A DNA stretch of 64,000 bases, from assembly GCA_964645485.1 (NCBI GenBank), contig CAZXZO010000002.1, positions 25,108 to 89,107 of the forward strand. The letters run 5' to 3'. Positions within the stretch are counted from its first letter, which is position 1. The number at the start of each line of letters is the position of its first letter. Shown here piece after piece: positions 1-64,000 of this stretch. The position numbers were made by a program, and so were the translations under genes. Under the pieces are notes generated by a model. That model made no database searches. It was not told where the DNA came from and saw nothing but the letters and a program-made list of their open reading frames with translations. The stretch comes from an uncultured Candidatus Poseidoniales archaeon (GTDB lineage Archaea; Thermoplasmatota; Poseidoniia; Poseidoniales; Thalassarchaeaceae).

Positions 1-2
1 CT

Positions 3-590
3 GCAAAAGCAAAAGCAGAGGCAGAAGCCGCAGCAGCCGCCAAGAAAGCAGCAGCAGCCAAGAAAGCAGCAGCCACTCGTGCTAAGAAGAAAGCAGAGGC
101 GGAAGCCGCAGCAGTAGCGGCCAAGAAAGCAGCAACTGCCAAGAAGGCGGCAGCAACTCGTGCTAAGAAGAAAGCAGAAGCCGAAGCCGCCGAAAAAGCA
201 GCCAAGCGAAAAGCCGCTGCCAAGAAGGCAGCAGCAACTCGAGCCAAGAAGAAAGCAGAAGCCGAAGCCGCAGCAGCAGCCAAGGCAGCCGCTGCAGAAG
301 CCGCCGCTGCTCTAGAAGCCAAGCGAAGGCCAGGATTAGTATTGGCTGTCGACCAGATTGATTCCAAAGTATCCAATAAGTTGCGCAACCGCGCAAAAAC
401 CTCTACAGCAGCATCTCACATCGCTGCTAAAGATGATGCTTCCAAGATTATGAAGAAGGGCGTAAAAGCCAGTAGAGGTGCAAAAAGCACTGCCGATAAG
501 AGAAAGAAGGCATTTCACAAGCGCTGGCTAGATGGTGCAAACGCACAAACTGTTGAAGAGTTCTCTTGGGTTAGAGAATTCACTTCTTGA
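3..590 (+). CDS. Ala/Lys-rich repeat protein, 5'-truncated by the window edge (histone H1/TolA-like composition, function unknown)
   Basis: Frame open from position 3 to the stop at 588-590; reads AKAKAEAEAAAAAKKAAA with about 3 copies of AAKKAAATRAKKKAEAEAA, then a basic C-terminal domain (listed ORF 342..590 is its tail). Confidence 0.75.
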   Translation, partial: AKAKAEAEAAAAAKKAAAAKKAAATRAKKKAEAEAAAVAAKKAATAKKAAATRAKKKAEAEAAEKAAKRKAAAKKAAATRAKKKAEAEAAAAAKAAAAEAAAALEAKRRPGLVLAVDQIDSKVSNKLRNRAKTSTAASHIAAKDDASKIMKKGVKASRGAKSTADKRKKAFHKRWLDGANAQTVEEFSWVREFTS

Positions 591-600
591 TAACTACAAA

Positions 601-1647
601 TCACTCAATGTCGCCAAATAGGTCGACTTCTTGTGCTCTACGATAGACTTCTCTTAGAGTTTGGTCAGTGATATCTAGGTAAACTCGTGTACTACTGATG
701 TCAGCGTGACCTAGTAATCTCTGAATGCTTACAATGTCAGCCCCACGCTCAAGCAAGCCTGTTGCAAAATTATGACGCAATGTGTGAGGGGTTAATCGAC
801 TTCTCAATATTCCAGCATCATCAGCCAATGAATCCATCATTTTCTGAACATTTCTTTGAGTTAGGCGATGTCCGCGACTGTTGAGGAATAGTGCTTTTTC
901 ATCTTTTGTGAACGTCGAAGACCTGTGTCGTAACCATTTTTCGAGAATTTCCTTGCTCCTTTTGGTGAACAGCACCCGACGGTCTTTGTCACCCTTCCCT
1001 GACCACACATTTGCTGACATATCTTGATAATCAATATCTATGCAATCAAGCCCACATAGTTCACCCACTCGTAGCCCAGTCTCAAGGAGCACAACTACAA
1101 TCACTTCGGCGAGAGGATTTTCTGATTGGCGGCAAACTTGGATTAATTTGCCAAGTTCTTGATGTGTTAATGTTCTAGGTAATCTTTTACTTCTCTGTGG
1201 CCTAATAACCCAGTCAGGTACTGTGTGACCTAGCCACTTGAGTAGGTGAGAGATGGCCGCTAATCTAGCGTTTATGGTCGATGGTTTGAGATGTGAAATC
1301 GATTGAATCCAGAGATCCAACCTCCCATTGTTTGGGTCAATATGACCAACACCCTCAATCATTGACATACTCTCAACCTCATCAGGACTGAGTTGACCTT
1401 GATTTGGAATCGAAGTTGAGAGAAACTTTCTTGCTGCAATGAAGTAGGAACGAGAAGTATGTTCACTTTTCTTTTCTGCTTTCAATTGTTGTTCATAACA
1501 GGACAATAACGGCATATCTTTCAGACGAGTAAGACGAGTTGGAAGAGTGAAACCATGACCGACTATATCATCGCTGAAACGCTCAAGATATTGACGCGTT
1601 CCTGCATCCGCCCATGGTTGCCCATTTTCCTCTTCTTTTTGTGACAT
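601..1647 (-). CDS. xerA: XerA-type tyrosine recombinase
   Basis: Catalytic motifs ETGLRVGEL, GKGDKDR, HTLRHNFAT, LLGHADISSTRVY; 348 aa; no mobile-element genes nearby. Confidence 0.9.
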   Translation of the reverse strand: MSQKEEENGQPWADAGTRQYLERFSDDIVGHGFTLPTRLTRLKDMPLLSCYEQQLKAEKKSEHTSRSYFIAARKFLSTSIPNQGQLSPDEVESMSMIEGVGHIDPNNGRLDLWIQSISHLKPSTINARLAAISHLLKWLGHTVPDWVIRPQRSKRLPRTLTHQELGKLIQVCRQSENPLAEVIVVVLLETGLRVGELCGLDCIDIDYQDMSANVWSGKGDKDRRVLFTKRSKEILEKWLRHRSSTFTKDEKALFLNSRGHRLTQRNVQKMMDSLADDAGILRSRLTPHTLRHNFATGLLERGADIVSIQRLLGHADISSTRVYLDITDQTLREVYRRAQEVDLFGDIE

Positions 1648-1796
1648 TGTTACCTCTCTTCATCGTCAGTGCCACCGAGGTGACACCCATTCCCATCCCC
1701 TTACAGGGAAGAGAGGTTGATTCACTCACGATTATCAATGCTTCGCGGGTTGAGTGGTATTATCCGTCCAACGTGCATTGAATCGAGAATAGCCAC

Positions 1797-3002
1797 TTAG
1801 TAGGAATCTTCGCTAAACTCAATTGTTGAAGGGTTGACATTATTGTTGTCGACAGAATGTGAAACCCATTGTGCTAATTGTTGGTGAATCTTGTCAATTT
1901 CACCATAACAAATAATCTCGTCACCTCGCCGCAAGAGGAATGTTCGTCTTGGCTTCCAGATATGCATTCCCTCGCGAGCAACAGCGAATACAAATTGTTC
2001 ATTAACATCCGTAAAAACGTCACCAATTTGTTTTCCACTGAGAATTGGATGCCGACTGATGTTTACACTAACAACACCGTGACCGGGTCGACTACGCAAA
2101 AGTTGGTCTAAACCAACATTACTGAAACCTTGATGCTTGATGCAATGTTCAATGATTGCACCCGCCACATTGATGCCAGTGGCTCCTTCAATTCCTTCTA
2201 ATCCAGGACTTGAATTAACTTCCAAAACCAATGGGCCACGCTCACTTTCCAGTAAATCAACGCCAGCAACATCAAGATTCAACAAGCGAGCAGCACGTCG
2301 CGCAACGTCTGCATATTCATCTGGCAAATCTATTTTTTCAACAGTTCCGTTGAGATGAAAATTTGATCTAAACTCACGACCTCGAGCGCGTCTTCGCATG
2401 GCAGCAATGACTTTTCCTCCCACGACAATAACTCGGACATCTCGCCCGTGACTTTCTTCGATGTACTCTTGCACAAGGACATGGTGTCCCTCTGAGAGAA
2501 GTTTGTATGTCAGTTCTCTAGCCCGGTCTTCACTATGCACTAGGAAAACTCCACTACCTTGGGTGCCCTCACTAACCTTCACTACTACTGGCATTCCACC
2601 TACCTTAGACAGTGCTCCTTCAACATCCTGCCATGTTCTAATATGACAGGTGGTGGGTACAGGAATGCGATTTTTTGTGAGTAGTTGAGTTGCATGTAAT
2701 TTGTCTCTACTATGGCTAATTCCCTCACTACTATTCGCTACATAGACACCCAATCTCTCAAATTGTCTGATTAATGCAACCCCATGATGCGTAATTGAAT
2801 ATCCAATTCTTGGAATTACAGCATCGACTTCGACAGGCCAGCCAGCATTTAGAATCCTTGGCGTTTCATTCCCAACAGTGATGCTGAGACGCATTGGGTC
2901 AAGGATTTCAACATAGCAATCCTGCTTTTCGGCTTCTTCAAGAAGGCGCCGAGTACTGTACAGTCTCGGGCCGCGGGATAAAATGGCCAACCGGACAGTC
3001 AT
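1797..3002 (-). CDS. rimK: RimK-family ATP-grasp ligase with C-terminal TrkA-C (RCK_C)-like domain
   Basis: YSTRRL, DAVIPRIG, SRDKL, GTQGSGV, VQEYIEES, FRSNFH, EVNSSPGLEGIE; extra ~100 aa with GKQIGDV..VFAVAREG..LRRGDEIICYG. Confidence 0.85.
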   Translation of the reverse strand: MTVRLAILSRGPRLYSTRRLLEEAEKQDCYVEILDPMRLSITVGNETPRILNAGWPVEVDAVIPRIGYSITHHGVALIRQFERLGVYVANSSEGISHSRDKLHATQLLTKNRIPVPTTCHIRTWQDVEGALSKVGGMPVVVKVSEGTQGSGVFLVHSEDRARELTYKLLSEGHHVLVQEYIEESHGRDVRVIVVGGKVIAAMRRRARGREFRSNFHLNGTVEKIDLPDEYADVARRAARLLNLDVAGVDLLESERGPLVLEVNSSPGLEGIEGATGINVAGAIIEHCIKHQGFSNVGLDQLLRSRPGHGVVSVNISRHPILSGKQIGDVFTDVNEQFVFAVAREGMHIWKPRRTFLLRRGDEIICYGEIDKIHQQLAQWVSHSVDNNNVNPSTIEFSEDSY

Positions 3003-3158
3003 GGTATTCCCGGGTTACCTCACCATTTTTGAGTCCTGTGGGTCTTCATTTTCACGCATTTTCATTTTTTTTAGATGCTGAAGTTGTATTTTCCACTCGA
3101 TATCTAACAATTTCAATGAGGCCTATCCTTTCATAATCAGGGAGGCAGTGCCGCCTTC

Positions 3159-4412
3159 ATGCAAGCAGGTCCATCCGGTCCTCCGAGTGCCGGACCAACA
3201 GGTCCACCAAGCGTCGGCCCATCCGGGCCGCCCAGTTCAAAACCATCTGGTCCACCTAGTTCTAGACCCAAGGGTCCGCCAAGACGGTCTGTGTCTTCTT
3301 CTCTCTCATCTAGCGAAGAGATGGACGAAGGGGCTTTTGAGAAATTGGCTGAACAAAATGTCGTCCGACAAGCCGAGATTGACCGCCGAGAAAAGGTGGG
3401 AGGCTTAAGGAAAATTAAGAATGATAAGCGAAACAATGTAATCTTGTTATTGTTGTTAGTTGCAGTATTTGGTGGTATTGCGTTGTGGCCTTTCAGTCAA
3501 GGTGACGTTTCTAACAACCCCCATGAATTTAGTCAAGAGGTCGATATTCTAAATCGTAATGACCCCTCTCATCCAGCCGCTTGGGAAGAACAAGATATTG
3601 AGTTGATGAGTAATAAAATATGGGACGGAAACGATGAGTTTTCAGGCTCGTTCCAGCACGATTTGAATCTCCCAGGAATTCCAATTGAACTTAGTGGAAT
3701 TACTACAATACCAGTTGATGTAAAGTTGGTAAGTTATCGTGTTGATGGCGCAAATACTGGTTTCAGGATCGCTCTTTTCCCAACAACTTGTGACACCATG
3801 CAAGGACAAACCATTGAGTCTCTTCCAGATCAATACAAGTATGGTTCTATAACACCGATGATTATAGGTATGGAAGTTTCAGTTTCTTTTGAAGTTCCAG
3901 CGGGTAAATATTGCCTAGTCTTTGAATACGAAACTCCTCCAGAGGTTCAGGGATTCAGAGCAACAATTGATGCTGAAGTAACACCTCATTGGAATCAACC
4001 TATATGCGCGCCATTGGCCGCCATTTCTTTCATTCTAGCAATATTCGCAGGAGTTGGTGCCCACAAGGCAGGCAAGGCTTGGAAGAAAGTCGCCCAACCC
4101 GATTCACCTGACAAGAAGAGCACCGAAGAAGAAGTACTTGACCAGGCAGAGGAAGAGCGAGGAGCGATGTCTGAACTTGGAGAACCCGGTGAGGGTGGGG
4201 ATGATGATGCCAAACTAAGTGGCCACGCTGACTCAACACCACAAGTTGAGGAACCTGTTCCAACCTCTGAACCTCAAGTTACACAGGAAGCAGTATCAGA
4301 AGTTGGGGAACCAGCACCTGCTCAACCAGTTTACACTGATGAGGAATTACGCGCTTTAGGATGGACTGACCAACAGATTGAGTGGCAGCGTCAAGCAGAG
4401 CAAATGCAGTAA
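3159..4412 (+). CDS. Hypothetical two-TM membrane protein with GPPS-repeat N-terminus and acidic C-tail
   Basis: 417-aa ORF; hydrophobic segments VILLLLLVAVFGGIALW and PLAAISFILAIFAGVG. Confidence 0.7.
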   Translation: MQAGPSGPPSAGPTGPPSVGPSGPPSSKPSGPPSSRPKGPPRRSVSSSLSSSEEMDEGAFEKLAEQNVVRQAEIDRREKVGGLRKIKNDKRNNVILLLLLVAVFGGIALWPFSQGDVSNNPHEFSQEVDILNRNDPSHPAAWEEQDIELMSNKIWDGNDEFSGSFQHDLNLPGIPIELSGITTIPVDVKLVSYRVDGANTGFRIALFPTTCDTMQGQTIESLPDQYKYGSITPMIIGMEVSVSFEVPAGKYCLVFEYETPPEVQGFRATIDAEVTPHWNQPICAPLAAISFILAIFAGVGAHKAGKAWKKVAQPDSPDKKSTEEEVLDQAEEERGAMSELGEPGEGGDDDAKLSGHADSTPQVEEPVPTSEPQVTQEAVSEVGEPAPAQPVYTDEELRALGWTDQQIEWQRQAEQMQ

Positions 4413-4565
4413 CCATAATCTTCGTTTTGAGATTTTTAACCCGTGCGTAGCACGGATTTTAGCATTCCCAAAGAAATTTTTGTCAATGTAAAATCGTATG
4501 TGCACCCTGCTAAATACCGAAGGGGTTGAAAGCCCTAAGTGGCCCCAATGTGATTGGGTCACAGA

Positions 4566-6725
4566 ATGGTCGACGATTCTAATCCAACTGCAGCGCAACT
4601 AGTTGCGCTCAAAGTTGCAGATCTGAAATCAATGTGCAAAGATGCTGGATTGAAGGTTTCTGGACGTAAAGAGGAGTTAATTGACCGACTCTTGGAATCT
4701 TATGCATCGGATGATGAAGAAGAAATCTTGCTACTTGAGGAAGATGGAACTGAACCTAGTTACCAACCAACCGAAGAAGAAGAGGTTAGTCAAAAAACAG
4801 CCGAAGAGGTCGCTGAAATTGAGGAAGAAGTTGTTGAGGCTGATGTCTATGTTGCAGAACTAGAAGATGAACCTGATGACGACCTTTTCATCGCAGAAGA
4901 AGAAGATGAAATTTTTGAAGCCGAACTGTTTGAGGCAGAATTAATTGAGGAAGAACAGTATGAACCCGCTCCTCTACCTTCTAGCCGTCCAAACCGTCTC
5001 GCAGGGGGTTCCTTCATTGGGACTCTAACTAGTAAATCCACGATTGCAACCCTGTTAGTAATTCTAGTTATTGCAGGTGGTGGATATTGGTGGTGGACCA
5101 ATAATCTAGACCCATTTATTGCCGAGCCAATTGAGTATGGTGATGAGATGAACTTTGCAATCTCTAGTGGGTCATTTGATGTTGAAGGTGAAGAAATGGT
5201 GCGCGAATTAGACAACCGTCTCAATGGTGCCCTATCTGATGTGTGTGAGGAATTCAAAGTCGATTTCACGGGTACAGGGAATATAGCGGTAGCCAAAGGT
5301 GGGAAATCTGAATTGCTAAATCCGTCCGATTCAAACTTAGTTGGAGTTGTGCAAGCAAGAGATGCATATGGCTTAACTTTCTTAGCAGTTGAACAGGAGT
5401 TGAATCATCAACTTTCAGCCACCGTATCTTCAAAAACATGGCTTGGAGATCAGACAGACAACATGTGTTCTGTGCCTGTCGGGCCGATTTCAGGATATTC
5501 ATTTGCCCAGAATTCAAAGTCTTGGACAGAGTTAACCAGCAAGGCTTTGTTGAGTACTCATAGTTCAGTAACTCTTGACAATCAAGGTGAACTAACTTCG
5601 GTAGAAGCACTTTCCTATGGGGTGCCTGATGATACTCTGTCTGACTTGATGCCAGAACTTCTCCTACCACTGAAACCAGTAGAACTTACACCAATATTTG
5701 GCAACTCTCTACTTGAAGAAGGACAGACCGGAACTAGTGGCAACTGGCGCTGGGAGGTTGGAAGTGTAATCTCGGTTGGCAATGAAATGGGCCTTCAAGT
5801 CAACATGGCACACACAGAAGTTGAGGGGTGTGTAGGGCGAGCAAATATGGTTCTGTACATTGTCCCTTCTTCTCCTTGGGCGGTGCAACAGCAAGTTGAC
5901 ATACGTCTTGAGAAGAGCCGTTATGATTCACCAGATTGTGGGGTTTTGACCGAATACCTACTTGATAGGGCACTTCCAGAAGGTTCAGTTAGTTTGCAGT
6001 ATACGCTTGTGCGAACAAGTGATTCCAGCGGTGAAGGGATGATTGATTGGCAATCATCCTATGGTAACCGGCCAGGAGATAATTCTGGAGCACTTTCAGG
6101 AAATGAGAACTGGGGTAGCGGTGGGCTCCACATGCCAGACCGCAGTGACGATAGGTCATGGCCGCTTGAACAGGCGATAGCCTGTATCATCAATCAGACA
6201 ATACAGGCTGAAGAGGCATCAGCAGCTTTGGCTTCTGGAGGATATGTCTTCCGCGCAACTGATGATAGAAGTCATGGTTTAACCGAATGGAATGTTAGTT
6301 GGGTTGACGATAACGATGCTGGATGGGTTCGGGTTGAAGAGCGAACTGATAATTGTTCAGTTCTTGACAAGGCTTCAATTGGTGGTGAAGATAAACCTGC
6401 ACATCGCCGAGAAAGTATCCCCACTACTGCCAGCCTCCAACAAGTTGAACAGAGAATAATTGACCCAAATCGTTACCCAATTCTTGCAAACGATATCGCC
6501 CAAAGTGGGGTAATATCTGATGACACATCAATCGGATATCTGCTAACAGTTCCACCAGAAGCAAGTGACCTTCTTGACCTAATTGATGGGTTACAAGAGG
6601 GGTCTGTCATGGTATTTGGACAGCGAGAATGGACTGAAAGTGGGATGGACCACACACTTTCATACGCGATTGATGGGGAGACCGGCAGGTTGGCAGGGTG
6701 GGTCAAAACCTCCACTAACTCCTAG
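4566..6725 (+). CDS. SAP-domain membrane-anchored protein with large extracellular region
   Basis: LKVADLKSMCKDAGLKVSGRKEELIDRL matches the SAP motif; acidic linker; single TM (TIATLLVILVIAGGGYWWW); ATG at 4566 chosen. Confidence 0.75.
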   Translation: MVDDSNPTAAQLVALKVADLKSMCKDAGLKVSGRKEELIDRLLESYASDDEEEILLLEEDGTEPSYQPTEEEEVSQKTAEEVAEIEEEVVEADVYVAELEDEPDDDLFIAEEEDEIFEAELFEAELIEEEQYEPAPLPSSRPNRLAGGSFIGTLTSKSTIATLLVILVIAGGGYWWWTNNLDPFIAEPIEYGDEMNFAISSGSFDVEGEEMVRELDNRLNGALSDVCEEFKVDFTGTGNIAVAKGGKSELLNPSDSNLVGVVQARDAYGLTFLAVEQELNHQLSATVSSKTWLGDQTDNMCSVPVGPISGYSFAQNSKSWTELTSKALLSTHSSVTLDNQGELTSVEALSYGVPDDTLSDLMPELLLPLKPVELTPIFGNSLLEEGQTGTSGNWRWEVGSVISVGNEMGLQVNMAHTEVEGCVGRANMVLYIVPSSPWAVQQQVDIRLEKSRYDSPDCGVLTEYLLDRALPEGSVSLQYTLVRTSDSSGEGMIDWQSSYGNRPGDNSGALSGNENWGSGGLHMPDRSDDRSWPLEQAIACIINQTIQAEEASAALASGGYVFRATDDRSHGLTEWNVSWVDDNDAGWVRVEERTDNCSVLDKASIGGEDKPAHRRESIPTTASLQQVEQRIIDPNRYPILANDIAQSGVISDDTSIGYLLTVPPEASDLLDLIDGLQEGSVMVFGQREWTESGMDHTLSYAIDGETGRLAGWVKTSTNS

Positions 6726-6802
6726 AATCCACAGACAAGCCCAATTCCTGGTAATAACTAGGAACACCGATTATTGAAAGAGAATTTTGATTCATTCACC
6801 TG

Positions 6803-8671
6803 TCATTTATCCGGTTTATAGAAATAAGAAAGGGTCAGAACCACGGAGATAAATAGAAGAGTCAATCCGATAAAAATGTAGTTCATACCATGGGTTGTTG
6901 GCGTTTTTTCGTTGTTGAGTTCAGATGAGTTATTGGAATTATTCAAGTCACCTAAATCACCATCATTATCTGTTGATTCATCATTTGTTGTTTCTTCATC
7001 TAGTTCCTCCTCAATTTCCTCTTCAGGCTCTTCAACTTCAATAATTTCTGGAATAATTTCAATCAATTGACTTGTGTAAACCAATGTCTTATCGGTTCTA
7101 GAGCCTTTTTCGCTCATATTAGTAAGGTGCCATGATGAAGTGATCACATCGTTTTCTTCTTTGTGAATAGAATTCAAAGAGATATAATCAGCGCGGATGG
7201 AATCATCAATCCATTCGATTGTTCCGTTTTTGTTAATTTTCATTAGGTACCCTGAGGCACGAGAATCGTTACTGGTTAGAAAAACCTCATCAGAAATAGA
7301 AATGTTGCAAGTAATATCGGGACAAAAATGTCCGCCCAAAAGAACAGCGCCATCACTTAGGATTAATGCGCCTCCAACGGTTAAATTACTAGGCAGAGAA
7401 AAATTCATCATTATGTATGAATTGTTTTCATCATCATTCACCGTTAGATAGTATTCAGTTATTGTTGGGTCATCTGAACCTAACACACCCAAAGTATCGT
7501 TGAGTTGAAAGCCATTTATTTTTAACAAAGATGTTCTAGATTTATTTTCAAGCGATTTGCTATCGATATAGGTAATCCAACTATCTTCATTATTACTTCG
7601 CTGAGAATTCATATGTTTTCCATTAGTCATATTTCTATTGATTAAAAAAAGATGAAATTCAGGATCATTCATGTGAAGTTGACCAGGAGGGTCATCTTCT
7701 TGATGTTCCCTATGACACCTTTGAAAACTCTGGTCAAGTATGGAAAAATTACCGGGCTCAATATTTCCTCTGGGTGAGTTATCAGAATATACAGAAGCTA
7801 GAACTGATACCAAAATGTTTCCTTGGTCATCAATAATCATGTTTCTGAAATTATCAGTACAGGGACTTGAAATAGCAATTTGTTTTCGCAGAATGCCATC
7901 AGTTTTGTTTAATTCAAAAATCAAAATATCAGCGTAACCTCCTCCATGTTTGAATAATCCTCCAGTTAAATTTAGAATCATCTTTCCCTCTCCATATAAT
8001 GATGAAGAATCACTCTTCATATAAAGGGAATCAATGATTAAACCAATAATAATTGGATTTCCTTCGGGTGATAAACCTAGTTTACTAATTGTAAAGGAAG
8101 TATATTCCGGAATATTTAAGAAATTGAGATCTATTAATTTAAACCAGTTCAATCCACCATGAGACGCATTGATAGATATAACTATAGATTTTTTATATGA
8201 ACCGTCTGTATCCGTTTTGAAAGCTTCTTCATTTATGAAAAGTGTAAAGTCAGAATCACAGCCTATAGAGAGAATGCTGATTAGAATATCACCCTCTTCG
8301 TTGATGCCAAAATTTAGGGGAGAGAGAATAGACCTTAAACCTGAATTGCTTATTTGCAATACTGCACAAGTCATGTGTGTACGCCATACTTCATTATCGT
8401 CTGAATCTAGAGCGGAAATTCCTGTTACATGTTTATGTTCTAACTGGCCATCAAATTCGTGCCAAAGAATATACTTAGTACCATTTGGCATCACGATAAC
8501 ACTTGAAATCTCAACTGATGAATTATTGTATTTCGGATAGTATGTTGAGTGTTCAATTTGATGATTTTTCCTTTCACTTTCATCAGAATTTTCTCCGACC
8601 ACAACCATATTCGTCAAAAGTAAAATTGTAACAATGAAAAGTACAAGAGGCCATGACTTTTCTATCTTCAT
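6803..8671 (-). CDS. Secreted/surface hypothetical protein, probable beta-propeller, C-terminal TM anchor
   Basis: Signal peptide MKIEKSWPLVLFIVTILLL; repeated x-D/N-x-x-G-N-I-(L/I) turns; acidic linker, TM, basic tail; visibly AT-rich DNA. Confidence 0.65.
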   Translation of the reverse strand: MKIEKSWPLVLFIVTILLLTNMVVVGENSDESERKNHQIEHSTYYPKYNNSSVEISSVIVMPNGTKYILWHEFDGQLEHKHVTGISALDSDDNEVWRTHMTCAVLQISNSGLRSILSPLNFGINEEGDILISILSIGCDSDFTLFINEEAFKTDTDGSYKKSIVISINASHGGLNWFKLIDLNFLNIPEYTSFTISKLGLSPEGNPIIIGLIIDSLYMKSDSSSLYGEGKMILNLTGGLFKHGGGYADILIFELNKTDGILRKQIAISSPCTDNFRNMIIDDQGNILVSVLASVYSDNSPRGNIEPGNFSILDQSFQRCHREHQEDDPPGQLHMNDPEFHLFLINRNMTNGKHMNSQRSNNEDSWITYIDSKSLENKSRTSLLKINGFQLNDTLGVLGSDDPTITEYYLTVNDDENNSYIMMNFSLPSNLTVGGALILSDGAVLLGGHFCPDITCNISISDEVFLTSNDSRASGYLMKINKNGTIEWIDDSIRADYISLNSIHKEENDVITSSWHLTNMSEKGSRTDKTLVYTSQLIEIIPEIIEVEEPEEEIEEELDEETTNDESTDNDGDLGDLNNSNNSSELNNEKTPTTHGMNYIFIGLTLLFISVVLTLSYFYKPDK

Positions 8672-8691
8672 TCAATCACCATGTTCCATCT

Positions 8692-10332
8692 TCAAACCAC
8701 GATTATCTTCCCGGATTGAGTTGTATTCCAATAATAGTGATATGATGCAGGTCCCGAACCAGTCCCGTTATTTGATCCGACTGCATTAGTTTCTATAATT
8801 TCATGGTCAAATGTAACGCTCAGATTAATTTGATAGATAGGCGCTCCTCGAGAAAATGAAGTGGATGAGATATTGTTGTATGAAAATAGAGGTTCTTTCC
8901 CTCCGCCAATTAATATATCAGAAATTACCCAATCGCAGCGAGAACGACTCTGAGAATTACTTGGAGGCAGATTATTGGTTGAATGTTCTGGCCCACCTTC
9001 TGCACAAGTATGGTTTGTCGTCGAATGTAATAAATGAACAAAACTGTTCCCATTCCAAATCGAGATGTTCAAAGCGACTGAAGCATTTAGGTGAAAATGA
9101 TGATTTGTAGGTTCTAATGTAAGACAATTATCATCTGAATCCTCATGTACTTGAATTAGAAAAATTAATTCACTTGAGTAATTATTTGTAAAATTACTAG
9201 TATCATTTGCTTTTCCAACAAGCAACCCGAAAGGCGTTGGTATATTTGAAGATCGATTACTAATTGATGTTGTAGCATTTGAGCATTTTGTTCCGTTTGA
9301 AATATTTTGGTTCGTTGTGTTGTGAATGTTAAATCCAGCTATCACTGTATAATTCCGGTCGTAACTATGGTAATTTGTAGGAGTCCCATTTAATGACACA
9401 TCATGAATTCCGTTTTGCACACTATCAAGGAACCAAAAATCATTGAAAATCGCATGTGTTCCTCCAAGTGTAGGTTCATGAGCGATTCCTCCATAAACCA
9501 TTCGTGCCCATCTACCAAGACTAATTGTGTTGTAAGAGGATGCATTTGTATCAAGCAGTGGGAAGGGATTTACGACTAACCATGGCGCTATACTGTTATC
9601 TCCCATTGTGTCATTTATAGGATGATAAAATCCAGAATTGAGGTCTTCAATACTACCATTCCCCAACGCTCCGAATGCTTCAAATCCCATTTCTGAATGT
9701 TGAAAAATACCCAAATTATCTGATGTAAAGTCATCCCCAAAAGCTTGCCGCATTCTAATTCCATTATACGTGGAATTGCTACTCAAATCAGCATAAATTG
9801 GGTAAAGGCATTGAGTACCCCAATTCGATTGGAAATACAAACCAGCCGGTGAAGATGAAAAATCCCATCCAGCAACCTCAAAAATGCCCGAACAGTTTGC
9901 GTTTGTACGAAAAGCATGAGTGCCAGATACTATTGATGAGCAAGTTGAGAGATTCTTTAGTGAGGTAGAAGTGTTATATGCAGGGCAAACAAGATAGGCT
10001 CCAGTTTTAGACCCATGGAATGTTAAGAAAATGGTTCCATTTCCATTTTCTTCACCGGATTCAAAAACAATATTTCCTGTATCTAGGTTGATTATCCCGT
10101 ACTTTGACAGATCATCAACATAAAGATCTAATGAACATGAACTGATAATACCGGAATAACTTCCAGTGTCATTGTCATAATCGTAGTTGTATCTCACGTC
10201 AGATTCTGATTCACAATTGGTGCTGCCTAAAGCACTAGCCTGAGCAGATCCAGTTTCAATCAATATATTGTTAATTGGAAAAAAAAATAATGATAATAAA
10301 ATACAGAGGCTTGTCCTTAACACCGCCTGCAT
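8692..10332 (-). CDS. Secreted Asn/Ser/Thr-rich hypothetical protein
   Basis: 546-aa ORF, signal-peptide-like N-terminus, many N-x-S/T sequons; AT-rich. Confidence 0.65.
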   Translation of the reverse strand: MQAVLRTSLCILLSLFFFPINNILIETGSAQASALGSTNCESESDVRYNYDYDNDTGSYSGIISSCSLDLYVDDLSKYGIINLDTGNIVFESGEENGNGTIFLTFHGSKTGAYLVCPAYNTSTSLKNLSTCSSIVSGTHAFRTNANCSGIFEVAGWDFSSSPAGLYFQSNWGTQCLYPIYADLSSNSTYNGIRMRQAFGDDFTSDNLGIFQHSEMGFEAFGALGNGSIEDLNSGFYHPINDTMGDNSIAPWLVVNPFPLLDTNASSYNTISLGRWARMVYGGIAHEPTLGGTHAIFNDFWFLDSVQNGIHDVSLNGTPTNYHSYDRNYTVIAGFNIHNTTNQNISNGTKCSNATTSISNRSSNIPTPFGLLVGKANDTSNFTNNYSSELIFLIQVHEDSDDNCLTLEPTNHHFHLNASVALNISIWNGNSFVHLLHSTTNHTCAEGGPEHSTNNLPPSNSQSRSRCDWVISDILIGGGKEPLFSYNNISSTSFSRGAPIYQINLSVTFDHEIIETNAVGSNNGTGSGPASYHYYWNTTQSGKIIVV

Positions 10333-10550
10333 GTTATTTCTAAGGGTGTAATTCTATATATGAACTAATTGCCGGACGTTGAAACATCGTCAATTTAAAT
10401 CAACTAGTTCATTATCTTATTAGAACTCATTTTGAAAACAAAAAAAATATTGGCGTTGGCGATTCTGAAAACGCCTCAAATTCGTTACCAACCAATGACT
10501 CCCTCCCGTCACCCTCAAGAGTGTTTGAGCCGCCGCTAACCTACGGTGCT

Positions 10551-11498
10551 ATGATGCGAGACGGTGACGATTCAATTCCCGATGCCCAACCAGCACCGAT
10601 GGTCATTGATGTTGAATTTGAGGAGCAAGAGGTACAAATCCCCCAGTCTAGAGAGTTTGGTCAAGCCGAGATTCGTGAACCGTTGGACCTTCCTAGGGCT
10701 GGGCCAACACCCGATGGACGTGCACGCGTTGTGACAGTCATCAATCAGAAAGGAGGGGTAGCAAAAACCACCACAGTCATCAACGTGGCTGCTCATTTAG
10801 CAATTCAAGGAGTAAAGGTGTTGGTTGTTGATTGTGATTCTCAAGGCAATTGTGCTACCGGATTTGGGATTGATAAATCAAGAATCAGGTATGGCACTAG
10901 AACTCTAATGCTAACTCCCGAAGATTCAATCCGCGCTCGACATGCAACTGGTGTTGAAAATCTCCATCTAATTGTTGCAGACCGTCAACTGGTTGGAATT
11001 GAGGAAGAACTGATTTCACAACTTGGTAGAGAAAGAAGGCTTGCTGAGGGTTTGGAGGCACTTCTTCCACATTACGATTTGATTTTGATAGACACTCCAC
11101 CTTCACTCGGGCTTGTTAGCATCAATGCACTAGTTGCTTCTGATGCAGTTGTCATCCCAGTTCAAACGGAGTATTTCGCATTAGAGGGTTTAGCCCTTCT
11201 TGCCTCAACGATTCGTGAAATCCGCCACCGCCTCAATCCTCGGCTAGGTGTTGATGCAGTGTTGATGACAATGCACGCTCCAACTTTGCTCAATGGACAA
11301 GTGGCTGCTCAAGTGAGAGAGACATTCCCAGACCTAGTTGTAGACCCACCAATCAGGAGGAACATTCGATTGGCAGAAGCGCCGAGCCATGGGACGCCGA
11401 TTCATATTCACGCCCCGAAAAGTGCTGGTGGTCAGGATTATCTAAACCTGTCAAATGCATTAATGAAAGTATGGGGATTTGGTGAAAAAGATGAGTAA
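10551..11498 (+). CDS. parA: ParA/Soj-family ATPase (copy 1)
   Basis: Deviant Walker A NQKGGVAKTTT, DCDSQGN, IDTPPSLG, PVQTEYFALEG, IRRNIRLAEAPSHG. Confidence 0.92.
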   Translation: MMRDGDDSIPDAQPAPMVIDVEFEEQEVQIPQSREFGQAEIREPLDLPRAGPTPDGRARVVTVINQKGGVAKTTTVINVAAHLAIQGVKVLVVDCDSQGNCATGFGIDKSRIRYGTRTLMLTPEDSIRARHATGVENLHLIVADRQLVGIEEELISQLGRERRLAEGLEALLPHYDLILIDTPPSLGLVSINALVASDAVVIPVQTEYFALEGLALLASTIREIRHRLNPRLGVDAVLMTMHAPTLLNGQVAAQVRETFPDLVVDPPIRRNIRLAEAPSHGTPIHIHAPKSAGGQDYLNLSNALMKVWGFGEKDE

Positions 11499-11964
11499 AA
11501 CCCCCAAAAAAGGTGATTCCAAGAAAGGCTTGGGTAGAGGATTGGGTGACCTACTCGCTCAACATGATACTGATTTACCGTTTCTTGGTGCATACGGGGC
11601 TGCATCTGGTGAACACGAGCATGGTTTGCCAGCATCTGCTGGTGAAGATGATTCGAAACAGTTGTTATCTGCTATTGAGAGATTCCTAAGAACTACTCTG
11701 AAAGAAGCAGAAGTTGAAGCGGATGGAGATGAAGTTTCAGTCGCTGGATTCATGACTGCTGAAATCAGAAAAGAAGGTGGTATCTCATTTACAATAAATG
11801 GTTCAAACCTGCCTCTAGTACCTTCTGACTTAGCGGCTCCAGGTATGATTGCTGGCAAACTTACTGATGACAGAACTAGCGCAGAAGTCGCAATGTTGCA
11901 GTGGGGGATTGAATCACGACGTCTGCTAAGCAGATTGTGTGAACACCATCTGCTTACTCTATGA
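11491..11964 (+). CDS. Hypothetical protein with ParB-like N-terminal GLGRGL peptide
   Basis: Overlaps the parA stop; GGTGA upstream of ATG 11491; begins MSKTPKKGDSKKGLGRGLGDLL. Confidence 0.75.
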   Translation: MSKTPKKGDSKKGLGRGLGDLLAQHDTDLPFLGAYGAASGEHEHGLPASAGEDDSKQLLSAIERFLRTTLKEAEVEADGDEVSVAGFMTAEIRKEGGISFTINGSNLPLVPSDLAAPGMIAGKLTDDRTSAEVAMLQWGIESRRLLSRLCEHHLLTL

Positions 11965-12655
11965 AATCGGAAATTTCATCCAGCGCTTTGCGCTGAAGAT
12001 TTGGGACTTCAGCATCATCAGCAGGGTAACCAACAGGCATCAATAACATCGCTTTTTCGTGTTCGGCTCGTCCCAATATTTCTCCTAGGAAACCCATTGG
12101 TGAGGGCGTGTGGGTGAGTGTTACTAACCCCATATTATGGACTGCTGTGATGAACATCCCTGCAGCTATCCCGCACGACTCTTGAGAGTAATAAGTGGGT
12201 GACCACTCTCCATTTTCTCTTTTTCTTTGGGTGTGGCGAAACAGTACTACTACCCATGGCGCATTGGTAATATGTTCTTTCACATGGTCTGTGCCTAAAG
12301 GTGTCAACACTTCTTGCCATTCTTCCGGTATTTTCTCTTCGTAGAATCGTTTCTCTTCAATTTCGGCAGCGTCTCGGATTATTGCTTTCAAGTCTGGATT
12401 TGATATTGCTACAAATGTCCAAGGTTGCAGGTGGGCACCTGATGGTGCGGTACTCGCGGCGATGATTGCATTCTCAATCAATGAGCGGGAAACCGAACGG
12501 GTTGAGAAATTACGAGTTGTTCGTCGTTTATCCATCATCTCAAGAAATTCAGAAGAACGCGCTTCCATTTCACCTTTGGAGAGTTCATGAAACTCTAGGG
12601 GCACGAATCCCTCTTGGCGCTCGGGCATAACTTGGCCGGAGCACTCATCAGACAT
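11954..12655 (-). CDS. Nitroreductase-family flavoprotein, iodotyrosine deiodinase (IYD)-like
   Basis: RRTTRNFS, TAPSGAHLQPWTFV, EEKRFY, YYSQESCGIAAG, LVTLTHTP, LLMPVGYPADDAEVPNLQRK parallel known IYD motifs. Confidence 0.85.
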   Translation of the reverse strand: MSDECSGQVMPERQEGFVPLEFHELSKGEMEARSSEFLEMMDKRRTTRNFSTRSVSRSLIENAIIAASTAPSGAHLQPWTFVAISNPDLKAIIRDAAEIEEKRFYEEKIPEEWQEVLTPLGTDHVKEHITNAPWVVVLFRHTQRKRENGEWSPTYYSQESCGIAAGMFITAVHNMGLVTLTHTPSPMGFLGEILGRAEHEKAMLLMPVGYPADDAEVPNLQRKALDEISDFIE

Positions 12656-12663
12656 CAACGGTT

Positions 12664-14016
12664 CTAATCGTTGCTTCCACAGTTGGAACAAGCAAGCGAG
12701 CCCATTGGGTCCCATGCTGGTAATACAACTGGCTTGGTATCTAGTGCCTTTAGCATGGCTTCTGTGAGATATGATTTCGGTGCTGCAATCTCAAACATAT
12801 ATTGGTCAAACCAAGAATCATTCATTGTGTAATATCCATCTTCACCGGAATTCTTTGCCCCCCATGAATTTTCAACACGCCACTTGCGAATACCGTTCTT
12901 ATCTACATCAACACCGGTGAACAGCATTGCGTGAGTCATCAGCGAATGATGATAGTCCAATCTGTTCTTTTTGTCTAGTCCGAACTCAATTCCATACATC
13001 TCTTCGAACTCAAACAGTTTAGCATCCCAAATCCCGAGTTTGCGGTGCATGTGTTTGCCGACATCACAACCCATCCAAACGGTGGTGCCATCTTCCAATA
13101 ATTTTCTAGTTACAGTTTTCATTTCTTCAATTGAAATATTCAGATACTCAACAGGCGGTCCACCGACCACATTTTGCAGGAAATCAACGGTGTATGTTTG
13201 CATCAATTCGTTTCTTGGGTCGTTTACCAGACAGACATAATCATTGTAATCAATAGTTACGAATTCTTCTAAGAATTCATGCGGCGTCATAGTTCCCCGA
13301 GTATGGTGATCGTTGTCTTTGTCCCTCCATGACCATTCAAACTCTGTAGGAGGAGTTCCGAGGTGAATGCACAGCAGTCTCCAAACGTCCTCCATTCGTT
13401 TATTTTTGTGCGCTCTAGCCTCAGCCTCTGAGCCACCATCATCAATCATTTTTCGGATTTCACTTGCAATTGAGCGCACGAGTAGGCGCAAGTTAGCATT
13501 CATCCAGCGAGTTGAGGAAGATGATTGAGATTCAGGGTAAGCAGATTTTGGCACCATTCCATGCTTGTTGATGACATTAATCGCCATGTTCCACTGGCCA
13601 CCATCCTCACTTGGATTATCAAGAATAAATCCAATCGTCCGGTCATCTAAGTCACGGTCTGAGGTGACAATCATTGCTTCCAAATTGTGGTTCGCCCGTT
13701 CAAATTTGTCCCAAAAATGTACAAATGCTTGGCTAAACTCAAATTCTTTGACATTCATTTTTTCCATAGCACCTGGCCGCATCAAATTCAATACAGCAAA
13801 TAGCCAACAGCGCCCACTGGCTTTTTGATTGGTTACTTTCCATTCATCAATCTTGGTTGAGAAGGTAAAATCTGTGGAGGCAACAACTTCACGAGAAAGT
13901 GCAATATCCTGAACCGTAGTTTGGGTCACTGCATTTTGAACTATTCTTGCATCTTTGTCAGCAGAGAACTCTTTTCTCAATCTATTGATTTCCTTAATCG
14001 TCATTTCACCGGTCAT
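12664..14016 (-). CDS. pepC: Aminopeptidase C / bleomycin hydrolase (C1B cysteine peptidase)
   Basis: QKASGRCWLFA (catalytic Cys), MTHAMLFTGV (His), WRVENSWG (Asn). Confidence 0.93.
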   Translation of the reverse strand: MTGEMTIKEINRLRKEFSADKDARIVQNAVTQTTVQDIALSREVVASTDFTFSTKIDEWKVTNQKASGRCWLFAVLNLMRPGAMEKMNVKEFEFSQAFVHFWDKFERANHNLEAMIVTSDRDLDDRTIGFILDNPSEDGGQWNMAINVINKHGMVPKSAYPESQSSSSTRWMNANLRLLVRSIASEIRKMIDDGGSEAEARAHKNKRMEDVWRLLCIHLGTPPTEFEWSWRDKDNDHHTRGTMTPHEFLEEFVTIDYNDYVCLVNDPRNELMQTYTVDFLQNVVGGPPVEYLNISIEEMKTVTRKLLEDGTTVWMGCDVGKHMHRKLGIWDAKLFEFEEMYGIEFGLDKKNRLDYHHSLMTHAMLFTGVDVDKNGIRKWRVENSWGAKNSGEDGYYTMNDSWFDQYMFEIAAPKSYLTEAMLKALDTKPVVLPAWDPMGSLACSNCGSND

Positions 14017-14102
14017 TGTAACAACCTCGCCCAACCCCACGGTAACTCGGTCAGGTCTAAGTGATTACTACTCTGAAAGTAAAATCAATTGTTACAGATT
14101 CT

Positions 14103-14654
14103 TCAATTATTCAGTCTTCGCACTGCAATAGCCATCATACCAAGAACGCTGATGGTTGCAATAGTTGTGAGTCCAGGCAAACCGTCACTATCATCATCAC
14201 AACCGTCACCTCCAGACTCAAGACCAGCAACCCAGCAGTCTGACCAAACTTTTCCGCCCCATCCAGTTTCAGGGTAAGTGCTTGAATTTCCATCTGAATA
14301 CTCTAGTGTGATACGATAATTCACGTACGAGTGGTCATTAGCAGGAGTCATCGTAGTAACCCAAGATTCTCCACCATCAGAAGAAGCCAAATCTTCAGGT
14401 ACAGGAGCATCGCAAACACCACTATTGAGACAAACCTGCCAAATCCAAGAAACGCTGGTACCATTGTTAGCAGCATTCTCATCCAGTGTTACAGTAATTT
14501 CGAATTCTACACCATCACTTGATTGAGATGGGGTGCTTATAGCAGCGATAGGTGTGCCCTCGATGTCTAAATTTTTGTTGACACCTCCTACATCTGCAGA
14601 AACCACAGGCGCCAATAGAAGTAGGCAAAGAACGAGCGCCAACCCTCGCTTCAT
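14103..14654 (-). CDS. Small secreted protein with C-terminal TM anchor
   Basis: Signal peptide MKRGLALVLCLLLLAPVVSA; C-terminal GLPGLTTIATISVLGMMAIAVRR. Confidence 0.7.
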   Translation of the reverse strand: MKRGLALVLCLLLLAPVVSADVGGVNKNLDIEGTPIAAISTPSQSSDGVEFEITVTLDENAANNGTSVSWIWQVCLNSGVCDAPVPEDLASSDGGESWVTTMTPANDHSYVNYRITLEYSDGNSSTYPETGWGGKVWSDCWVAGLESGGDGCDDDSDGLPGLTTIATISVLGMMAIAVRRLNN

Positions 14655-14709
14655 GGTTAAACGGGGAACCTCCTCCTTCATCAAACCTCATGTTATTGGT
14701 TCAACAATT

Positions 14710-15222
14710 TCACAGTTCTAATTCCCACAATTCATCTCCAACATGATGAATTGATTTCACAGCTTTACCAGATGTTGCTTTAATCATATCTGCAGCATTC
14801 ATTGTTGCCCACCCAATCGCTAACGGCTTGCTATGTTCTTGGTCGCGAATCCAAATCAGGTCTCCTTCAATTATTGATTCACAGGCGGAATGAATCCCTG
14901 CTGCCATGCAATCAGCACCATTCAGCAAAAACGGAATTGCACCATGGTCAACCTCACACCATTTTTTTTCAGGAGACCAAGCCAAACACCCGCGTAGTGT
15001 TGGAAATGCGATTCTTTCTCCTTCATCTTCTGGCAAAACTTCCATTGCTAAAGGTGATTTATTGACAATTAATAGAGACCAAGGACCATACTCGGCTTGC
15101 TCAAGAAAAGTAGACGAAAGGTCAACATCAAGGTTTAGTGGTTCACTCAAGCGACCAATCAAACCACGGATTTTTTTGTGCCGCACTGGCTTTCTCTGCT
15201 TCAACTTCCAATCCTTTGCCAC
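14710..15222 (-). CDS. PUA-domain RNA-binding protein (MCT-1/Tma20-like)
   Basis: VDHGAIPFLLNGADCMAAGI..EGDLIWIRD..KPLAIG..GKAVKSIHHVGDELW. Confidence 0.88.
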   Translation of the reverse strand: MAKDWKLKQRKPVRHKKIRGLIGRLSEPLNLDVDLSSTFLEQAEYGPWSLLIVNKSPLAMEVLPEDEGERIAFPTLRGCLAWSPEKKWCEVDHGAIPFLLNGADCMAAGIHSACESIIEGDLIWIRDQEHSKPLAIGWATMNAADMIKATSGKAVKSIHHVGDELWELEL

Positions 15223-15269
15223 GTCCTCCCCATGGCCTCATCAGACATCAACCCTGTGATTGGAAACAT

Positions 15270-16187
15270 TTACTGAATAAATTCCAATATATCCATGACC
15301 TCATGATTGTGGCCCCAGGTCAATTTCCCCGGTTTATCGAAATAATAGTATTTGGTCATGAACTGAGCAGGTGCGTGCGTGTTCTGACCGTGTGCAGGCC
15401 AACGTGGATTTGGTTCATCCCACTCTATGACAATCTTAACACTCCAACCAGGTGATGCAGTGCAACATCGTGCAGGTTTGTTATCAACTAATACGCGAAT
15501 CCATTCCCAATCATTGTATTCCACTCCTTTGCTACCATCAAAGCCGTCGCCGTGGTTGTCTGGAATTATATTTTCAGTTAGTGGCCTTACAGGTACATCA
15601 CTCCAATACACATGGCCATCAAACTCGTATAGATGCGGGTGAAGAGCCACGACTGTGTATTCATGCATTTTAACAGGAATAAAATGCCCAATCGGAATTT
15701 TACCACCCCCATCGATAAGTCTCTGTAAAGCAAGTTCGACTGTTTTCTTTGTAAAATTGGAATTGGTTCTCCCTGTTCTCAAGTTCTCAATGTTGACCTT
15801 GTTGTTATTGGCAGAGTAAATTTTGTACAGAGATTTCCCTGTATATGAGTGGTGGATTTTCTTTTGCTTTTGAGCATCCTTTGCTTTTGCCACAAGAGAA
15901 CTCCAGAATTCATTTTTATCAATTTTCAAGTTATTTGTTCCACTTCTTAATTTGGCTAACATATCCCTTTTTATTTCGATATCGTCATCAATTTTTGTAC
16001 GCTTTGCTGATAATGAATTGATATCAGTTTCAATACGTTTAATTTTCTGTTGATGTTTATTTACACTAGACGATTTTGTGTAATCGCGTAGCATCTGCTT
16101 AATCATTCCACTACGATTGCCGCTGGGGATTTGCTCCCAAAGCGCAAGCGAGTCATCATCCAAATACAAGTTAACTTTCTTACCCAT
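15270..16187 (-). CDS. Hypothetical protein, RHH-like N-terminus plus coiled coil
   Basis: MGKKVNLYLDDDSLALWEQIPSGNRSGMIKQMLRDY; AT-rich codon usage. Confidence 0.55.
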   Translation of the reverse strand: MGKKVNLYLDDDSLALWEQIPSGNRSGMIKQMLRDYTKSSSVNKHQQKIKRIETDINSLSAKRTKIDDDIEIKRDMLAKLRSGTNNLKIDKNEFWSSLVAKAKDAQKQKKIHHSYTGKSLYKIYSANNNKVNIENLRTGRTNSNFTKKTVELALQRLIDGGGKIPIGHFIPVKMHEYTVVALHPHLYEFDGHVYWSDVPVRPLTENIIPDNHGDGFDGSKGVEYNDWEWIRVLVDNKPARCCTASPGWSVKIVIEWDEPNPRWPAHGQNTHAPAQFMTKYYYFDKPGKLTWGHNHEVMDILEFIQ

Positions 16188-16266
16188 GTGGGTATATGAT
16201 AATGGGGTCATATAAAAACCCATGGGGTACACGAACATTCAGAACCTAGTTTCTTTTCCACATTTC

Positions 16267-16866
16267 ATGAACGGCGCATGGGGGGTTAGGAGAAATTACC
16301 ATGCCCATGCAAAAGAGATGGGGGGTGTAGCACCTTCAACTCCCAAGTTTTTCTTCATGCCTCCGATAGCAATAGTTGAGGCCGATGAAGGTGGTAGCGT
16401 TGACATCGCATTAGGAAACTCAGCAAATCAAATTGAACATGAGGTAGAGTTGGTTGTAAAAATTGGTGAAAATTTTGAGCCTGTAATGATGGCTGTGGGG
16501 TGTGATACCACTGACCGCACCGTTCAAGCAATTGCGAAATCAAAGGGGACTTCTTGGATCGAAGCCAAAGGATTTCCTGGTGCTGCAGTTGTAGGTGGAT
16601 GGATTCCTTACCTCGATGGGGATTACAACATCAGTCTTTCAGTGAATGGAAATGTAAGACAGGACTCTAATACCTCATTGATGATTCACTCAGTTAACAC
16701 TTTGATTTCAGCCCTCAAAGAGGAAGGCAATCTTTCAGAAGGTGATTTGATTTTTACCGGTACGCCAGCAGGAGTCGGTTCTCTAAATCCCGGTGATACA
16801 GTTTCAGCATGGATGCAAAATAAAGCCGGCGAAATCATCAGTCAGTTTTCCGGAATTTGTAAATGA
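16267..16866 (+). CDS. Fumarylacetoacetate hydrolase family protein
   Basis: IEHEVELVV, GCDTTDRTVQ, AKGF, RQDSNTSLMI, GDLIFTGTPAGVG. Confidence 0.9.
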   Translation: MNGAWGVRRNYHAHAKEMGGVAPSTPKFFFMPPIAIVEADEGGSVDIALGNSANQIEHEVELVVKIGENFEPVMMAVGCDTTDRTVQAIAKSKGTSWIEAKGFPGAAVVGGWIPYLDGDYNISLSVNGNVRQDSNTSLMIHSVNTLISALKEEGNLSEGDLIFTGTPAGVGSLNPGDTVSAWMQNKAGEIISQFSGICK

Positions 16867-16979
16867 ACCATAACGGAATTTTGTTCCAATTCCCAAAGGT
16901 CAGCAGTTGACACTAACTAGTAATCCCGATGGGGAAATGGGCAGGAGTCGTATTTTGTAAGCGGATTAGTAATGCAGGC

Positions 16980-17390
16980 TTATGGCGGTACAGACTCGTG
17001 AATGTTGAGAGTTTCACGGGCCTTTTCTGGGTCATCAACACTGAACACCAATTCGGTATCTCCTCTGTACTTAGAGAGAATGTAAATTGATCTAATATTC
17101 ACACCTCCATCAGCTAGCCGTCGAGAAAATTGTGCGAGAACCCCAGGCTCATCAGGCATCACCATTTTGAGAAGTTCTGAAACGGTGTAGTTGATACCCA
17201 TCTTGTCAAGTAATGCCTTGGTTTGAGGCACCTGCTTGGTAACCAGTGCAACGTTTGGCGCGACTCTCCCTATTGCACAAATTGTTTCAATATTGATATT
17301 TGCTTCTGCTAATGCTTCGGTAACTGTTGCTAATGACCCGGGCACATCGGGTAGTTCCATACTGATTTCCATCATCGCTTTCGTCCTCAT
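16980..17390 (-). CDS. Tandem ACT-domain protein
   Basis: ELPDVPGSLATVTEALAEANINI and MPDEPGVLAQFSRRLADGGVNI. Confidence 0.88.
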   Translation of the reverse strand: MRTKAMMEISMELPDVPGSLATVTEALAEANINIETICAIGRVAPNVALVTKQVPQTKALLDKMGINYTVSELLKMVMPDEPGVLAQFSRRLADGGVNIRSIYILSKYRGDTELVFSVDDPEKARETLNIHESVPP

Positions 17391-17495
17391 TAGTGGCGTC
17401 TATTACTGATTATATAACCCCCAACGGCTGAACTACTAGTTAATCGCGGCTTTCAAATAAGGGAAGCAGGTCGGCCGCATCCCTGAGGGATGATA

Positions 17496-17888
17496 ATGGC
17501 ACACTGGCATGGTATCTCAAGACGCAAGCCGACTGGCGGTCGCTTGAAGCGACCAAATCGCTACCGCGGCAAGCGCCGAACCGAAATTGCATCCGAGAAA
17601 CAATTCGCATCAATTGGCGAACCAGTTCGCAAAGTATACCGAAAGCGCTCAGGCCTTCAAACAGTTCGTATTCTAACTGACAACGTTGTCAACGTTAACG
17701 ACCCAAAGAAAGGGGTCACCAAGAAAGCTAACATGGTTACTGTAGTCGAAAGCCCTGCAGATGTCAACTATGTTCGCCGAAATATTGTCACTAAGGGAGC
17801 AGTTGTAGATACTGATGCTGGAAAAGTTCGACTCACATCCCGCCCAGGTAAGGATGGCGTTCTAAACGGCGTCCTAATTGACGAGTGA
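17496..17888 (+). CDS. rps8e: 30S ribosomal protein S8e
   Basis: WHGISRRKPTGG, RRNIVTKGAVVDT, TSRPGKDGVLNGVL. Confidence 0.95.
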   Translation: MAHWHGISRRKPTGGRLKRPNRYRGKRRTEIASEKQFASIGEPVRKVYRKRSGLQTVRILTDNVVNVNDPKKGVTKKANMVTVVESPADVNYVRRNIVTKGAVVDTDAGKVRLTSRPGKDGVLNGVLIDE

Positions 17889-17943
17889 TTTTCCCGTAGC
17901 CCTGATAGGGTACGAGTTCCCCGACAAAAGTTGAGGGAGAGCC

Positions 17944-18390
17944 ATGACCGACCATAATCCTGACCGAATTGTACTTTGGCCGGGATACTTCAATTCCAAA
18001 CTTTCTCGCAAACAAGGTCGCCGAGTCTCGAAAGAATCAGCAGTCTTGGACCCAACTCTTGACACCCTCGCTTTAGCGGCAAGAAATGTTGGATTAACCA
18101 AGATGAAAAGAGAGGCTGATACTCAGCATCCAAAACGTGCATCACAGAAAGAAGGTCGCCTTTGGCTTTCAAAGAAAGATTTGCAGGCAACTCTTGGTAC
18201 TACTTCCAAAGAAGCCGTAATGCAGACAATTGGAACCAAGTGGCAAAGCCAGCAACGGGAATTAAAGGAACAAGAGATTGCTGCCAAAAAAGCCGGTCCA
18301 AAGACCGGCGACAAGCAAGCCCGTTCACAGAGGAAGCAGGTTAAATCAAAGGGGCCAAGACGCCAAAAAAAGAAAAAATGGAAACTTTGA
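17944..18390 (+). CDS. srp19: Signal recognition particle protein SRP19 with basic C-terminal extension
   Basis: VLWPGYFNSKLSRKQGRRVSK, PTLDTL, HPKR..EGR. Confidence 0.85.
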   Translation: MTDHNPDRIVLWPGYFNSKLSRKQGRRVSKESAVLDPTLDTLALAARNVGLTKMKREADTQHPKRASQKEGRLWLSKKDLQATLGTTSKEAVMQTIGTKWQSQQRELKEQEIAAKKAGPKTGDKQARSQRKQVKSKGPRRQKKKKWKL

Positions 18391-18406
18391 GACAGTTTCA
18401 TCCATT

Positions 18407-19450
18407 TTACTCAACGGTAATTTCAGCTGTTGGCACTGCTCGAATCCAGCCAAATTCATCCACTCCTGCTTGAGTTTGAATTGAGGTAAGCAAATCATAC
18501 AGTTCTTGAGTCACTGGCCCAACTTGATTATTGCAATAAGATGTACAGACTTCACCATGACAAATTGCACCGATTGGTGAAATCACTGCAGCCGTCCCTG
18601 CACAGAAGCATTCGTCAGCCTCTAAGACAAATTGAATATCCACTTTTTCTTCCCTAACTTCGTATCCTTTGTGACGTGCTAAGTCAATAATACTCGCACG
18701 AGTTATTCCGGGGAGAATAGTACCGGTAAGTTCAGGTGTGTAGATTATTCCATCCTTCACACAGAAGAAATTGGCCGCCCCAACTTCTTCGATATATCTG
18801 TGATGAACAGCGTCCAAATAGATAATTTCAGCAAAGCCATCACTTTTCGCATTCTTACTAGGCATCATTCCAGGTGCATAATTCCCGATTGCCTTGACTG
18901 CACCTGAACCACCAGGGGCGGCGCGGTGAAATTCGTCTGAAACTTTCAGTGCAATTGGGTGCATACCTCCTTTGAAGTACGGTCCAACCGGACAAACATA
19001 GATCATGAAAGTGTATTCAGGTGAAGGTGCTACTCCAAGAATCGGACCTGTACCCCATAGAACTGGTCGGACATATAGTGCTCCTTTTCCGGTAGGTGGT
19101 ACCCAACGTGCATTTGCCGCTACAACTTGTTCAATAGCATTGAGAAACATCTCTTCCGGGATTGGTGGCATACCCAATCTTTTCGCGCCATCGGCTAGTC
19201 GCTGAGCATTTCGCTCAGGCCGGAACAGAACAATTCCACCATTTACGCCTCGCTGTGCTTTCATTCCCTCAAACAGCCCTTGCCCGTAATTTAGGACTCC
19301 AGCGGCTGGTGAAATTGTGATATCACCATAAGGTTCCAATTCACCTTCCTGCCACTGCTCACCTTGTTTACAAGTGGAGCGGTACATCACATCAGTTGGT
19401 GTGAAACTAAAGGTCATGGAGTCCCAATCAATTGAAACATCATCACTCAT
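18407..19450 (-). CDS. ilvE: Branched-chain amino acid aminotransferase
   Basis: LNYGQGLFEGMKA, LFRPERNAQRL, KAIGNY, EEVGAANFF, ILPGITR, GTAAVISP. Confidence 0.93.
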   Translation of the reverse strand: MSDDVSIDWDSMTFSFTPTDVMYRSTCKQGEQWQEGELEPYGDITISPAAGVLNYGQGLFEGMKAQRGVNGGIVLFRPERNAQRLADGAKRLGMPPIPEEMFLNAIEQVVAANARWVPPTGKGALYVRPVLWGTGPILGVAPSPEYTFMIYVCPVGPYFKGGMHPIALKVSDEFHRAAPGGSGAVKAIGNYAPGMMPSKNAKSDGFAEIIYLDAVHHRYIEEVGAANFFCVKDGIIYTPELTGTILPGITRASIIDLARHKGYEVREEKVDIQFVLEADECFCAGTAAVISPIGAICHGEVCTSYCNNQVGPVTQELYDLLTSIQTQAGVDEFGWIRAVPTAEITVE

Positions 19451-19575
19451 TTTCAATTCCCCTTGCCTGCCCACGGCGGCTCATTCAAACCGCAAGACGA
19501 GGACTCGGTTATCAACGGTTACCCTTTTTCGGGTTGCGAGGGTTCTTTGGGCTCTTACCATGTCGGGTGAATTGG

Positions 19576-22239
19576 ATGGTGCTTACAACTGTGCAAAGTT
19601 GCGTGGTGCAAGGCTCATACATGGGGAGGGATACTGATTCAGGTCCTGAAACGATGATTGAGTTATGGTGCCGAGCGCGCGAGGGGCATTCAGTTCTATT
19701 ATTGGTCACAGGAGTTCGACCATGGCTAGAAATTTCGGTGCCTGGAAGGCCAAAAACTCCACCAAACATTGACGATTTATTAGACCAAGTTAGGGCAACA
19801 AAAGGTGTCACAAAAATACATCAGCCAGTTGACAAATGGTCTGAAATGGGTGTGAAGCCGCATTGGCGAGTTGAAGTCTCTCAGCCATGGGCTGTTTCAA
19901 CCGGTCCAAAGGTAAGGGAGCAATTAGAGCGAGATTGGACCGTCACTAGTGCTGACATCCCATTCATTAATCGCTTGTTCATGGACAATGATATCGGCCC
20001 ACATATTTCTACGGAAGTTGAAGTCTTGTGGGCTAGTTCAGATGTCCCAGATACTTTGTTTGCAGAATTACCTGAATCAAGTAAAGGTGATTCTAGAAGA
20101 CTTCAGGCTGCGGACAAGATTCGCGAGATTGGCGGTTCTGGGCTTTATCCAGTTGACTTGATAGCAACTTGTGATTTTACAAAAGTTGTACGCTGTGACC
20201 CATTCCCAACCCCTTTCGTTTTGATGTCTTTTGACCTAGAGACATCAATTGTTGAAGAGACAATTTTGTGTGCTGCGGCTGTTATTCAGAAAGGAGATGG
20301 GGAGCGTGAAATCCGCGAATTTCAAGGTTCTGAAAAAGAAATTCTAGCAGGGCTCAGTAAATTGGTCAGAGAGTTTGACCCTGACATAATTACTGGTTAC
20401 AACATAGATAATTTTGATTTGCCACGCTTGCAGTCTCGAATGAAATCTAATGCTAATAAGAAAGATTTCTCAAGTGGTGCAGATTTGTTCGGCTGGGGCC
20501 GAGTGCCAATCATTGAGAGTGAAGCAAAGCGATTGATTCCCGGCCGGGATTCTAACCGCAGGACTTGGCGGATTCATGGCCGCTGTGTTCTTGACGCATG
20601 GTGGCAGGCAAGGATGGTATTACGGCCAAAGAGAGAGACTCTGAAATATGTCTGTAGATTGCTTTGGCCTGAAAACGAAGAATTACACAAGATGGATGTT
20701 GATGCATCTCAAATGGATAAAGAATGGGCTGAAAGGCCAGATGTTGTAATGGAATATTGTGTTCAAGATACGATTTTACCACTGGAAATTCTGAAAGAAA
20801 TTTCCGCTGTCAAGCGAAAAGAAGCAGTAGCGTCTGTAGCAGGAATTCCGTTAGAAGTAGCAATTTCAGGAACCACCTCACAATGGATTGATAGTCTTGT
20901 CATTAGAATAGCAGACAGAGAAAATATTGCGGTTCCCAGAACAAATAGAGGCGGCCGTGGCGAGCAAATTGTTGGTGGTTATGTACACGAAGTGGAAGCG
21001 GGTGTATCCCGCTGGATTGCCGTACTCGATTTCAAATCAATGTACCCTTCAATCATGATTTCAAACAATATTTGTTATACAACAAGAATTGACAAAACCA
21101 CTCGCCCTGATGAAGTTCTAGAATCGGGTTTCCACGAATCTCCTCTTGGGGCGAAATTTCTGCCGGTGGAAACACGTCGAGGATTAATTCCTCGTCTCCT
21201 TGAAGATTTGATGCAGTTACGAACCGACCACAAATCTGCTCTCAAAGCAGCACAAAATTCAGGCGACAAAGTAGCCGAGCAATTCAATGACGAAATGCAA
21301 TACGCGGTAAAAATTCTAATGAATTCATTCTACGGCGTTTTTGCTTCCAAGTTCTACCGCTTCACTCACGAAGATTTGGGTTCGTCAATCACCGCATGGG
21401 CAAGGTCCAACATCAAGGATATCATCAATCAACTCGATGAAGAAGGCAGCCATGTTGTCTACAGCGATACAGACAGTGTGTTCGTAGAAGCGCCAGTCAA
21501 GGAAGGTGCACCCCTAAAGGAGCCCGCAGAAGGTGAAGACCGTACGGCTTGGGACGAGGCATCTAATGCATTAGTCAATTTTGGCGATGAGTTAGCAGAT
21601 AGGTTCACCAAAGAAGGTGCAGAACTAGAGTTTGAAACAGGGCTCTCATCATTTTTCAGTCACGGGGCCAAAAAACGATATGTCGGACAAGTGATATGGC
21701 CAGAACCAAAACTGCTCATACGGGGCTATGAAGTGAGAAGAACCGATTCATTCACCTTACTTACCGATGCCATGACAGGACTTTTTGAGATGATTCTTGA
21801 TGGTGAATCAGATGCCGCAGTCAATATGTGTATTTCATTGATTAAAAAGGTGAAAGAGGGTAAAGTTGCACCACGCGATTTGGTGATTAGCAAATCTTGC
21901 AAAGGAAAAGTTGGGGCGGGAGGGGTAATAGATTTCTCCAGCGCTTATGTTAATCCAGATAGAATGGTTCAGGTTAGGGTTGCTAAACAGCGTATTGCGG
22001 CAGGACTTAATTTCACACCGGGGATGAAAGTAGGGTGGTTGGTGACCGATTATAGCCAGAGTCCGATGCAGGTTGCCGCTTGGCTAGAGGATGAAACAGG
22101 GGTTGAACAAACTGAATATGACCCTGATTTCTATGTCAATCGTTTGGCTAAAGCCCTTGGCAGAATTACTGAAGCATTTGGCTGGAGTGGTGAGGATTTA
22201 ATCAAAGGCAACCGACAAGCAAATCTTTTCAGTTTTTGA
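19576..22239 (+). CDS. polB: Family B DNA polymerase with C-terminal PIP box
   Basis: SFDLET, TGYNIDNFD, DFKSMYPS, KILMNSFYG, YSDTDS, KKRY; ends QANLFSF; start at ATG 19576 behind GGTGA. Confidence 0.95.
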   Translation: MVLTTVQSCVVQGSYMGRDTDSGPETMIELWCRAREGHSVLLLVTGVRPWLEISVPGRPKTPPNIDDLLDQVRATKGVTKIHQPVDKWSEMGVKPHWRVEVSQPWAVSTGPKVREQLERDWTVTSADIPFINRLFMDNDIGPHISTEVEVLWASSDVPDTLFAELPESSKGDSRRLQAADKIREIGGSGLYPVDLIATCDFTKVVRCDPFPTPFVLMSFDLETSIVEETILCAAAVIQKGDGEREIREFQGSEKEILAGLSKLVREFDPDIITGYNIDNFDLPRLQSRMKSNANKKDFSSGADLFGWGRVPIIESEAKRLIPGRDSNRRTWRIHGRCVLDAWWQARMVLRPKRETLKYVCRLLWPENEELHKMDVDASQMDKEWAERPDVVMEYCVQDTILPLEILKEISAVKRKEAVASVAGIPLEVAISGTTSQWIDSLVIRIADRENIAVPRTNRGGRGEQIVGGYVHEVEAGVSRWIAVLDFKSMYPSIMISNNICYTTRIDKTTRPDEVLESGFHESPLGAKFLPVETRRGLIPRLLEDLMQLRTDHKSALKAAQNSGDKVAEQFNDEMQYAVKILMNSFYGVFASKFYRFTHEDLGSSITAWARSNIKDIINQLDEEGSHVVYSDTDSVFVEAPVKEGAPLKEPAEGEDRTAWDEASNALVNFGDELADRFTKEGAELEFETGLSSFFSHGAKKRYVGQVIWPEPKLLIRGYEVRRTDSFTLLTDAMTGLFEMILDGESDAAVNMCISLIKKVKEGKVAPRDLVISKSCKGKVGAGGVIDFSSAYVNPDRMVQVRVAKQRIAAGLNFTPGMKVGWLVTDYSQSPMQVAAWLEDETGVEQTEYDPDFYVNRLAKALGRITEAFGWSGEDLIKGNRQANLFSF

Positions 22240-22316
22240 TTCTTTTACTTCCCAAAAAAATCCTCTCCTTTCCTCAGATGCAATCAACAAACAAATCTTT
22301 TCAGTTTTTGATTCTT
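22220..22316 (+). repeat. 25-bp exact direct repeat of the polB 3' end, 72 bp apart
   Basis: CAAATCTTTTCAGTTTTTGATTCTT at 22220-22244 and 22292-22316. Confidence 0.92.
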
Positions 22317-22416
22317 CCACAAATGCCTATTTGGGGTGTGAAAAGTGCTAATAGAAAGCGAATGTAACCTATACTCATTACCGAATGGTTGATGATAGGC
22401 CGCCACTCGGTATAAC

Positions 22417-23586
22417 ATGATGAAGAGACATAAAGTTAGTTCCAAGGTACTCGTTTTGACATTACTTCTAGCGGCAATCGTTCCTGGTTGCTTAGAAACA
22501 TTCAGTTCTAATTCTGCACCATCAGCATCTTTTTCGATACAAGAAAGTGGCACTTTGAAGGCAGGTATGTTACTTCATTTTGATGCAACCGCATCTTCGG
22601 ACCCCGACAGTGATGAACTCACTTACTCATGGAATTTTGGTGATACAAATACTGCCACCGGCGAAACAACATCTCATACATACAGTGCGGAAGGTGATTA
22701 CACCGTCAAATTATCAGTTTCCGATGGAGATTTTGCTACAGAGAAAAAGATGACTCTGAATATCCTTTCAGAGGATGCGGCAACTCCATTCGCAGAAATC
22801 ATAACTGCAAAGGATGATGATTGTGATGACGAAACGGCTTCTAGTTCAGGGACCTATATCCTCATTTGGATTTGTGATGACACAATGGATGAAGGGACTA
22901 GGGATTGGAACCCTGAAACAACTGTAACTCTAGATGCCAGCGAAAGCGCAGCTGGTAGCGCAGAATCTTGGCTAGTTTCATGGAAGTGGGATCTCAACAT
23001 TTACATCGATAGTGATGGAGATGGTGACAAGACCAATGATGTGGATGCAGATGGTGAAACCTATTCTTGGACCACACCACCCGGCGAATGGAAGGTACGC
23101 CTGACAGTAACAGATGACCAAGGAATGACCTCAACTGAGGAAACTTGGGTATACGTCAACGCGCGGGCAATTTGGAGTGACTTAGAGATTGGTCGTAACA
23201 ATTCTGCAGATAACCCCCGTCAAGAGTTCACCGTCCCACTAACATATGATTTTGAGAATTCTCAAAAGTTGAACCAATTCAAGACAAGAATCGTGTATCC
23301 AAAGCAAGACCCCGGGGTTGGTTGTGGTCAAGCCTGTAATCAAAACAATAGAATGGACCTCTATTTCTACAACGAAACCGATGAAGAAGTCCGTAACAGC
23401 AGCGCAAATTCTGATGAGCAACAAACGGATTCAGACTGTTCTTCGGATAATTATTGTTTGACTATGACTTCTAGCACTGGGGATTTCCGAAAACATTTGG
23501 ATGGAACTTGGTTGGTTCAAATATTCAATAATAAGCAGCATGACGCGGAAATTATAGAAGTTCAGATTATTCTGAAATATAAATGA
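22417..23586 (+). CDS. PKD-domain lipoprotein
   Basis: Lipobox-like IVPGC; PKD signature FDATASSDPD..YSWNFGD..SHTY..G.YTVKLSVSD; second PKD-like unit. Confidence 0.85.
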   Translation: MMKRHKVSSKVLVLTLLLAAIVPGCLETFSSNSAPSASFSIQESGTLKAGMLLHFDATASSDPDSDELTYSWNFGDTNTATGETTSHTYSAEGDYTVKLSVSDGDFATEKKMTLNILSEDAATPFAEIITAKDDDCDDETASSSGTYILIWICDDTMDEGTRDWNPETTVTLDASESAAGSAESWLVSWKWDLNIYIDSDGDGDKTNDVDADGETYSWTTPPGEWKVRLTVTDDQGMTSTEETWVYVNARAIWSDLEIGRNNSADNPRQEFTVPLTYDFENSQKLNQFKTRIVYPKQDPGVGCGQACNQNNRMDLYFYNETDEEVRNSSANSDEQQTDSDCSSDNYCLTMTSSTGDFRKHLDGTWLVQIFNNKQHDAEIIEVQIILKYK

Positions 23587-23699
23587 GGTAATTCGCGTCT
23601 CAGTGTCCCTTTTAGGGACCTTATCAAGGAACCTTTAATCTGCGAGTGGTTCAAATAGGGGTGGTCAGTCGGCGGGTCACTCAAAGGAGTGTATATACC

Positions 23700-24989
23700 A
23701 TGGGTTCACAATGGGAAGATAAGAGCAAGGATCACTTGAACATAGTTTTCGTAGGTCACGTTGACCACGGAAAATCGACCACAGTAGGGCGATTAATGCT
23801 AGATAGCGGGCACATCGAGGCCCACGTTATTGAGAAGTTCGAGAAGGAAGCAGCAGAGCGTGGAAAGGCCGGTTTCGGTTTCGCTTATGTTATGGATGGA
23901 TTGAAGGAAGAACGCGAACGTGGTATTACCATCGACGTTGCTCACAAAGAATTCTTCACCCCTAATTATTACTTTACAGTCATCGATGCGCCAGGCCACC
24001 GTGATTTCGTCAAGAATATGATTACCGGTACCAGCCAAGCAGATGCTGCAGTTCTGAATGTTGCAGCAAACGATGGTGTAAATGCACAAACCAAGGAACA
24101 CGCTTTCTTGGCTAAGGTTCTTGGTGTCAAGGAATTAATCGTCAACGTCAACAAGATGGATATCTCTGGTGTTGATTGGTCACAAGACAAGTACAACAGT
24201 GTTGTTGATGAAGTCAAGGGATTACTCAGAATGGCTGGTTTCAAGCCCGATGATATTCCTTTCGTCCCATGTAGCGCACTTGCGGGTGACAACATATTCA
24301 ACAAGAGTGACAATACTCCATGGTACTCCGGGCCAACTCTGTTCGAAGCCATTGATGGAGTACAGTTGCCTCCAAAACCAATTGACAAGCCTCTTCGCTT
24401 ACCAATTCAAGACGTTTACAAGATTGGCGGTATTGGAACAGTTCCAGTCGGTAAGATTGAAACTGGTACCCTAAATGCTGGAAAGACAGTTCAATTCAAC
24501 CCTTCAGAGAAGAGTGCTGAAGTGAAGTCAATTGAGATGCACCACACAGTTGTCGACAAGGCACAGCCTGGTGACAATGTTGGATTCAACATCCGTGGAC
24601 TTTCAGCAACTGACATCCGCCGTGGTGACGTAGCTGGATACACAGACAGCCCTCCAATGTACGTTAGACACGATGAGACCTTTGTCGGTCAAATCCAGTT
24701 GATGGACATCCCTAAGGCAATCGGCGCTGGCTACACACCTGTGTTCCACGCTCACACTGCACAAGTAGCAGTTCGCTTCGCTGAACTTCTTGAGAAGACC
24801 AGCAAAGGCCAGAAGACTCCTAACCCAGACTTCCTAGTAACTGGTGATGCATGTCTAGTACGTTTCGCACCAACCAAGCCAATGGCGATTGAGGAAGCCT
24901 CAGTATTCCCTGAATTGTCCCGTTTCGCAATTCGTGACATGGGTAAGACCGTGGCTGCTGGCGTTTGTATGAAAGTTGAGAAGAAGTGA
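23700..24989 (+). CDS. tuf: Translation elongation factor EF-1alpha
   Basis: GHVDHGKST, ERERGITID, DAPGHRDFVKNMITG, NKMD, FAIRDMGKTVAAG. Confidence 0.97.
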   Translation: MGSQWEDKSKDHLNIVFVGHVDHGKSTTVGRLMLDSGHIEAHVIEKFEKEAAERGKAGFGFAYVMDGLKEERERGITIDVAHKEFFTPNYYFTVIDAPGHRDFVKNMITGTSQADAAVLNVAANDGVNAQTKEHAFLAKVLGVKELIVNVNKMDISGVDWSQDKYNSVVDEVKGLLRMAGFKPDDIPFVPCSALAGDNIFNKSDNTPWYSGPTLFEAIDGVQLPPKPIDKPLRLPIQDVYKIGGIGTVPVGKIETGTLNAGKTVQFNPSEKSAEVKSIEMHHTVVDKAQPGDNVGFNIRGLSATDIRRGDVAGYTDSPPMYVRHDETFVGQIQLMDIPKAIGAGYTPVFHAHTAQVAVRFAELLEKTSKGQKTPNPDFLVTGDACLVRFAPTKPMAIEEASVFPELSRFAIRDMGKTVAAGVCMKVEKK

Positions 24990-25040
24990 TTGCCTAACTT
25001 TGGAGAACACTGAGAATTAAATTCACAGGTTGGTTTCCCC

Positions 25041-25373
25041 ATGGCAAGTATCACAGCAATCAAAGTCACTGGTATGAACCATGTTGATGTTGATAGTTTG
25101 TGTGATGGTATCAAGCAGATTTCAGACCAGACTGGAGTCTCAATGAGAGGCCCAATACCGCTACCAACCCGCCGCTTAGTTGTTCCATGCCGCAAAGCAC
25201 CTGATGGTGAAGGCTGCGAAACATGGGACCACTGGGAGATGCGAGTTCACAAGCGTTTAATCGAGTTGGAAATTAACTCCACCAAGGATGAAGCAGTTCT
25301 TGCACGAGTTGTCCACGGTTTGGAAATTCCAGATACAGTAACCATTGAGATTACTCTGCGCAATGTCAACTAG
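25041..25373 (+). CDS. rps10: 30S ribosomal protein S10
   Basis: GPIPLPTRRLVVPCRKAPDGEG..WEMRVHKRLI; follows tuf. Confidence 0.95.
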   Translation: MASITAIKVTGMNHVDVDSLCDGIKQISDQTGVSMRGPIPLPTRRLVVPCRKAPDGEGCETWDHWEMRVHKRLIELEINSTKDEAVLARVVHGLEIPDTVTIEITLRNVN

Positions 25374-25378
25374 ATACA

Positions 25379-26329
25379 TCAGATGATTGATGCATCTTCT
25401 GCGAATCCTGCTGCAATTAATCCAGTTGCAAAGTCAGATTCGCAATACTCAACATCACCTTCCATAAGTTCTAACTCGTTTCCATTAGAATCCATAATTG
25501 GTGTTGGCATATCGGTTAACATCTTGATGCGAATCATTCCTTCCTTAGCAACTTCAGTTGAATTTGGAATTTGGTCAGGCGAGATATTATCGCTAGATTG
25601 TGGGCTAGATTGGGAAGGTTCATCACTTGTGACATCTGGTTTTACCATTCCAGAGGTCGGGTAGGCACTCATCCTAGCTATTCTGTGTTCTTCATCCTCA
25701 TCCGGGTCTTCGTATGGTTGAGATTCAACTTCTTTGACAACTACCTTTGGTGGTCCTTGTCCTGTAATCCCCCCTTCATCTTTAACAAATGAGTCTAATT
25801 GCACTGTACCTTTCTCTACAACTGGTGATTGTTCTGTTTCTCCAACCAAACCCTTCTGCAACACATTCCAGGAAACATGGTGTTTGTACTTCTCAATCAG
25901 TGAGTTCAAACCTTCATAAAATGCTCTCTCAGCAGCATCGTGGCGTTGCCAATCAAGAGGGTTGAGAGGGCTTTTTTCTTCACCTAAAACATCACCATAA
26001 GGAGCCGATGCAAGATTATTGGTAGACGCGTGTCTAACGAATGCAGTCAACCTGTGCTGAGTCAAATCAGCAACAGATCTTCTGACATTACCCTGACGGC
26101 GGCTGAGATTTTGGGCTTTTACACTCCAGCCTTCTGATTTTCCAACCTCGGCTAATTCAATATCGATATTTGCAAGAAGTGTTGAAACCTGGGCCCAAAA
26201 ATCGGGCCGAGGTAATTCGATTGGGTGGTTTTGTTTGGCTTGTTGTCGAACTAAACTGAATAATTGGTTCTCAATCGCTTGCAATTGTGTGGCGCTAACT
26301 TGCGTAATTTCACCACTCTCGCCGCGCAT
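25379..26329 (-). CDS. Probable GINS15/Gins51-type replication protein (helical A-domain, long linker, C-terminal B-domain)
   Basis: C-terminal IRIKMLTDMPTPIMDSNGNELELMEGDVEYCESDFATGLIAAGFAE resembles the GINS B-domain. Confidence 0.6.
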   Translation of the reverse strand: MRGESGEITQVSATQLQAIENQLFSLVRQQAKQNHPIELPRPDFWAQVSTLLANIDIELAEVGKSEGWSVKAQNLSRRQGNVRRSVADLTQHRLTAFVRHASTNNLASAPYGDVLGEEKSPLNPLDWQRHDAAERAFYEGLNSLIEKYKHHVSWNVLQKGLVGETEQSPVVEKGTVQLDSFVKDEGGITGQGPPKVVVKEVESQPYEDPDEDEEHRIARMSAYPTSGMVKPDVTSDEPSQSSPQSSDNISPDQIPNSTEVAKEGMIRIKMLTDMPTPIMDSNGNELELMEGDVEYCESDFATGLIAAGFAEDASII

Positions 26330-26471
26330 TTCAACTCGCCCGATTTCCCTCTGCTCGAAGGCATCCTAAGAATGCTTCAGTCAAAATCAGACTACAATCT
26401 AGAGAACTTAGTCATCGTTGGAGAGAGTTCAAACGAAGTGAGCACACCGAGATGTATGCAGAGGCGTAGCC

Positions 26472-29400
26472 ATGGAGGGGGTTTCAGATACAAGGAGAGC
26501 CTATCTTCTTGCTATGCTACTCATCATCATGCCAATGGCTGGATTAGTCTCGGCTAACCAAACGATGTGGGTAGGTCCAAGTGTCGTTTCAAGTCCTGCT
26601 GGTGGCGGGAATGTCACTGTTACTGGATTCCAAGTTCCCCAAGGGGAAGAAGTGCTTGATGCCTGGCTCGAAGTTAGTGAGGCTGGCATGAGTGATCTTG
26701 GCACCGGTATTGAGTGGGTTGAAGATGCAAATGGTAAACTCAACTTTAGTTGGGGTCTTTGGAATTCAACAACTGCAGATTTCTTTGATGGTGCACTGAG
26801 TCTCGATGCAAACCACTCGGTTGGTAGAATCAACGACTTTGAAACTTTGAAGAGAGTAGTTCAAAATTGGCAATATGGTGGCACTCCAGGTGTTTGGGAA
26901 ATTAGCGACATGTTGGGGATAGCAGGGCCAATCAATGGTTCTGGCCGTGAATCTAGTGGTGGCTTGATTCCAATTGGAGGTGTGACGGGGCGTTACATAA
27001 TCGCCACTGCCGACGACCAAGCTCTGCCAAATGGAGTTCACAGTTGGATGGAGTCTCCAGATTTTTACATACCTAACGTAATCAATAATTTCAATCTAAC
27101 TTTCTCATATTGGCAGCATATGTACACACCAAATTCTGTTAATGGAAATGCAGATGGTTCTTGGGTTGAGATGAGCATTGATGGTGGTGCAAATTGGAAT
27201 TACATCACTCCCGAAGGAGGATACAATAATCGCATCAATCCAACTGCACCTTCACCAAACGGTAGTGGTGGTTCAAATTTTGAAGTGTGGGCTTCACCTA
27301 ATGCAACTGGATGGCAACAAGCAAACTTCAACCTTGATAACTATCCGGGGATTACTAATGCTAGCAATGTTCGCTTCCGATTCGTTGTTTGGACAGATGT
27401 CAACTCCACAGTCCAAAGACCAGGTATGTTTCTTGATAATGTGAATCTTACAAATTCAGGGTCAGATCTCGGCTCATGGTTCCATGGTAATCTATCAAGT
27501 TATTACGCAGATGGCGCCAATTCATTCCTTTCATTCGAAGCCAATCTTTCAAATGCAAGCGGCCCAATAATGCTGGATTATGCTGTTGATTTTGATATGG
27601 AAGGAGATATCTATGATAATTTCAACTGGGAATGGTCTCTCAACAATTTTTCATGGACTTCATTCTCTCCACAAATGCCTTCATTTGGGGTTTTGATTGG
27701 AGGTCAGATGTATGTTGATGACTCAAGAGGCTGGAAACCCCTTTCCCATCCATTGCCTCAATCACTTGCTGGCAATTCTTCAGTTTACATCCGAGTTTAC
27801 CTAGAAACAGACACCTTCCCCGGCTCAGGCTTTGGTGGCACAACTCTAGACCCACCAGAAGGCTTGTTCATTGATGATGTACGAATATCTTCGGGCACAA
27901 CAGGGAATCAGACAACACACCTTTACCTCAATTTCACAGATGTCAATGATGGGAATCCAACTCATGGAAACATCGGGACAGGGTTAGACGAGTGGCAACA
28001 CCTAACTTCACATGGGGTTAATGGGCCGTCGTACCAATTTGATTCATTTGAGAATTCACCTCTCCTTCCTGAAGGTTGGGAAATTGACACAGACCGTGGT
28101 ACAGGATGGGAGTTTCGCGCTCACAACACTTCTTGGGTGTATGGTCCGGACACTCCAGATTCTGGTTCTTATTACGCAGGCATTGTCTTTTCAGATGAAT
28201 ACCAACCCAATACCTGGACACATCTGACTTCACCAGCGTTAGCGATTCCTGTCGGAAGCCATGCGCGAATTTCATTCAAGCAATTCGCATGTGCTGAACC
28301 GGGTTGGGATGGTGGTGTTGTTTACATCTCAACTGATGACGGCCGTACTTGGATTCCTTATGGACAAAATGAACCCGATTTCTATGATACTCAACAGACT
28401 CAGAATCCAAATTCTGACATCTACAATTTGTGGGCAATGGACGGCAGCAATGCCAAACCCACTTGTTATGGGCAACGTGGACCGAGCAATAACAAATCAT
28501 GGGTTACTAAGGAGGCTGATGTTAGTCAGTATGGCGGCCAAGCAATAAAACTCCGTTTTTCGTTTTATTCCGACCCGTTATTGGAAGCGGATGGTTGGTA
28601 TCTTGATGATGTCGGGCTCTATGTTGATTGGTTTGAGGAGCAGGGCACTTGGACAAGCGATTTAATTGATACAAATAGAAATGGTTTAGGAACGATAGAT
28701 ATTGATGCCTCAGTTCCGAATGGAACTTGGGTTCGTTGTTCACTGTTGGATGAATATGGGGCAATTTTACAAGGTATGGAAAACCTTAGTTTCCCAGTAA
28801 TTCCTTTACCCGGCTCACTTGGTGAAAAGGTAAGAATCAAATTGGAGATGGGAACATCTGAACCCGAACTAACACCAAAGGTACACGCGTTGTATGTTGG
28901 AGGAACAAATATCTTCTCAGCTAGAGATACATCCAATGGCTGGACAATATCACCATATCTCGATTTGAATCAAACATCAGGCAATCTAACAAATTCTGGT
29001 TTGGCTACTCATTCACTCACAGGTCCTCTGATTTATGCGAATAGTCCAATGCAAGTATTTGAGTTATCAGGGGTAGGGGCTGGTGTTCTTGTAACACTGT
29101 TAGATGAAAGAGGTAGCTCGTTTAATTATGGGATATTAGGAAATAAAACAGTTCAAAGAACAATACCTCTAACTGCTTATCGTGTTCAAATTGACCTACA
29201 GCCTGGAGGTTGGCTTAATTCACTAAAAGTTTCAGGACGAATGCTTCAACCCGGATTAAATGTCTCAATTGATGTTGGTGACGATGGCTCAATTGATTGG
29301 GCGTTCAGTGAAGGGAACGATGGGCGAGGTCAACTTGGATGGCAGGATTCTCTGATGTTATCTAATACAAGAAGTGCGACAACTGATTCTCAATGGAACG

Positions 29401-32400
29401 GTATGAATTTCATATCTCTATTAATTCCAGAAGGTGCAATTGTAACTGGTGGAATAGTCGGTGTGCAAACTTATCAGCAATCTGTTGAGGTTAATCTTTC
29501 GATAGCCGGAGCAGCTTTGCTGAATCAGCACCCAATTGCAAATGGACAAGGAATCTTGGTCCCACTGGATACTGCAGTCATCCAATCAATCAACGCTCAA
29601 GTTGGTATGCCTTATGCAAATTCGACAAGAGATTGGAAGCAAATTCCGATATCGTTGGATACAACTGATTTAACCCAAATCCGTATCTATGGGTTGAACT
29701 ACATCTTGAGAGATAACGTATCAGGACTTGGGCCAGTAGTTTCTCAGGCAGTGAATGGAAGTATCCCAGCAAATGGGACTTACAACATTCCAGTACGAGT
29801 GGATTCACAAGCAGGCGGTATTGGATTGTGGGGCGGGGTAGAGCATGCACCACTTTTGGTTAATGAAGTGGTCTCTGTTCCAGAAACTTGGCTACCGGAC
29901 AGGCCAACAATCATCACTACTGAACTAACACATTTGTTCTCGCGGGAATTGCTTGCAAGTGCTAATCTATCATTGATGGCACCCAGTGGTGATTTGATTT
30001 CATTTTCCATCATTGACCTTGCAAGCACCCCTATATTTTCTCAAAATAGCGGAGGTGGCCAAGTATCATTTGATACAACATCATCAACTATTTCCCCGAT
30101 TGAAAGAGGCTGGCAGATTGAATGGCATCTACAAACAGAATGGGGTTGGGATGATGTTGATTGGCTAGACGTTGCTGCCGATTCTTGGGCGGTTGATGGA
30201 ACCAACCTTGCTGACGATGTTGTCAGAATCGGTATTGGCTCAAAAGCCGTTGAAAATGACATGGAAATAGATACTTGGGAAGTTAGGAACCAAAATGGAA
30301 ACCTACTCTCAACCCGCGGCTCCCCAGCCTATCCATTTGAGATTGCTACAGGTTCTATCATTGAGGTATCTGGCAAAGTTAGGTTTGAGGATTCTAATAG
30401 CCGCCCTTCAAATGATGATTTTCAGGTTTCAATCCAATCTGAACATATCAACGGCACGACCCAAGTCATTGCCTCAAGTGGGCCCAACGGTGAGTGGGAG
30501 GCTACTGTAGTTCTTGAACAAACGAGCGGACAAGTGAATCTCACGGCTTGGATTCTTCGTCCAGGACCAACAGGCGTTTCTCTTACTGGAGCAACAGATG
30601 TTACTGCGGATAGAACACCAGTCACGCTGATTATTGACTCCAATCCACCAACACTTGGTCCTTTAATGGCATACACACCTAGTGGCCCAAGACCGGCGGA
30701 TGGAAATGTTTGGCCAGAAGACAGACTCTTGCCGCTATCAGTGGAAATAACAGAATTTGAGGCTCTTGGAGGTCCTCTATTATTGCATTCATGGAGGGAA
30801 GGTATCGACGATGTGAATGGGAATGGTCAAGCAGATGAATGGGAATATTCTATCCTCAGGGAAATAACTCCGATGAAAGAAAATGGAACCGTGAAAGTAG
30901 ATTTCCCATCCCTAGATTTGGTAGCAAATGGTGAACTTGGAAAAGTCTCACTCTACATTACCGGAACAGATCTTGCGGGACATTCTGTGCTAAATGGTGG
31001 TGCGCCAGGGGTGGACAATGACATGGCAACTTTAGTGACCCAAGATGACTTACCAACTACAATTTCACAACCATCTATATCTCTTGATAGGTGGGGGAAT
31101 AACCTTCTTGTTGGTCAAGTGCATGAGTTCTCTTTTTCACTCACTGATGATAATGGAATAGGCTCAATTGACAACATTTCAGTTGCTTTGGCACCAGGTG
31201 ACGCCAGAGGTGACATCTGGCTTGACCCGTTATCAGGGATATTGTCTGTGAATGATGATTCCCCAATCACTCCAGTTGGACTAATTATTGACGAACTACC
31301 CGCGGGTTCGTACAAGGTTATTGTTCAGTTCCGCTTGGGTGTTGACTCACCTCAATCTTGGAATAAAACAACCCAACAACCCAGTGTAATAGTAACTGAG
31401 CATGGTCAAGTGCTAGCACTTGGAAGCAGTTCGCTTTCTCATCTTGATTGGACGGTTGATGGGCGGGTCAACCTAGAATTGTTGAGTGCTAATGACTTGT
31501 CTCCACCTTACAGTGGATTAATTGAGAATACGCTATATCTTCAACCAGACGATAGATTCAATTTTTCGGGTCAGTTAAATCATCCGGCTAACGGATTAAA
31601 TGTGACACTGGATGGTGATTGGCAAGTCAATATTAGTATGGATGACGGCCAAAATAATGCTGAAAGATGGCAGACTATACTTACCGATTCCTCATGGTTT
31701 TCTGCAACATCTGAAATCCCTCAATCTAGATGGAATCGTGGCTCAGCAACTGTAAAAGCAACAATCGTTGGAGGTGTTCAAACAATTCCAATTTCCAATA
31801 TGGAACTACTTCTAGTGATTGATTCAACACCGCCTCAACTTGATATTCCTGAATCTACACTACGGGTCATCAACTCAAATCAAATGCGCCAACAATTAGT
31901 TACAGTGCAGGTAAATGAGGAAGGTGGGATGGGTGAAAACCCTCTCGAATTGCATTGGTCATTTAGAAGGCATGGTGTAGAAATCCCCAGCATGAATGGG
32001 ATTTCACTACTACCTCTCGCAACCCAGACAGAAGGGGTTTGGACATACTCTACGAGAATCGATTTTGATGTGAACCAAAAAAATCTCTTGCCAAATGATG
32101 ACTTGGTAATATGGATTGTTGGTACCGATTTAGCAGGCCATTCCTTAGAGGGACTAGGGACCGAAGGTAATAGTAGACTAACAGAACTACGAGTCATATT
32201 CTTCCAACCAGTACTCTCGGAATTAACCGTTAGCCCATATAATCCGACTGTTGAATCTGTTTTCAGCATTGATGGTAGAGTGCTGAATGAGGGAAATGAT
32301 ATGGGGGTAGTCAAAATTGGACTATGGGCTTGGCAATCTGGTAGTGGAGGGCGTTATCTCATTTTAAATGAAACAAATTTAACACTTTTACCTCAACAAC

Positions 32401-32765
32401 ATGCGTTTTTCACCTTTTCACAAGAGGCTTGGGCTTCTGGTGATTTGCAATTGTATATCGCAATAAATGATGATGATACAAATTTGACAAGCGTCCCTGT
32501 TGGTCTAGTTCGTGAGCAATCTGCTGGTGAAATTTTATGGCAAAATCTTGACTCACCAGCAGCAATTGGTTTGATGATTTTACTAATATCAGTCGTTTTG
32601 ATGGTTGTTACTGCAGCGATAAGACGTAGTGATGAAGAATGGGATGATGAAGAGGACGAAGATGCTCCGCCTCCACCTCCGTGGGCTCCGGATGAATGGC
32701 CCGAAGGTGCAGGACCTCCACCCGAAATCCTAACTAAGAGCACATCAATGCTTGAGGAAGAATGA
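26472..32765 (+). CDS. Giant (2097 aa) surface protein with jelly-roll (immune inhibitor A/MAM-like) modules, CARDB-like domain and C-terminal TM
   Basis: Signal peptide; repeated (L/M)xSPxxxI..F..W/F..DG..V..S.D.G..W modules closed by G(M/L/W)(F/Y)(L/I)DDV; TM then acidic Pro-rich tail. Confidence 0.8.
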   Translation: MEGVSDTRRAYLLAMLLIIMPMAGLVSANQTMWVGPSVVSSPAGGGNVTVTGFQVPQGEEVLDAWLEVSEAGMSDLGTGIEWVEDANGKLNFSWGLWNSTTADFFDGALSLDANHSVGRINDFETLKRVVQNWQYGGTPGVWEISDMLGIAGPINGSGRESSGGLIPIGGVTGRYIIATADDQALPNGVHSWMESPDFYIPNVINNFNLTFSYWQHMYTPNSVNGNADGSWVEMSIDGGANWNYITPEGGYNNRINPTAPSPNGSGGSNFEVWASPNATGWQQANFNLDNYPGITNASNVRFRFVVWTDVNSTVQRPGMFLDNVNLTNSGSDLGSWFHGNLSSYYADGANSFLSFEANLSNASGPIMLDYAVDFDMEGDIYDNFNWEWSLNNFSWTSFSPQMPSFGVLIGGQMYVDDSRGWKPLSHPLPQSLAGNSSVYIRVYLETDTFPGSGFGGTTLDPPEGLFIDDVRISSGTTGNQTTHLYLNFTDVNDGNPTHGNIGTGLDEWQHLTSHGVNGPSYQFDSFENSPLLPEGWEIDTDRGTGWEFRAHNTSWVYGPDTPDSGSYYAGIVFSDEYQPNTWTHLTSPALAIPVGSHARISFKQFACAEPGWDGGVVYISTDDGRTWIPYGQNEPDFYDTQQTQNPNSDIYNLWAMDGSNAKPTCYGQRGPSNNKSWVTKEADVSQYGGQAIKLRFSFYSDPLLEADGWYLDDVGLYVDWFEEQGTWTSDLIDTNRNGLGTIDIDASVPNGTWVRCSLLDEYGAILQGMENLSFPVIPLPGSLGEKVRIKLEMGTSEPELTPKVHALYVGGTNIFSARDTSNGWTISPYLDLNQTSGNLTNSGLATHSLTGPLIYANSPMQVFELSGVGAGVLVTLLDERGSSFNYGILGNKTVQRTIPLTAYRVQIDLQPGGWLNSLKVSGRMLQPGLNVSIDVGDDGSIDWAFSEGNDGRGQLGWQDSLMLSNTRSATTDSQWNGMNFISLLIPEGAIVTGGIVGVQTYQQSVEVNLSIAGAALLNQHPIANGQGILVPLDTAVIQSINAQVGMPYANSTRDWKQIPISLDTTDLTQIRIYGLNYILRDNVSGLGPVVSQAVNGSIPANGTYNIPVRVDSQAGGIGLWGGVEHAPLLVNEVVSVPETWLPDRPTIITTELTHLFSRELLASANLSLMAPSGDLISFSIIDLASTPIFSQNSGGGQVSFDTTSSTISPIERGWQIEWHLQTEWGWDDVDWLDVAADSWAVDGTNLADDVVRIGIGSKAVENDMEIDTWEVRNQNGNLLSTRGSPAYPFEIATGSIIEVSGKVRFEDSNSRPSNDDFQVSIQSEHINGTTQVIASSGPNGEWEATVVLEQTSGQVNLTAWILRPGPTGVSLTGATDVTADRTPVTLIIDSNPPTLGPLMAYTPSGPRPADGNVWPEDRLLPLSVEITEFEALGGPLLLHSWREGIDDVNGNGQADEWEYSILREITPMKENGTVKVDFPSLDLVANGELGKVSLYITGTDLAGHSVLNGGAPGVDNDMATLVTQDDLPTTISQPSISLDRWGNNLLVGQVHEFSFSLTDDNGIGSIDNISVALAPGDARGDIWLDPLSGILSVNDDSPITPVGLIIDELPAGSYKVIVQFRLGVDSPQSWNKTTQQPSVIVTEHGQVLALGSSSLSHLDWTVDGRVNLELLSANDLSPPYSGLIENTLYLQPDDRFNFSGQLNHPANGLNVTLDGDWQVNISMDDGQNNAERWQTILTDSSWFSATSEIPQSRWNRGSATVKATIVGGVQTIPISNMELLLVIDSTPPQLDIPESTLRVINSNQMRQQLVTVQVNEEGGMGENPLELHWSFRRHGVEIPSMNGISLLPLATQTEGVWTYSTRIDFDVNQKNLLPNDDLVIWIVGTDLAGHSLEGLGTEGNSRLTELRVIFFQPVLSELTVSPYNPTVESVFSIDGRVLNEGNDMGVVKIGLWAWQSGSGGRYLILNETNLTLLPQQHAFFTFSQEAWASGDLQLYIAINDDDTNLTSVPVGLVREQSAGEILWQNLDSPAAIGLMILLISVVLMVVTAAIRRSDEEWDDEEDEDAPPPPPWAPDEWPEGAGPPPEILTKSTSMLEEE

Positions 32766-32976
32766 CAAAGGGAAGCATCCACCAAGTTACCACTCAGGGG
32801 TACCCGACCTCTCACCGCGGGCGCAGCGGTGAGAGAGTTTTCGGCTTCGCCGCGCTGCGTTTGAATAACAAGATTTCAATTGTCACAGGCCCATTTTCTT
32901 GTTGTTTACCCTGTGAAACCGAACCCAGCTTTGACCGTATATTTGAAGGTGGATTGGCTTCCCCCTCAACTTACAC

Positions 32977-33058
32977 GCAGGGGTACCCGAGCGGTCAAAG
33001 GGGGTGGGCTCAAGATCCACTGCTTAGTGCTTCGCAGGTTCGAATCCTGCTCCCTGCA
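32977..33058 (+). tRNA. tRNA-Leu (CAA), long variable arm, no intron, CCA not encoded
   Basis: Acceptor GCAGGGG/TCCCTGC-A; anticodon arm GTGGG-CTCAAGA-TCCAC; T arm GCAGG-TTCGAAT-CCTGC. Confidence 0.97.
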
Positions 33059-33545
33059 CTTTGATTACTCATGCCTTCATCGTGCAGAGAGCGCAAAACG
33101 CTAACGTCGAACCTGCTTCGCAGTGCATCAGGTTGCTGTGCAACCTTCGCATCCTCAACCTTCCCTCTGCTCTCAGACGCTTCCATCAGTCCAGATTGAG
33201 GATTTTGAATCCTGCTCCCTGCATCAGATTTCATAAGATTTCAACAGATTTAATCAGGACAGGATTCGAACTCCGCGAGTTTTAATCCATCTTACTTCAA
33301 CAAAACTCGCTGGAGTTTGCCGCTGGACTGACCAAAGGGAAGGAAGCGTCAGACCGTTTGAAATCCTGCTCCCTGCACTTTGATTACTCATGCCTTCATC
33401 GTGCAGAGAGCGCAAAACGCTAACGTCGAACCTGCTTCGCAGTGCATCAGGTTGCTGTGCAACCTTCGCATCCTCAACCTTCCCTCTGCTCTCAGACGCT
33501 TCCATCAGTCCAGATTGAGGATTTCGAATCCTGCTCCCTGCACCA
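33042..33545 (+). repeat. tRNA-Leu 3'-end repeat array: four copies of (G/A)AATCCTGCTCCCTGCA separating units A-B-A
   Basis: Copies end at 33058, 33223, 33377, 33542; units 33059-33223 and 33378-33542 differ at one position; last copy followed by CCA. Confidence 0.93.
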
Positions 33546-33657
33546 ACCAATTTCATTCATTCTCCTTCCTCACTGCAAATTATTCTATCTAAATGAATGT
33601 TGACAAAGGCAGTAAAGGTAAGTGAATTCTCCAATATAAAAATCACTTTTCCAATTG

Positions 33658-33687
33658 AACAATATGTGGTTAATTCATCATATTGTT
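33658..33687. promoter_or_regulatory. Inverted repeat, candidate metal-responsive operator upstream of the P1B-ATPase
   Basis: AACAATATG-N12-CATATTGTT about 40 bp before ATG 33728. Confidence 0.5.
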
Positions 33688-33727
33688 AGAGGCACACATT
33701 CAAACAGGGGAGGCAATAGGTTGGGTT

Positions 33728-36436
33728 ATGCGCAAGCGTGAGGATGAATCGGAGGGATTCATCTTTTTCGAAGATGATGGTGAAGATGAATCGGCAACAT
33801 CTGAAGATAAAATCATCAAAGATAAAATTGCTGAGGATACTGACTCTCAAGTGGATTCAAATGATTTAGTTTCACTTCCCAAAGACCAAATAATTCCCCT
33901 GAAAGATATTTTGCCAAAAAGGGATGAGGAGTATTTTTCTGCTGAATTAGTTACCGACGGTGTTCATGATTTTGAATGGCCAATCAAAGGAATGGATTGC
34001 CCGGATTGCGCAATGAAAGCGAGTTCTGCTACAATAAAAAATCCAGCAGTTGCCTCATGTAAAATAAGCCATGCTGAAGGAATGGTCCGTATCGGGATTG
34101 ATCTTGGAAAGGGTGACCTTTCTAGAGCTAATCGTATATTATCAAGCCTAGGCCATGAGCCAGATGTTGATTGGTTCAAATTATCTGGTGTTACTGTTGA
34201 ATCGGTAATGAAGCGGCAGGGTTGTGACCAACCCTCTTTGAAGCGACTCCTCCAATCTGCTCCAGGTGTACTCGATGTTCACTTAGAAGGTAACGATATT
34301 ATGATCCAGCGGCCACCTTCTTTGTTGCCGCTCACTCGTCAAGAACACGAACATGCACTAGAGAGAATGACAGGGAAAAATGTTGAGTTGGTAAAAGGTG
34401 ATATTTCCGGGCTTTCAACCGAACATTGGCGCTTGATTGGTGCATCCATCGCATTTGTTCTATTACCAATTATTCTCCTCTTAGAAGCATTTTCAACTCC
34501 AGCAATACTAATCGGTGGAATCGGGCTTTTTGGCACAATTATTGGTGGTTATAGAATGTTCTTAGAAGCGATTGCGAGTGTCAGGAATCGTGTTCTTGGA
34601 TTTCAAATACTTACCACAATGGCAGTAATCGGTGCGGTAATTTTACAACACTGGGTCGAAGCATTAATGGTTGTATTATTAGAATCTGTAAGTGGTCATT
34701 TAGAGTCATCAGCCCTTGTTCGGGCAAGAAATGCAATGCAGGGTGGATTAGACCGCTTACCCCGAGTGGCAAGAGTAGTTTCAGGCATGAATCCACGCTT
34801 GGGTACGGTCTCAACGACAACATTTAGCACAGGTTTATCCCCATTATCATCGCTTGAACCAGCGCGTCCAGAACCCGAAGAAATTCCGATTGAACTGGTT
34901 TTTCCTGGAGCAAAGGTGGAGGTCAGAAGTGGTGAGTTGATTCCAGTAGACGGAATTATCACCGAAGGTGTTGGGCAAATAGACCGGGCTCCCTTGACTG
35001 GGGAAAGTGTACCAATAAGAGTCGAAGAAGGAGACTTCGTAGAGGCGGGGTTAGTGCTTCTGAGGGGGCCAATATTGATTGAAGTTTCAGCCGTTGGTGA
35101 GGATACAACTCTTTCAAATTTAATTGACAGTGTACATACTTACCGAGATAAGCCTCCTCGACTCCAATCTTCCGTAGAATTGTTCACGAAATTTTGGGTA
35201 CCTACTGTACTGATTGGAGGCATTGCAGTTGCTCTGTTCTATGGTGAATGGATGATGATGTTGCTACTGTGGGTAGTTGCTTGTCCCTGTGCCTTGCTTT
35301 TAGCGGCTCCAATTCCACACGCAACTGCTCTATCCACTGCAGCCCACCAAGGTGTAATTGCGCGTGGAGGTGATGTTCTTGAGAGGGCGGCTAGAGTTGA
35401 TTTAGCATTACTCGACAAGACTGGAACATTGACAAGTGGACATCCTCAACTTAGTTCATTAGTCCTAGCAGATGGTGTTTCTATGCTTGAGGCACTTTCT
35501 CTTGCTGCTGGGCTAGAAGCACGAAGTAACCATCCATACGCATCAACAATCATGTTGGCAGCCCAGAGTGAAGAGGCTCAACCAATTGAAATTAAGTCAT
35601 TAACAGATGGTGTAGCAGGAGTAAAAGGGAAAAATGGCAGGTCAATTGTCCGTCTAGGAAGCCAAGAGTGGCTATCTAATGAAGGAGTTAACATCACAGA
35701 TGCCCTAGAAGATGCAGCTAATGATGCCCGAATGAAAGGGCTTGGTGTGTCAATTCTTGCCAAGAGTAATGATGCGATTGCCGTATTTACTTTCATCAAT
35801 GATGACTTACGGGTTGGTGCAAAATCTCTCGTCAATGATTTAACCGAACTTGGTATCTCTGTGGAATTACTTTCCGGCGATTCTCAACCAGCAGTTGAAG
35901 CACTTGGGAAGGAACTTGGAATAGATTCAAAATTTTGTCGTGGGGACATAGACCCAGATGGCAAGGCTATCTGGGTAGAGCGCCGCAGTCAAGCACTTTG
36001 CACAATGATGGCCGGAGATGGCTTCAACGATGCTGCAGCACTAGCGGCTGCGGATGTAGGGGTTGCAGTTGGAAGTGGAGAGAGTGTTAACCTTGAAGCC
36101 GCAGACGTTCTAATTCCATCGAATGACCCACGCATATTGTCTCGCTTAATTCGTCTATCTAAAAAGACGAGATTCATTGTAAATATTAATCTAGCAATTT
36201 CTCTAGTTGTCACCTTCGTCTTAGTGATTTCAGTACTTTATCGCTGGCATGATAGCCTAGCGCTAGGGGTGTTTGTTCACGAAGCGAGTGCGTTGATTAC
36301 CTTACTAAATGGAGTCTGGTTAGCAGATGAAAATATGAGTAAATTAGGTACAGTTGGCAATTTGTTTGAACAACTTGGAAAGGATTGCGTAGAGGCATGG
36401 AGTTCCCTAAAATCAATGGTAACTGCAAGTAATTAA
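33728..36436 (+). CDS. Heavy-metal translocating P1B-type ATPase
   Basis: GMDCPDC metal-binding domain, LTGES, ACPC, DKTGTLT, HP, GDGFNDAAAL. Confidence 0.93.
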   Translation: MRKREDESEGFIFFEDDGEDESATSEDKIIKDKIAEDTDSQVDSNDLVSLPKDQIIPLKDILPKRDEEYFSAELVTDGVHDFEWPIKGMDCPDCAMKASSATIKNPAVASCKISHAEGMVRIGIDLGKGDLSRANRILSSLGHEPDVDWFKLSGVTVESVMKRQGCDQPSLKRLLQSAPGVLDVHLEGNDIMIQRPPSLLPLTRQEHEHALERMTGKNVELVKGDISGLSTEHWRLIGASIAFVLLPIILLLEAFSTPAILIGGIGLFGTIIGGYRMFLEAIASVRNRVLGFQILTTMAVIGAVILQHWVEALMVVLLESVSGHLESSALVRARNAMQGGLDRLPRVARVVSGMNPRLGTVSTTTFSTGLSPLSSLEPARPEPEEIPIELVFPGAKVEVRSGELIPVDGIITEGVGQIDRAPLTGESVPIRVEEGDFVEAGLVLLRGPILIEVSAVGEDTTLSNLIDSVHTYRDKPPRLQSSVELFTKFWVPTVLIGGIAVALFYGEWMMMLLLWVVACPCALLLAAPIPHATALSTAAHQGVIARGGDVLERAARVDLALLDKTGTLTSGHPQLSSLVLADGVSMLEALSLAAGLEARSNHPYASTIMLAAQSEEAQPIEIKSLTDGVAGVKGKNGRSIVRLGSQEWLSNEGVNITDALEDAANDARMKGLGVSILAKSNDAIAVFTFINDDLRVGAKSLVNDLTELGISVELLSGDSQPAVEALGKELGIDSKFCRGDIDPDGKAIWVERRSQALCTMMAGDGFNDAAALAAADVGVAVGSGESVNLEAADVLIPSNDPRILSRLIRLSKKTRFIVNINLAISLVVTFVLVISVLYRWHDSLALGVFVHEASALITLLNGVWLADENMSKLGTVGNLFEQLGKDCVEAWSSLKSMVTASN

Positions 36437-36494
36437 ATGTGGCAACTTGTTATAGCATAGTGCTGAGTGTTAGACAACAACGGGGAGAATAAGA

Positions 36495-36968
36495 ATGGCA
36501 AAGATTCGAGGAGATTCGCGGCAAGTGGCCTTAGCTCACGAAACTAGAAGAGGTATTGTCGAAACCTTGCAAAATGTTGAGGAAAAATCAACAGTGCAAA
36601 TTCAAGAAACTATAGGAGTAACTCGCTATCATCTATATCATCATCTCAAACAACTCGTAAGTGCTGGCATCATTGAGAATCATCGTGACCAGGGAAGAGC
36701 ACGATGGTGGCGACTTACGGGGCCAATTGAATTAGAGGCTGGAGTGAGTGTGAATCAACCAGATTTATCCGGCCTTCCAGATGAAGTCTCTGCCCTAATA
36801 AGGAGAGGGGCTGATGTTCACTGGGTTGAAATTTCAGGTTCTGCAAGAGATTCAATTGCGGCAAAAAAAATGCTGGAAAGTGTAGCCGAGGAGTGGGGAG
36901 TTGAACTTGATTTACCATTCACTTTCACGCCCGGCGGAATCCTCATCATTGGTAAACCACGAAACTGA
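36495..36968 (+). CDS. ArsR-like winged-helix regulator with extra C-terminal domain
   Basis: HETRRGIVETL..IQETIGVTRYHLYHHLKQLVSAGII..QGRARWWRL. Confidence 0.8.
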   Translation: MAKIRGDSRQVALAHETRRGIVETLQNVEEKSTVQIQETIGVTRYHLYHHLKQLVSAGIIENHRDQGRARWWRLTGPIELEAGVSVNQPDLSGLPDEVSALIRRGADVHWVEISGSARDSIAAKKMLESVAEEWGVELDLPFTFTPGGILIIGKPRN

Positions 36969-36977
36969 GGTGAATAA

Positions 36978-37394
36978 ATGTCTGAGGAAGAAGTAGAGGT
37001 TGATAATAGCCAATTAGAAATAGAATCAAATATTTCACCACCATTAATCAATTGCCCAAATTGTGATGGTTTACTACCTCTAGGTTTGGGGACCAAGACT
37101 TGTGCCCTGTGTGGTGCAGTAGCGAATGTTGAACACGAAGCCACACGAAGAGAGTGGGCAGATGAACGGTTTGCCTGTCCAAATTGCTCAAAAGTTTTGG
37201 TTTGTGGGCTCGAAGAGAGACCTGCAAAAGTAGCCTGTTCTTCCTGCTCAAATCAAATTGTCGTGAAACCAAAGGTTGTCAAGGTAGAGATTACTTGCCC
37301 TTCCTGTGAGCGTCGCCTACGCCTCAAGCCCCGACCGGGCTCGCGTCAGATTACCTGTCCTGCTTGTGATGATGAGTTTAAGGTCACATTTTGA
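36978..37394 (+). CDS. Triple zinc-ribbon protein
   Basis: Six CxxC motifs (CPNC, CALC, CPNC, CSSC, CPSC, CPAC); GGTGA upstream. Confidence 0.8.
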   Translation: MSEEEVEVDNSQLEIESNISPPLINCPNCDGLLPLGLGTKTCALCGAVANVEHEATRREWADERFACPNCSKVLVCGLEERPAKVACSSCSNQIVVKPKVVKVEITCPSCERRLRLKPRPGSRQITCPACDDEFKVTF

Positions 37395-37574
37395 TCCCTG
37401 TTTAGCATTAAGCAAACGCTTCTTTGGCATTATACCCTTAGGGTATGTGAATTGCCGTTTGACGGATAATGTCACCCTGCTCACTCAAATAGGAAGAGAC
37501 TTGCAGGTTTGTACTAGGAGCAATGGGCTCCAGGGGATGGGATCCTGACTGAAACAGAAGCGAAGTTAGCAGAA

Positions 37575-40184
37575 TTGAAGAAGCAGGTCGTTGGTGGAAG
37601 CGATCATTCACTTGCTGAATTACGTCATGAAATCACTGGTACAGATTCACCATCTTTGGAGAGAGCCGGCCAGATTACTAAGAATTTGACTAACGAAGAA
37701 GGTCTTCGCCGTAGCCTTGGAAGAGAACGCCGTCTTAGGTTGAAAGACCAAGCAGAAAGGCTCTCCGCTGCTAAGGGCTCAATGGGCCGTGCTCTCCAGA
37801 TGGAACACCAATCTATTCTCAAGAATCTTGAGTCAGAAATGCGGAGTGAGATGGAATCAGAACTTTCGCGTCTAGAGAAAGAAACACTTGGTCGGGAAGA
37901 AGAGATATTACGCGAAGAATTGGATATGAGGCTTGAGCGTGAAGAGATATCACTTCGAGAGCAACTAGAGGTTGAACGGGAACGCCGCCTAAGTGCAAGC
38001 CGTGAACAACTTCACTCACAACTTTCCAGTGATATGAACAAAGAGTTTGACCGTCGTCGCGCATTTTTACAGGAGAAAATGGAAATTGAGGCAACCCAAG
38101 CACTCCAGGAACAGTTGTCGAGTCTAGAATCAGAATTGAAAGAAGAGATGGAAGTTCAATTAAAGTCTGAAGAGACACGCCAAGCAGAAATCATTGAAGC
38201 TGAGCAACATTCACGTCTTTCAGAAAGGGAAATACAACTCCGGGATGGAATTCGCCGTCGCCTTGAGGGGCAATTACGCAGTCGTCTGCGCGCTCGCGAG
38301 GCTCGCCTCAGAAGCGAGTATGAACATCGCGCCCATAGAATGGAGGAAGAGATTGCAAAAGACCTCCAAGACGAACTAGAGCAACGCCTTACATCGGAAA
38401 CCGAACAACTCGAAGAGCGAATGCAACAAGATTTGGAGTTAGCAGTTGCGCGTAAACGCGATGAAGTGCGAGCATCCATTCTGAATGAACTTCAAACCCA
38501 GTATGGTGAACGAATCGCAGAACGGAAACAGCGTCTCCGTGAGCGTTATGACTTAACTTTCAGTCAGTCAATTGATGAGATTGAACAAGCTCTAAACATC
38601 GAATTGGAAGATGTCCTTCAAGATCGAATGGAGGGTGAATTTGAAACTTACCGCCGTTCACGAGAATCTGAAATATCTAGTCGCCTATCTCGATTCCGCC
38701 ATGATAGAGAAATTGAACTCCGACAACAACTAACTTCATCCTTTGAAGGTAGGAAGCAAGAATGGATTGACCAATTAGAACAAGAATACCGCTCTAAGGA
38801 GTCAGCAGTACAACGACAAATTATGGCTGAGATTGATGCTCGAGTTCGTAACGAAAAGATATCTCAAGAGACCTCACTTGACCTGTTAAAGCAGGAGACC
38901 TCAATGGAACTTGAGGTAGAGATGGAATCAAGACTACGAGAGTTTAGATCTAGAAAGGAAACAGAAGTAACCGATCAATTAGAACGCCAACTTTCCAAGC
39001 GTGAAGAAATTATGCGTAACAAAGCCCTCATTGAAGTTCGCCGCCGTGAATCCGAAATACGTGCAGAAATTGAAGCACAACTTGCAGTAAAGAGAGCAGA
39101 AATTCGTGAGCGTCTTGCAACACTTGAGCAACGCTCAGAAGAATTCAAACAAGTTGCAGAAGAAAAGATTCGAACACAACTTGAGCGTAATCTTGTTTCA
39201 GAGGAAGATTTGGAAGACCAAGTTCGCTTGCAGCAGTTAGAGGATGAGGCTGAAAACCTTGAGAATCAAGATACAGTATTGGACCGCCGCCAGAGATGGA
39301 TGGGTGCATTGGAAGGTGCCCAGGGCCAGATGCCTGAGACTGCTGTTCGCCAAGGTGGCCTTGTTGGAGGGGGCAGATTAGGACAACCAAAGTCATCAAC
39401 TCTTGGTGGGCCTGCAAAGGCCTCGGCACCCCCCGCTCTTGGAGCAGGTGCTGGAGGGCGATTAGCACCTTCACGAGCACCTATTGGACAGGCTTCGGCA
39501 GCAACAGCGGCCACGCCAGCAACAAAAATTCCCAAACCATCAATCGGTTCAACTATGGCTGAGCGCTTAGCACCAGTCAGAGCGCCTATCAGGGTTGAAG
39601 GTGAAGCACCTAAAGAAACCCGTTCTCTAAGTGATATTGCAGAAGAAGTAGGACTACCTGCGCTTGAAACAAAAGAACCCGAAGAACCTTCAGGCATTGA
39701 CTCACCAAAAGAGACAATCGAAGATGATTGGGATAAGGATGAAGAATTAGAAATCAGTTCAGTAATTTCAGAATTAGCTACTCTAGAAGAAATAGATGCT
39801 CAATCTCAGTCACAACCTGAAGAACCAACCCCTGTATCAAGAGGTCCGCCAGGTGGAGGCAAATTGATTCGCGATGACGTGAATACAGAGGGAAGTGTAG
39901 AGACAAAACCAGTGCGCGGTCCACCCGGGGGCGGAAAACTAGTTCGAGAAAGGCCGGAACCTTCTGAGAGGAGTCCTCCAATTGATACCACAGATATTCC
40001 AGCAGAGATATTAAAGCCAGTTCGAAAGCCAGTATTACAACCAAAGAAAATTGAAACTGCTAACATTATTTCAATGACAGACCCCGTCAAAGTACTAGTT
40101 CCTGAAGCGGCTCCAAAAGTTGCAAAACTAACTCCGGTGACCACCACTTTAACTCCAATACAAAGTTCAGAAGAAGAAGAATGA
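37575..40184 (+). CDS. Long coiled-coil protein with disordered Pro/Gly/acidic tail (start uncertain)
   Basis: About 550 aa of E/R/L/Q heptad-like sequence, no Walker motif or TM seen; frame open from 37518. Confidence 0.8.
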   Translation: MKKQVVGGSDHSLAELRHEITGTDSPSLERAGQITKNLTNEEGLRRSLGRERRLRLKDQAERLSAAKGSMGRALQMEHQSILKNLESEMRSEMESELSRLEKETLGREEEILREELDMRLEREEISLREQLEVERERRLSASREQLHSQLSSDMNKEFDRRRAFLQEKMEIEATQALQEQLSSLESELKEEMEVQLKSEETRQAEIIEAEQHSRLSEREIQLRDGIRRRLEGQLRSRLRAREARLRSEYEHRAHRMEEEIAKDLQDELEQRLTSETEQLEERMQQDLELAVARKRDEVRASILNELQTQYGERIAERKQRLRERYDLTFSQSIDEIEQALNIELEDVLQDRMEGEFETYRRSRESEISSRLSRFRHDREIELRQQLTSSFEGRKQEWIDQLEQEYRSKESAVQRQIMAEIDARVRNEKISQETSLDLLKQETSMELEVEMESRLREFRSRKETEVTDQLERQLSKREEIMRNKALIEVRRRESEIRAEIEAQLAVKRAEIRERLATLEQRSEEFKQVAEEKIRTQLERNLVSEEDLEDQVRLQQLEDEAENLENQDTVLDRRQRWMGALEGAQGQMPETAVRQGGLVGGGRLGQPKSSTLGGPAKASAPPALGAGAGGRLAPSRAPIGQASAATAATPATKIPKPSIGSTMAERLAPVRAPIRVEGEAPKETRSLSDIAEEVGLPALETKEPEEPSGIDSPKETIEDDWDKDEELEISSVISELATLEEIDAQSQSQPEEPTPVSRGPPGGGKLIRDDVNTEGSVETKPVRGPPGGGKLVRERPEPSERSPPIDTTDIPAEILKPVRKPVLQPKKIETANIISMTDPVKVLVPEAAPKVAKLTPVTTTLTPIQSSEEEE

Positions 40185-40270
40185 GTGCAAAATAATTGAG
40201 TTGACCGTAGGTCATTTACTCAAAATCAACCTACCACCGCATTCAAAGGTAGAATGCTCCTCAACGGAGC

Positions 40271-42709
40271 ATGCGCGCCTCGCTGACCCTCTCATCCCTA
40301 ATGCTCATTGGCGTTATGATTCCTCTACTTGCATCCACTACAGCATCAGCATCATCACTTGCAAATGCTGGTGTTGTATCTGATATTGACAGCCATTCAG
40401 TTGGGATGTGGCAAACTTATGATGGCTATTCGGTAGTCGTCAATGAAACAGGTTTCGTAATGGCATTAGAAATAAAAAATGATGGCACAGTGACTGAAGC
40501 ATGGAATTACACATTAAATGTGTCAATTACCAGTGGAGCGATAGATAATTCTCAACACCGACTTGCTTTAGGTACTGATGCTGGGGTTCAGGTGATATCA
40601 ACTGAATTCCATCAATTGCTATATTCAATCAACATCGTTGGAGGTGTTGACTCTCTTGGTTGGGATGGGAATGGTGACTTATGGGTTGGTGATAGAGCCT
40701 ATCGTTATGCGGCAGAGTATGACGACACAGCAGCGACGGGGGTCACAACTCAAACACATCTCATCAAAGTGACAGCAGTACTTGGCATGACAAATGGAAG
40801 TGTGATAACTGGAGGCAGAGATTCAATCGTTAGAGTCTCAGCACCAAATGGCTCTATGGTTCATGAGATGATGGATATTCAAAGTGATGTTGCAGGATTG
40901 TATCTAATCGATGGCGGGGATACTCTAGTTACCACATCTACTACGGGTCAGTTGATAACATATTCAACTTCTGATTGGCAAAAGACTGGGGATATTTATC
41001 TATCCAGTGGCGGAATAATCAGAACAGTAGCCCAAAATTCGGATGGCACTTTAATTGTCGGGACTCACAATGGCCATCTTACAATTTTAAATGGCACTGA
41101 TTTGTCCGAAATGAGTAAATTTTCTTCACTAGGGGAGATTATCAGCGTAAAACTTGGCCAAGATAACTCCTTTTTCTTGTTGGCAACTTTCTCTGACAAA
41201 TCTGATATTATCATGTTCGATTTAGATAGTGATGGAGATGAAGTTGTTGACGCGGTAGATGAATTCCCTAACGATTCAACCCAACAAACAGATTCTGATG
41301 GCGATGGGTATGGAGATAACCAACTTGGAAACAACCCCGATAAATACCCTCAAGACCCGACCCAATGGTTAGATTCTGATGGCGATGGTCGTGGTGATAA
41401 CGCCAGTGGGAATAATGGAGATTTATTTCCATTTAATCCAACTCAACATCAAGATAGTGATGGAGATGGATATGGAGATAACCCATTAGGTCAAGATGCG
41501 GATGCATTCCCAAATGATATATCACAATGGTTAGATTCTGATGGTGACCAATTAGGTGACAACCCAAACGGTACCAATCCAGATGATTGCCCAACATCGG
41601 CTGGGAATTCATACAAGGACAGAAATGGCTGTCCTGATTCAGACAACGATGGCTATAGCGACCCTCGTGGTGATGACCAGGAGTGCTCATCAAATTATCC
41701 AAATGGGGCTGATGCATACCCACAGGATGCAACACAGTGGTGTGATACCGATGATGATAATTATGGAGATAACTTAACCGGAAATAACCCTGATTGGTGT
41801 CCTGCAGAATGGGGTAACAGCACCCGTGGAATCTTTTTCGATACTGAAACTAATATTTATGTCACAATACAGAGATTTGGTTGCATTGACAACGATGGAG
41901 ATGGATACGAAGATAGCGGTGAGCAAGATGGGCTTACCGATTGGTCGAACAACAAGAGTGAATGGGTCGACAGTGACCGGGACGGAGTTGGAGATAATGC
42001 CGACTGGGATGACCTTGACCCTACAGTTAACACGCTTGAACAGTATTGTGTCAAGAACCCAACAGATTACTCTAATTGCGAATCCGTATACATTCCAGTA
42101 GATAATTCAAATAGTGAAGATGAAATGACAGCGAGTGAAAAGCGCTCGAAGTTAATGAAAGAATTCTTGATTTATGGAGGTGGCATTGGAGTCGCTTTGA
42201 TTGCAGGAATTTTAGCAGTGTGGGGATTAGTTGGAATTATTCGGACATCTATCGCAAAGCGAGCACCTGATGCTCAATACAGCCACCAGGATGCGACAAA
42301 AGAGTTGCAAGCATTTGAAGAAGGAGAAGAATTTGAGACTCGCGGTGGAATCACAGAACAAAAAGGCTGGGAGGATGAAAAACTCGGTGATGGAGTTACT
42401 GAGGATGAATTATGGGACCTTGCTGAAGAAATCGAGAAACCATCCTCTGTCCCTGACTCAAGTATGTTTACTGGTGAATCTGAATCACCTACGGAAGAGT
42501 CGGATGACACCTCAGAACCTGAGCCAGAACCTGAGCCAGAACCAGAACCAGTAGCAGTTGAGAGCCAGCCAACACCAGATACATCCGCGACTATTGAAAT
42601 GCCAGAGGGTGCACCTCCTTTACCAGAAGGTGGATTACCAGCGGGTTGGACTACAGAGCAGTGGGTCTACTATGGTCACCAGTGGTGGGATGCAAAGAAC
42701 AAACAATGA
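40271..42709 (+). CDS. Surface protein: beta-propeller, thrombospondin type-3 Ca-binding repeats, TM anchor
   Basis: Signal peptide; many DSDGDG(Y/R)GDN..DAFP.D.TQW repeats; TM LIYGGGIGVALIAGILAVWGLVGII. Confidence 0.85.
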   Translation: MRASLTLSSLMLIGVMIPLLASTTASASSLANAGVVSDIDSHSVGMWQTYDGYSVVVNETGFVMALEIKNDGTVTEAWNYTLNVSITSGAIDNSQHRLALGTDAGVQVISTEFHQLLYSINIVGGVDSLGWDGNGDLWVGDRAYRYAAEYDDTAATGVTTQTHLIKVTAVLGMTNGSVITGGRDSIVRVSAPNGSMVHEMMDIQSDVAGLYLIDGGDTLVTTSTTGQLITYSTSDWQKTGDIYLSSGGIIRTVAQNSDGTLIVGTHNGHLTILNGTDLSEMSKFSSLGEIISVKLGQDNSFFLLATFSDKSDIIMFDLDSDGDEVVDAVDEFPNDSTQQTDSDGDGYGDNQLGNNPDKYPQDPTQWLDSDGDGRGDNASGNNGDLFPFNPTQHQDSDGDGYGDNPLGQDADAFPNDISQWLDSDGDQLGDNPNGTNPDDCPTSAGNSYKDRNGCPDSDNDGYSDPRGDDQECSSNYPNGADAYPQDATQWCDTDDDNYGDNLTGNNPDWCPAEWGNSTRGIFFDTETNIYVTIQRFGCIDNDGDGYEDSGEQDGLTDWSNNKSEWVDSDRDGVGDNADWDDLDPTVNTLEQYCVKNPTDYSNCESVYIPVDNSNSEDEMTASEKRSKLMKEFLIYGGGIGVALIAGILAVWGLVGIIRTSIAKRAPDAQYSHQDATKELQAFEEGEEFETRGGITEQKGWEDEKLGDGVTEDELWDLAEEIEKPSSVPDSSMFTGESESPTEESDDTSEPEPEPEPEPEPVAVESQPTPDTSATIEMPEGAPPLPEGGLPAGWTTEQWVYYGHQWWDAKNKQ

Positions 42710-42724
42710 GTTCTAACTGTTTTC

Positions 42725-42985
42725 TCAATGAAAATCAACTGGGATTCGAGTCTTTAATTCCCCTAATTCGGTGCCAGACAAAGCGGGCTTCCCATCTTTT
42801 TTGAGATTATTAACCAGTAACCAGAGTAATGTATTCCAGGTTTTCTTAGTAGCATGCAGTTCGATGGTATTACACGCAGCAAGTTTGAGTAACTTATTCT
42901 CATCACTATCCTTGTTGAACAGTCCGTTCACTAAAGTACCCGAGTTAATCCAATATGCTGGAGCCTGTCCTTTCATTTTTTTCAC
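42725..42985 (-). CDS. Small hypothetical protein
   Basis: 86-aa ORF whose start overlaps the stop of the upstream gene by 4 nt (ATGA coupling). Confidence 0.6.
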   Translation of the reverse strand: MKKMKGQAPAYWINSGTLVNGLFNKDSDENKLLKLAACNTIELHATKKTWNTLLWLLVNNLKKDGKPALSGTELGELKTRIPVDFH

Positions 42986-43224
42986 TCCTGAAATGGTGAA
43001 AGTTCAAGTTTCGCAATTAATCCACTCACATCAATATCATCCATTGATCCAAGTGCTTGTTGAAGGGCATCACTATCCCTACTAATCTGATTGAGTCGGT
43101 GCTCCTTCAATAATTGTTGAAGGAATTCGTCAACACTCTTGTAATTCCCCAATGCTCGCATTGAATTTAGTTGCCTTCTTACCTCAAAACTTACACTAAT
43201 TGATGTCATATCTGGTGAACCCAT
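42982..43224 (-). CDS. Ribbon-helix-helix-like DNA-binding protein
   Basis: MTSISVSFEVRRQLNSMRALGNYKSVDEFLQQLL fits the beta-strand/helix/helix pattern. Confidence 0.65.
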   Translation of the reverse strand: MGSPDMTSISVSFEVRRQLNSMRALGNYKSVDEFLQQLLKEHRLNQISRDSDALQQALGSMDDIDVSGLIAKLELSPFQE

Positions 43225-43339
43225 TTTATCACTTATTCACCGTGAATCAAGACATCTATAGAAGGATGACGGTTACAAGAAGGAATAAAATTGTGATTTG
43301 CCATATAATCGCTTTACAGCCGATGTATCTTGTAGTACA

Positions 43340-44320
43340 TTATTCAGCTTGTTTTAAGTGATGTAATTTGAGTCTACTCGTCTCGTTTACACCGTATTTA
43401 TAACGTAATTTTTTAACACGGTCTGAGACTTCTTTGGCTAATGACCAATATGCTTGTGAACCTTTATTTTTCTTGGTAGGCTTCTTTAAAATGACAACAG
43501 GAGCGCCTTCTAATGGTGCTTCTGCGATTGAAATTATTCTCGGAATCATTGTTCCAAATACTTGTTTGTCAAAGTGCCTTCTAACTTCAGATGAAACTGT
43601 GTTGCAAAGTCTAGTTTTTTGATACATCGTAAGTGCGATTCCAAATAATTTGAGATGAGGGTTAATTCTTCGTTGAATCAACTTGATTGAATTCATTAAT
43701 TGGCTCATGCCTTCAAGGGCATAATATTCAGTCTGCACTGGAATCAATACCCAGTTTGCTGCAGCAAGGGCGTTAATGGTTAGTAAGCCAAGACTCGGCG
43801 GTGTATCGATAATGATGTAATCAAACTCATGAATTGCGCTTGCAAGCCCCTCTTTCAGCCGAGTTTCTCTACCGATTCTAGTTGCCAATTCAATTTCAGC
43901 ACCCGATAATTGAATGTTTGACGGCAGTAACCACAGATTTTCCACTTTGATATGCTTTGGAACCTTCCTCTCTTTCTTCGCCCCATCTTTTTCGTACCGA
44001 TGTTGGTTTTTCCAAGCCTCACGCATTGAATCAGTCAGTATTTCAGGAGAAATCAAATATTCATCCAAAATAGGGAGATCCTCTCCCAAGTCATTCATCA
44101 AAAGGTCGTATACAGTTCTACCGAGTTTACTTTTATCTACACCAAAAGAAGTAGATGCATTACCCTGAGGGTCAAGGTCTACGAGGAGAACTTTAGCAGG
44201 TTCTACACCCCTAGCAGGATTACCTTCTGCCAATGATGTTGCTAGGTTAACCGCGGTGGTAGTTTTCGCACAACCCCCTTTCTGGTTGGTGCATGCAATG
44301 ACCATTTTGTACGGGTCCAT
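43340..44320 (-). CDS. parA: ParA-family ATPase (copy 2) with basic insertion
   Basis: NQKGGCAKTTT, DLDPQGNA, IDTPPSLG, PVQTEYYALEG, IPRIISIAEAP. Confidence 0.92.
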   Translation of the reverse strand: MDPYKMVIACTNQKGGCAKTTTAVNLATSLAEGNPARGVEPAKVLLVDLDPQGNASTSFGVDKSKLGRTVYDLLMNDLGEDLPILDEYLISPEILTDSMREAWKNQHRYEKDGAKKERKVPKHIKVENLWLLPSNIQLSGAEIELATRIGRETRLKEGLASAIHEFDYIIIDTPPSLGLLTINALAAANWVLIPVQTEYYALEGMSQLMNSIKLIQRRINPHLKLFGIALTMYQKTRLCNTVSSEVRRHFDKQVFGTMIPRIISIAEAPLEGAPVVILKKPTKKNKGSQAYWSLAKEVSDRVKKLRYKYGVNETSRLKLHHLKQAE

Positions 44321-44419
44321 CTCTCTCTCCCCCCTCGTGTGGTACGGGCTCTGCTTTGAACCTTAATCATAACCGCGATTGATTGTGTGCTCAAGTGGCA
44401 TAAAAGCCGTCAATCTGAA

Positions 44420-45421
44420 TCAAGCAGTTTGGATTACTGGGACAGGTACTTCAGAGAGAATCTTGCGAGTAATGTGCATGCCTGTGATTCCCCGAATCTT
44501 TGCTTCTGGCTTTAGCATGATTCTGTGACTAATAATTTGGAGTGCAACACCCTTGATGTCATCTGGAATCACATAGTCTCGGCCATCAATTGCTGCTGAT
44601 GCACGACCAGTCTTGAACAATGATTGGCTAGCACGCGGAGAAGCACCGGTGATTACCCTGTGATCTTCACGGGTTCTCTGGACAACTTCAACAATATAAG
44701 AGAGAATTGCTGGGTCTATGTGCACGGTTTCCAGTGCCTTTTGCATTGCCACCACTTTCTTTGGAGAAGTGATTTGTTGAACATCGTGGTCATCCTTTCC
44801 TCGCAATTTTCTGCGAGCTAAAATCGCCTTTTCTTCGGAACGGTCTGGGTAACCCATAGACATCTTCATCAAAAATCGGTCCATTTGTGCTTCTGGTAGA
44901 GGATAGGTTCCTTCTTGTTCAATTGGATTTTGAGTAGCCAATACAACAAACGGTGCTGGTAATTTGTGGGTAATACCTTCGATTGTAACTTGCTTTTCTT
45001 CCATTGCCTCAAGCAGAGCAGCCTGAGTCTTCGGCGGTGCACGGTTTATTTCGTCAGCGAGAAGAATGTTTGAGAATAGAGGTCCAGGTCGAAGTTTGAA
45101 TTCTCCAGCCTTTTGGTCATACATGTAAGTCCCCATAATATCTGAAGGTAGCAAGTCAGGTGTGAATTGAACACGCTTGAATTTACAACCCAGTGCTCTT
45201 GCGAATGTGTTTGCAAGTAGTGTCTTTGCTAGTCCAGGGAAATCTTCTAGCAGCATATTTCCATTGGAGAGAATACCTATACTTACCTTCCTCAAGTTCT
45301 CTTGTTTTCCTATGATGACTTTTGATACTTCATTCATCAATCCGTTTGAAATTGCACTTACAGTTGCAATCAAATCTCGGGTTCGTCCGTCCCCTCCCAT
45401 AGTAGTCTGCATTGCCATCAC
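44420..45421 (-). CDS. moxR: MoxR-family AAA+ ATPase
   Basis: EDFPGLAKT, RVQFTPDLLPSD, LADEINRAPPKTQAALLEAMEE, GTYPLPEAQMDRF. Confidence 0.93.
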   Translation of the reverse strand: MMAMQTTMGGDGRTRDLIATVSAISNGLMNEVSKVIIGKQENLRKVSIGILSNGNMLLEDFPGLAKTLLANTFARALGCKFKRVQFTPDLLPSDIMGTYMYDQKAGEFKLRPGPLFSNILLADEINRAPPKTQAALLEAMEEKQVTIEGITHKLPAPFVVLATQNPIEQEGTYPLPEAQMDRFLMKMSMGYPDRSEEKAILARRKLRGKDDHDVQQITSPKKVVAMQKALETVHIDPAILSYIVEVVQRTREDHRVITGASPRASQSLFKTGRASAAIDGRDYVIPDDIKGVALQIISHRIMLKPEAKIRGITGMHITRKILSEVPVPVIQTA

Positions 45422-45496
45422 TCCGTTCTACAAAAACCGACCCGCCCAATTCGTACTAAAGGGTTGGGGGTTGAAACATCAACCACAATTCACTGG

Positions 45497-47302
45497 TTAC
45501 CGGCCCCAAAAATGGTCATCACGGCGATGAATAGCAATTATTTCAGCAAGTATTTCTTCCTCAATACTTGAAATACTTAATTTGCGTAATTTCCTGATAT
45601 GTGACTCTGGAACATCAACTAGTAGTACATCGCCTTCATCGACACCTCGGCCAATTGTAATTCCTTCAATAGCCACAGCCAATTCATCGCCCTGTTTTGC
45701 TTCATTCAGAACATGGTCGCCATCCCGTATAGATTTCACCCGGCCTGCCCGTTCTCCCTCAATAGTCAACAGCCGTTGTCCAACGTGAATTCTACCACCC
45801 AACACCCTGACTCCTACAACAGCAGGTCCGGAGCGTCGGAAGATATGGTCTTCCATAATTAAAATACGGCCGGGGTGGATGACATTTTCACGCCCTTCTT
45901 CCTCTAATCTCTTTTTTGTCGCGTCAAGCCATTCGTCATACTCTTCAAGAATATGGTAAATAATATCCGAGCCAACGTGTAAAACATCACAATCATCACT
46001 ACTGAGATCAGCCTGTGCTTCTGCTAGTATACCTGAACTGAAAGTAAGAATTACTCTCTCATACGGGTCGTCAGATACCGCAGCACTTCTGACATCTTTA
46101 CGATTGATTGGGCCAATTGTAGCAGAACGAATTTTAATGTCCCTTGGATTTCCAATAGAATCTTTCATTCCTCTGATTTCAAATGCAAGTGCTTCCAATC
46201 CACCCAATGTATCAGCTTTGATAGCAATTCCTTCTTCGTCTAAATCAATTGAAATTTCACACTCTTCCGCAATATTGTCAATTATTTCCTGGCGTGAGTC
46301 AGCATCAGGGATTACTCGCAGTGTCGTTCCTGCTAAAATAGACTCAATATCAGGTGCACTCAATTTCAATCCAGCCGCTGCTGAAACGGAATTTACAGAA
46401 TCCCATCGGTCGCCTGCATCTCTCATTTCAGACATCCCTCGAGGCGAAAACATGCCTTTGATTTTAGTTACCAGAGGGCCTGTTGGAGTAGCGATTGCAA
46501 TTTCGTCTCCCTTATTCATCGTGCCCCTGTGAAGAATGATGTCCAAGGTTTTTCCAAGCCCCCTCTCATCTTTCATTTCGAGAACTGTTGCTTCTGCACT
46601 CCCCTCAACATCTTCCAATTGATCAGCCAAGAATTTTTCAGCCAATCCAATAGTTACCGCTAGGAGGTCTTGAATCCCCTCACCTTCTTTGGCTGAGCAA
46701 GGTACGAGTGCAATATTCTTCGTAAAATCCGAAATTTGGTCATAGCGTTCAAGATTGAATTCTTGTTCGCCGAATTGGCCAACTAATTGCCAGTATTTTT
46801 GGTCAAAAAGAGCAAGCACATCATCAGTCTGATTTCTCAATGAAAGTGCCATTGCTCTGCCATTTTTGGATTGCCATCCATGGATTCTATCGACTTTATT
46901 GCAAGCAACAACGAATGGAGTTTTTGCTTTCCTCAAGATACGCATTGACTCTAAGGTCTGAGGTTTACAACCATCAACAAGGTCAATTACCAAAATTGCG
47001 ATGTCGGCTAGAGACCCACCCCTAGTACGGAGTGTGGAGAAAGAATGGTGTCCAGGCGTGTCAATAAACAAAAGCCCAGGTGAGTTGAAATTTTTTCCAC
47101 CCATCAGGGGCGCACAAAGGTCGTTAAGAACCTCTGAGGGAACTTCAGTTGCCCCAATATGTTGAGTGATTCCACCAGCTTCTCTTGCCATTACTGACGA
47201 CTGTCTTTCAGAACCTAGAGAGCGAATGTGGTCAAGCAGGCTAGTTTTACCGTGGTCAACATGGCCGAGGACTGCAACAATGGGTTGTCTCCTCTCTTTC
47301 AT
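45497..47302 (-). CDS. infB: Translation initiation factor aIF5B/IF-2
   Basis: GHVDHGKTSLLD, GGITQHIGA, DTPGH, NKVD, KADTLGGLEAL. Confidence 0.95.
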   Translation of the reverse strand: MKERRQPIVAVLGHVDHGKTSLLDHIRSLGSERQSSVMAREAGGITQHIGATEVPSEVLNDLCAPLMGGKNFNSPGLLFIDTPGHHSFSTLRTRGGSLADIAILVIDLVDGCKPQTLESMRILRKAKTPFVVACNKVDRIHGWQSKNGRAMALSLRNQTDDVLALFDQKYWQLVGQFGEQEFNLERYDQISDFTKNIALVPCSAKEGEGIQDLLAVTIGLAEKFLADQLEDVEGSAEATVLEMKDERGLGKTLDIILHRGTMNKGDEIAIATPTGPLVTKIKGMFSPRGMSEMRDAGDRWDSVNSVSAAAGLKLSAPDIESILAGTTLRVIPDADSRQEIIDNIAEECEISIDLDEEGIAIKADTLGGLEALAFEIRGMKDSIGNPRDIKIRSATIGPINRKDVRSAAVSDDPYERVILTFSSGILAEAQADLSSDDCDVLHVGSDIIYHILEEYDEWLDATKKRLEEEGRENVIHPGRILIMEDHIFRRSGPAVVGVRVLGGRIHVGQRLLTIEGERAGRVKSIRDGDHVLNEAKQGDELAVAIEGITIGRGVDEGDVLLVDVPESHIRKLRKLSISSIEEEILAEIIAIHRRDDHFWGR

Positions 47303-47331
47303 CCATGTCACCTGCCCCTGTAATCAAAAAT

Positions 47332-47790
47332 TCATTCTTCGTAAATCCAATCTTCTGCTGACCGGGTCCAATCTACTAATCCCTCAGCGAACCAAAGTCC
47401 TAATTCAAATTCTGCAGTTTCTTCAGCGTCACTGCCATGGATTAAGTTGTGTCCTATATCCATCGCCCAATCCCCACGAATTGTTCCCGGGGCAGCATCA
47501 CGCCCATTTGTTGGACCGATGATATTTCGAGCCACCTTGATGGCTTCTACTCCACTCCAAGCCATGGCTACAACAGGTCCGGATGTGATGAATTTTAGTA
47601 GTCCAGGGTAGAATGGTCTTTCTGAGTGGACGGCATAGTGACTCGCCGCTAATTCATGAGAGGGTGTCAACTGCTTCAAACCCACCAAACGGAGCCCCTT
47701 TTCCTCAAAACGGGCAATAATCTTGCCAACCAATCCTCTCTGAACCCCATCGGGTTTTACCATCACAAACGTTGTCTGCATATAACTCAC
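47332..47790 (-). CDS. ndk: Nucleoside diphosphate kinase
   Basis: [27 protein letters not shown]. Confidence 0.96.
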
Positions 47791-47848
47791 TGAAGCGGCC
47801 GTGACGCCTCCCCTGTTTAAGCAAAACGCTTGAGCGAACCAAAAATTT

Positions 47849-48040
47849 TCACTGGATGCCGCCTTTCACATAGTGGCGGGTCCACTTTACTTTGCGAGAA
47901 TTTCGCTTCAAATTCACCATGTTCTTGCGGGCTTTACTGCTCTTGAACCACAATACAGTACCGTCCTTACGAACATACATCTGGCCAGTGCCGGGTTCGA
48001 TTTCTTCACCACTAAAAGTGCAAACACGTCGCTCAGGCAT
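47849..48040 (-). CDS. rpl24e: 50S ribosomal protein L24e
   Basis: [27 protein letters not shown]. Confidence 0.95.
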
Positions 48041-48041
48041 C

Positions 48042-48257
48042 TTATCGACCTCCGAGTTTACGTGCTTCACGGCCAGTATCACGGAGCATCAACACATCAC
48101 CTATGCGAATTGGGCCCAACACATTGCGAGTAATTATTCGCCCAACATCTCTTGGATTTGGGGCATCATTGACACGAACCTTGACTTGGGTAGCCTCACC
48201 GGTCATACCGGTTCGACCTACAATTTCAACGACTTCTGCCGGCCAACCGTCTGCCAT
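48042..48257 (-). CDS. rps28e: 30S ribosomal protein S28e
   Basis: [39 protein letters not shown]. Confidence 0.95.
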
Positions 48258-48267
48258 CAAAGTCACC

Positions 48268-48648
48268 TCAGTTTCCTGCTAATTCCTTAGCAGATGCAAC
48301 TACGCCCTTGAATTCGTCTGCTGCTCCATCCATCTCAATCACTGCGATTGCTGATGTTGGGCGCCCAACTGGAAGTCCAGCTGCCTCTCCAAGGTAACTT
48401 TGGTCCTTGACATAAATGTAAGGGATACCACGTTCTTTACAGATCATTGGGATTGGAACCATCATTTCTCCAGGGTTGACATTTTCAGCCATAATTACGA
48501 GCTTAGCATCGCCTCGCTCGCATACTTTGATGACCTCATTCATCCCCTTCTTGAAGTGGCTTCCGCTCTCCTTCTCAATCTTCTTCACAAACTCATAAAC
48601 CATGTCCTGCACATCGGCAGGTGTTTCAAAATCAATATGTACGCTCAT
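48268..48648 (-). CDS. rpl7ae: 50S ribosomal protein L7Ae
   Basis: [34 protein letters not shown]; canonical L7Ae-S28e-L24e-ndk-infB order. Confidence 0.93.
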
Positions 48649-48738
48649 AGGATTCTCTCCTCCTGTAGGTGTTCCGCCGAGGGCGTGGTCTGTATAAACG
48701 CACCGCATGGTGTAGTGAGGGGTATTTCGGGAGACTGC

Positions 48739-49683
48739 TCAAAGATTCAACCGCTCACGCAACTGCTCAACACCCCTTGCCAAAGCAGCAGCGGATGAGA
48801 CAAGAGCGCGTGGATTGCTTGCAATAGAATCTGTTGCATGCACCCCACTCACATGGTCATCAAGTCTGGTAATGGCCCCGCCAGTAAACAAACCGTGTGT
48901 ACATGCTGCATGAACTTCTTTTGCGCCTTGGGAAAGCAAAGCATCACTAGCTTTGCATATTGTTCCTCCTGTACTAATCATATCATCCACTATTGCAACA
49001 ACTGAACCTTCGACATCCAAGTCTTTTGGCTTGTGTTGAATCGTGTGCGCATCTATTCTTATCTTCTCGAGATATGAGAATTTGCAACCTATTAGATTTG
49101 CAACATGAGTCGCTCTTTCGACTGCGCCTTTATCAGGACTTAGAATAAAGTCTGGATTAACATTGATTTTGAGGTGTTCAGCAATTTCGGGCATTGCAGA
49201 TACAAATTCAACAGGAGTATCGATATCATCCAATACTGAAGGTGCATGTAAATCCAAAACGATTAATCCGTCGATATGTCGTGCTAATAGACGTACAATT
49301 AGAGAAGCAGAGATAACTTCTCCCTGCTGAAATCTCTTGTCTTGCCTACTATATCCAAAGTAAGGAACTGCAAGAAAGATTCCCGGGCCAACGTCCGTAA
49401 GATTTTCTGGCCCTTCACCCATCAGGTTTTGGAGATTTCCTGACCGAACGTCATGAATCGCTTCTAGCATTAGTAATGCCTCAACTATTCCGTCATCAGG
49501 AAAAGTTGTAGCAACTACAACAACCGGTTCAGAGCGAACCGCATCAATACTTTTTGCAGGCACCCGAACATATGCCTCTGAGTCTGGAAATCGCCTAGCA
49601 ACTAATTCATGATGTTCCAAACCCAAACGTTTTGCTAATGCAGATGCAAGATCTCCATCAATACTTCCTGAAACTACTGGCAG
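48739..49683 (-). CDS. prs: Ribose-phosphate pyrophosphokinase, probable CTG start
   Basis: RFPDSEAYV, PYFGYSRQDK, DLH, SPDKGA, IVDDMISTGGT, CTHG; homology extends upstream to CTG at 49683. Confidence 0.9.
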   Translation of the reverse strand: MPVVSGSIDGDLASALAKRLGLEHHELVARRFPDSEAYVRVPAKSIDAVRSEPVVVVATTFPDDGIVEALLMLEAIHDVRSGNLQNLMGEGPENLTDVGPGIFLAVPYFGYSRQDKRFQQGEVISASLIVRLLARHIDGLIVLDLHAPSVLDDIDTPVEFVSAMPEIAEHLKINVNPDFILSPDKGAVERATHVANLIGCKFSYLEKIRIDAHTIQHKPKDLDVEGSVVAIVDDMISTGGTICKASDALLSQGAKEVHAACTHGLFTGGAITRLDDHVSGVHATDSIASNPRALVSSAAALARGVEQLRERLNL

Positions 49684-49860
49684 GCGCTCCCCTCAAACAC
49701 TCCGACTAGTGGGACCTTCATGTCCTTTGTGTGTAAATTATGGGTAATAGAATTGAGTAAGTTTAGTTGGGTAATATCTAATGACACCCCTGGTTGTAAT
49801 TTGAGTGGCTGTTTTTTCAAAAACAAAAGGGGAAAAATCACACCTCGAGAAATTGAAGAG

Positions 49861-49935
49861 TGGACGAGGCAGGATTTGAACCTGCGACCTCCCGGTTATC
49901 AGCCGGGTGCTCCAACCAACCTAAGCTACCCGTCC
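49861..49935 (-). tRNA. tRNA-Ile (GAT)
   Basis: Reverse strand GGACGGG..CCCGG-CTGATAA-CCGGG..GCAGG-TTCAAAT-CCTGC-CTCGTCC-A. Confidence 0.97.
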
Positions 49936-49988
49936 AAGGGTGAGCCGCGCCACCGAGGGGTTGAATTAAACGGTTCCGATTCGGAATC

Positions 49989-50600
49989 TCATTCTTCTTC
50001 TTCGAAGTCTTCTTCGTTTATTTCGCCTGAATTCAACTTTAGATATGATGGGAGTCCCATCAATTTGTCAAACGTCCGTGAAAGAATGAGCTCATCCAAC
50101 CGGGGGCTTGTGCGTGCTAGGAATTGAACTGGTATGTTGATTACACCGTTTTCTAATCTGTATCTTCTTCTTAGATTTCCTCTAGCCTTTACTTGTACGC
50201 CGCGATATGTGCGCTTAATTTTGACTAGCCCAATGACTACGCCGAGGTCTTCACCCTGGGTGTCAAGAACTGCTCTGTCAAGTAGTTCATCGGGGGCGTA
50301 TAATTTTTCATTGATACGAACTGTGTTTCGCCATCTGCGTTGCAATTCCCTCATTGACTTCGTAAGTTTGATACTCCCATCCGACTGAATGCTGTGAAGG
50401 AGTTCTTTTGAAAGTGGAGCGAACTCAGCAGGCTTGCGCATAAATTCGTCCGCAACACCTGGCTCAACCTGTAATCTGAAAGATTGGACTCTTTCTTCAT
50501 TGGGGTGATATCTCTCCCCCACTATTACTCCAACTCGCGTTTGTTTCACGTAAACTTCTCGTTGTAACAATTCCTGTATTCTAAATGATTCATCTGTCAT
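49989..50600 (-). CDS. Hypothetical protein, probable tandem PRC-barrel
   Basis: ELLQREVYVKQTRVGVI and ELLDRAVLDTQGEDLGVV resemble PRC-barrel starts. Confidence 0.6.
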   Translation of the reverse strand: MTDESFRIQELLQREVYVKQTRVGVIVGERYHPNEERVQSFRLQVEPGVADEFMRKPAEFAPLSKELLHSIQSDGSIKLTKSMRELQRRWRNTVRINEKLYAPDELLDRAVLDTQGEDLGVVIGLVKIKRTYRGVQVKARGNLRRRYRLENGVINIPVQFLARTSPRLDELILSRTFDKLMGLPSYLKLNSGEINEEDFEEEE

Positions 50601-50640
50601 ATTTTTTCCCTCTCTATTACCGTGCATCCCATGTCTCGGT

Positions 50641-51140
50641 CAATGTCCTACGCTCGGAGTCAGTATATTAACTATCTGCCGAATAACTAATCAGATATTC
50701 AATTGAAAAAGACGGATAATCATGAATATACCAATTGGTTGTTATAAATTTGGACAATTGACCACATAATCAAAATTCAATTGAATCTACTGGGGATATG
50801 CATTTAATTTACCAATATGAATAGCCTGTTTAGAATGATTATCCGAATAAGTTTTCCAATAGGAAAGACGGATAATACTAGCGACTTCCCATTTTGCAGG
50901 AATTATCTCTTTTGGTCCCGTAGTTTTCCAAAATTATTCGCTGTTTCCAATATAAAATCCTAAAAAAATTCTCAAAATGATTTTTCTTCACAATTGACAA
51001 GATTTTATTCGATAAGTTAATGATCGGATGGCACATTTTTTTTAATGAAACTACCAATTGAAAAATAGATAATTCAATTGGATAATTTGGGCATATAATT
51101 CATAATTTCCACAATAATATATCTTGCTCTACTCACAGCA
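50641..51140. promoter_or_regulatory. About 500-bp AT-rich non-coding locus with repeated motifs (candidate dif or oriC)
   Basis: Longest low-GC intergenic stretch; repeated CAATTG, AAAGACGGATAAT x2, CCGAATAA x2. Confidence 0.45.
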
Positions 51141-51147
51141 TAAATTG

Positions 51148-52686
51148 ATGAGTGCACTCCTCTTCCCAATTCACATGGAAGATTCGTTCTTGTCTTTGTT
51201 AGATGAAATTCGGAAGAGGTCAGGACCCCGCCAAACTGTTGGCTTGAAGGACTCGGTCATCACTGAATTTGCTGCATCAGATCAAAATCTTGTAGACGCC
51301 ATTTCAGAAGCATCAAAAAATCACCAAGATTACTCGGCTGAATTTGGTCCAGATTTTTTAATGATGGATGAGTCGGAATTAATCAAAACCTTGCAATCAG
51401 ATTTCATAAATTTTTATCCTTCTGCAACAGTGAATCCCTATGTTGCAATTGCTGCTCGTGGCCCTTGGATAATCACTTCACATGGAGCTGTTGTCCACGA
51501 CAACGGTGGATATGGGATGTTAGGTGGTGGTCATGGCCCGAATAATGTCATCAACGTCATGTCAAAAAATTGGGTTATGGCAAATGTCATGACTGCTTCT
51601 TTTAGCCAGAAGAAGTTAACCGATGCATTACGCAGAGAAGTTGGTCATACTCGGGGCACTTGTCCCTTTTCAAAATTCATCTGTGTAAATAGTGGATCTG
51701 AATCAGTGACACTCGGTATGCGAATTGCTGATGTAAATTCCAATAATATGACTGGTCCAGGTGGACGTCATGAAGGTAAACCGATTAAGATAATCGCATT
51801 GAAACAAGGATTCCACGGTAGAACACAACGACCGGCTTCAATATCGGATTCTTGTAAAAAAGGATACATAGATAATCTTGCTACTTTCAGAAAGCGGGAT
51901 AATGTTATCATCGTAGAACCAAACAATGTTGAAGAATTACAATCAGCATTTTCAAGAGCTGAGGAAGAGAACTTTTTCATTGAATTATTAGCCTTAGAAC
52001 CAGTGCAGGGTGAGGGCTCTCCTGGACAAGCAGTAACTCGTGAGTTTTACGATGAAGCAAGAAGGTTAACTTCCGAACATGGAAGCATGTTGTTAGTTGA
52101 TTCCATACAGGCTGGATTCCGCGGCAAAGGCTGTCTTTCAATTGTCGATTATCCCGGATTTCAATCTGCTGAAGCCCCAGACTTAGAGACATGGTCAAAA
52201 GCACTCAATGCTGGGCAATTCCCTCTTTCTGTTGTAGGATTATCAGAGCGTGCTGCGCAATTGTACGTTGTTGGAATTTATGGAAATACCATGACAACAA
52301 ATCCCCGTGCACTCGAAACAGCAATAGAAGTACTCGACAAGATTACTCCAGAAGTACGGCAAAACATTGTTGAAAAGGGAGATGAATTTCTCACAAAACT
52401 TGCAGGATTACAGAAAGAATTCCCTAATGAAATCACCCTAGTTCAAGGTTCAGGTCTGCTTCTGTGCGTAGAATTAGATCCAGAGACTCTTCCTGTTATT
52501 GGCTTTGATTGTGTAGAGGAGTGGTGTAGATTAAACGGCCTTGGTGTAATTCATGGCGGAAAGAATGCACTCAGATTCACCCCTCACTTTGGAATAACAT
52601 CCAAAGAGATTGATTTGATAGTAGACTTGGTTAGATGTTGTCTGATTGAATTTACAATGGGTAAAGTGCATCAAATTGCAAAATAA
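51148..52686 (+). CDS. Class-III PLP-dependent aminotransferase
   Basis: VNSGSES, GFHGRT, EPVQGEG, DSIQAGFRG, ETWSKAL (PLP lysine), LRFTP. Confidence 0.88.
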   Translation: MSALLFPIHMEDSFLSLLDEIRKRSGPRQTVGLKDSVITEFAASDQNLVDAISEASKNHQDYSAEFGPDFLMMDESELIKTLQSDFINFYPSATVNPYVAIAARGPWIITSHGAVVHDNGGYGMLGGGHGPNNVINVMSKNWVMANVMTASFSQKKLTDALRREVGHTRGTCPFSKFICVNSGSESVTLGMRIADVNSNNMTGPGGRHEGKPIKIIALKQGFHGRTQRPASISDSCKKGYIDNLATFRKRDNVIIVEPNNVEELQSAFSRAEEENFFIELLALEPVQGEGSPGQAVTREFYDEARRLTSEHGSMLLVDSIQAGFRGKGCLSIVDYPGFQSAEAPDLETWSKALNAGQFPLSVVGLSERAAQLYVVGIYGNTMTTNPRALETAIEVLDKITPEVRQNIVEKGDEFLTKLAGLQKEFPNEITLVQGSGLLLCVELDPETLPVIGFDCVEEWCRLNGLGVIHGGKNALRFTPHFGITSKEIDLIVDLVRCCLIEFTMGKVHQIAK

Positions 52687-52751
52687 AGTGTTAATCATCA
52701 GTTTAGTGTAATGGGAAATTGTATGAATCAACAATCAACGAAGGTGAGGGT

Positions 52752-53414
52752 ATGCCAAAAATGGTAAACCTTCAAGGAGATGAGAGCGTTTTCTTTTCGT
52801 CATTAAAAGAGCGGCTTGAGAGGATAGAAATCGATACTGATTCAGCTGATGGAGTCCACATCGTATGCTGGGATAATGGTCCAGCAGTCAAATGTGATTT
52901 AGTAATCCGCCCCTCAACAAGTAAACCGTACCCAAGCGAGTCTCACTGTGAATTGGTATTGCACGATTTGTATATCCCTGGTGGGTCTGGAAAGTGGGGT
53001 CCTAAGGAAATAGAAGAGCAAATTTCGTGGTTGAACAATCCTATTGAAAAGAGGCCCGAAGGAGAGCCAAGGCACTGGATTCACGTTCGTGATGTAGTGG
53101 ATATGCTTTCAGTTTTTTTTACTAATCTACCAAGTGGTGTGGTTGATGTGAGTGGCAGACGTTGTTGGAGCCATGAAGCGATGTCAAGTGAATTGGAGAT
53201 GCTCTTCAAGAGGGTCAAAGCAGCGGAATCAAAAACTTTCCAATTAGATAACTTAAAAATTTTTGAGCCAAAAACCGAGCCAATGGTCTCACCACCTAGG
53301 CCTAACCTTGGCCCACTTCATGAGGCGTGTCAAAAGGCTGGATTGACGGGATGGCACCCTTCAATTCCGTTTAGAATTGGATTGATGGAATGCATTGCTC
53401 ATCAATTACTTTAG
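52752..53414 (+). CDS. Hypothetical protein resembling a degenerate NAD-dependent epimerase C-terminal region
   Basis: RHWIHVRDVV, GWHPSIPFRIGL; GGTGA upstream; no GxxGxxG. Confidence 0.55.
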   Translation: MPKMVNLQGDESVFFSSLKERLERIEIDTDSADGVHIVCWDNGPAVKCDLVIRPSTSKPYPSESHCELVLHDLYIPGGSGKWGPKEIEEQISWLNNPIEKRPEGEPRHWIHVRDVVDMLSVFFTNLPSGVVDVSGRRCWSHEAMSSELEMLFKRVKAAESKTFQLDNLKIFEPKTEPMVSPPRPNLGPLHEACQKAGLTGWHPSIPFRIGLMECIAHQLL

Positions 53415-53429
53415 TGCAATTTTGTATTT

Positions 53430-54428
53430 TCATTGTTCTGCGAAGAGACTTGCACCTAACAGAGGTAAGAGTAAGGAAGCATCCCCCTCCACAACAATTT
53501 GAGGCGCTTCCGCACGAATTTTCCCCCAACTAATTGCTTCTTTGAGTCTTGCACCCGATAATGAACCATCATGTTCTGAGGCGGTAGTGATTTGCACTGC
53601 AGAATCCAGTCCTCCTCGATATTGATTCCACCAAATAACATGGTGTTTTGAGATTCCTCCTCCAACCATCAAGGCATGGGAGGAGTCTGTGGTCCAAATT
53701 AAGTCAGAGAGAATTTGTTGATCTTCTAACAAATCAAGATTGAAGTCCCTTGCTTTTTGTCGATGCATGAACAATTGAGCTCCAATAGAACCATCATAAA
53801 TACCTGGTATAATAATCGGAATTCGATGCTTGGCGGCCCAATGAAGTAAACTTGATTCATCATCAATCCGATCCCCCAAAGCCCAGCATAATTCTACACT
53901 CCCGAATCCTTGCCACGGGTTTTCGGGATTTTCTGAGCGCCTCTCATCGTCAATTTCTTGTAATATTGGCATTACGATTTTCTCAATGATATCTCCATAA
54001 CTTGCATTTGGAACAATCACGTTTCCTAATCGATTCAAGCCCTGTTCACCTAGTTCGATATCATCTAACTCGAATGCTCCATGATAATAATCACTGAAAC
54101 TTCTGGCAATGTCATGGTCAAGAGTTCCACAAGTTGTGACAACAACATTGAATCTTTTTCTTTTCAATGCTTCAACGAAGAATCCACGTGTTCCGGTAGC
54201 ACAAAGGCAGGCAGGAAAAGAAAGCCAGTTCAATTGGCTATTCCCTTCTTCACTTGATGACTCATCAAATTGCTGAAACATATCTGCTAGAATGTCGCGG
54301 GCTAGGGCTAATTTAGTTGCTGTAAAACCACCAGCAGTTGCCATTTGGTCCAACAGTTTGGAGGCATTTTCAGTGGTAGAGAAATCATAATCCACCACTG
54401 GCAAATCAAAGTCTTCTTGGTTTACCAT
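53430..54428 (-). CDS. dys: Deoxyhypusine synthase
   Basis: GGFTA, FPACLCATGTRG, VTTCGTLDHD, NRLGNV, PGIYDGSIG, GGGISKHH, DGSLSGARLKEAISWGK. Confidence 0.93.
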   Translation of the reverse strand: MVNQEDFDLPVVDYDFSTTENASKLLDQMATAGGFTATKLALARDILADMFQQFDESSSEEGNSQLNWLSFPACLCATGTRGFFVEALKRKRFNVVVTTCGTLDHDIARSFSDYYHGAFELDDIELGEQGLNRLGNVIVPNASYGDIIEKIVMPILQEIDDERRSENPENPWQGFGSVELCWALGDRIDDESSLLHWAAKHRIPIIIPGIYDGSIGAQLFMHRQKARDFNLDLLEDQQILSDLIWTTDSSHALMVGGGISKHHVIWWNQYRGGLDSAVQITTASEHDGSLSGARLKEAISWGKIRAEAPQIVVEGDASLLLPLLGASLFAEQ

Positions 54429-54467
54429 GACATCACCCGACAAGCCGCCTCAAAATGAATACAGCGG

Positions 54468-55358
54468 TTATTCACAAATCCTCTCAATTTCCTTTATCAC
54501 TTCATTTGCGACATCAATTCCAGTTGCTCTTTCTATTCCCTCAAGCCCAGGTGATGAATTTACTTCCATCAACAATGGCCCTCGGCTAGACTCCAATAAG
54601 TCGACTCCACCGAATTGAATGTTTAGGGATTTACAAGCGTCAATACATATTCTCTCAATATCTGGTTCAAGTTCTAATTGGTCACCGGTTCCACCTCGGT
54701 GAATATTGCTACGGAAGTCATCACCCTTTCCCGTTCTCCTCATTGCGGCTACTACTTTATCGCCAACAACAATTGCTCTGATATCAGTTCCCTTGGATTC
54801 TGCGATATACTCTTGAACAATTATTGGTTGATGTAATCTAGCAAGCACATCAATAACTGATTCTGCACTTGCAACAGTATCACAGCGCATCACTCCAATT
54901 CCTTGAGTCCCTTCTAATAATTTCAGAACTACAGGTGGACCGCCCACTGTTTTGATACACGGGTGTAAATCGGCTGCTCCTCTTGCATATGCTGTTCTAG
55001 GAATGGGTAATTCCACTGCGGCAAAACGCTGTAGAGCACGTAATTTATCCCTACTCGCCCCAATTCCATTACTTGGGTTGAGGACTGGGACGCCTGCGGC
55101 CTGAAATTGTCGGAGAATGGTTAATCCATGGCGGGTGATTGAAGCCCCAATTCTAGGCACAATACAATCCATTGGTTGCACAATTTTGTCACCATTATAG
55201 AGAACAGTTGCCCCATCGGGAGATAAATCAATTGTACATCTTGTTGGGTTGAGATAACTAACTCCATGCCCCTCTCTTCTAGCAGCAGCAGCCAATCGAG
55301 TTGTGCTGTAGAGTTCAGGCCCTTGGGTCATGATGACAATCTCAAGTCTCCGCCCCAT
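54468..55358 (-). CDS. rimK: RimK-family ATP-grasp ligase (second paralog)
   Basis: YSTTRL, PRIGASIT, SRDKLRALQ, GTQGIGV, QEYIAE, FRSNIHRGG, EVNSSPGLEGIE. Confidence 0.9.
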   Translation of the reverse strand: MGRRLEIVIMTQGPELYSTTRLAAAARREGHGVSYLNPTRCTIDLSPDGATVLYNGDKIVQPMDCIVPRIGASITRHGLTILRQFQAAGVPVLNPSNGIGASRDKLRALQRFAAVELPIPRTAYARGAADLHPCIKTVGGPPVVLKLLEGTQGIGVMRCDTVASAESVIDVLARLHQPIIVQEYIAESKGTDIRAIVVGDKVVAAMRRTGKGDDFRSNIHRGGTGDQLELEPDIERICIDACKSLNIQFGGVDLLESSRGPLLMEVNSSPGLEGIERATGIDVANEVIKEIERICE

Positions 55359-55404
55359 AACCTGACCTTCAGAGGCTCATTGTTTTCAAAATGACCGATT
55401 TGAG

Positions 55405-57804
55405 CTATCCCTGATTTTCCAATTGGAAAATTCGATCTCTCAATTGGGCAGCCTTCTCAAATTCAAGTCTACTTGCTGCCAGTTTCATCTGTTTTCCAAG
55501 TCTTTCAATTAGTCTTTCAAGATCTACGTCCTTTTCTGTATCATCACTAGTTAGGGTTGCTTTATCTTGTTCCAAAATTGAAGATGCAACACTCGCCCAC
55601 GAAGGTTGGCTTACATTGCTAACCGTTTCGCCCTCAGAACCCCATCCATCTGAGCCAAGGTCTAATCGTTTTGCCAAATCTCTTTCATCTTTAATTTTAC
55701 CACTCTGACCGGTGGTTCCACCAACAAATCTCTTACCGCCACTGCTACCAGTACCAGCAGTCCCAGCCAACAATTCCTCTGCTTCAATTCCCATTGTTGG
55801 CAATTCTTTGATGATTGTTTTAGGGACAATATTGTTCTTCAAATTGAATTCTTCTTGTCGTTGCCGCCTTTCAATTGTTTGTAAAATAGATGTACTCATC
55901 GCGTCAGACATTGAATCAGCATACAATAATACTCTACCGTTTTCGTTACGCGAAGCTCGGCCAATTGTTTGTAGAAGTGACCTCTCATTACGCAAGAAAC
56001 CCTGACGGTCGGCATCAAAAATTGCAACCAAGGATACTTCTGGAATGTCAAGGCCTTCACGTAACAAATTAATTCCTACAATCACATCGATGTGACCAAT
56101 TCGCAAAGCCTTGATGATTTCAGACCTTTCAATTGTATCGATTTCAGAATGAAGGTAATGTGCTTTCACGCCCATTCTCTGTAAATAGCTGGAAACTTCT
56201 TCAGCGAATTTAATAGTCAAAACAGTAACTAATACTCGTTCACCATTCGTTACACACTTGTTAATCTCGTCAAGTAAATCTTGCACCTGTCCCTCGGTAG
56301 GGCGAACCTCAATTTCCGGATCAAGTAACCCGGTTGGTCTGATTTCCATATGCACAACCCCGTCAATTTTTTCAAGAGATTTGAGAATACTTGGGGTCTT
56401 TTTTGGTTTTTGTAATTCAGGTTCAACCACTCCACCACCTCCTGGTACATGGAGCAACTCTTGGGGGACGTCTTGCCCAGTCACTTCTGCAAGATGTCTT
56501 AGTTCCCTTTCTCCTGGTGTTGCTGAGACGTACAACATCTGTGGGACAAGGTTTTGAAATTCATCTATGCGTAAAGGCCTATTATCTGCCGCAGAAGGTA
56601 ATCTGAAACCGTGCTCAATCAAAGACATCTTTCGCGAATGGTCACCTGCGTACATTCCTTTTAGTTGAGGTAATGTCACATGGCTTTCATCCATGATGAC
56701 AAGAAACTTTTCAGGGGAACCATGGAATTGATTAGCTGCCGCAGCAAAGAAATCAAGCAAACAGAATGGTCTTTCTCCATATGTTCTGCCATCAAAATGC
56801 ATGGAATAATTTTCTATGGCTTTGCAATGACCAGTTTCTCTAAGCATTTCTAATTCAAACTTAGTCCTAGTCTCAAGTCGATGGGCTTCCATCTCTTTGC
56901 CTTCTTTCTCCAATTCATCAGTTCTCTCTGATAACTCAAATTCAATATCTTCCAATGCTTGGGCGAATCTCTCTGGGCTAGTCATGAAAAATTCTTTTGG
57001 ATGGACCCACGCTTCCTCTAAATTATCAAGAGGTTCCCAAGAAACAGCTTCACAAACCTGAATTCTTGTAACTCCATCAAAGTCGAATCGAATCCGAAGT
57101 GGGTCATCCCTACTTGGCATCCAAACATCAACAACCTCGCCACGGCAACGGATTTCACCTCTAGTGATTTCACCTGTTACTCGTTGATATTGCAACTCTA
57201 CCAATTGTTTGACTAAATCCAAAGGTTCGATAGATTGGCCGACGTATATTCTTGCATGTTGTTTTAGGAATGTTTCTGGGGGATTGAGTCCGTAGATTGC
57301 GGACACTGTTCCAATGGTAATGACATCAGGTCGTGAGACAAGTGAAGCCACCGTTGCGAATCTTTCCTGCTCAATCCGCTCGTTCATCTGTAATTCTTTA
57401 TCGATGTATAAGTCGCGTTTTGGTAAATATGCTTCAGGTTGATAATAGTCATAATGACTAACAAAATACTCCACGGCATTTTCAGGAAATAGTGAAGACA
57501 TTTCCTGCCAGAGTTGACGCGCCAACGTCTTATTGTGGCTGAGAATTAAAGTGGGTATATTCAGTCTTTCAATGATATGCGCCATAGCGAATGTTTTACC
57601 CGAGCCAGTAACACCAAGAAGGACACCTCTTTCCTGTGAATTATTGAATTGAGAAATTAATTTTTCAATTGCTTGTTTTTGGTCGCCTGCGGTGTTGTAT
57701 TCAGAATGTAATTGGAAGCATGCTACCGAGGGGTCTAACCAGTCTAGAGCAGCACCTTCAATTGCTTTAGACAAATCAAAATGGTCGACGTCTTTTTCTG
57801 TCAT
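55405..57804 (-). CDS. uvrB: Excinuclease ABC subunit B
   Basis: LGVTGSGKT, YFVSHYDYYQPEAY, DESH, RPTGLLDP, INLLREGLDIPEV, QTIGRASRN, C-terminal UVR domain. Confidence 0.95.
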   Translation of the reverse strand: MTEKDVDHFDLSKAIEGAALDWLDPSVACFQLHSEYNTAGDQKQAIEKLISQFNNSQERGVLLGVTGSGKTFAMAHIIERLNIPTLILSHNKTLARQLWQEMSSLFPENAVEYFVSHYDYYQPEAYLPKRDLYIDKELQMNERIEQERFATVASLVSRPDVITIGTVSAIYGLNPPETFLKQHARIYVGQSIEPLDLVKQLVELQYQRVTGEITRGEIRCRGEVVDVWMPSRDDPLRIRFDFDGVTRIQVCEAVSWEPLDNLEEAWVHPKEFFMTSPERFAQALEDIEFELSERTDELEKEGKEMEAHRLETRTKFELEMLRETGHCKAIENYSMHFDGRTYGERPFCLLDFFAAAANQFHGSPEKFLVIMDESHVTLPQLKGMYAGDHSRKMSLIEHGFRLPSAADNRPLRIDEFQNLVPQMLYVSATPGERELRHLAEVTGQDVPQELLHVPGGGGVVEPELQKPKKTPSILKSLEKIDGVVHMEIRPTGLLDPEIEVRPTEGQVQDLLDEINKCVTNGERVLVTVLTIKFAEEVSSYLQRMGVKAHYLHSEIDTIERSEIIKALRIGHIDVIVGINLLREGLDIPEVSLVAIFDADRQGFLRNERSLLQTIGRASRNENGRVLLYADSMSDAMSTSILQTIERRQRQEEFNLKNNIVPKTIIKELPTMGIEAEELLAGTAGTGSSGGKRFVGGTTGQSGKIKDERDLAKRLDLGSDGWGSEGETVSNVSQPSWASVASSILEQDKATLTSDDTEKDVDLERLIERLGKQMKLAASRLEFEKAAQLRDRIFQLENQG

Positions 57805-57835
57805 AATATCCACTCACAATTGATGACCCTTCAAT

Positions 57836-58564
57836 TTATGGTCGATATAATCCACCGTTGACATGTAAAATTGCACCAGTAATGTAACTAGAATCATCTG
57901 ACAAAAGGAACGAAATCACATTGGCAACTTCTTCAGGAGTTCCCAATCTTCCCATAGGAATTGTTTCTTCCCTAGCAGTTCTTTTCTTTGGTGTGTCATT
58001 CGCCACCAAGTCTGTACTGATAGTTCCTGGAGCAACCACATTTACTCTTTGGCCATTCGGGGCTACATCAATTGCGAGTGAACGTGCCCAACTGTGTAAT
58101 GCACCCTTTGAAGCGGAGTAATCTGCACCTGTCGCAGTCCCTTTAATTCCGAGTTGACTACCTAATACTACGATTGATGCACTTTTTGAGAGGTATGGGG
58201 AGAGTGCTTTCCACACAAGAAATGAGCCTGTGAAATTGACATTCATAGTTTGTTCAAGTGCCTCAAGAGTTAGTTCCTCGGCCTTACCACGTTCATACAT
58301 TGCATGATTCAATACCAGAGCATCAACACCTTCTCGAATCCATGGATGGTCTGCCAGAACCATTACCTCACCGGTATCAGAGCAGTCAACCTTTACGGCA
58401 ACACAATCACAGCCGATTTCTCTTACATCTGAAATTACACTTTCAGCAGATTGAGAATCTGTATGGTATGTGATTATTAGTCTGTAACCTTCACTAGCCA
58501 GACGCCTAGATGTGGCGGCTCCAATACCTCTACTTCCGCCTGTGATTACTGCTAATTTCACCAT
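57836..58564 (-). CDS. SDR-family oxidoreductase (FabG-like)
   Basis: TGGSRGIG, YSASK, VNVVAPG, RLGTPEEVA. Confidence 0.9.
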   Translation of the reverse strand: MVKLAVITGGSRGIGAATSRRLASEGYRLIITYHTDSQSAESVISDVREIGCDCVAVKVDCSDTGEVMVLADHPWIREGVDALVLNHAMYERGKAEELTLEALEQTMNVNFTGSFLVWKALSPYLSKSASIVVLGSQLGIKGTATGADYSASKGALHSWARSLAIDVAPNGQRVNVVAPGTISTDLVANDTPKKRTAREETIPMGRLGTPEEVANVISFLLSDDSSYITGAILHVNGGLYRP

Positions 58565-58573
58565 TTCATCACC

Positions 58574-59560
58574 TCAGTCTAACAACCCATCATTGGATGG
58601 TTCAATTGTCATTATGGCCAATAGAAGAACCCACCCCGTTAGCATCGACACTCGAAACAGCATCTTTTGGAAGTCAGCAAACTTTTCACGAAGTAGTATT
58701 ACAGCGATGTTCACAATAGCCATTATTCCCGCAGCCCCTAGAAACCAAATTTCATCCATGGGGTTGGAGATAGCGAAGCATGCGAACCATACTAGGGTTA
58801 GTTGTACAGATGTCCTCGTGGTAGTTTCTTCTGAGAACCGTGAAGGGAATGAATGAATCCCGTTTTCTCGATCACTCTCTACATCCATGCGTGCATAGTT
58901 GATATCGAAGGCAGTTATCCAAAATGCGACCCCTAGGGAGATGAAGAAAATAGTTGGATACCAAAGAAGGTCAGTATATCCATCGTGCAGTCCTGTAATT
59001 GCAGCCCAACCATGCACATCTGCTGCAATAGCAACCCAAGCCCCGGCAGGTGCAAGACCAAGACACAATCCGAGCCATAAATGACACAACCAGGTGTAAC
59101 GCTTAGTGTATGGGTAGATAACGAAGGCTAAGACGGGAAGCCAAGCCATCATTAGTGCAACTTCGTTGAGCAACCAAGCGCCTAAAAGTAGCATACTAAG
59201 GAAAATTGCCGATAGAGTCCAAGCCGTTTGCATTGACATATTTCCCGATACCAAATGCCTGTTTGCAGTTCGTGGGTTGGCGGCATCAACATCACGATCA
59301 ATAATACGATTCAAAGTCATTGCAAGGCCACGGGCTCCCACAGCCGCGATGAGAATCCAAATTAGGTCCATTCTTAACCAACCAAGTTCAGGAACAGGAA
59401 GGTCATGCATGAATTGATTGTAAGCGAGAATATACCCAATTAACACAAAGGGAAGGGAAAAGAGGGTGTGCTCAATTTTTACGAATTCCAAAATTTGCTT
59501 TACACCCAAACTACCACCTCGATACATTTGGTTCCCAAGCTCTCTGTTCATACCCATCAT
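58574..59560 (-). CDS. UbiA-family prenyltransferase (MqnP-like)
   Basis: KIEHTLFSLPF, NRIIDRDVDAANPRT, YPYTKRYT, FDINYARMDVESD. Confidence 0.88.
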   Translation of the reverse strand: MMGMNRELGNQMYRGGSLGVKQILEFVKIEHTLFSLPFVLIGYILAYNQFMHDLPVPELGWLRMDLIWILIAAVGARGLAMTLNRIIDRDVDAANPRTANRHLVSGNMSMQTAWTLSAIFLSMLLLGAWLLNEVALMMAWLPVLAFVIYPYTKRYTWLCHLWLGLCLGLAPAGAWVAIAADVHGWAAITGLHDGYTDLLWYPTIFFISLGVAFWITAFDINYARMDVESDRENGIHSFPSRFSEETTTRTSVQLTLVWFACFAISNPMDEIWFLGAAGIMAIVNIAVILLREKFADFQKMLFRVSMLTGWVLLLAIMTIEPSNDGLLD

Positions 59561-61574
59561 ATCCTGCCATGTTTGTTACTTTGGCAAGAGTTTCTTGGCC
59601 GTGAATAGTGATTGCTGGCCAACTTCTGATAGGAAGAATTGGATCTAGCGCTGATATTTCTTGTCCAGCACTTGCAAGTGCTTTACGACCAGGGTGCGGA
59701 ATCGGGGTGGTGGCATCCCAGCAAACCCTACTACGATTTGAATCAAAATGTAAATCTCTACCAACATCAAATCTAACGGTTAACTGCCAGAGCAATTTTT
59801 GATTTGCTCCTGCTGAATGTAATTTCACATCATCATCAGTGATAAATAGCCATCTTAAATGTTCAGATTCTTCCAATTGCCAAATTGAATTCATCAATTG
59901 GAAAATACGTTGCCTTTGAGCCCTACTGGCTTCAACTTGAAGTGCCCATGCAGCGGGGTCAAGAATTGCCTGCATTCCATTACTTGGGCTAGGTGTGTCA
60001 TCAATTTTTGTTGTAATCACCATAATTGATGGCCTAAGGAGAATTGCCTCGCTAACTTCCTGCATCGCTCTGACTTTTGCACAGAAGTCAACTGAAACTC
60101 CTGGAGCATCTACCTGTCCACGGCGCCAATCTGGAGATTCATCGAAACCCGTTCCTCTAGGTAAGCCGACTCCTCCTTTTCTCGGATCGGCACTTGGTAA
60201 TGTTGTGGCATCAATCAGTAATTTATCGTGAACATTTTCCCATGGTGAAGATGTGTCAAGTGTATCTGCAACCATCCCAGGTATTGTTATCAAATCGGCC
60301 TGTGGGTCTACTTTTTCATGTAAAGCATCGAGAAGAGCATTCAGTTCTTTTACAGGGTGGCCAGGGTCAACGGCAACGGAAATTTTTGTGAACATTAATT
60401 GCCCAGCGCCCAACAAACCAAGGCAAGTTTTTCGTGCTTGACGTGGGTATCTTTGTTTCGCGGCAATAATCGCCAAATTATGGAAACCAGTCTGCAGTGG
60501 CACGAACATATCAACGATATCTCGGTGTTGAAAATTTAATATTGGCAGGAATGCATCTGTAATTGCTTCGCCAATATATCCATCCTCCATAGGCGGAAGT
60601 CCAACAATTGTCATTGGTGCAATAGCATCAGAACGATGAGTGATTGCAGTTACGTGCATCACTGGGTAATCCCCCTCTAAACTATACAGCCCGAAGTGGT
60701 CACCAAAAGGGCCCTCTGGTCTGGTTTCGCCAGGGATACAATACCCTTCAATTACAACATCTGCCTCTGCTGGAACCCACAAATCTTGAGTAGTTGCTTT
60801 CACTAACTTCAGCCTCTGATTTGCTAAGAAGGAAGCGAACATAAATTCAGAAAGATTGTCAGGAAGAGGTGAAATTGCGCTGAAAATTAATTCTGGTGGC
60901 CCTCCTAGACAAATTGCCACAGGTATTTTGTTGAGTGAACCAAGGCTAGCATCAGCATGGTCAGCACCATGTTTGTGCATTTGCCAATGAAGTCCACATT
61001 CGGTTGGGCCATAAATTTGTGAGCGGTACATCCCGAGGTTTTGCTCACCGCTGACTGGATCTTTCGTGACTACTAATGGTAGGGTGATAAACGGCCCACC
61101 GTCTTGTGGCCAAGTTTTGGGGATTGGAAGAGATGTTAAGTCTGGATTTTCCATGACTACTTCCTGACATGCTCCTTTTCTGACTCGTTTTGGAGCCATT
61201 CGCAGACCTTGTTTGGCTAAGCCAATTCCTTTCCATGGTTTCTTAGAAATTGTGGCAATGTCTGGTTTCATCAATTCCACGAGTCGGTTTCCAATAGTTG
61301 CCAACTCATCCACGCCAAGAGCCGTTTTCACCCTAGTTCTAGTTCCAAAAAGATTCATTGCAAGGGGAATTTTGGATATGCTGCCATTCTGTAATCTTGG
61401 TTGCTCAAAAATTACAGCCTTGCCTTCACCCTTTACAAGACGGTCGGCAATACATCCCGCCTCTAACTCTACATCAACCGGTCTTGCAATGCGCAGCATA
61501 TCTCCCTGTTCCTCGAGGGCGGCGATAAATTGCTGCAGATTACTCCATCCCACAGCCCTCGGAGGGGCTCTCAC
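59511..61574 (-). CDS. UbiD-family decarboxylase (MqnL-like) with C-terminal extension
   Basis: WPQDGG, QNLGMYR, EGPFGDHFG, DTLD..DAT. Confidence 0.9.
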   Translation of the reverse strand: MRAPPRAVGWSNLQQFIAALEEQGDMLRIARPVDVELEAGCIADRLVKGEGKAVIFEQPRLQNGSISKIPLAMNLFGTRTRVKTALGVDELATIGNRLVELMKPDIATISKKPWKGIGLAKQGLRMAPKRVRKGACQEVVMENPDLTSLPIPKTWPQDGGPFITLPLVVTKDPVSGEQNLGMYRSQIYGPTECGLHWQMHKHGADHADASLGSLNKIPVAICLGGPPELIFSAISPLPDNLSEFMFASFLANQRLKLVKATTQDLWVPAEADVVIEGYCIPGETRPEGPFGDHFGLYSLEGDYPVMHVTAITHRSDAIAPMTIVGLPPMEDGYIGEAITDAFLPILNFQHRDIVDMFVPLQTGFHNLAIIAAKQRYPRQARKTCLGLLGAGQLMFTKISVAVDPGHPVKELNALLDALHEKVDPQADLITIPGMVADTLDTSSPWENVHDKLLIDATTLPSADPRKGGVGLPRGTGFDESPDWRRGQVDAPGVSVDFCAKVRAMQEVSEAILLRPSIMVITTKIDDTPSPSNGMQAILDPAAWALQVEASRAQRQRIFQLMNSIWQLEESEHLRWLFITDDDVKLHSAGANQKLLWQLTVRFDVGRDLHFDSNRSRVCWDATTPIPHPGRKALASAGQEISALDPILPIRSWPAITIHGQETLAKVTNMAGYDGYEQRAWEPNVSRW

Positions 61575-61628
61575 CTATGAAACATCAAGGAGAGATATTC
61601 AAACAAATTCACCCAGATTATTCCACAT

Positions 61629-62909
61629 TTGGTAACCGCGTTATTCATGAAGGGACCCCCCTCATCACAACCCATGGAGGGAGCCGGTACAGAGTGTGAC
61701 GTCTTGGTCATTGGCGCCGGGCCTGGCGGTGGTGCTGCGGCTTTACACAGTGCAAGAGAAGGTCTCAATGTCATCCTAATCGAAGATCATGACGAGATTG
61801 GGACTCCCGTACATTGCGGAGAATGTATATCGGATTTAGCCGTAAACAACCTAAAACTTGAACTTCCAGATTCAGTAATTTCACGTCCTGTTGATGGTAT
61901 TAGAGTACTGTTTCCGGATGGAACGGCAAAAAAATTAAGTGAACCGGGATACGTTCTAGAAAAGCACTTGTTTGAGCAGTGGTTAGCAGCGGAAGCAGTT
62001 GAAGCGGGCGCACAATTACACCTATCACACAAGTTGACAGGCCTTGAGCGTCAAGAAAATGATGGTGTTTTCAGCGGTTGGATTTGCCAGGGTAAGGGGG
62101 ACCAATTTCCAATTACAGCTAAGATTGTAATTGATGCCTCTGGCGTTGCTGGAGTATGCTCAAAAATTTTGCAATTAAACCCCCGTCCTAAAGTGGTTGC
62201 AGGGATGCAATATGAGGTACTAGAAGTTCCAACAGATGGTTACTTGGATTTCTATATTTGGCCAAAATATGCCGAAAAAGGTTATCTTTGGATGATACCA
62301 AAGGCAGATGGAAGGGCTAACATTGGGTTAGTTACAGAGAATAAAAAGGGTGCTGTAAAGGCACTAGACCAATTCATAGAAAATGGGGAATTCAAGGGAT
62401 TAGAAATGATCAATCCGCCCTGGCGGAAAGAAGGAATGAAACTGCGAGGTTTTGGCGGAACTATACCAATTTCCGGGCCACATGAAGTCACTCATACAGA
62501 TGGAATAATGCTGATTGGTGATGCGGCTGGTTTCACTTCACCTCTGTTTGAAGGAGGTTCTCATTTGGCTTTGAAATCAGCATCATTTGCAGCTCAGACT
62601 GCGGCTGAAGCAATCGCTGCTGGAGATATAACCGCTTCCAAGTTAGCCATATATTCATCCAAATGGAAAAGAGAGTTTCCACCATATGAAAAAATACTGA
62701 GAGGAAAAACAGCCTTGTATTCACTCAGTGATTCTGATATGTCAGTAATGGGCAAATGTTTCCCAGAAGAAATGTCTTCGATGGGAATATCTGGAAAGGC
62801 AATGGTTGGAATCCGCCTACTTGTTAGAAGACCTAGTTTATATTTCAAGAAAATAGTTCCAGCGATGTTGGCTTTTGGTTATAGCCGGGCTAAATACTAT
62901 GGCTGGTAA
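61629..62909 (+). CDS. Geranylgeranyl reductase-family FAD oxidoreductase
   Basis: IGAGPGG, CGECIS, DASG, GYLWMIPK, IGDAAGFTSPLFEGG. Confidence 0.88.
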   Translation: MVTALFMKGPPSSQPMEGAGTECDVLVIGAGPGGGAAALHSAREGLNVILIEDHDEIGTPVHCGECISDLAVNNLKLELPDSVISRPVDGIRVLFPDGTAKKLSEPGYVLEKHLFEQWLAAEAVEAGAQLHLSHKLTGLERQENDGVFSGWICQGKGDQFPITAKIVIDASGVAGVCSKILQLNPRPKVVAGMQYEVLEVPTDGYLDFYIWPKYAEKGYLWMIPKADGRANIGLVTENKKGAVKALDQFIENGEFKGLEMINPPWRKEGMKLRGFGGTIPISGPHEVTHTDGIMLIGDAAGFTSPLFEGGSHLALKSASFAAQTAAEAIAAGDITASKLAIYSSKWKREFPPYEKILRGKTALYSLSDSDMSVMGKCFPEEMSSMGISGKAMVGIRLLVRRPSLYFKKIVPAMLAFGYSRAKYYGW

Positions 62910-62972
62910 TCCAACAATCAGCGATTACTTACGGCCGAAATTGCCATCAGTTGATGGCTACTCGCACCAATT

Positions 62973-64000
62973 GTGCAGTGGCTTCTTTGGTTAGCAATCG
63001 CGGTTTCCATAGCCGGTATCTCGATGCCGTGGCGAAATCTGTCTGCGGAGCAATCATTGTGGTTCCCACGAATCATCACAACAATCCAAATTTTACCTTT
63101 CATCGCCCTAAGTTGGCTATTTATCAGTGATTCTACAAACTATGATTTGGTTCGTCTTTACGGTGGCAGTGAGATGCCATTTGCCTATCGTATCAGTGCG
63201 GTTTGGGCTAGTAGAGAAGGGCCAACCCTCCTTTGGGCTGGTTTGTTAGCAATCTGTGGCCTTGCGTTCCAAGATGCGGCGAAAGATGAGAGTTCGATTC
63301 TATTTCGTAAATTAGTCAATGGCGCAATTCTAACACTCTTCTCTATTGCAATGATGATGCGACCATTCAGGCTTGCACAAAGCAATTGGCGAGGTGAATT
63401 AAATCCACTACTGCAAACCGATTTGATGGTCTTCCATCCGCCACTGGTTTTCCTGTTTTACTCACTTTGTATGGTTGTGATGCTGAAGGCTTTGTCTACA
63501 GTTCTTAGTAACGATGGTGTTGATGATTCTCGACTTCGTGAGATGGTGACGCCGCCAGCAAGAGTAGCATTGGTAGTAGGTACGATTGGAGTGGGACTCG
63601 GTGGGCTATGGGCTTACACAGTGCTTGATTGGGGCGGGTATTGGGCTTGGGATCCCGTCGAAACAGCATCCCTTTTGCCCTGGCTTGGGCTCCTCCTTTT
63701 ACTTCATCTACGGGTAACTCCTGGTGGGAAAAATAGTGGTTTCGTCCTCCCTTTAGCAATCCTTCCTGGATGGTTCTCTATCCACGCTACTATGGTCACT
63801 AGAGCCAATGGTGTTTGGGCCTCGGTACACGCCTTTGTCTCAGAAGATGTTGGGTCTCAAAGTGATTCTGCAATACTACGAATAATTGACTTACAAAACA
63901 CAGGGGTAAGTGGAACAGAGGTGATTACTTACCTCATTTCATTGGTGGCAATTTTGGCAATCACTGTGGCGGTTATGGTTAGCCGTCAGGCTAGAATTGG
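62973..64000 (+). CDS. ccmF: Cytochrome c biogenesis protein CcmF-like, 3'-truncated (absent from the ORF track)
   Basis: Own translation: YRISAVWASREGPTLLW, NPLLQTDLMVFHPP, GGLWAYTVLDWGGYWAWDPVETASLLPWL (WWD motif); GTG start at 62973 tentative. Confidence 0.88.
   Translation, partial: MQWLLWLAIAVSIAGISMPWRNLSAEQSLWFPRIITTIQILPFIALSWLFISDSTNYDLVRLYGGSEMPFAYRISAVWASREGPTLLWAGLLAICGLAFQDAAKDESSILFRKLVNGAILTLFSIAMMMRPFRLAQSNWRGELNPLLQTDLMVFHPPLVFLFYSLCMVVMLKALSTVLSNDGVDDSRLREMVTPPARVALVVGTIGVGLGGLWAYTVLDWGGYWAWDPVETASLLPWLGLLLLLHLRVTPGGKNSGFVLPLAILPGWFSIHATMVTRANGVWASVHAFVSEDVGSQSDSAILRIIDLQNTGVSGTEVITYLISLVAILAITVAVMVSRQARI

Follow-up and report, generated by a model that had tools for sequence, protein, structure and literature searches.

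We find that the tRNA-Leu(CAA) gene in the window, a 64,000-nt stretch of DNA from a Thalassarchaeaceae archaeon (MGIIb, order Poseidoniales), is flanked by an array of small non-coding units that is real and mobile on an evolutionary scale; the enzyme that moved them is not identified. Each insertion supplied its own copy of the tRNA segment running from the T-loop (about A58) to the discriminator. Consequently, the gene stays intact while it loses its encoded CCA. With moderate confidence, we favour the explanation that the array consists of three miniature, gene-less inserts of the integrase type that were mobilised in trans, together with a fourth unit, E5, on the 5′ side of the gene.

The gene occupies positions 32977-33058 on the forward strand (ARAGORN; Rfam tRNA, 51.5 bits). 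Its final 16 nt, AATCCTGCTCCCTGCA, are found in four exact copies at 33043-33058, 33208-33223, 33362-33377 and 33527-33542. There are no others in the 1.94-Mb genome, and the reversed-pattern control gave zero matches. A preliminary description, made from the sequence alone, had the last 17 nt recurring three more times; the recurrence held, but the exact common length is 16 nt, since copy 3 has A at the 17th base where the other three copies have G. Its further claims that the units measure 165, 154 and 165 bp, that the two A units are one base apart and that CCA follows only the last of the four copies (33543-33545) also held. The features of the locus are the following.

32794..32976, + strand: 5′ unit E5, 183 bp, recognised by repeat search and by its exact absence in nine congeners; it holds the first 14 nt of the tRNA (TCAGGGGTACCCGA) at 32794-32807, a 10-bp hairpin at 32809-32835, then CGGCTTCGCCG, and at its 3′ end the TATA-like stretch and leader that now precede tRNA-Leu(CAA).
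32977..33058, + strand: tRNA-Leu(CAA), the present functional gene, with repeat copy 1 at 33043-33058 and no encoded CCA.
33059..33223, + strand: unit A1, 165 bp, with repeat copy 2 at 33208-33223; 96.5 bits to the A-family model R2.
33083-33092 (TGCAGAGAGC) and 33107-33115, in A1: inverted copy of the tRNA 3′ end.
33131-33145, in A1: hairpin GGTTGC-TGT-GCAACC.
33152-33160 / 33195-33203, − strand, in A1: stem of an H2-type hairpin with loop 33161-33193, matched by model R1 on the minus strand.
33224..33377, + strand: unit B, 154 bp, with leader 33224-33259 and repeat copy 3 at 33362-33377; 122 bits to R1.
33260-33271, in B: inverted copy of the T-loop and T-stem.
33267-33283 / 33301-33319, in B: hairpin H1.
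33319-33323 / 33346-33350, in B: stem of hairpin H2, with the conserved loop TGGACTGACCAAAGGGAAGGAA at 33324-33345.
33378..33542, + strand: unit A2, 165 bp, equal to A1 except for C at 33526; its repeat copy 4 (33527-33542) is the original tRNA 3′ end.
33543..33682, + strand: original CCA (33543-33545) and native trailer (ACCAATTTCATTC...), matching the empty sites and running to the P-type ATPase gene.

The two A units belong to a 184-nt repeat, in which 33043-33226 equals 33362-33545 with one mismatch (T at 33207, C at 33526). The A-B-A units displace the original end of tRNA-Leu(CAA) by 484 bp downstream, and the array takes up most of a 917-bp intergenic gap between the gene of a 2097-aa surface protein upstream and a P-type ATPase gene (33683-36436) downstream. 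The array contains no credible ORF, just unsupported mechanical ORFs of 42-100 aa, and an Rfam cmscan of the array at E up to 1 matched the tRNA alone, with no RtT.

We checked the assembly by read depth, using Logan unitigs from two runs (X1 and X2) that hold 96% of the sampled words. These runs are possibly the source samples, so that the comparison tests the assembly only and is no independent replication. The left flank unitig (to 33059 / 33072) has a depth of 251 in X1 and 160 in X2, the unitig joining A, B and A (33176-33391) has 243 and 192, and the right flank unitig (from 33495) has 247 and 159, whereas the A unitig (33043-33205) reaches 466 and 343. With A at about twice the depth of B and the flanks, A is present twice per genome and B once. 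In the unitigs, the T and C variants of A each run on into a different neighbour. In the contigs of these DNA runs, no joint between an A end and an A start appears. Elsewhere in the same genome, 100-N scaffold gaps lie inside the arrays at tRNA-Leu(GAG) and tRNA-Phe (G000:C18, 1293-1391 of the retrieved locus, and G000:C19); these arrays break short-read assembly, and copy numbers there are therefore undetermined.

The orthologous loci of congeners, retrieved through the adjoining ATPase gene, include eight with an empty 3′ site (G017, G014, G009, G016, G013, G005, G010 and G019). At an empty site the tRNA-Leu gene encodes CCA; it starts about 27 nt past the upstream stop codon and ends in ...CTCCCTGCACCA, followed by AAACCA(A)TTTTTCAC. 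The trailer past the window's last copy (CCA, then ACCAATTTCATTC) is the empty-site trailer, slightly decayed, and the window's distal end matches CCA plus AAACCAATTTTTCAC at the empty sites of G014, G017 and others. Because eight empty sites carry the tRNA with its CCA and the same trailer, the array is an insertion and its distal copy is the original gene end. The preliminary description had proposed serial insertion with the original end pushed distally, and the empty sites of these eight congeners support it. On the 5′ side, E5 is precisely absent at its boundary from nine congeners (G004 and the eight with an empty 3′ site). Consequently, E5 brought in the TATA-like stretch and the leader of the present tRNA. 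The boundaries are precise on both sides of the gene.

Filled loci differ in what they contain. The window has E5 and A-B-A; G011 has E5, A-B and a 27-nt stub; G004 has B alone, without E5; and G001 has several B-type units. An alignment across relatives had been proposed in the preliminary description, and carrying it out gave these empty sites and this variable unit content (A-B-A, A-B plus stub, B alone, none). On a tree built from 2 kb of the adjacent gene, the filled G004 clusters with the empty G016 and G013 (support 100/100), the filled G011 clusters with the empty G014 and G017 (support 85-91), and the window's own genome, G000, stands apart. The filled loci are interspersed with empty ones, and the tRNA-Leu(CAA) locus has therefore undergone at least three gains or precise losses. 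As a separate observation, the otherwise empty G009 carries about 190 extra bases located 313 nt past the tRNA-Leu CCA, before the ATPase gene; they contain neither a tRNA-end repeat nor an A or B scaffold.

The units are members of genome-wide families, which the preliminary description had missed, along with the inverted tRNA-end copy in every unit and the matching 5′ unit. We defined the families by a scan of the unit-bearing genome and two covariance models, R1 for B and R2 for A, which have 13 and 10 matches there, respectively. Units stand behind 10-11 of the 34 detected tRNA genes. B-type units follow Leu (CAA, GAG and TAA), Pro TGG, Thr TGT and Ser (GGA and CGA), and A-type units follow Leu CAA, Phe, Pro GGG and Gln CTG. 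Each family has a fixed orientation with respect to the tRNA; the B-model match that follows tRNA-Gly(TCC) is reversed and, like the A units, has its core on the strand opposite the tRNA. Tandems of a single unit type follow tRNA-Leu(TAA), Phe and Asn, and at tRNA-Thr a TTTTT run lies between the tRNA and its units. CCA is encoded by eight of the 34 tRNA genes, none of which is followed by units, and all of the 10-11 unit-bearing genes lack a proximal CCA. CCA also follows the distal repeat copies at Pro(GGG) and, in G011, at Leu(GAG).

Every unit has a 3′ terminus that copies its own tRNA's 3′ end, as well as an inverted copy near its start. Both the direct and the inverted copies follow the local tRNA, at Leu CAA, GAG and TAA, Pro, Phe (17/17) and Asn (20/20), with inverted-copy agreement of 22/22 in another genus. 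The inverted copy reads CAGGATTCGAAC for Leu CAA and, for example, TAGGATTTGAAC where the tRNA reads TTCAAAT, and it agrees better with the tRNA than with the unit's own end. The repeat begins at the same T-loop position across all loci, and at some loci it runs on into the trailer, with repeats in G011 reaching 43 nt. Both tRNA-Leu(GAG) and tRNA-Leu(TAA) are preceded by E5-like units, each carrying its own tRNA's 5′ fragment. Within the genus, A and B co-occur in the same five of 16 genomes searched, and B extends to further genera of the family. Between loci, the copies are merely 76-85% identical, which gives no sign of recent jumps between loci.

The B units fold into two hairpins, a long H1 with a hypervariable top and an H2 whose variable stem closes a conserved core. 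This core consists of TGGACTGA, a GC-NNN-GC mini-hairpin and then GARGGAA(G). Across 24 B-family units, 91.5% of cells are paired compared to 72% in shuffles, 130 cells have changed on both sides compared to 40 in shuffles, and a control with slid partners pairs at most 44% of cells; both hairpins contain G-U pairs on the motif strand. These figures lean towards the model, to which the alignment had been fitted; a count made before model building has the same trend. Within the explanation that we favour, A and B are not decayed leftovers, but two families built on a covarying hairpin with the conserved core H2. In B, this core shares its strand with the tRNA; in A it is on the complementary strand, which makes a strand-fixed RNA role of both families by tRNA read-through unlikely. 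Two side observations concern the H1 tops. The orthologous B units of G000 (window 33267-33319) and G011 (1432-1569 of its retrieved locus) are 96% identical in the 3′ half and wholly different in the H1 top, and a few types of H1 top are common to several genera, as if module-swapped.

Beyond these genomes, the H2 core is found in more than 119 metagenome contigs with GC contents from 0.30 to 0.75. Some of these cores have a tRNA gene 44-66 nt away on the opposite strand, and many are bacterial, being intergenic and beside unrelated housekeeping genes. The 23-nt core, TGGACTGAGC-NNN-GCGARGGAAG (window 33324-33345), was observed conserved in intergenic hairpins from low-GC to high-GC bacteria and in archaea. 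The sequence GCGAAGC, contained in the core, is an unusually stable DNA mini-hairpin. The signature motifs of A and H2 have zero matches in the 2.9 million contigs of IMG/VR, a bacterial H2-type element is unmatched in PLSDB, Rfam has no match at the motif in 12 motif-bearing metagenome loci, and the literal motif string appears in no paper of the literature searched. A loose pattern, GAACTCCGCG-N20-50-CGCTGGAG, returned only chance matches from GC-rich bacteria when run against viral and genome collections.

We looked for an enzyme that could move the units. The window's one tyrosine recombinase is of the XerA type (601-1647, − strand) and lies 32 kb from the array, and no integrase gene or credible ORF is found within the array, both as the preliminary description had claimed. 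The XerA-type gene is also the sole tyrosine recombinase (PF00589) in the 82%-complete genome; close relatives of its product bear the name Candidatus Thalassarchaeaceae (MGIIb, order Poseidoniales). The XerA type is present once per genome in nearly every genome of the family, and four of the five unit-bearing congeners have XerA alone. No TnpB, IS110, reverse transcriptase or Cas1 was found in the 82%-complete genome itself, and no HUH (Y1_Tnp) transposase in the five unit-bearing congeners. With no integrase beyond XerA in the genome, the earlier claim that the units were mobilised in trans is plausible and not shown.

Candidate integrases exist in relatives. Charybdis elements are integrase-bearing and insert beside Poseidoniales tRNA genes (bioRxiv 10.1101/2025.08.03.668216), and G011 has two integrase-bearing elements in tandem at tRNA-Ala(TGC) (G011:C35, 2732-14291). 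The first of these spans 10.25 kb between 16-nt repeats, ATCCCCCAACGTCCAC, that start at the same T-loop position as the units. This repeat geometry is the same as that of the units and therefore fits an integrase acting in trans. We note that the final codons of the second G011 integrase ORF (13038-14291, minus strand) overlap a repeat copy. The integrase elements of G011, G146, G155 and G013 contain no B-type unit by R1, and those of G011 hold no A or B scaffold. With these scaffolds missing from the G011 elements and the motifs absent from IMG/VR, no helper is linked to the units.

The mechanism that we infer from these data is as follows. Three gene-less modules would have stacked into the 3′ part of tRNA-Leu(CAA) and the fourth, E5, into its 5′ part, by conservative site-specific recombination of the tyrosine-integrase type. 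The crossover would fall in the T-loop/acceptor block for the three stacked modules, and for E5 in the D-arm block. An enzyme working in trans is envisaged, with the integrases of Poseidoniales tRNA-targeting elements as candidates or, less likely, the host XerA. The second A copy would be very recent and may stem from a re-insertion or from unequal exchange between copies of the repeat. Read-through from the tRNA promoter might also transcribe the units, which would then be set free as small RNAs; no RNA run was found to contain the stretch. Several observations count against this integrase-type reading. At 154-183 bp, the circles are small for a recombinase to act on, the inverted target copy and the covarying hairpins are foreign to known attP sites, and no candidate gene for a mover was found in the 82%-complete genome.

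Competing explanations differ in how much of this evidence they can absorb. An assembler's duplication of a single A unit is all but excluded; unit arrays elsewhere in this genome do break assembly, with 100-N gaps in C18 and C19, but in both runs the A unitig is twice as deep as B and the two flanks. It is very improbable that local tandem duplication alone, by slippage or unequal crossing-over and with nothing inserted from elsewhere, created the array. The single difference among the 165 bases of A1 and A2, the same-type tandems behind tRNA-Leu(TAA), Phe and Asn, and the ability of 16-nt repeats to support unequal exchange all speak for it. However, duplication cannot make A or B out of empty-site sequence, and it leaves unexplained the homologous scaffolds that stand behind different tRNAs with matching ends. 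The empty sites therefore refute local duplication as the origin of the units, and it may account just for the second A copy.

An unlikely but tenable rival is that the units are small RNAs akin to the tRNA-linked repeats (TLRs) of E. coli, kept for their co-transcription with the tRNA and their release by processing enzymes, with insertion explaining their origin only. The repeated tRNA end and the inverted copy would then pair as an acceptor/T-stem-like processing signal, a part of this rival for which there are no RNA data. In its favour, the E. coli TLR architecture is matched (PMC8144298), H1 and H2 covary like RNA helices with G-U pairs on the motif strand, B units are always on the tRNA strand, and the ancestral T-run terminator past the CCA has now decayed. 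Against it, the conserved H2 core of A is on the strand opposite to the tRNA, a TTTTT run separates tRNA-Thr from its units, the inverted copy is a closer match to the tRNA than to the end of its own unit, the closest relatives manage without units, and Rfam, RtT included, is unmatched. The preliminary description had offered an array cut by tRNA-processing enzymes as its alternative, which agrees with the proposal made for the E. coli repeats (PMC8144298); it is neither shown nor excluded. We consider it unlikely that the units are an undescribed, hairpin-directed mobile element without an integrase, in which a structure-specific enzyme reads the H2 core and copies the target end in both orientations. 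Such an element would suit the 23-nt H2 core carried on variable stems in more than 119 metagenome contigs, bacteria included. A loop that stays conserved while its stems vary is typical of hairpins recognised by proteins, and integrase chemistry leaves the inverted target copy unexplained. However, there is no candidate enzyme (no HUH Y1 in the five unit-bearing congeners; no TnpB, IS110 or Cas1 in the genome itself), and the repeat geometry and fixed orientation suit integrases well.

A bolder reading remains possible. The units may belong to an undescribed class of hairpin-core elements spanning two domains of life, with the core 5′-TGGACTGA-(GC NNN GC)-GARGGAAG-3′ on a variable stem. In archaea, these would occupy the ends of tRNA genes and reproduce the target end both directly and inverted, moved or bound by an unrecognised factor that is not a classical integrase, and they might also be tRNA-linked structured RNAs.

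Compared to known systems, the array is closest in mechanism to tRNA-targeting integrative elements and their gene-less derivatives, and closest in architecture to the E. coli TLRs. Tyrosine integrases reportedly use the T-loop sublocation at tRNA genes (Reiter 1989, Williams 2002). Like tRNA integrative elements and their cis-mobilisable, gene-less derivatives, the array has a direct repeat from the T-loop to the tRNA end, a gene rebuilt proximally, an original end displaced distally, tandem stacking, precise empty sites and a fixed orientation. For membership in the integrase type, the 3′-tRNA direct repeat with a distal original end and the precise empty sites are met, and an integrase gene within the array is not. 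The array differs from such elements in its size (154-183 bp), its lack of any gene, its covarying hairpins and inverted target copy, the presence of the same families behind many tRNAs with re-tailored ends, and the lack of an identified helper integrase.

The E. coli TLRs (Egan and Landy 1978; Rudd 1999; RrA/B/F in PMC8144298) come as 1-5 units that follow a tRNA or rRNA gene and each terminate in its last 18-19 bp, and some are processed sRNAs (PMC8144298). The array resembles them in having 1-5 units of about 100-180 bp directly behind the gene that end in its last 16-19 nt, and that are mostly without known function. The positional definition of a TLR (PMC8144298) is met by three units with 16-21 nt identical to the tRNA 3′ end, but the homology feature is not met, cmscan at E up to 1 finding the tRNA alone. 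In contrast to TLRs, the array is archaeal, shows no sequence or Rfam similarity to them, has an inverted copy, an H2 core and a 5′-side counterpart, and varies in presence among close relatives.

Small hairpin repeats offer a looser comparison. The MJRE repeats of Methanocaldococcus and the REP/BIME repeats resemble the H2 elements as small, gene-less hairpin repeats, which in bacteria are scattered intergenically; in contrast, the array is without the GTAG head and without a RAYT gene, is tied to tRNA ends and copies its target. Membership in the MITEs is not met, as the inverted repeat reproduces the local tRNA and changes with it, and the orientation is fixed per family.

About one-third of the detected tRNA genes in an abundant marine archaeon bear these modules, which rewrite the ends of tRNA genes by loss of the encoded CCA and replacement of the promoter. 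The modules come and go among close relatives and are therefore a real force on the structure of Poseidoniales tRNA genes. They probably cause breaks in assembly at the tRNA loci of metagenome-assembled genomes, and they are a natural archaeal counterpart of the unexplained tRNA-linked repeats of E. coli. The hairpin core, common to bacteria and absent from Rfam and from the literature searched, hints at an unrecognised partnership with a protein or an RNA.

Several narrower candidates were tried and rejected. An omega-RNA or bridge-RNA guide is opposed by the lack of a TnpB zinc-ribbon and an IS110 DEDD domain in the genome, retro-duplication by the failure to find an RVT_1 domain in the genome, and an HUH hairpin transposase by the missing Y1_Tnp in five unit-bearing congeners. 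B is not a split tRNA or a tRNA half, having no T-arm and no part of an anticodon arm, and a C/D-box or H/ACA guide was discounted, by eye only, for the missing C box and the wrong size. Casposons are known to stack in tandem in Methanosarcina. Like the array, casposons and mini-casposons target a tRNA 3′ end, with duplications of 14-16 bp (14-15 bp for casposons), but the array has no casposase, and the repeats that run on into the trailer at some loci, up to 43 nt in G011, are too long for a casposase duplication. Casposon membership is not met: the genome itself has no Cas1, and the one Cas1 found in 21 congeners, the only one in the genus, is fused to Cas4 and has Cas12, Cas2 and a CRISPR array as neighbours, within a type V CRISPR-Cas locus. 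That locus (G001:C35, 1-7453) is a minor observation in its own right. It lies directly behind tRNA-Phe and encodes a 1475-aa Cas12b-like protein (C2c1 RuvC domain), the Cas4-Cas1 fusion and Cas2, with the CRISPR array at the contig end; CRISPR-Cas is unusual among marine Group II archaea.

Follow-up and report, generated by a model that had tools for sequence, protein, structure and literature searches.

The window, by which we mean the whole 64,000-nucleotide stretch of DNA analyzed here, comes from a genome that we designate G000. Other G labels denote related genomes, and all coordinates are window positions. The locus of interest begins with the gene for tRNA-Leu(CAA) on the plus strand (32977 to 33059), which is found by ARAGORN, scores 51.5 bits with the Rfam tRNA model, and is 100% identical in G042. 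The last 20 bases of this gene, running from the T loop to the discriminator (33040 to 33059), are the source of a repeated block, and the last 17 to 20 bases recur at 33204 to 33223, 33358 to 33378, and 33523 to 33542. The overall order on the plus strand is tRNA, X (here called unit A), tail, Y, tail, X', tail, CCA. Unit A is a hairpin-rich stretch of about 160 bases (33060 to 33223) that encloses the segment from 33083 to 33223 described in a first-pass annotation of this DNA. Unit Y, together with the third tail copy (33358 to 33378), fills 33224 to 33378; it is an inverted relative of unit A and carries its own long covarying hairpin. X' (33379 to 33542) is a second copy of unit A, 99% identical to the first, and ends in the fourth tail copy (33523 to 33542). 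Put differently, a 184-base block at 33043 to 33226 is repeated at 33362 to 33545 with 99% identity. The array is followed by the ancestral CCA and the downstream flank (CCAACCAATTT..., 33543 to 33560), equal to the CCAAAAC... that comes after the tRNA in genomes free of the insert.

Unit A can be divided into an ordered series of parts. Its trailer (CTTTGAT..., 33060 to 33082) shows 61% identity with that of G042 and would be the loop joining the tRNA tail to an inverted, antisense copy of that tail (33083 to 33116). The inverted copy is in two pieces, TGCAGAGAGC (33083 to 33092) and TCGAACCTGC (33107 to 33116), separated by a 14-base filler that contains a weak AGCG/CGCT hairpin; its counterpart in G042, TGCAGGGAGC, is perfect antisense. 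The first-pass annotation was correct in calling this region antisense to the tRNA, as TCGAACCTGC is 100% complementary to tRNA bases 33034 to 33043. Next comes what we take as the family signature (33128 to 33150), made up of TCA, the hairpin P2 (AGGTTGC-TGT-GCAACCT, 33130 to 33146), and TCGC. A second hairpin, P3 (33151 to 33203), has a stem formed by ATCCTCAACC (33151 to 33160) and GATTGAGGAT (33194 to 33203) with one C/A mismatch, and its loop has conserved borders, CCTTCCCT (33159 to 33166) and CAGTCCAG (33187 to 33194). The unit ends in the direct tail copy TTTGAATCCTGCTCCCTGCA (33204 to 33223), which starts from T-loop position 54.

A separate feature lies on the other side of the gene. 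In the window interval 32791 to 32880, at a distance of 183 bases upstream, there is a 13-base copy of the tRNA-Leu 5' end (CAGGGGTACCCGA), and after it comes a perfect 10-bp hairpin (32809 to 32818 with 32826 to 32835). G042 retains the hairpin but lacks the 5'-end copy.

Conserved hairpins and tail copies

Every pairing listed in the first-pass annotation is present in the sequence. TGCAGAGAGC (33083 to 33092) is complementary to GCTCCCTGCA (33214 to 33223) at 9 of 10 positions and closes the minimum-energy fold, P2 and P3 pair as described above, and AGCG can form a weak pairing with CGCT (33089 to 33092 with 33098 to 33101). On the tRNA strand the fold of unit A is not beyond chance (z = -1.4), with 19 of 200 shuffles folding equally well. 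The opposite strand folds better (z = -3.1), and across the family it is the more stable strand as RNA in 21 of 29 units. In an alignment of 30 distinct units fitted to a covariance model, 16 of the 17 pairs in P2 and P3 change on both sides (7 of 7 in P2 and 9 of 10 in P3) and 95% of the cells are paired, a level reached by none of 500 shuffles and approached by no slid register; a hand-made alignment, A1, shows the same pattern. It is these compensatory changes in relatives, and not single-sequence thermodynamics, that show P2 and P3 to be real and conserved as hairpins. The cells that are not Watson-Crick pairs comprise 16 G-U versus 17 A-C, mostly at two positions, a split that shows no strand bias and carries little information. 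As far as base changes can tell, the conservation of P2 and P3 gives no indication of action as RNA on the tRNA strand.

The acceptor-like closing stem behaved differently. There are 33 differences between direct tail copies and their tRNAs, 27 of which are covered by the antisense arm, and in 27 of 27 the arm follows the tRNA and in none its own copy. Given this 27:0 split in favor of the tRNA sequence, the closing stem is not maintained by compensation, and it is best viewed as a by-product of the inverted tail copy meeting the direct copy. The reading of the unit as a structured module is supported: the module is conserved and tied to the tRNA tail, with compensatory changes in P2 and P3 in 30 relatives and none in the acceptor-like stem. 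Each of the units aligned for tail comparison has both an antisense and a direct tail copy, the direct copies begin at T-loop position 54 or 55 in these units, and the mismatches between inverted and direct copies cluster in the T loop, notably as a recurrent A58 change.

Agreement of the antisense segment with the true tRNA at 27 of 27 covered positions where the direct copy deviates would also be expected of a cis-regulatory trailer evolved in place, in which the antisense sequesters the 3' half of the precursor tRNA and the direct copy relieves it; the location of the antisense segment, 15 to 45 bases behind the gene, would suit such a device. We regard this as highly improbable, however, in view of the comparisons described in the next section: the pattern of presence and absence is that of an insertion, unrelated tRNAs have the same core, six identical tandem copies stand behind tRNA-Phe, and some units have no adjoining tRNA.

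The first-pass annotation had instead proposed that unit A is a functional noncoding RNA that mimics a tRNA end, is co-transcribed with tRNA-Leu, is released by RNase P and tRNase Z, and is under selection. We consider this unlikely, since tRNA models fail to match the unit. ARAGORN found only the real tRNA-Leu gene, and the Rfam tRNA model (RF00005, clan CL00001), applied to 32700 to 33700 at E values up to 10, matched only the gene at 32977 to 33059; Rfam as a whole, both at gathering cutoffs and at E values up to 10, gave nothing besides the tRNA. The position of the unit would fit co-transcription, as proposed, because the stretch from the tRNA to where the array ends contains no run of five or more T, and thus no oligo-T terminator. 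The 9 of 10 closing stem ends at the discriminator, as a tRNA-end mimic should, yet it is uncompensated; P2 and P3 covary and P2 is conserved above background, yet there is no G-U strand bias, and in 21 of 29 units it is the opposite strand that gives the better fold. In Escherichia coli, the tRNA-linked repeats (TLRs) do give rise to processed RNAs, three of which bind Hfq and CsrA (PMC8144298). However, related cores such as that of unit Y lie inverted, and the unit is missing from most congeners. Ribozyme, C/D-box, and K-turn motifs were also considered by eye and rejected, as they are not common to the units and have no Rfam match.

Empty and filled sites and the extent of the family

The tRNA-Leu(CAA) locus was compared in 19 other genomes of the genus, and the unit is absent in 15 of them. 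At 11 of these 15 empty sites the gene reads ...CTCCCTGCA-CCA-AAAC... and continues to the same P-type ATPase gene. G000 has a 484-base block (X, Y, X') between the gene and the original tail with its CCA and flank. Because CCAACCAATTT follows it, the fourth tail is the original gene end, displaced by 484 bases, and unit A is identified by this comparison as an insertion. The first-pass annotation had pointed to TTCGAAT and a genomic CCA in the second copy of unit A. Both are there (33523 to 33529 and 33543 to 33545, respectively), but the CCA is the displaced ancestral tRNA end and no feature of the unit.

Several relatives carry variants of the array. In G042, X and Y are followed by just 26 bases of X', joined to the flank as a stub; a Y-type unit stands alone behind tRNA-Leu in G123 and G178, and G006 begins like these two until its contig ends. 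Unit X is 75% identical overall between G000 and G042, comparable with neighboring intergenic DNA at 77% and 70%, and the parts of the unit differ widely, with P2 at 96% and the tail copies at 95% versus the trailer at 61% and the P3 loop at 55%. The 96% identity of P2 against a background of about 75% is a hint that the hairpin still has a function, which a purely passive scar would not require. At the tRNA-Leu locus of G165 (L299), an unrelated stretch of about 270 bases lies between the tRNA-CCA and the usual flank, with no tail copies.

The core of unit A matches further contigs of the same genome, each time beside a tRNA. A hand alignment of seven units gave the shared order of trailer, inverted tail copy, TCA, P2, TCGC, P3, and direct tail copy, with CCTTCCYT and CAGTCCAG as the borders of the P3 loop. 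Two covariance models, R1 and R2, detected about 40 units, all 80 to 220 bases long and with the same ordered parts. With R1 and R2, units are found in G000 behind Leu, Phe, Tyr, Pro, and Gln genes and in relatives behind further Leu and Pro genes and behind those for Ala, Ser (three isoacceptors), Thr, Arg, and Ile. At least 15 kinds of tRNA gene carry them across two families of one order of Thermoplasmatota. Besides G000, 5 of the 20 other genomes of the genus have units, as do another genus of the same family and three genera belonging to the second family; a search of 123 genomes from the rest of the phylum gave nothing convincing. As a rule the units are on the same strand as the tRNA, at 10 to about 390 bases downstream, and their cores occur in both orientations, unit Y being inverted. 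An exact 11-mer from the gene's own tail, in direct or inverted form, occurs in the 600 bases downstream of 11 of the 34 tRNA genes in G000, compared with 0 of 34 upstream. One metagenome contig of the same organism has tRNA-Phe followed by six tandem 126-base units. A search with a specific pattern returned no viral contigs and three metagenome contigs, all loci of the same organism; the exact P2 pattern, which is too unspecific, gave only chance matches in viral and genome contigs.

Four members of the family, with an ACAG-type lead-in to P2, lie in ordinary intergenic regions (L267:1501-1595, L273:1501-1587, L277:1501-1587, and L281:533-616), where no tRNA or Rfam RNA was found within 1.5 kb. 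The L273 member has a closing stem of its own, ATTCCACC with GGTGGAAT. In a tRNA-Tyr(GTA) gene (L256:21-127, the same locus as C50 of G000), about 32 bases of intron follow position 37, and ARAGORN missed the gene; its G042 orthologue (L265) was detected by the Rfam tRNA model. The placing of this organism in the archaeal phylum Thermoplasmatota is based on a protein atlas and on this intron-bearing tRNA-Tyr. Two units follow the L256 gene, and after them comes a partial repeat of the start of the first. Several G000 contigs end just 3' of a tRNA gene (C2:4-78, C20:35-110, C22:40-115, C36:1-75, and the start of C50), and two of these contig ends show an antisense tail copy before the break. 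The contigs probably end behind tRNA genes because repeat units break the assembly, which makes the count of units in G000 a lower bound.

Enzymes and the likely mode of insertion

The family to which unit A belongs encodes no genes, and no recombinase or transposase accompanies the units. The sole tyrosine recombinase of the assembly is XerA-like, lies about 31 kb away on the minus strand (601 to 1647), and scores 203.7 bits with NCBIfam, where the equivalog cutoff is 220. No reverse transcriptase, Y1 transposase, TnpB, or serine recombinase was found in the G000 assembly, which is 82% complete. Two candidates of other kinds went unsupported: a primer-binding site of a retroelement, given that the assembly has no reverse transcriptase and the antisense segments often lack the acceptor end, and an IS200/IS605-TnpB guide RNA, given that the assembly has neither TnpA nor TnpB.

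At the sites compared, the gene is regenerated on its proximal side, the old tail is displaced downstream, and units stack in tandem and occur in both orientations. We think it probable that unit A is a copy of a family of gene-less, hairpin-rich insertion elements that integrate at the stretch from the T loop to the 3' end of tRNA genes in this marine order of Thermoplasmatota. Integration would be a site-specific crossover within the tail block, catalyzed by an enzyme presumably supplied in trans. In one variant, the inserting DNA might be a single strand whose inverted and direct copies fold together and so restore a duplex resembling the target. Lying within the 3' trailer of the tRNA, the unit would probably be transcribed with the gene and then removed, by analogy with the RtT RNA of E. 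coli. Several observations sit less well with an insertion element. The units come with no recombinase or transposase, four of them lie beside no tRNA, and P2 at 96% versus a background of about 75% hints at continuing function. In addition, free, viral, or plasmid copies were found neither in viral contigs nor in phage or plasmid collections, as searched by pattern scan and blastn.

Tyrosine integrases of the T-loop class are reported (Williams 2002) to cross over where the direct copies of the units begin, at T-loop position 54 or 55, with direct repeats of the tail that start in the T loop as their hallmark, and tandem accretion is typical of their sites. The tail repeats of the units start at the T loop, and the units stack as is usual at such sites, as they would if they were decayed att scars, CIME-like gene-less remnants of kilobase-sized, integrase-bearing plasmids or viruses that formerly resided in the tRNA genes. 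This origin appears quite improbable to us, since all of the approximately 40 units measure 80 to 220 bases with their parts in the same order, at least 15 tRNA specificities would be required, and an inverted tail copy is foreign to integrase scars. Moreover, no larger element with these ends was found in 21 genomes of the genus, in viral contigs, or in phage and plasmid collections.

Comparison with known systems

The insertion elements proposed here share much with tyrosine-integrase elements and CIMEs: the insert has a regenerated tail on one side and the displaced old tail on the other, the repeat runs from the T loop, copies stack in tandem, and relatives have empty sites. Flanking direct repeats of the tRNA 3' end and empty sites, by which CIMEs are recognized, are both found here; neither an integrase gene within or next to the insert nor a full-length cognate element was found, the nearest thing being the XerA-like gene about 31 kb off. 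The archaeal units also differ in having neither integrase nor genes within their 80 to 220 bases, in holding an inverted copy of the target, and in using one core for at least 15 tRNA species.

Folded single-strand recombination sites offer a second comparison. Integron attC and the CTX-phi attP(+) are such sites, the latter being used by XerCD. As in these, the imperfect inverted repeats of the archaeal units could fold into a duplex mimicking the target, mismatches fall in the would-be crossover region (the T loop), structure is conserved while sequence is free, tandem arrays form at one site, and the sole recombinase in the assembly is Xer-like. The archaeal target, in contrast, is a tRNA gene and not dif or attI, and the likeness is purely one of analogy.

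The closest parallel lies in bacteria. TLRs, including the RtT RNA of the tyrT operon (Rfam RF00391), were reportedly described by Egan and Landy in 1978 and by Rudd in 1999. The first-pass annotation knew of no such RNA in this archaeal lineage, which held in the literature searched, although a close analogue was described in E. coli as early as 1978. E. coli has 22 TLRs at ten loci, and the last 18 to 19 bases of each repeat the end of the tRNA or 5S gene ahead of it (Stenum et al. 2021, PMC8144298). TLRs, RtT among them, are cut out of tRNA or rRNA transcripts, and the sole clue to a function is that three rrn-linked ones bind Hfq and CsrA (PMC8144298). A mobilome paper on the E. coli rttR contains no evidence of TLR circular DNA (bioRxiv 10.1101/2024.07.17.603846).

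In the tyrT operon of E. coli K-12, each 178-base unit has an antisense tail piece, GGGGAAGGAT, a GTTGCC-gca-GGCAAC hairpin, and a 19-base tail end, the same layout as in the archaeal units and closest to the inverted Y type. TLRs and archaeal units alike are gene-less and lie directly behind a tRNA gene (for TLRs also a 5S gene) on the same strand. Unit A and its second copy have a TLR-like 3' end of 17 to 20 identical bases (33204 to 33223 and 33523 to 33542), and both systems form tandem arrays, with one to five TLRs per locus compared with X-Y-X' in the window and six units behind tRNA-Phe. The two are nonetheless distinct at the level of models. The RtT model (RF00391) had no match in the window region at E values up to 10, whereas E. 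coli units scored 133 to 138 bits with the same library, and the archaeal family model gave only about 7 bits on E. coli units, on the opposite strand. TLRs also belong to another domain of life, and the P2/P3 core, CCTTCCCT, and CAGTCCAG are specific to the archaeal order. On the strand opposite the tRNA in the K-12 tyrT-tyrV region (L316:560-1640), each TLR unit shows TCAG and a small hairpin, then CTTCGC and a stem, then a partial tail copy, an order that echoes the archaeal core with a nonsignificant score (E of 0.1 to 0.3).

By these comparisons, unit A resembles a TLR in its apparent working and is not, by model, a member of RtT. It is best read, on analogy, as an archaeal counterpart of the TLRs, a structured insertion without genes that sits in tRNA gene tails. 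A bolder proposal, to which we attach little credence at present, is that archaeal units and E. coli TLRs make up one cross-domain class of protein-less mobile DNA that integrates at tRNA tails as folded single strands, mimicking the duplex target and using a host Xer-type recombinase. If true, it would explain a puzzle open since 1978. Approximately one-third of the tRNA genes in G000 carry such inserts; these, and the contig ends behind tRNA genes, affect the annotation and binning of these abundant ocean archaea. The E. coli TLRs were described in 1978 and still lack an explained origin and, for the most part, a function. The archaeal family, in which diverged copies are numerous, empty sites are clearly told from filled ones, and covariation is strong, is a far richer comparative data set, useful for learning how such units arise and whether their RNAs matter.
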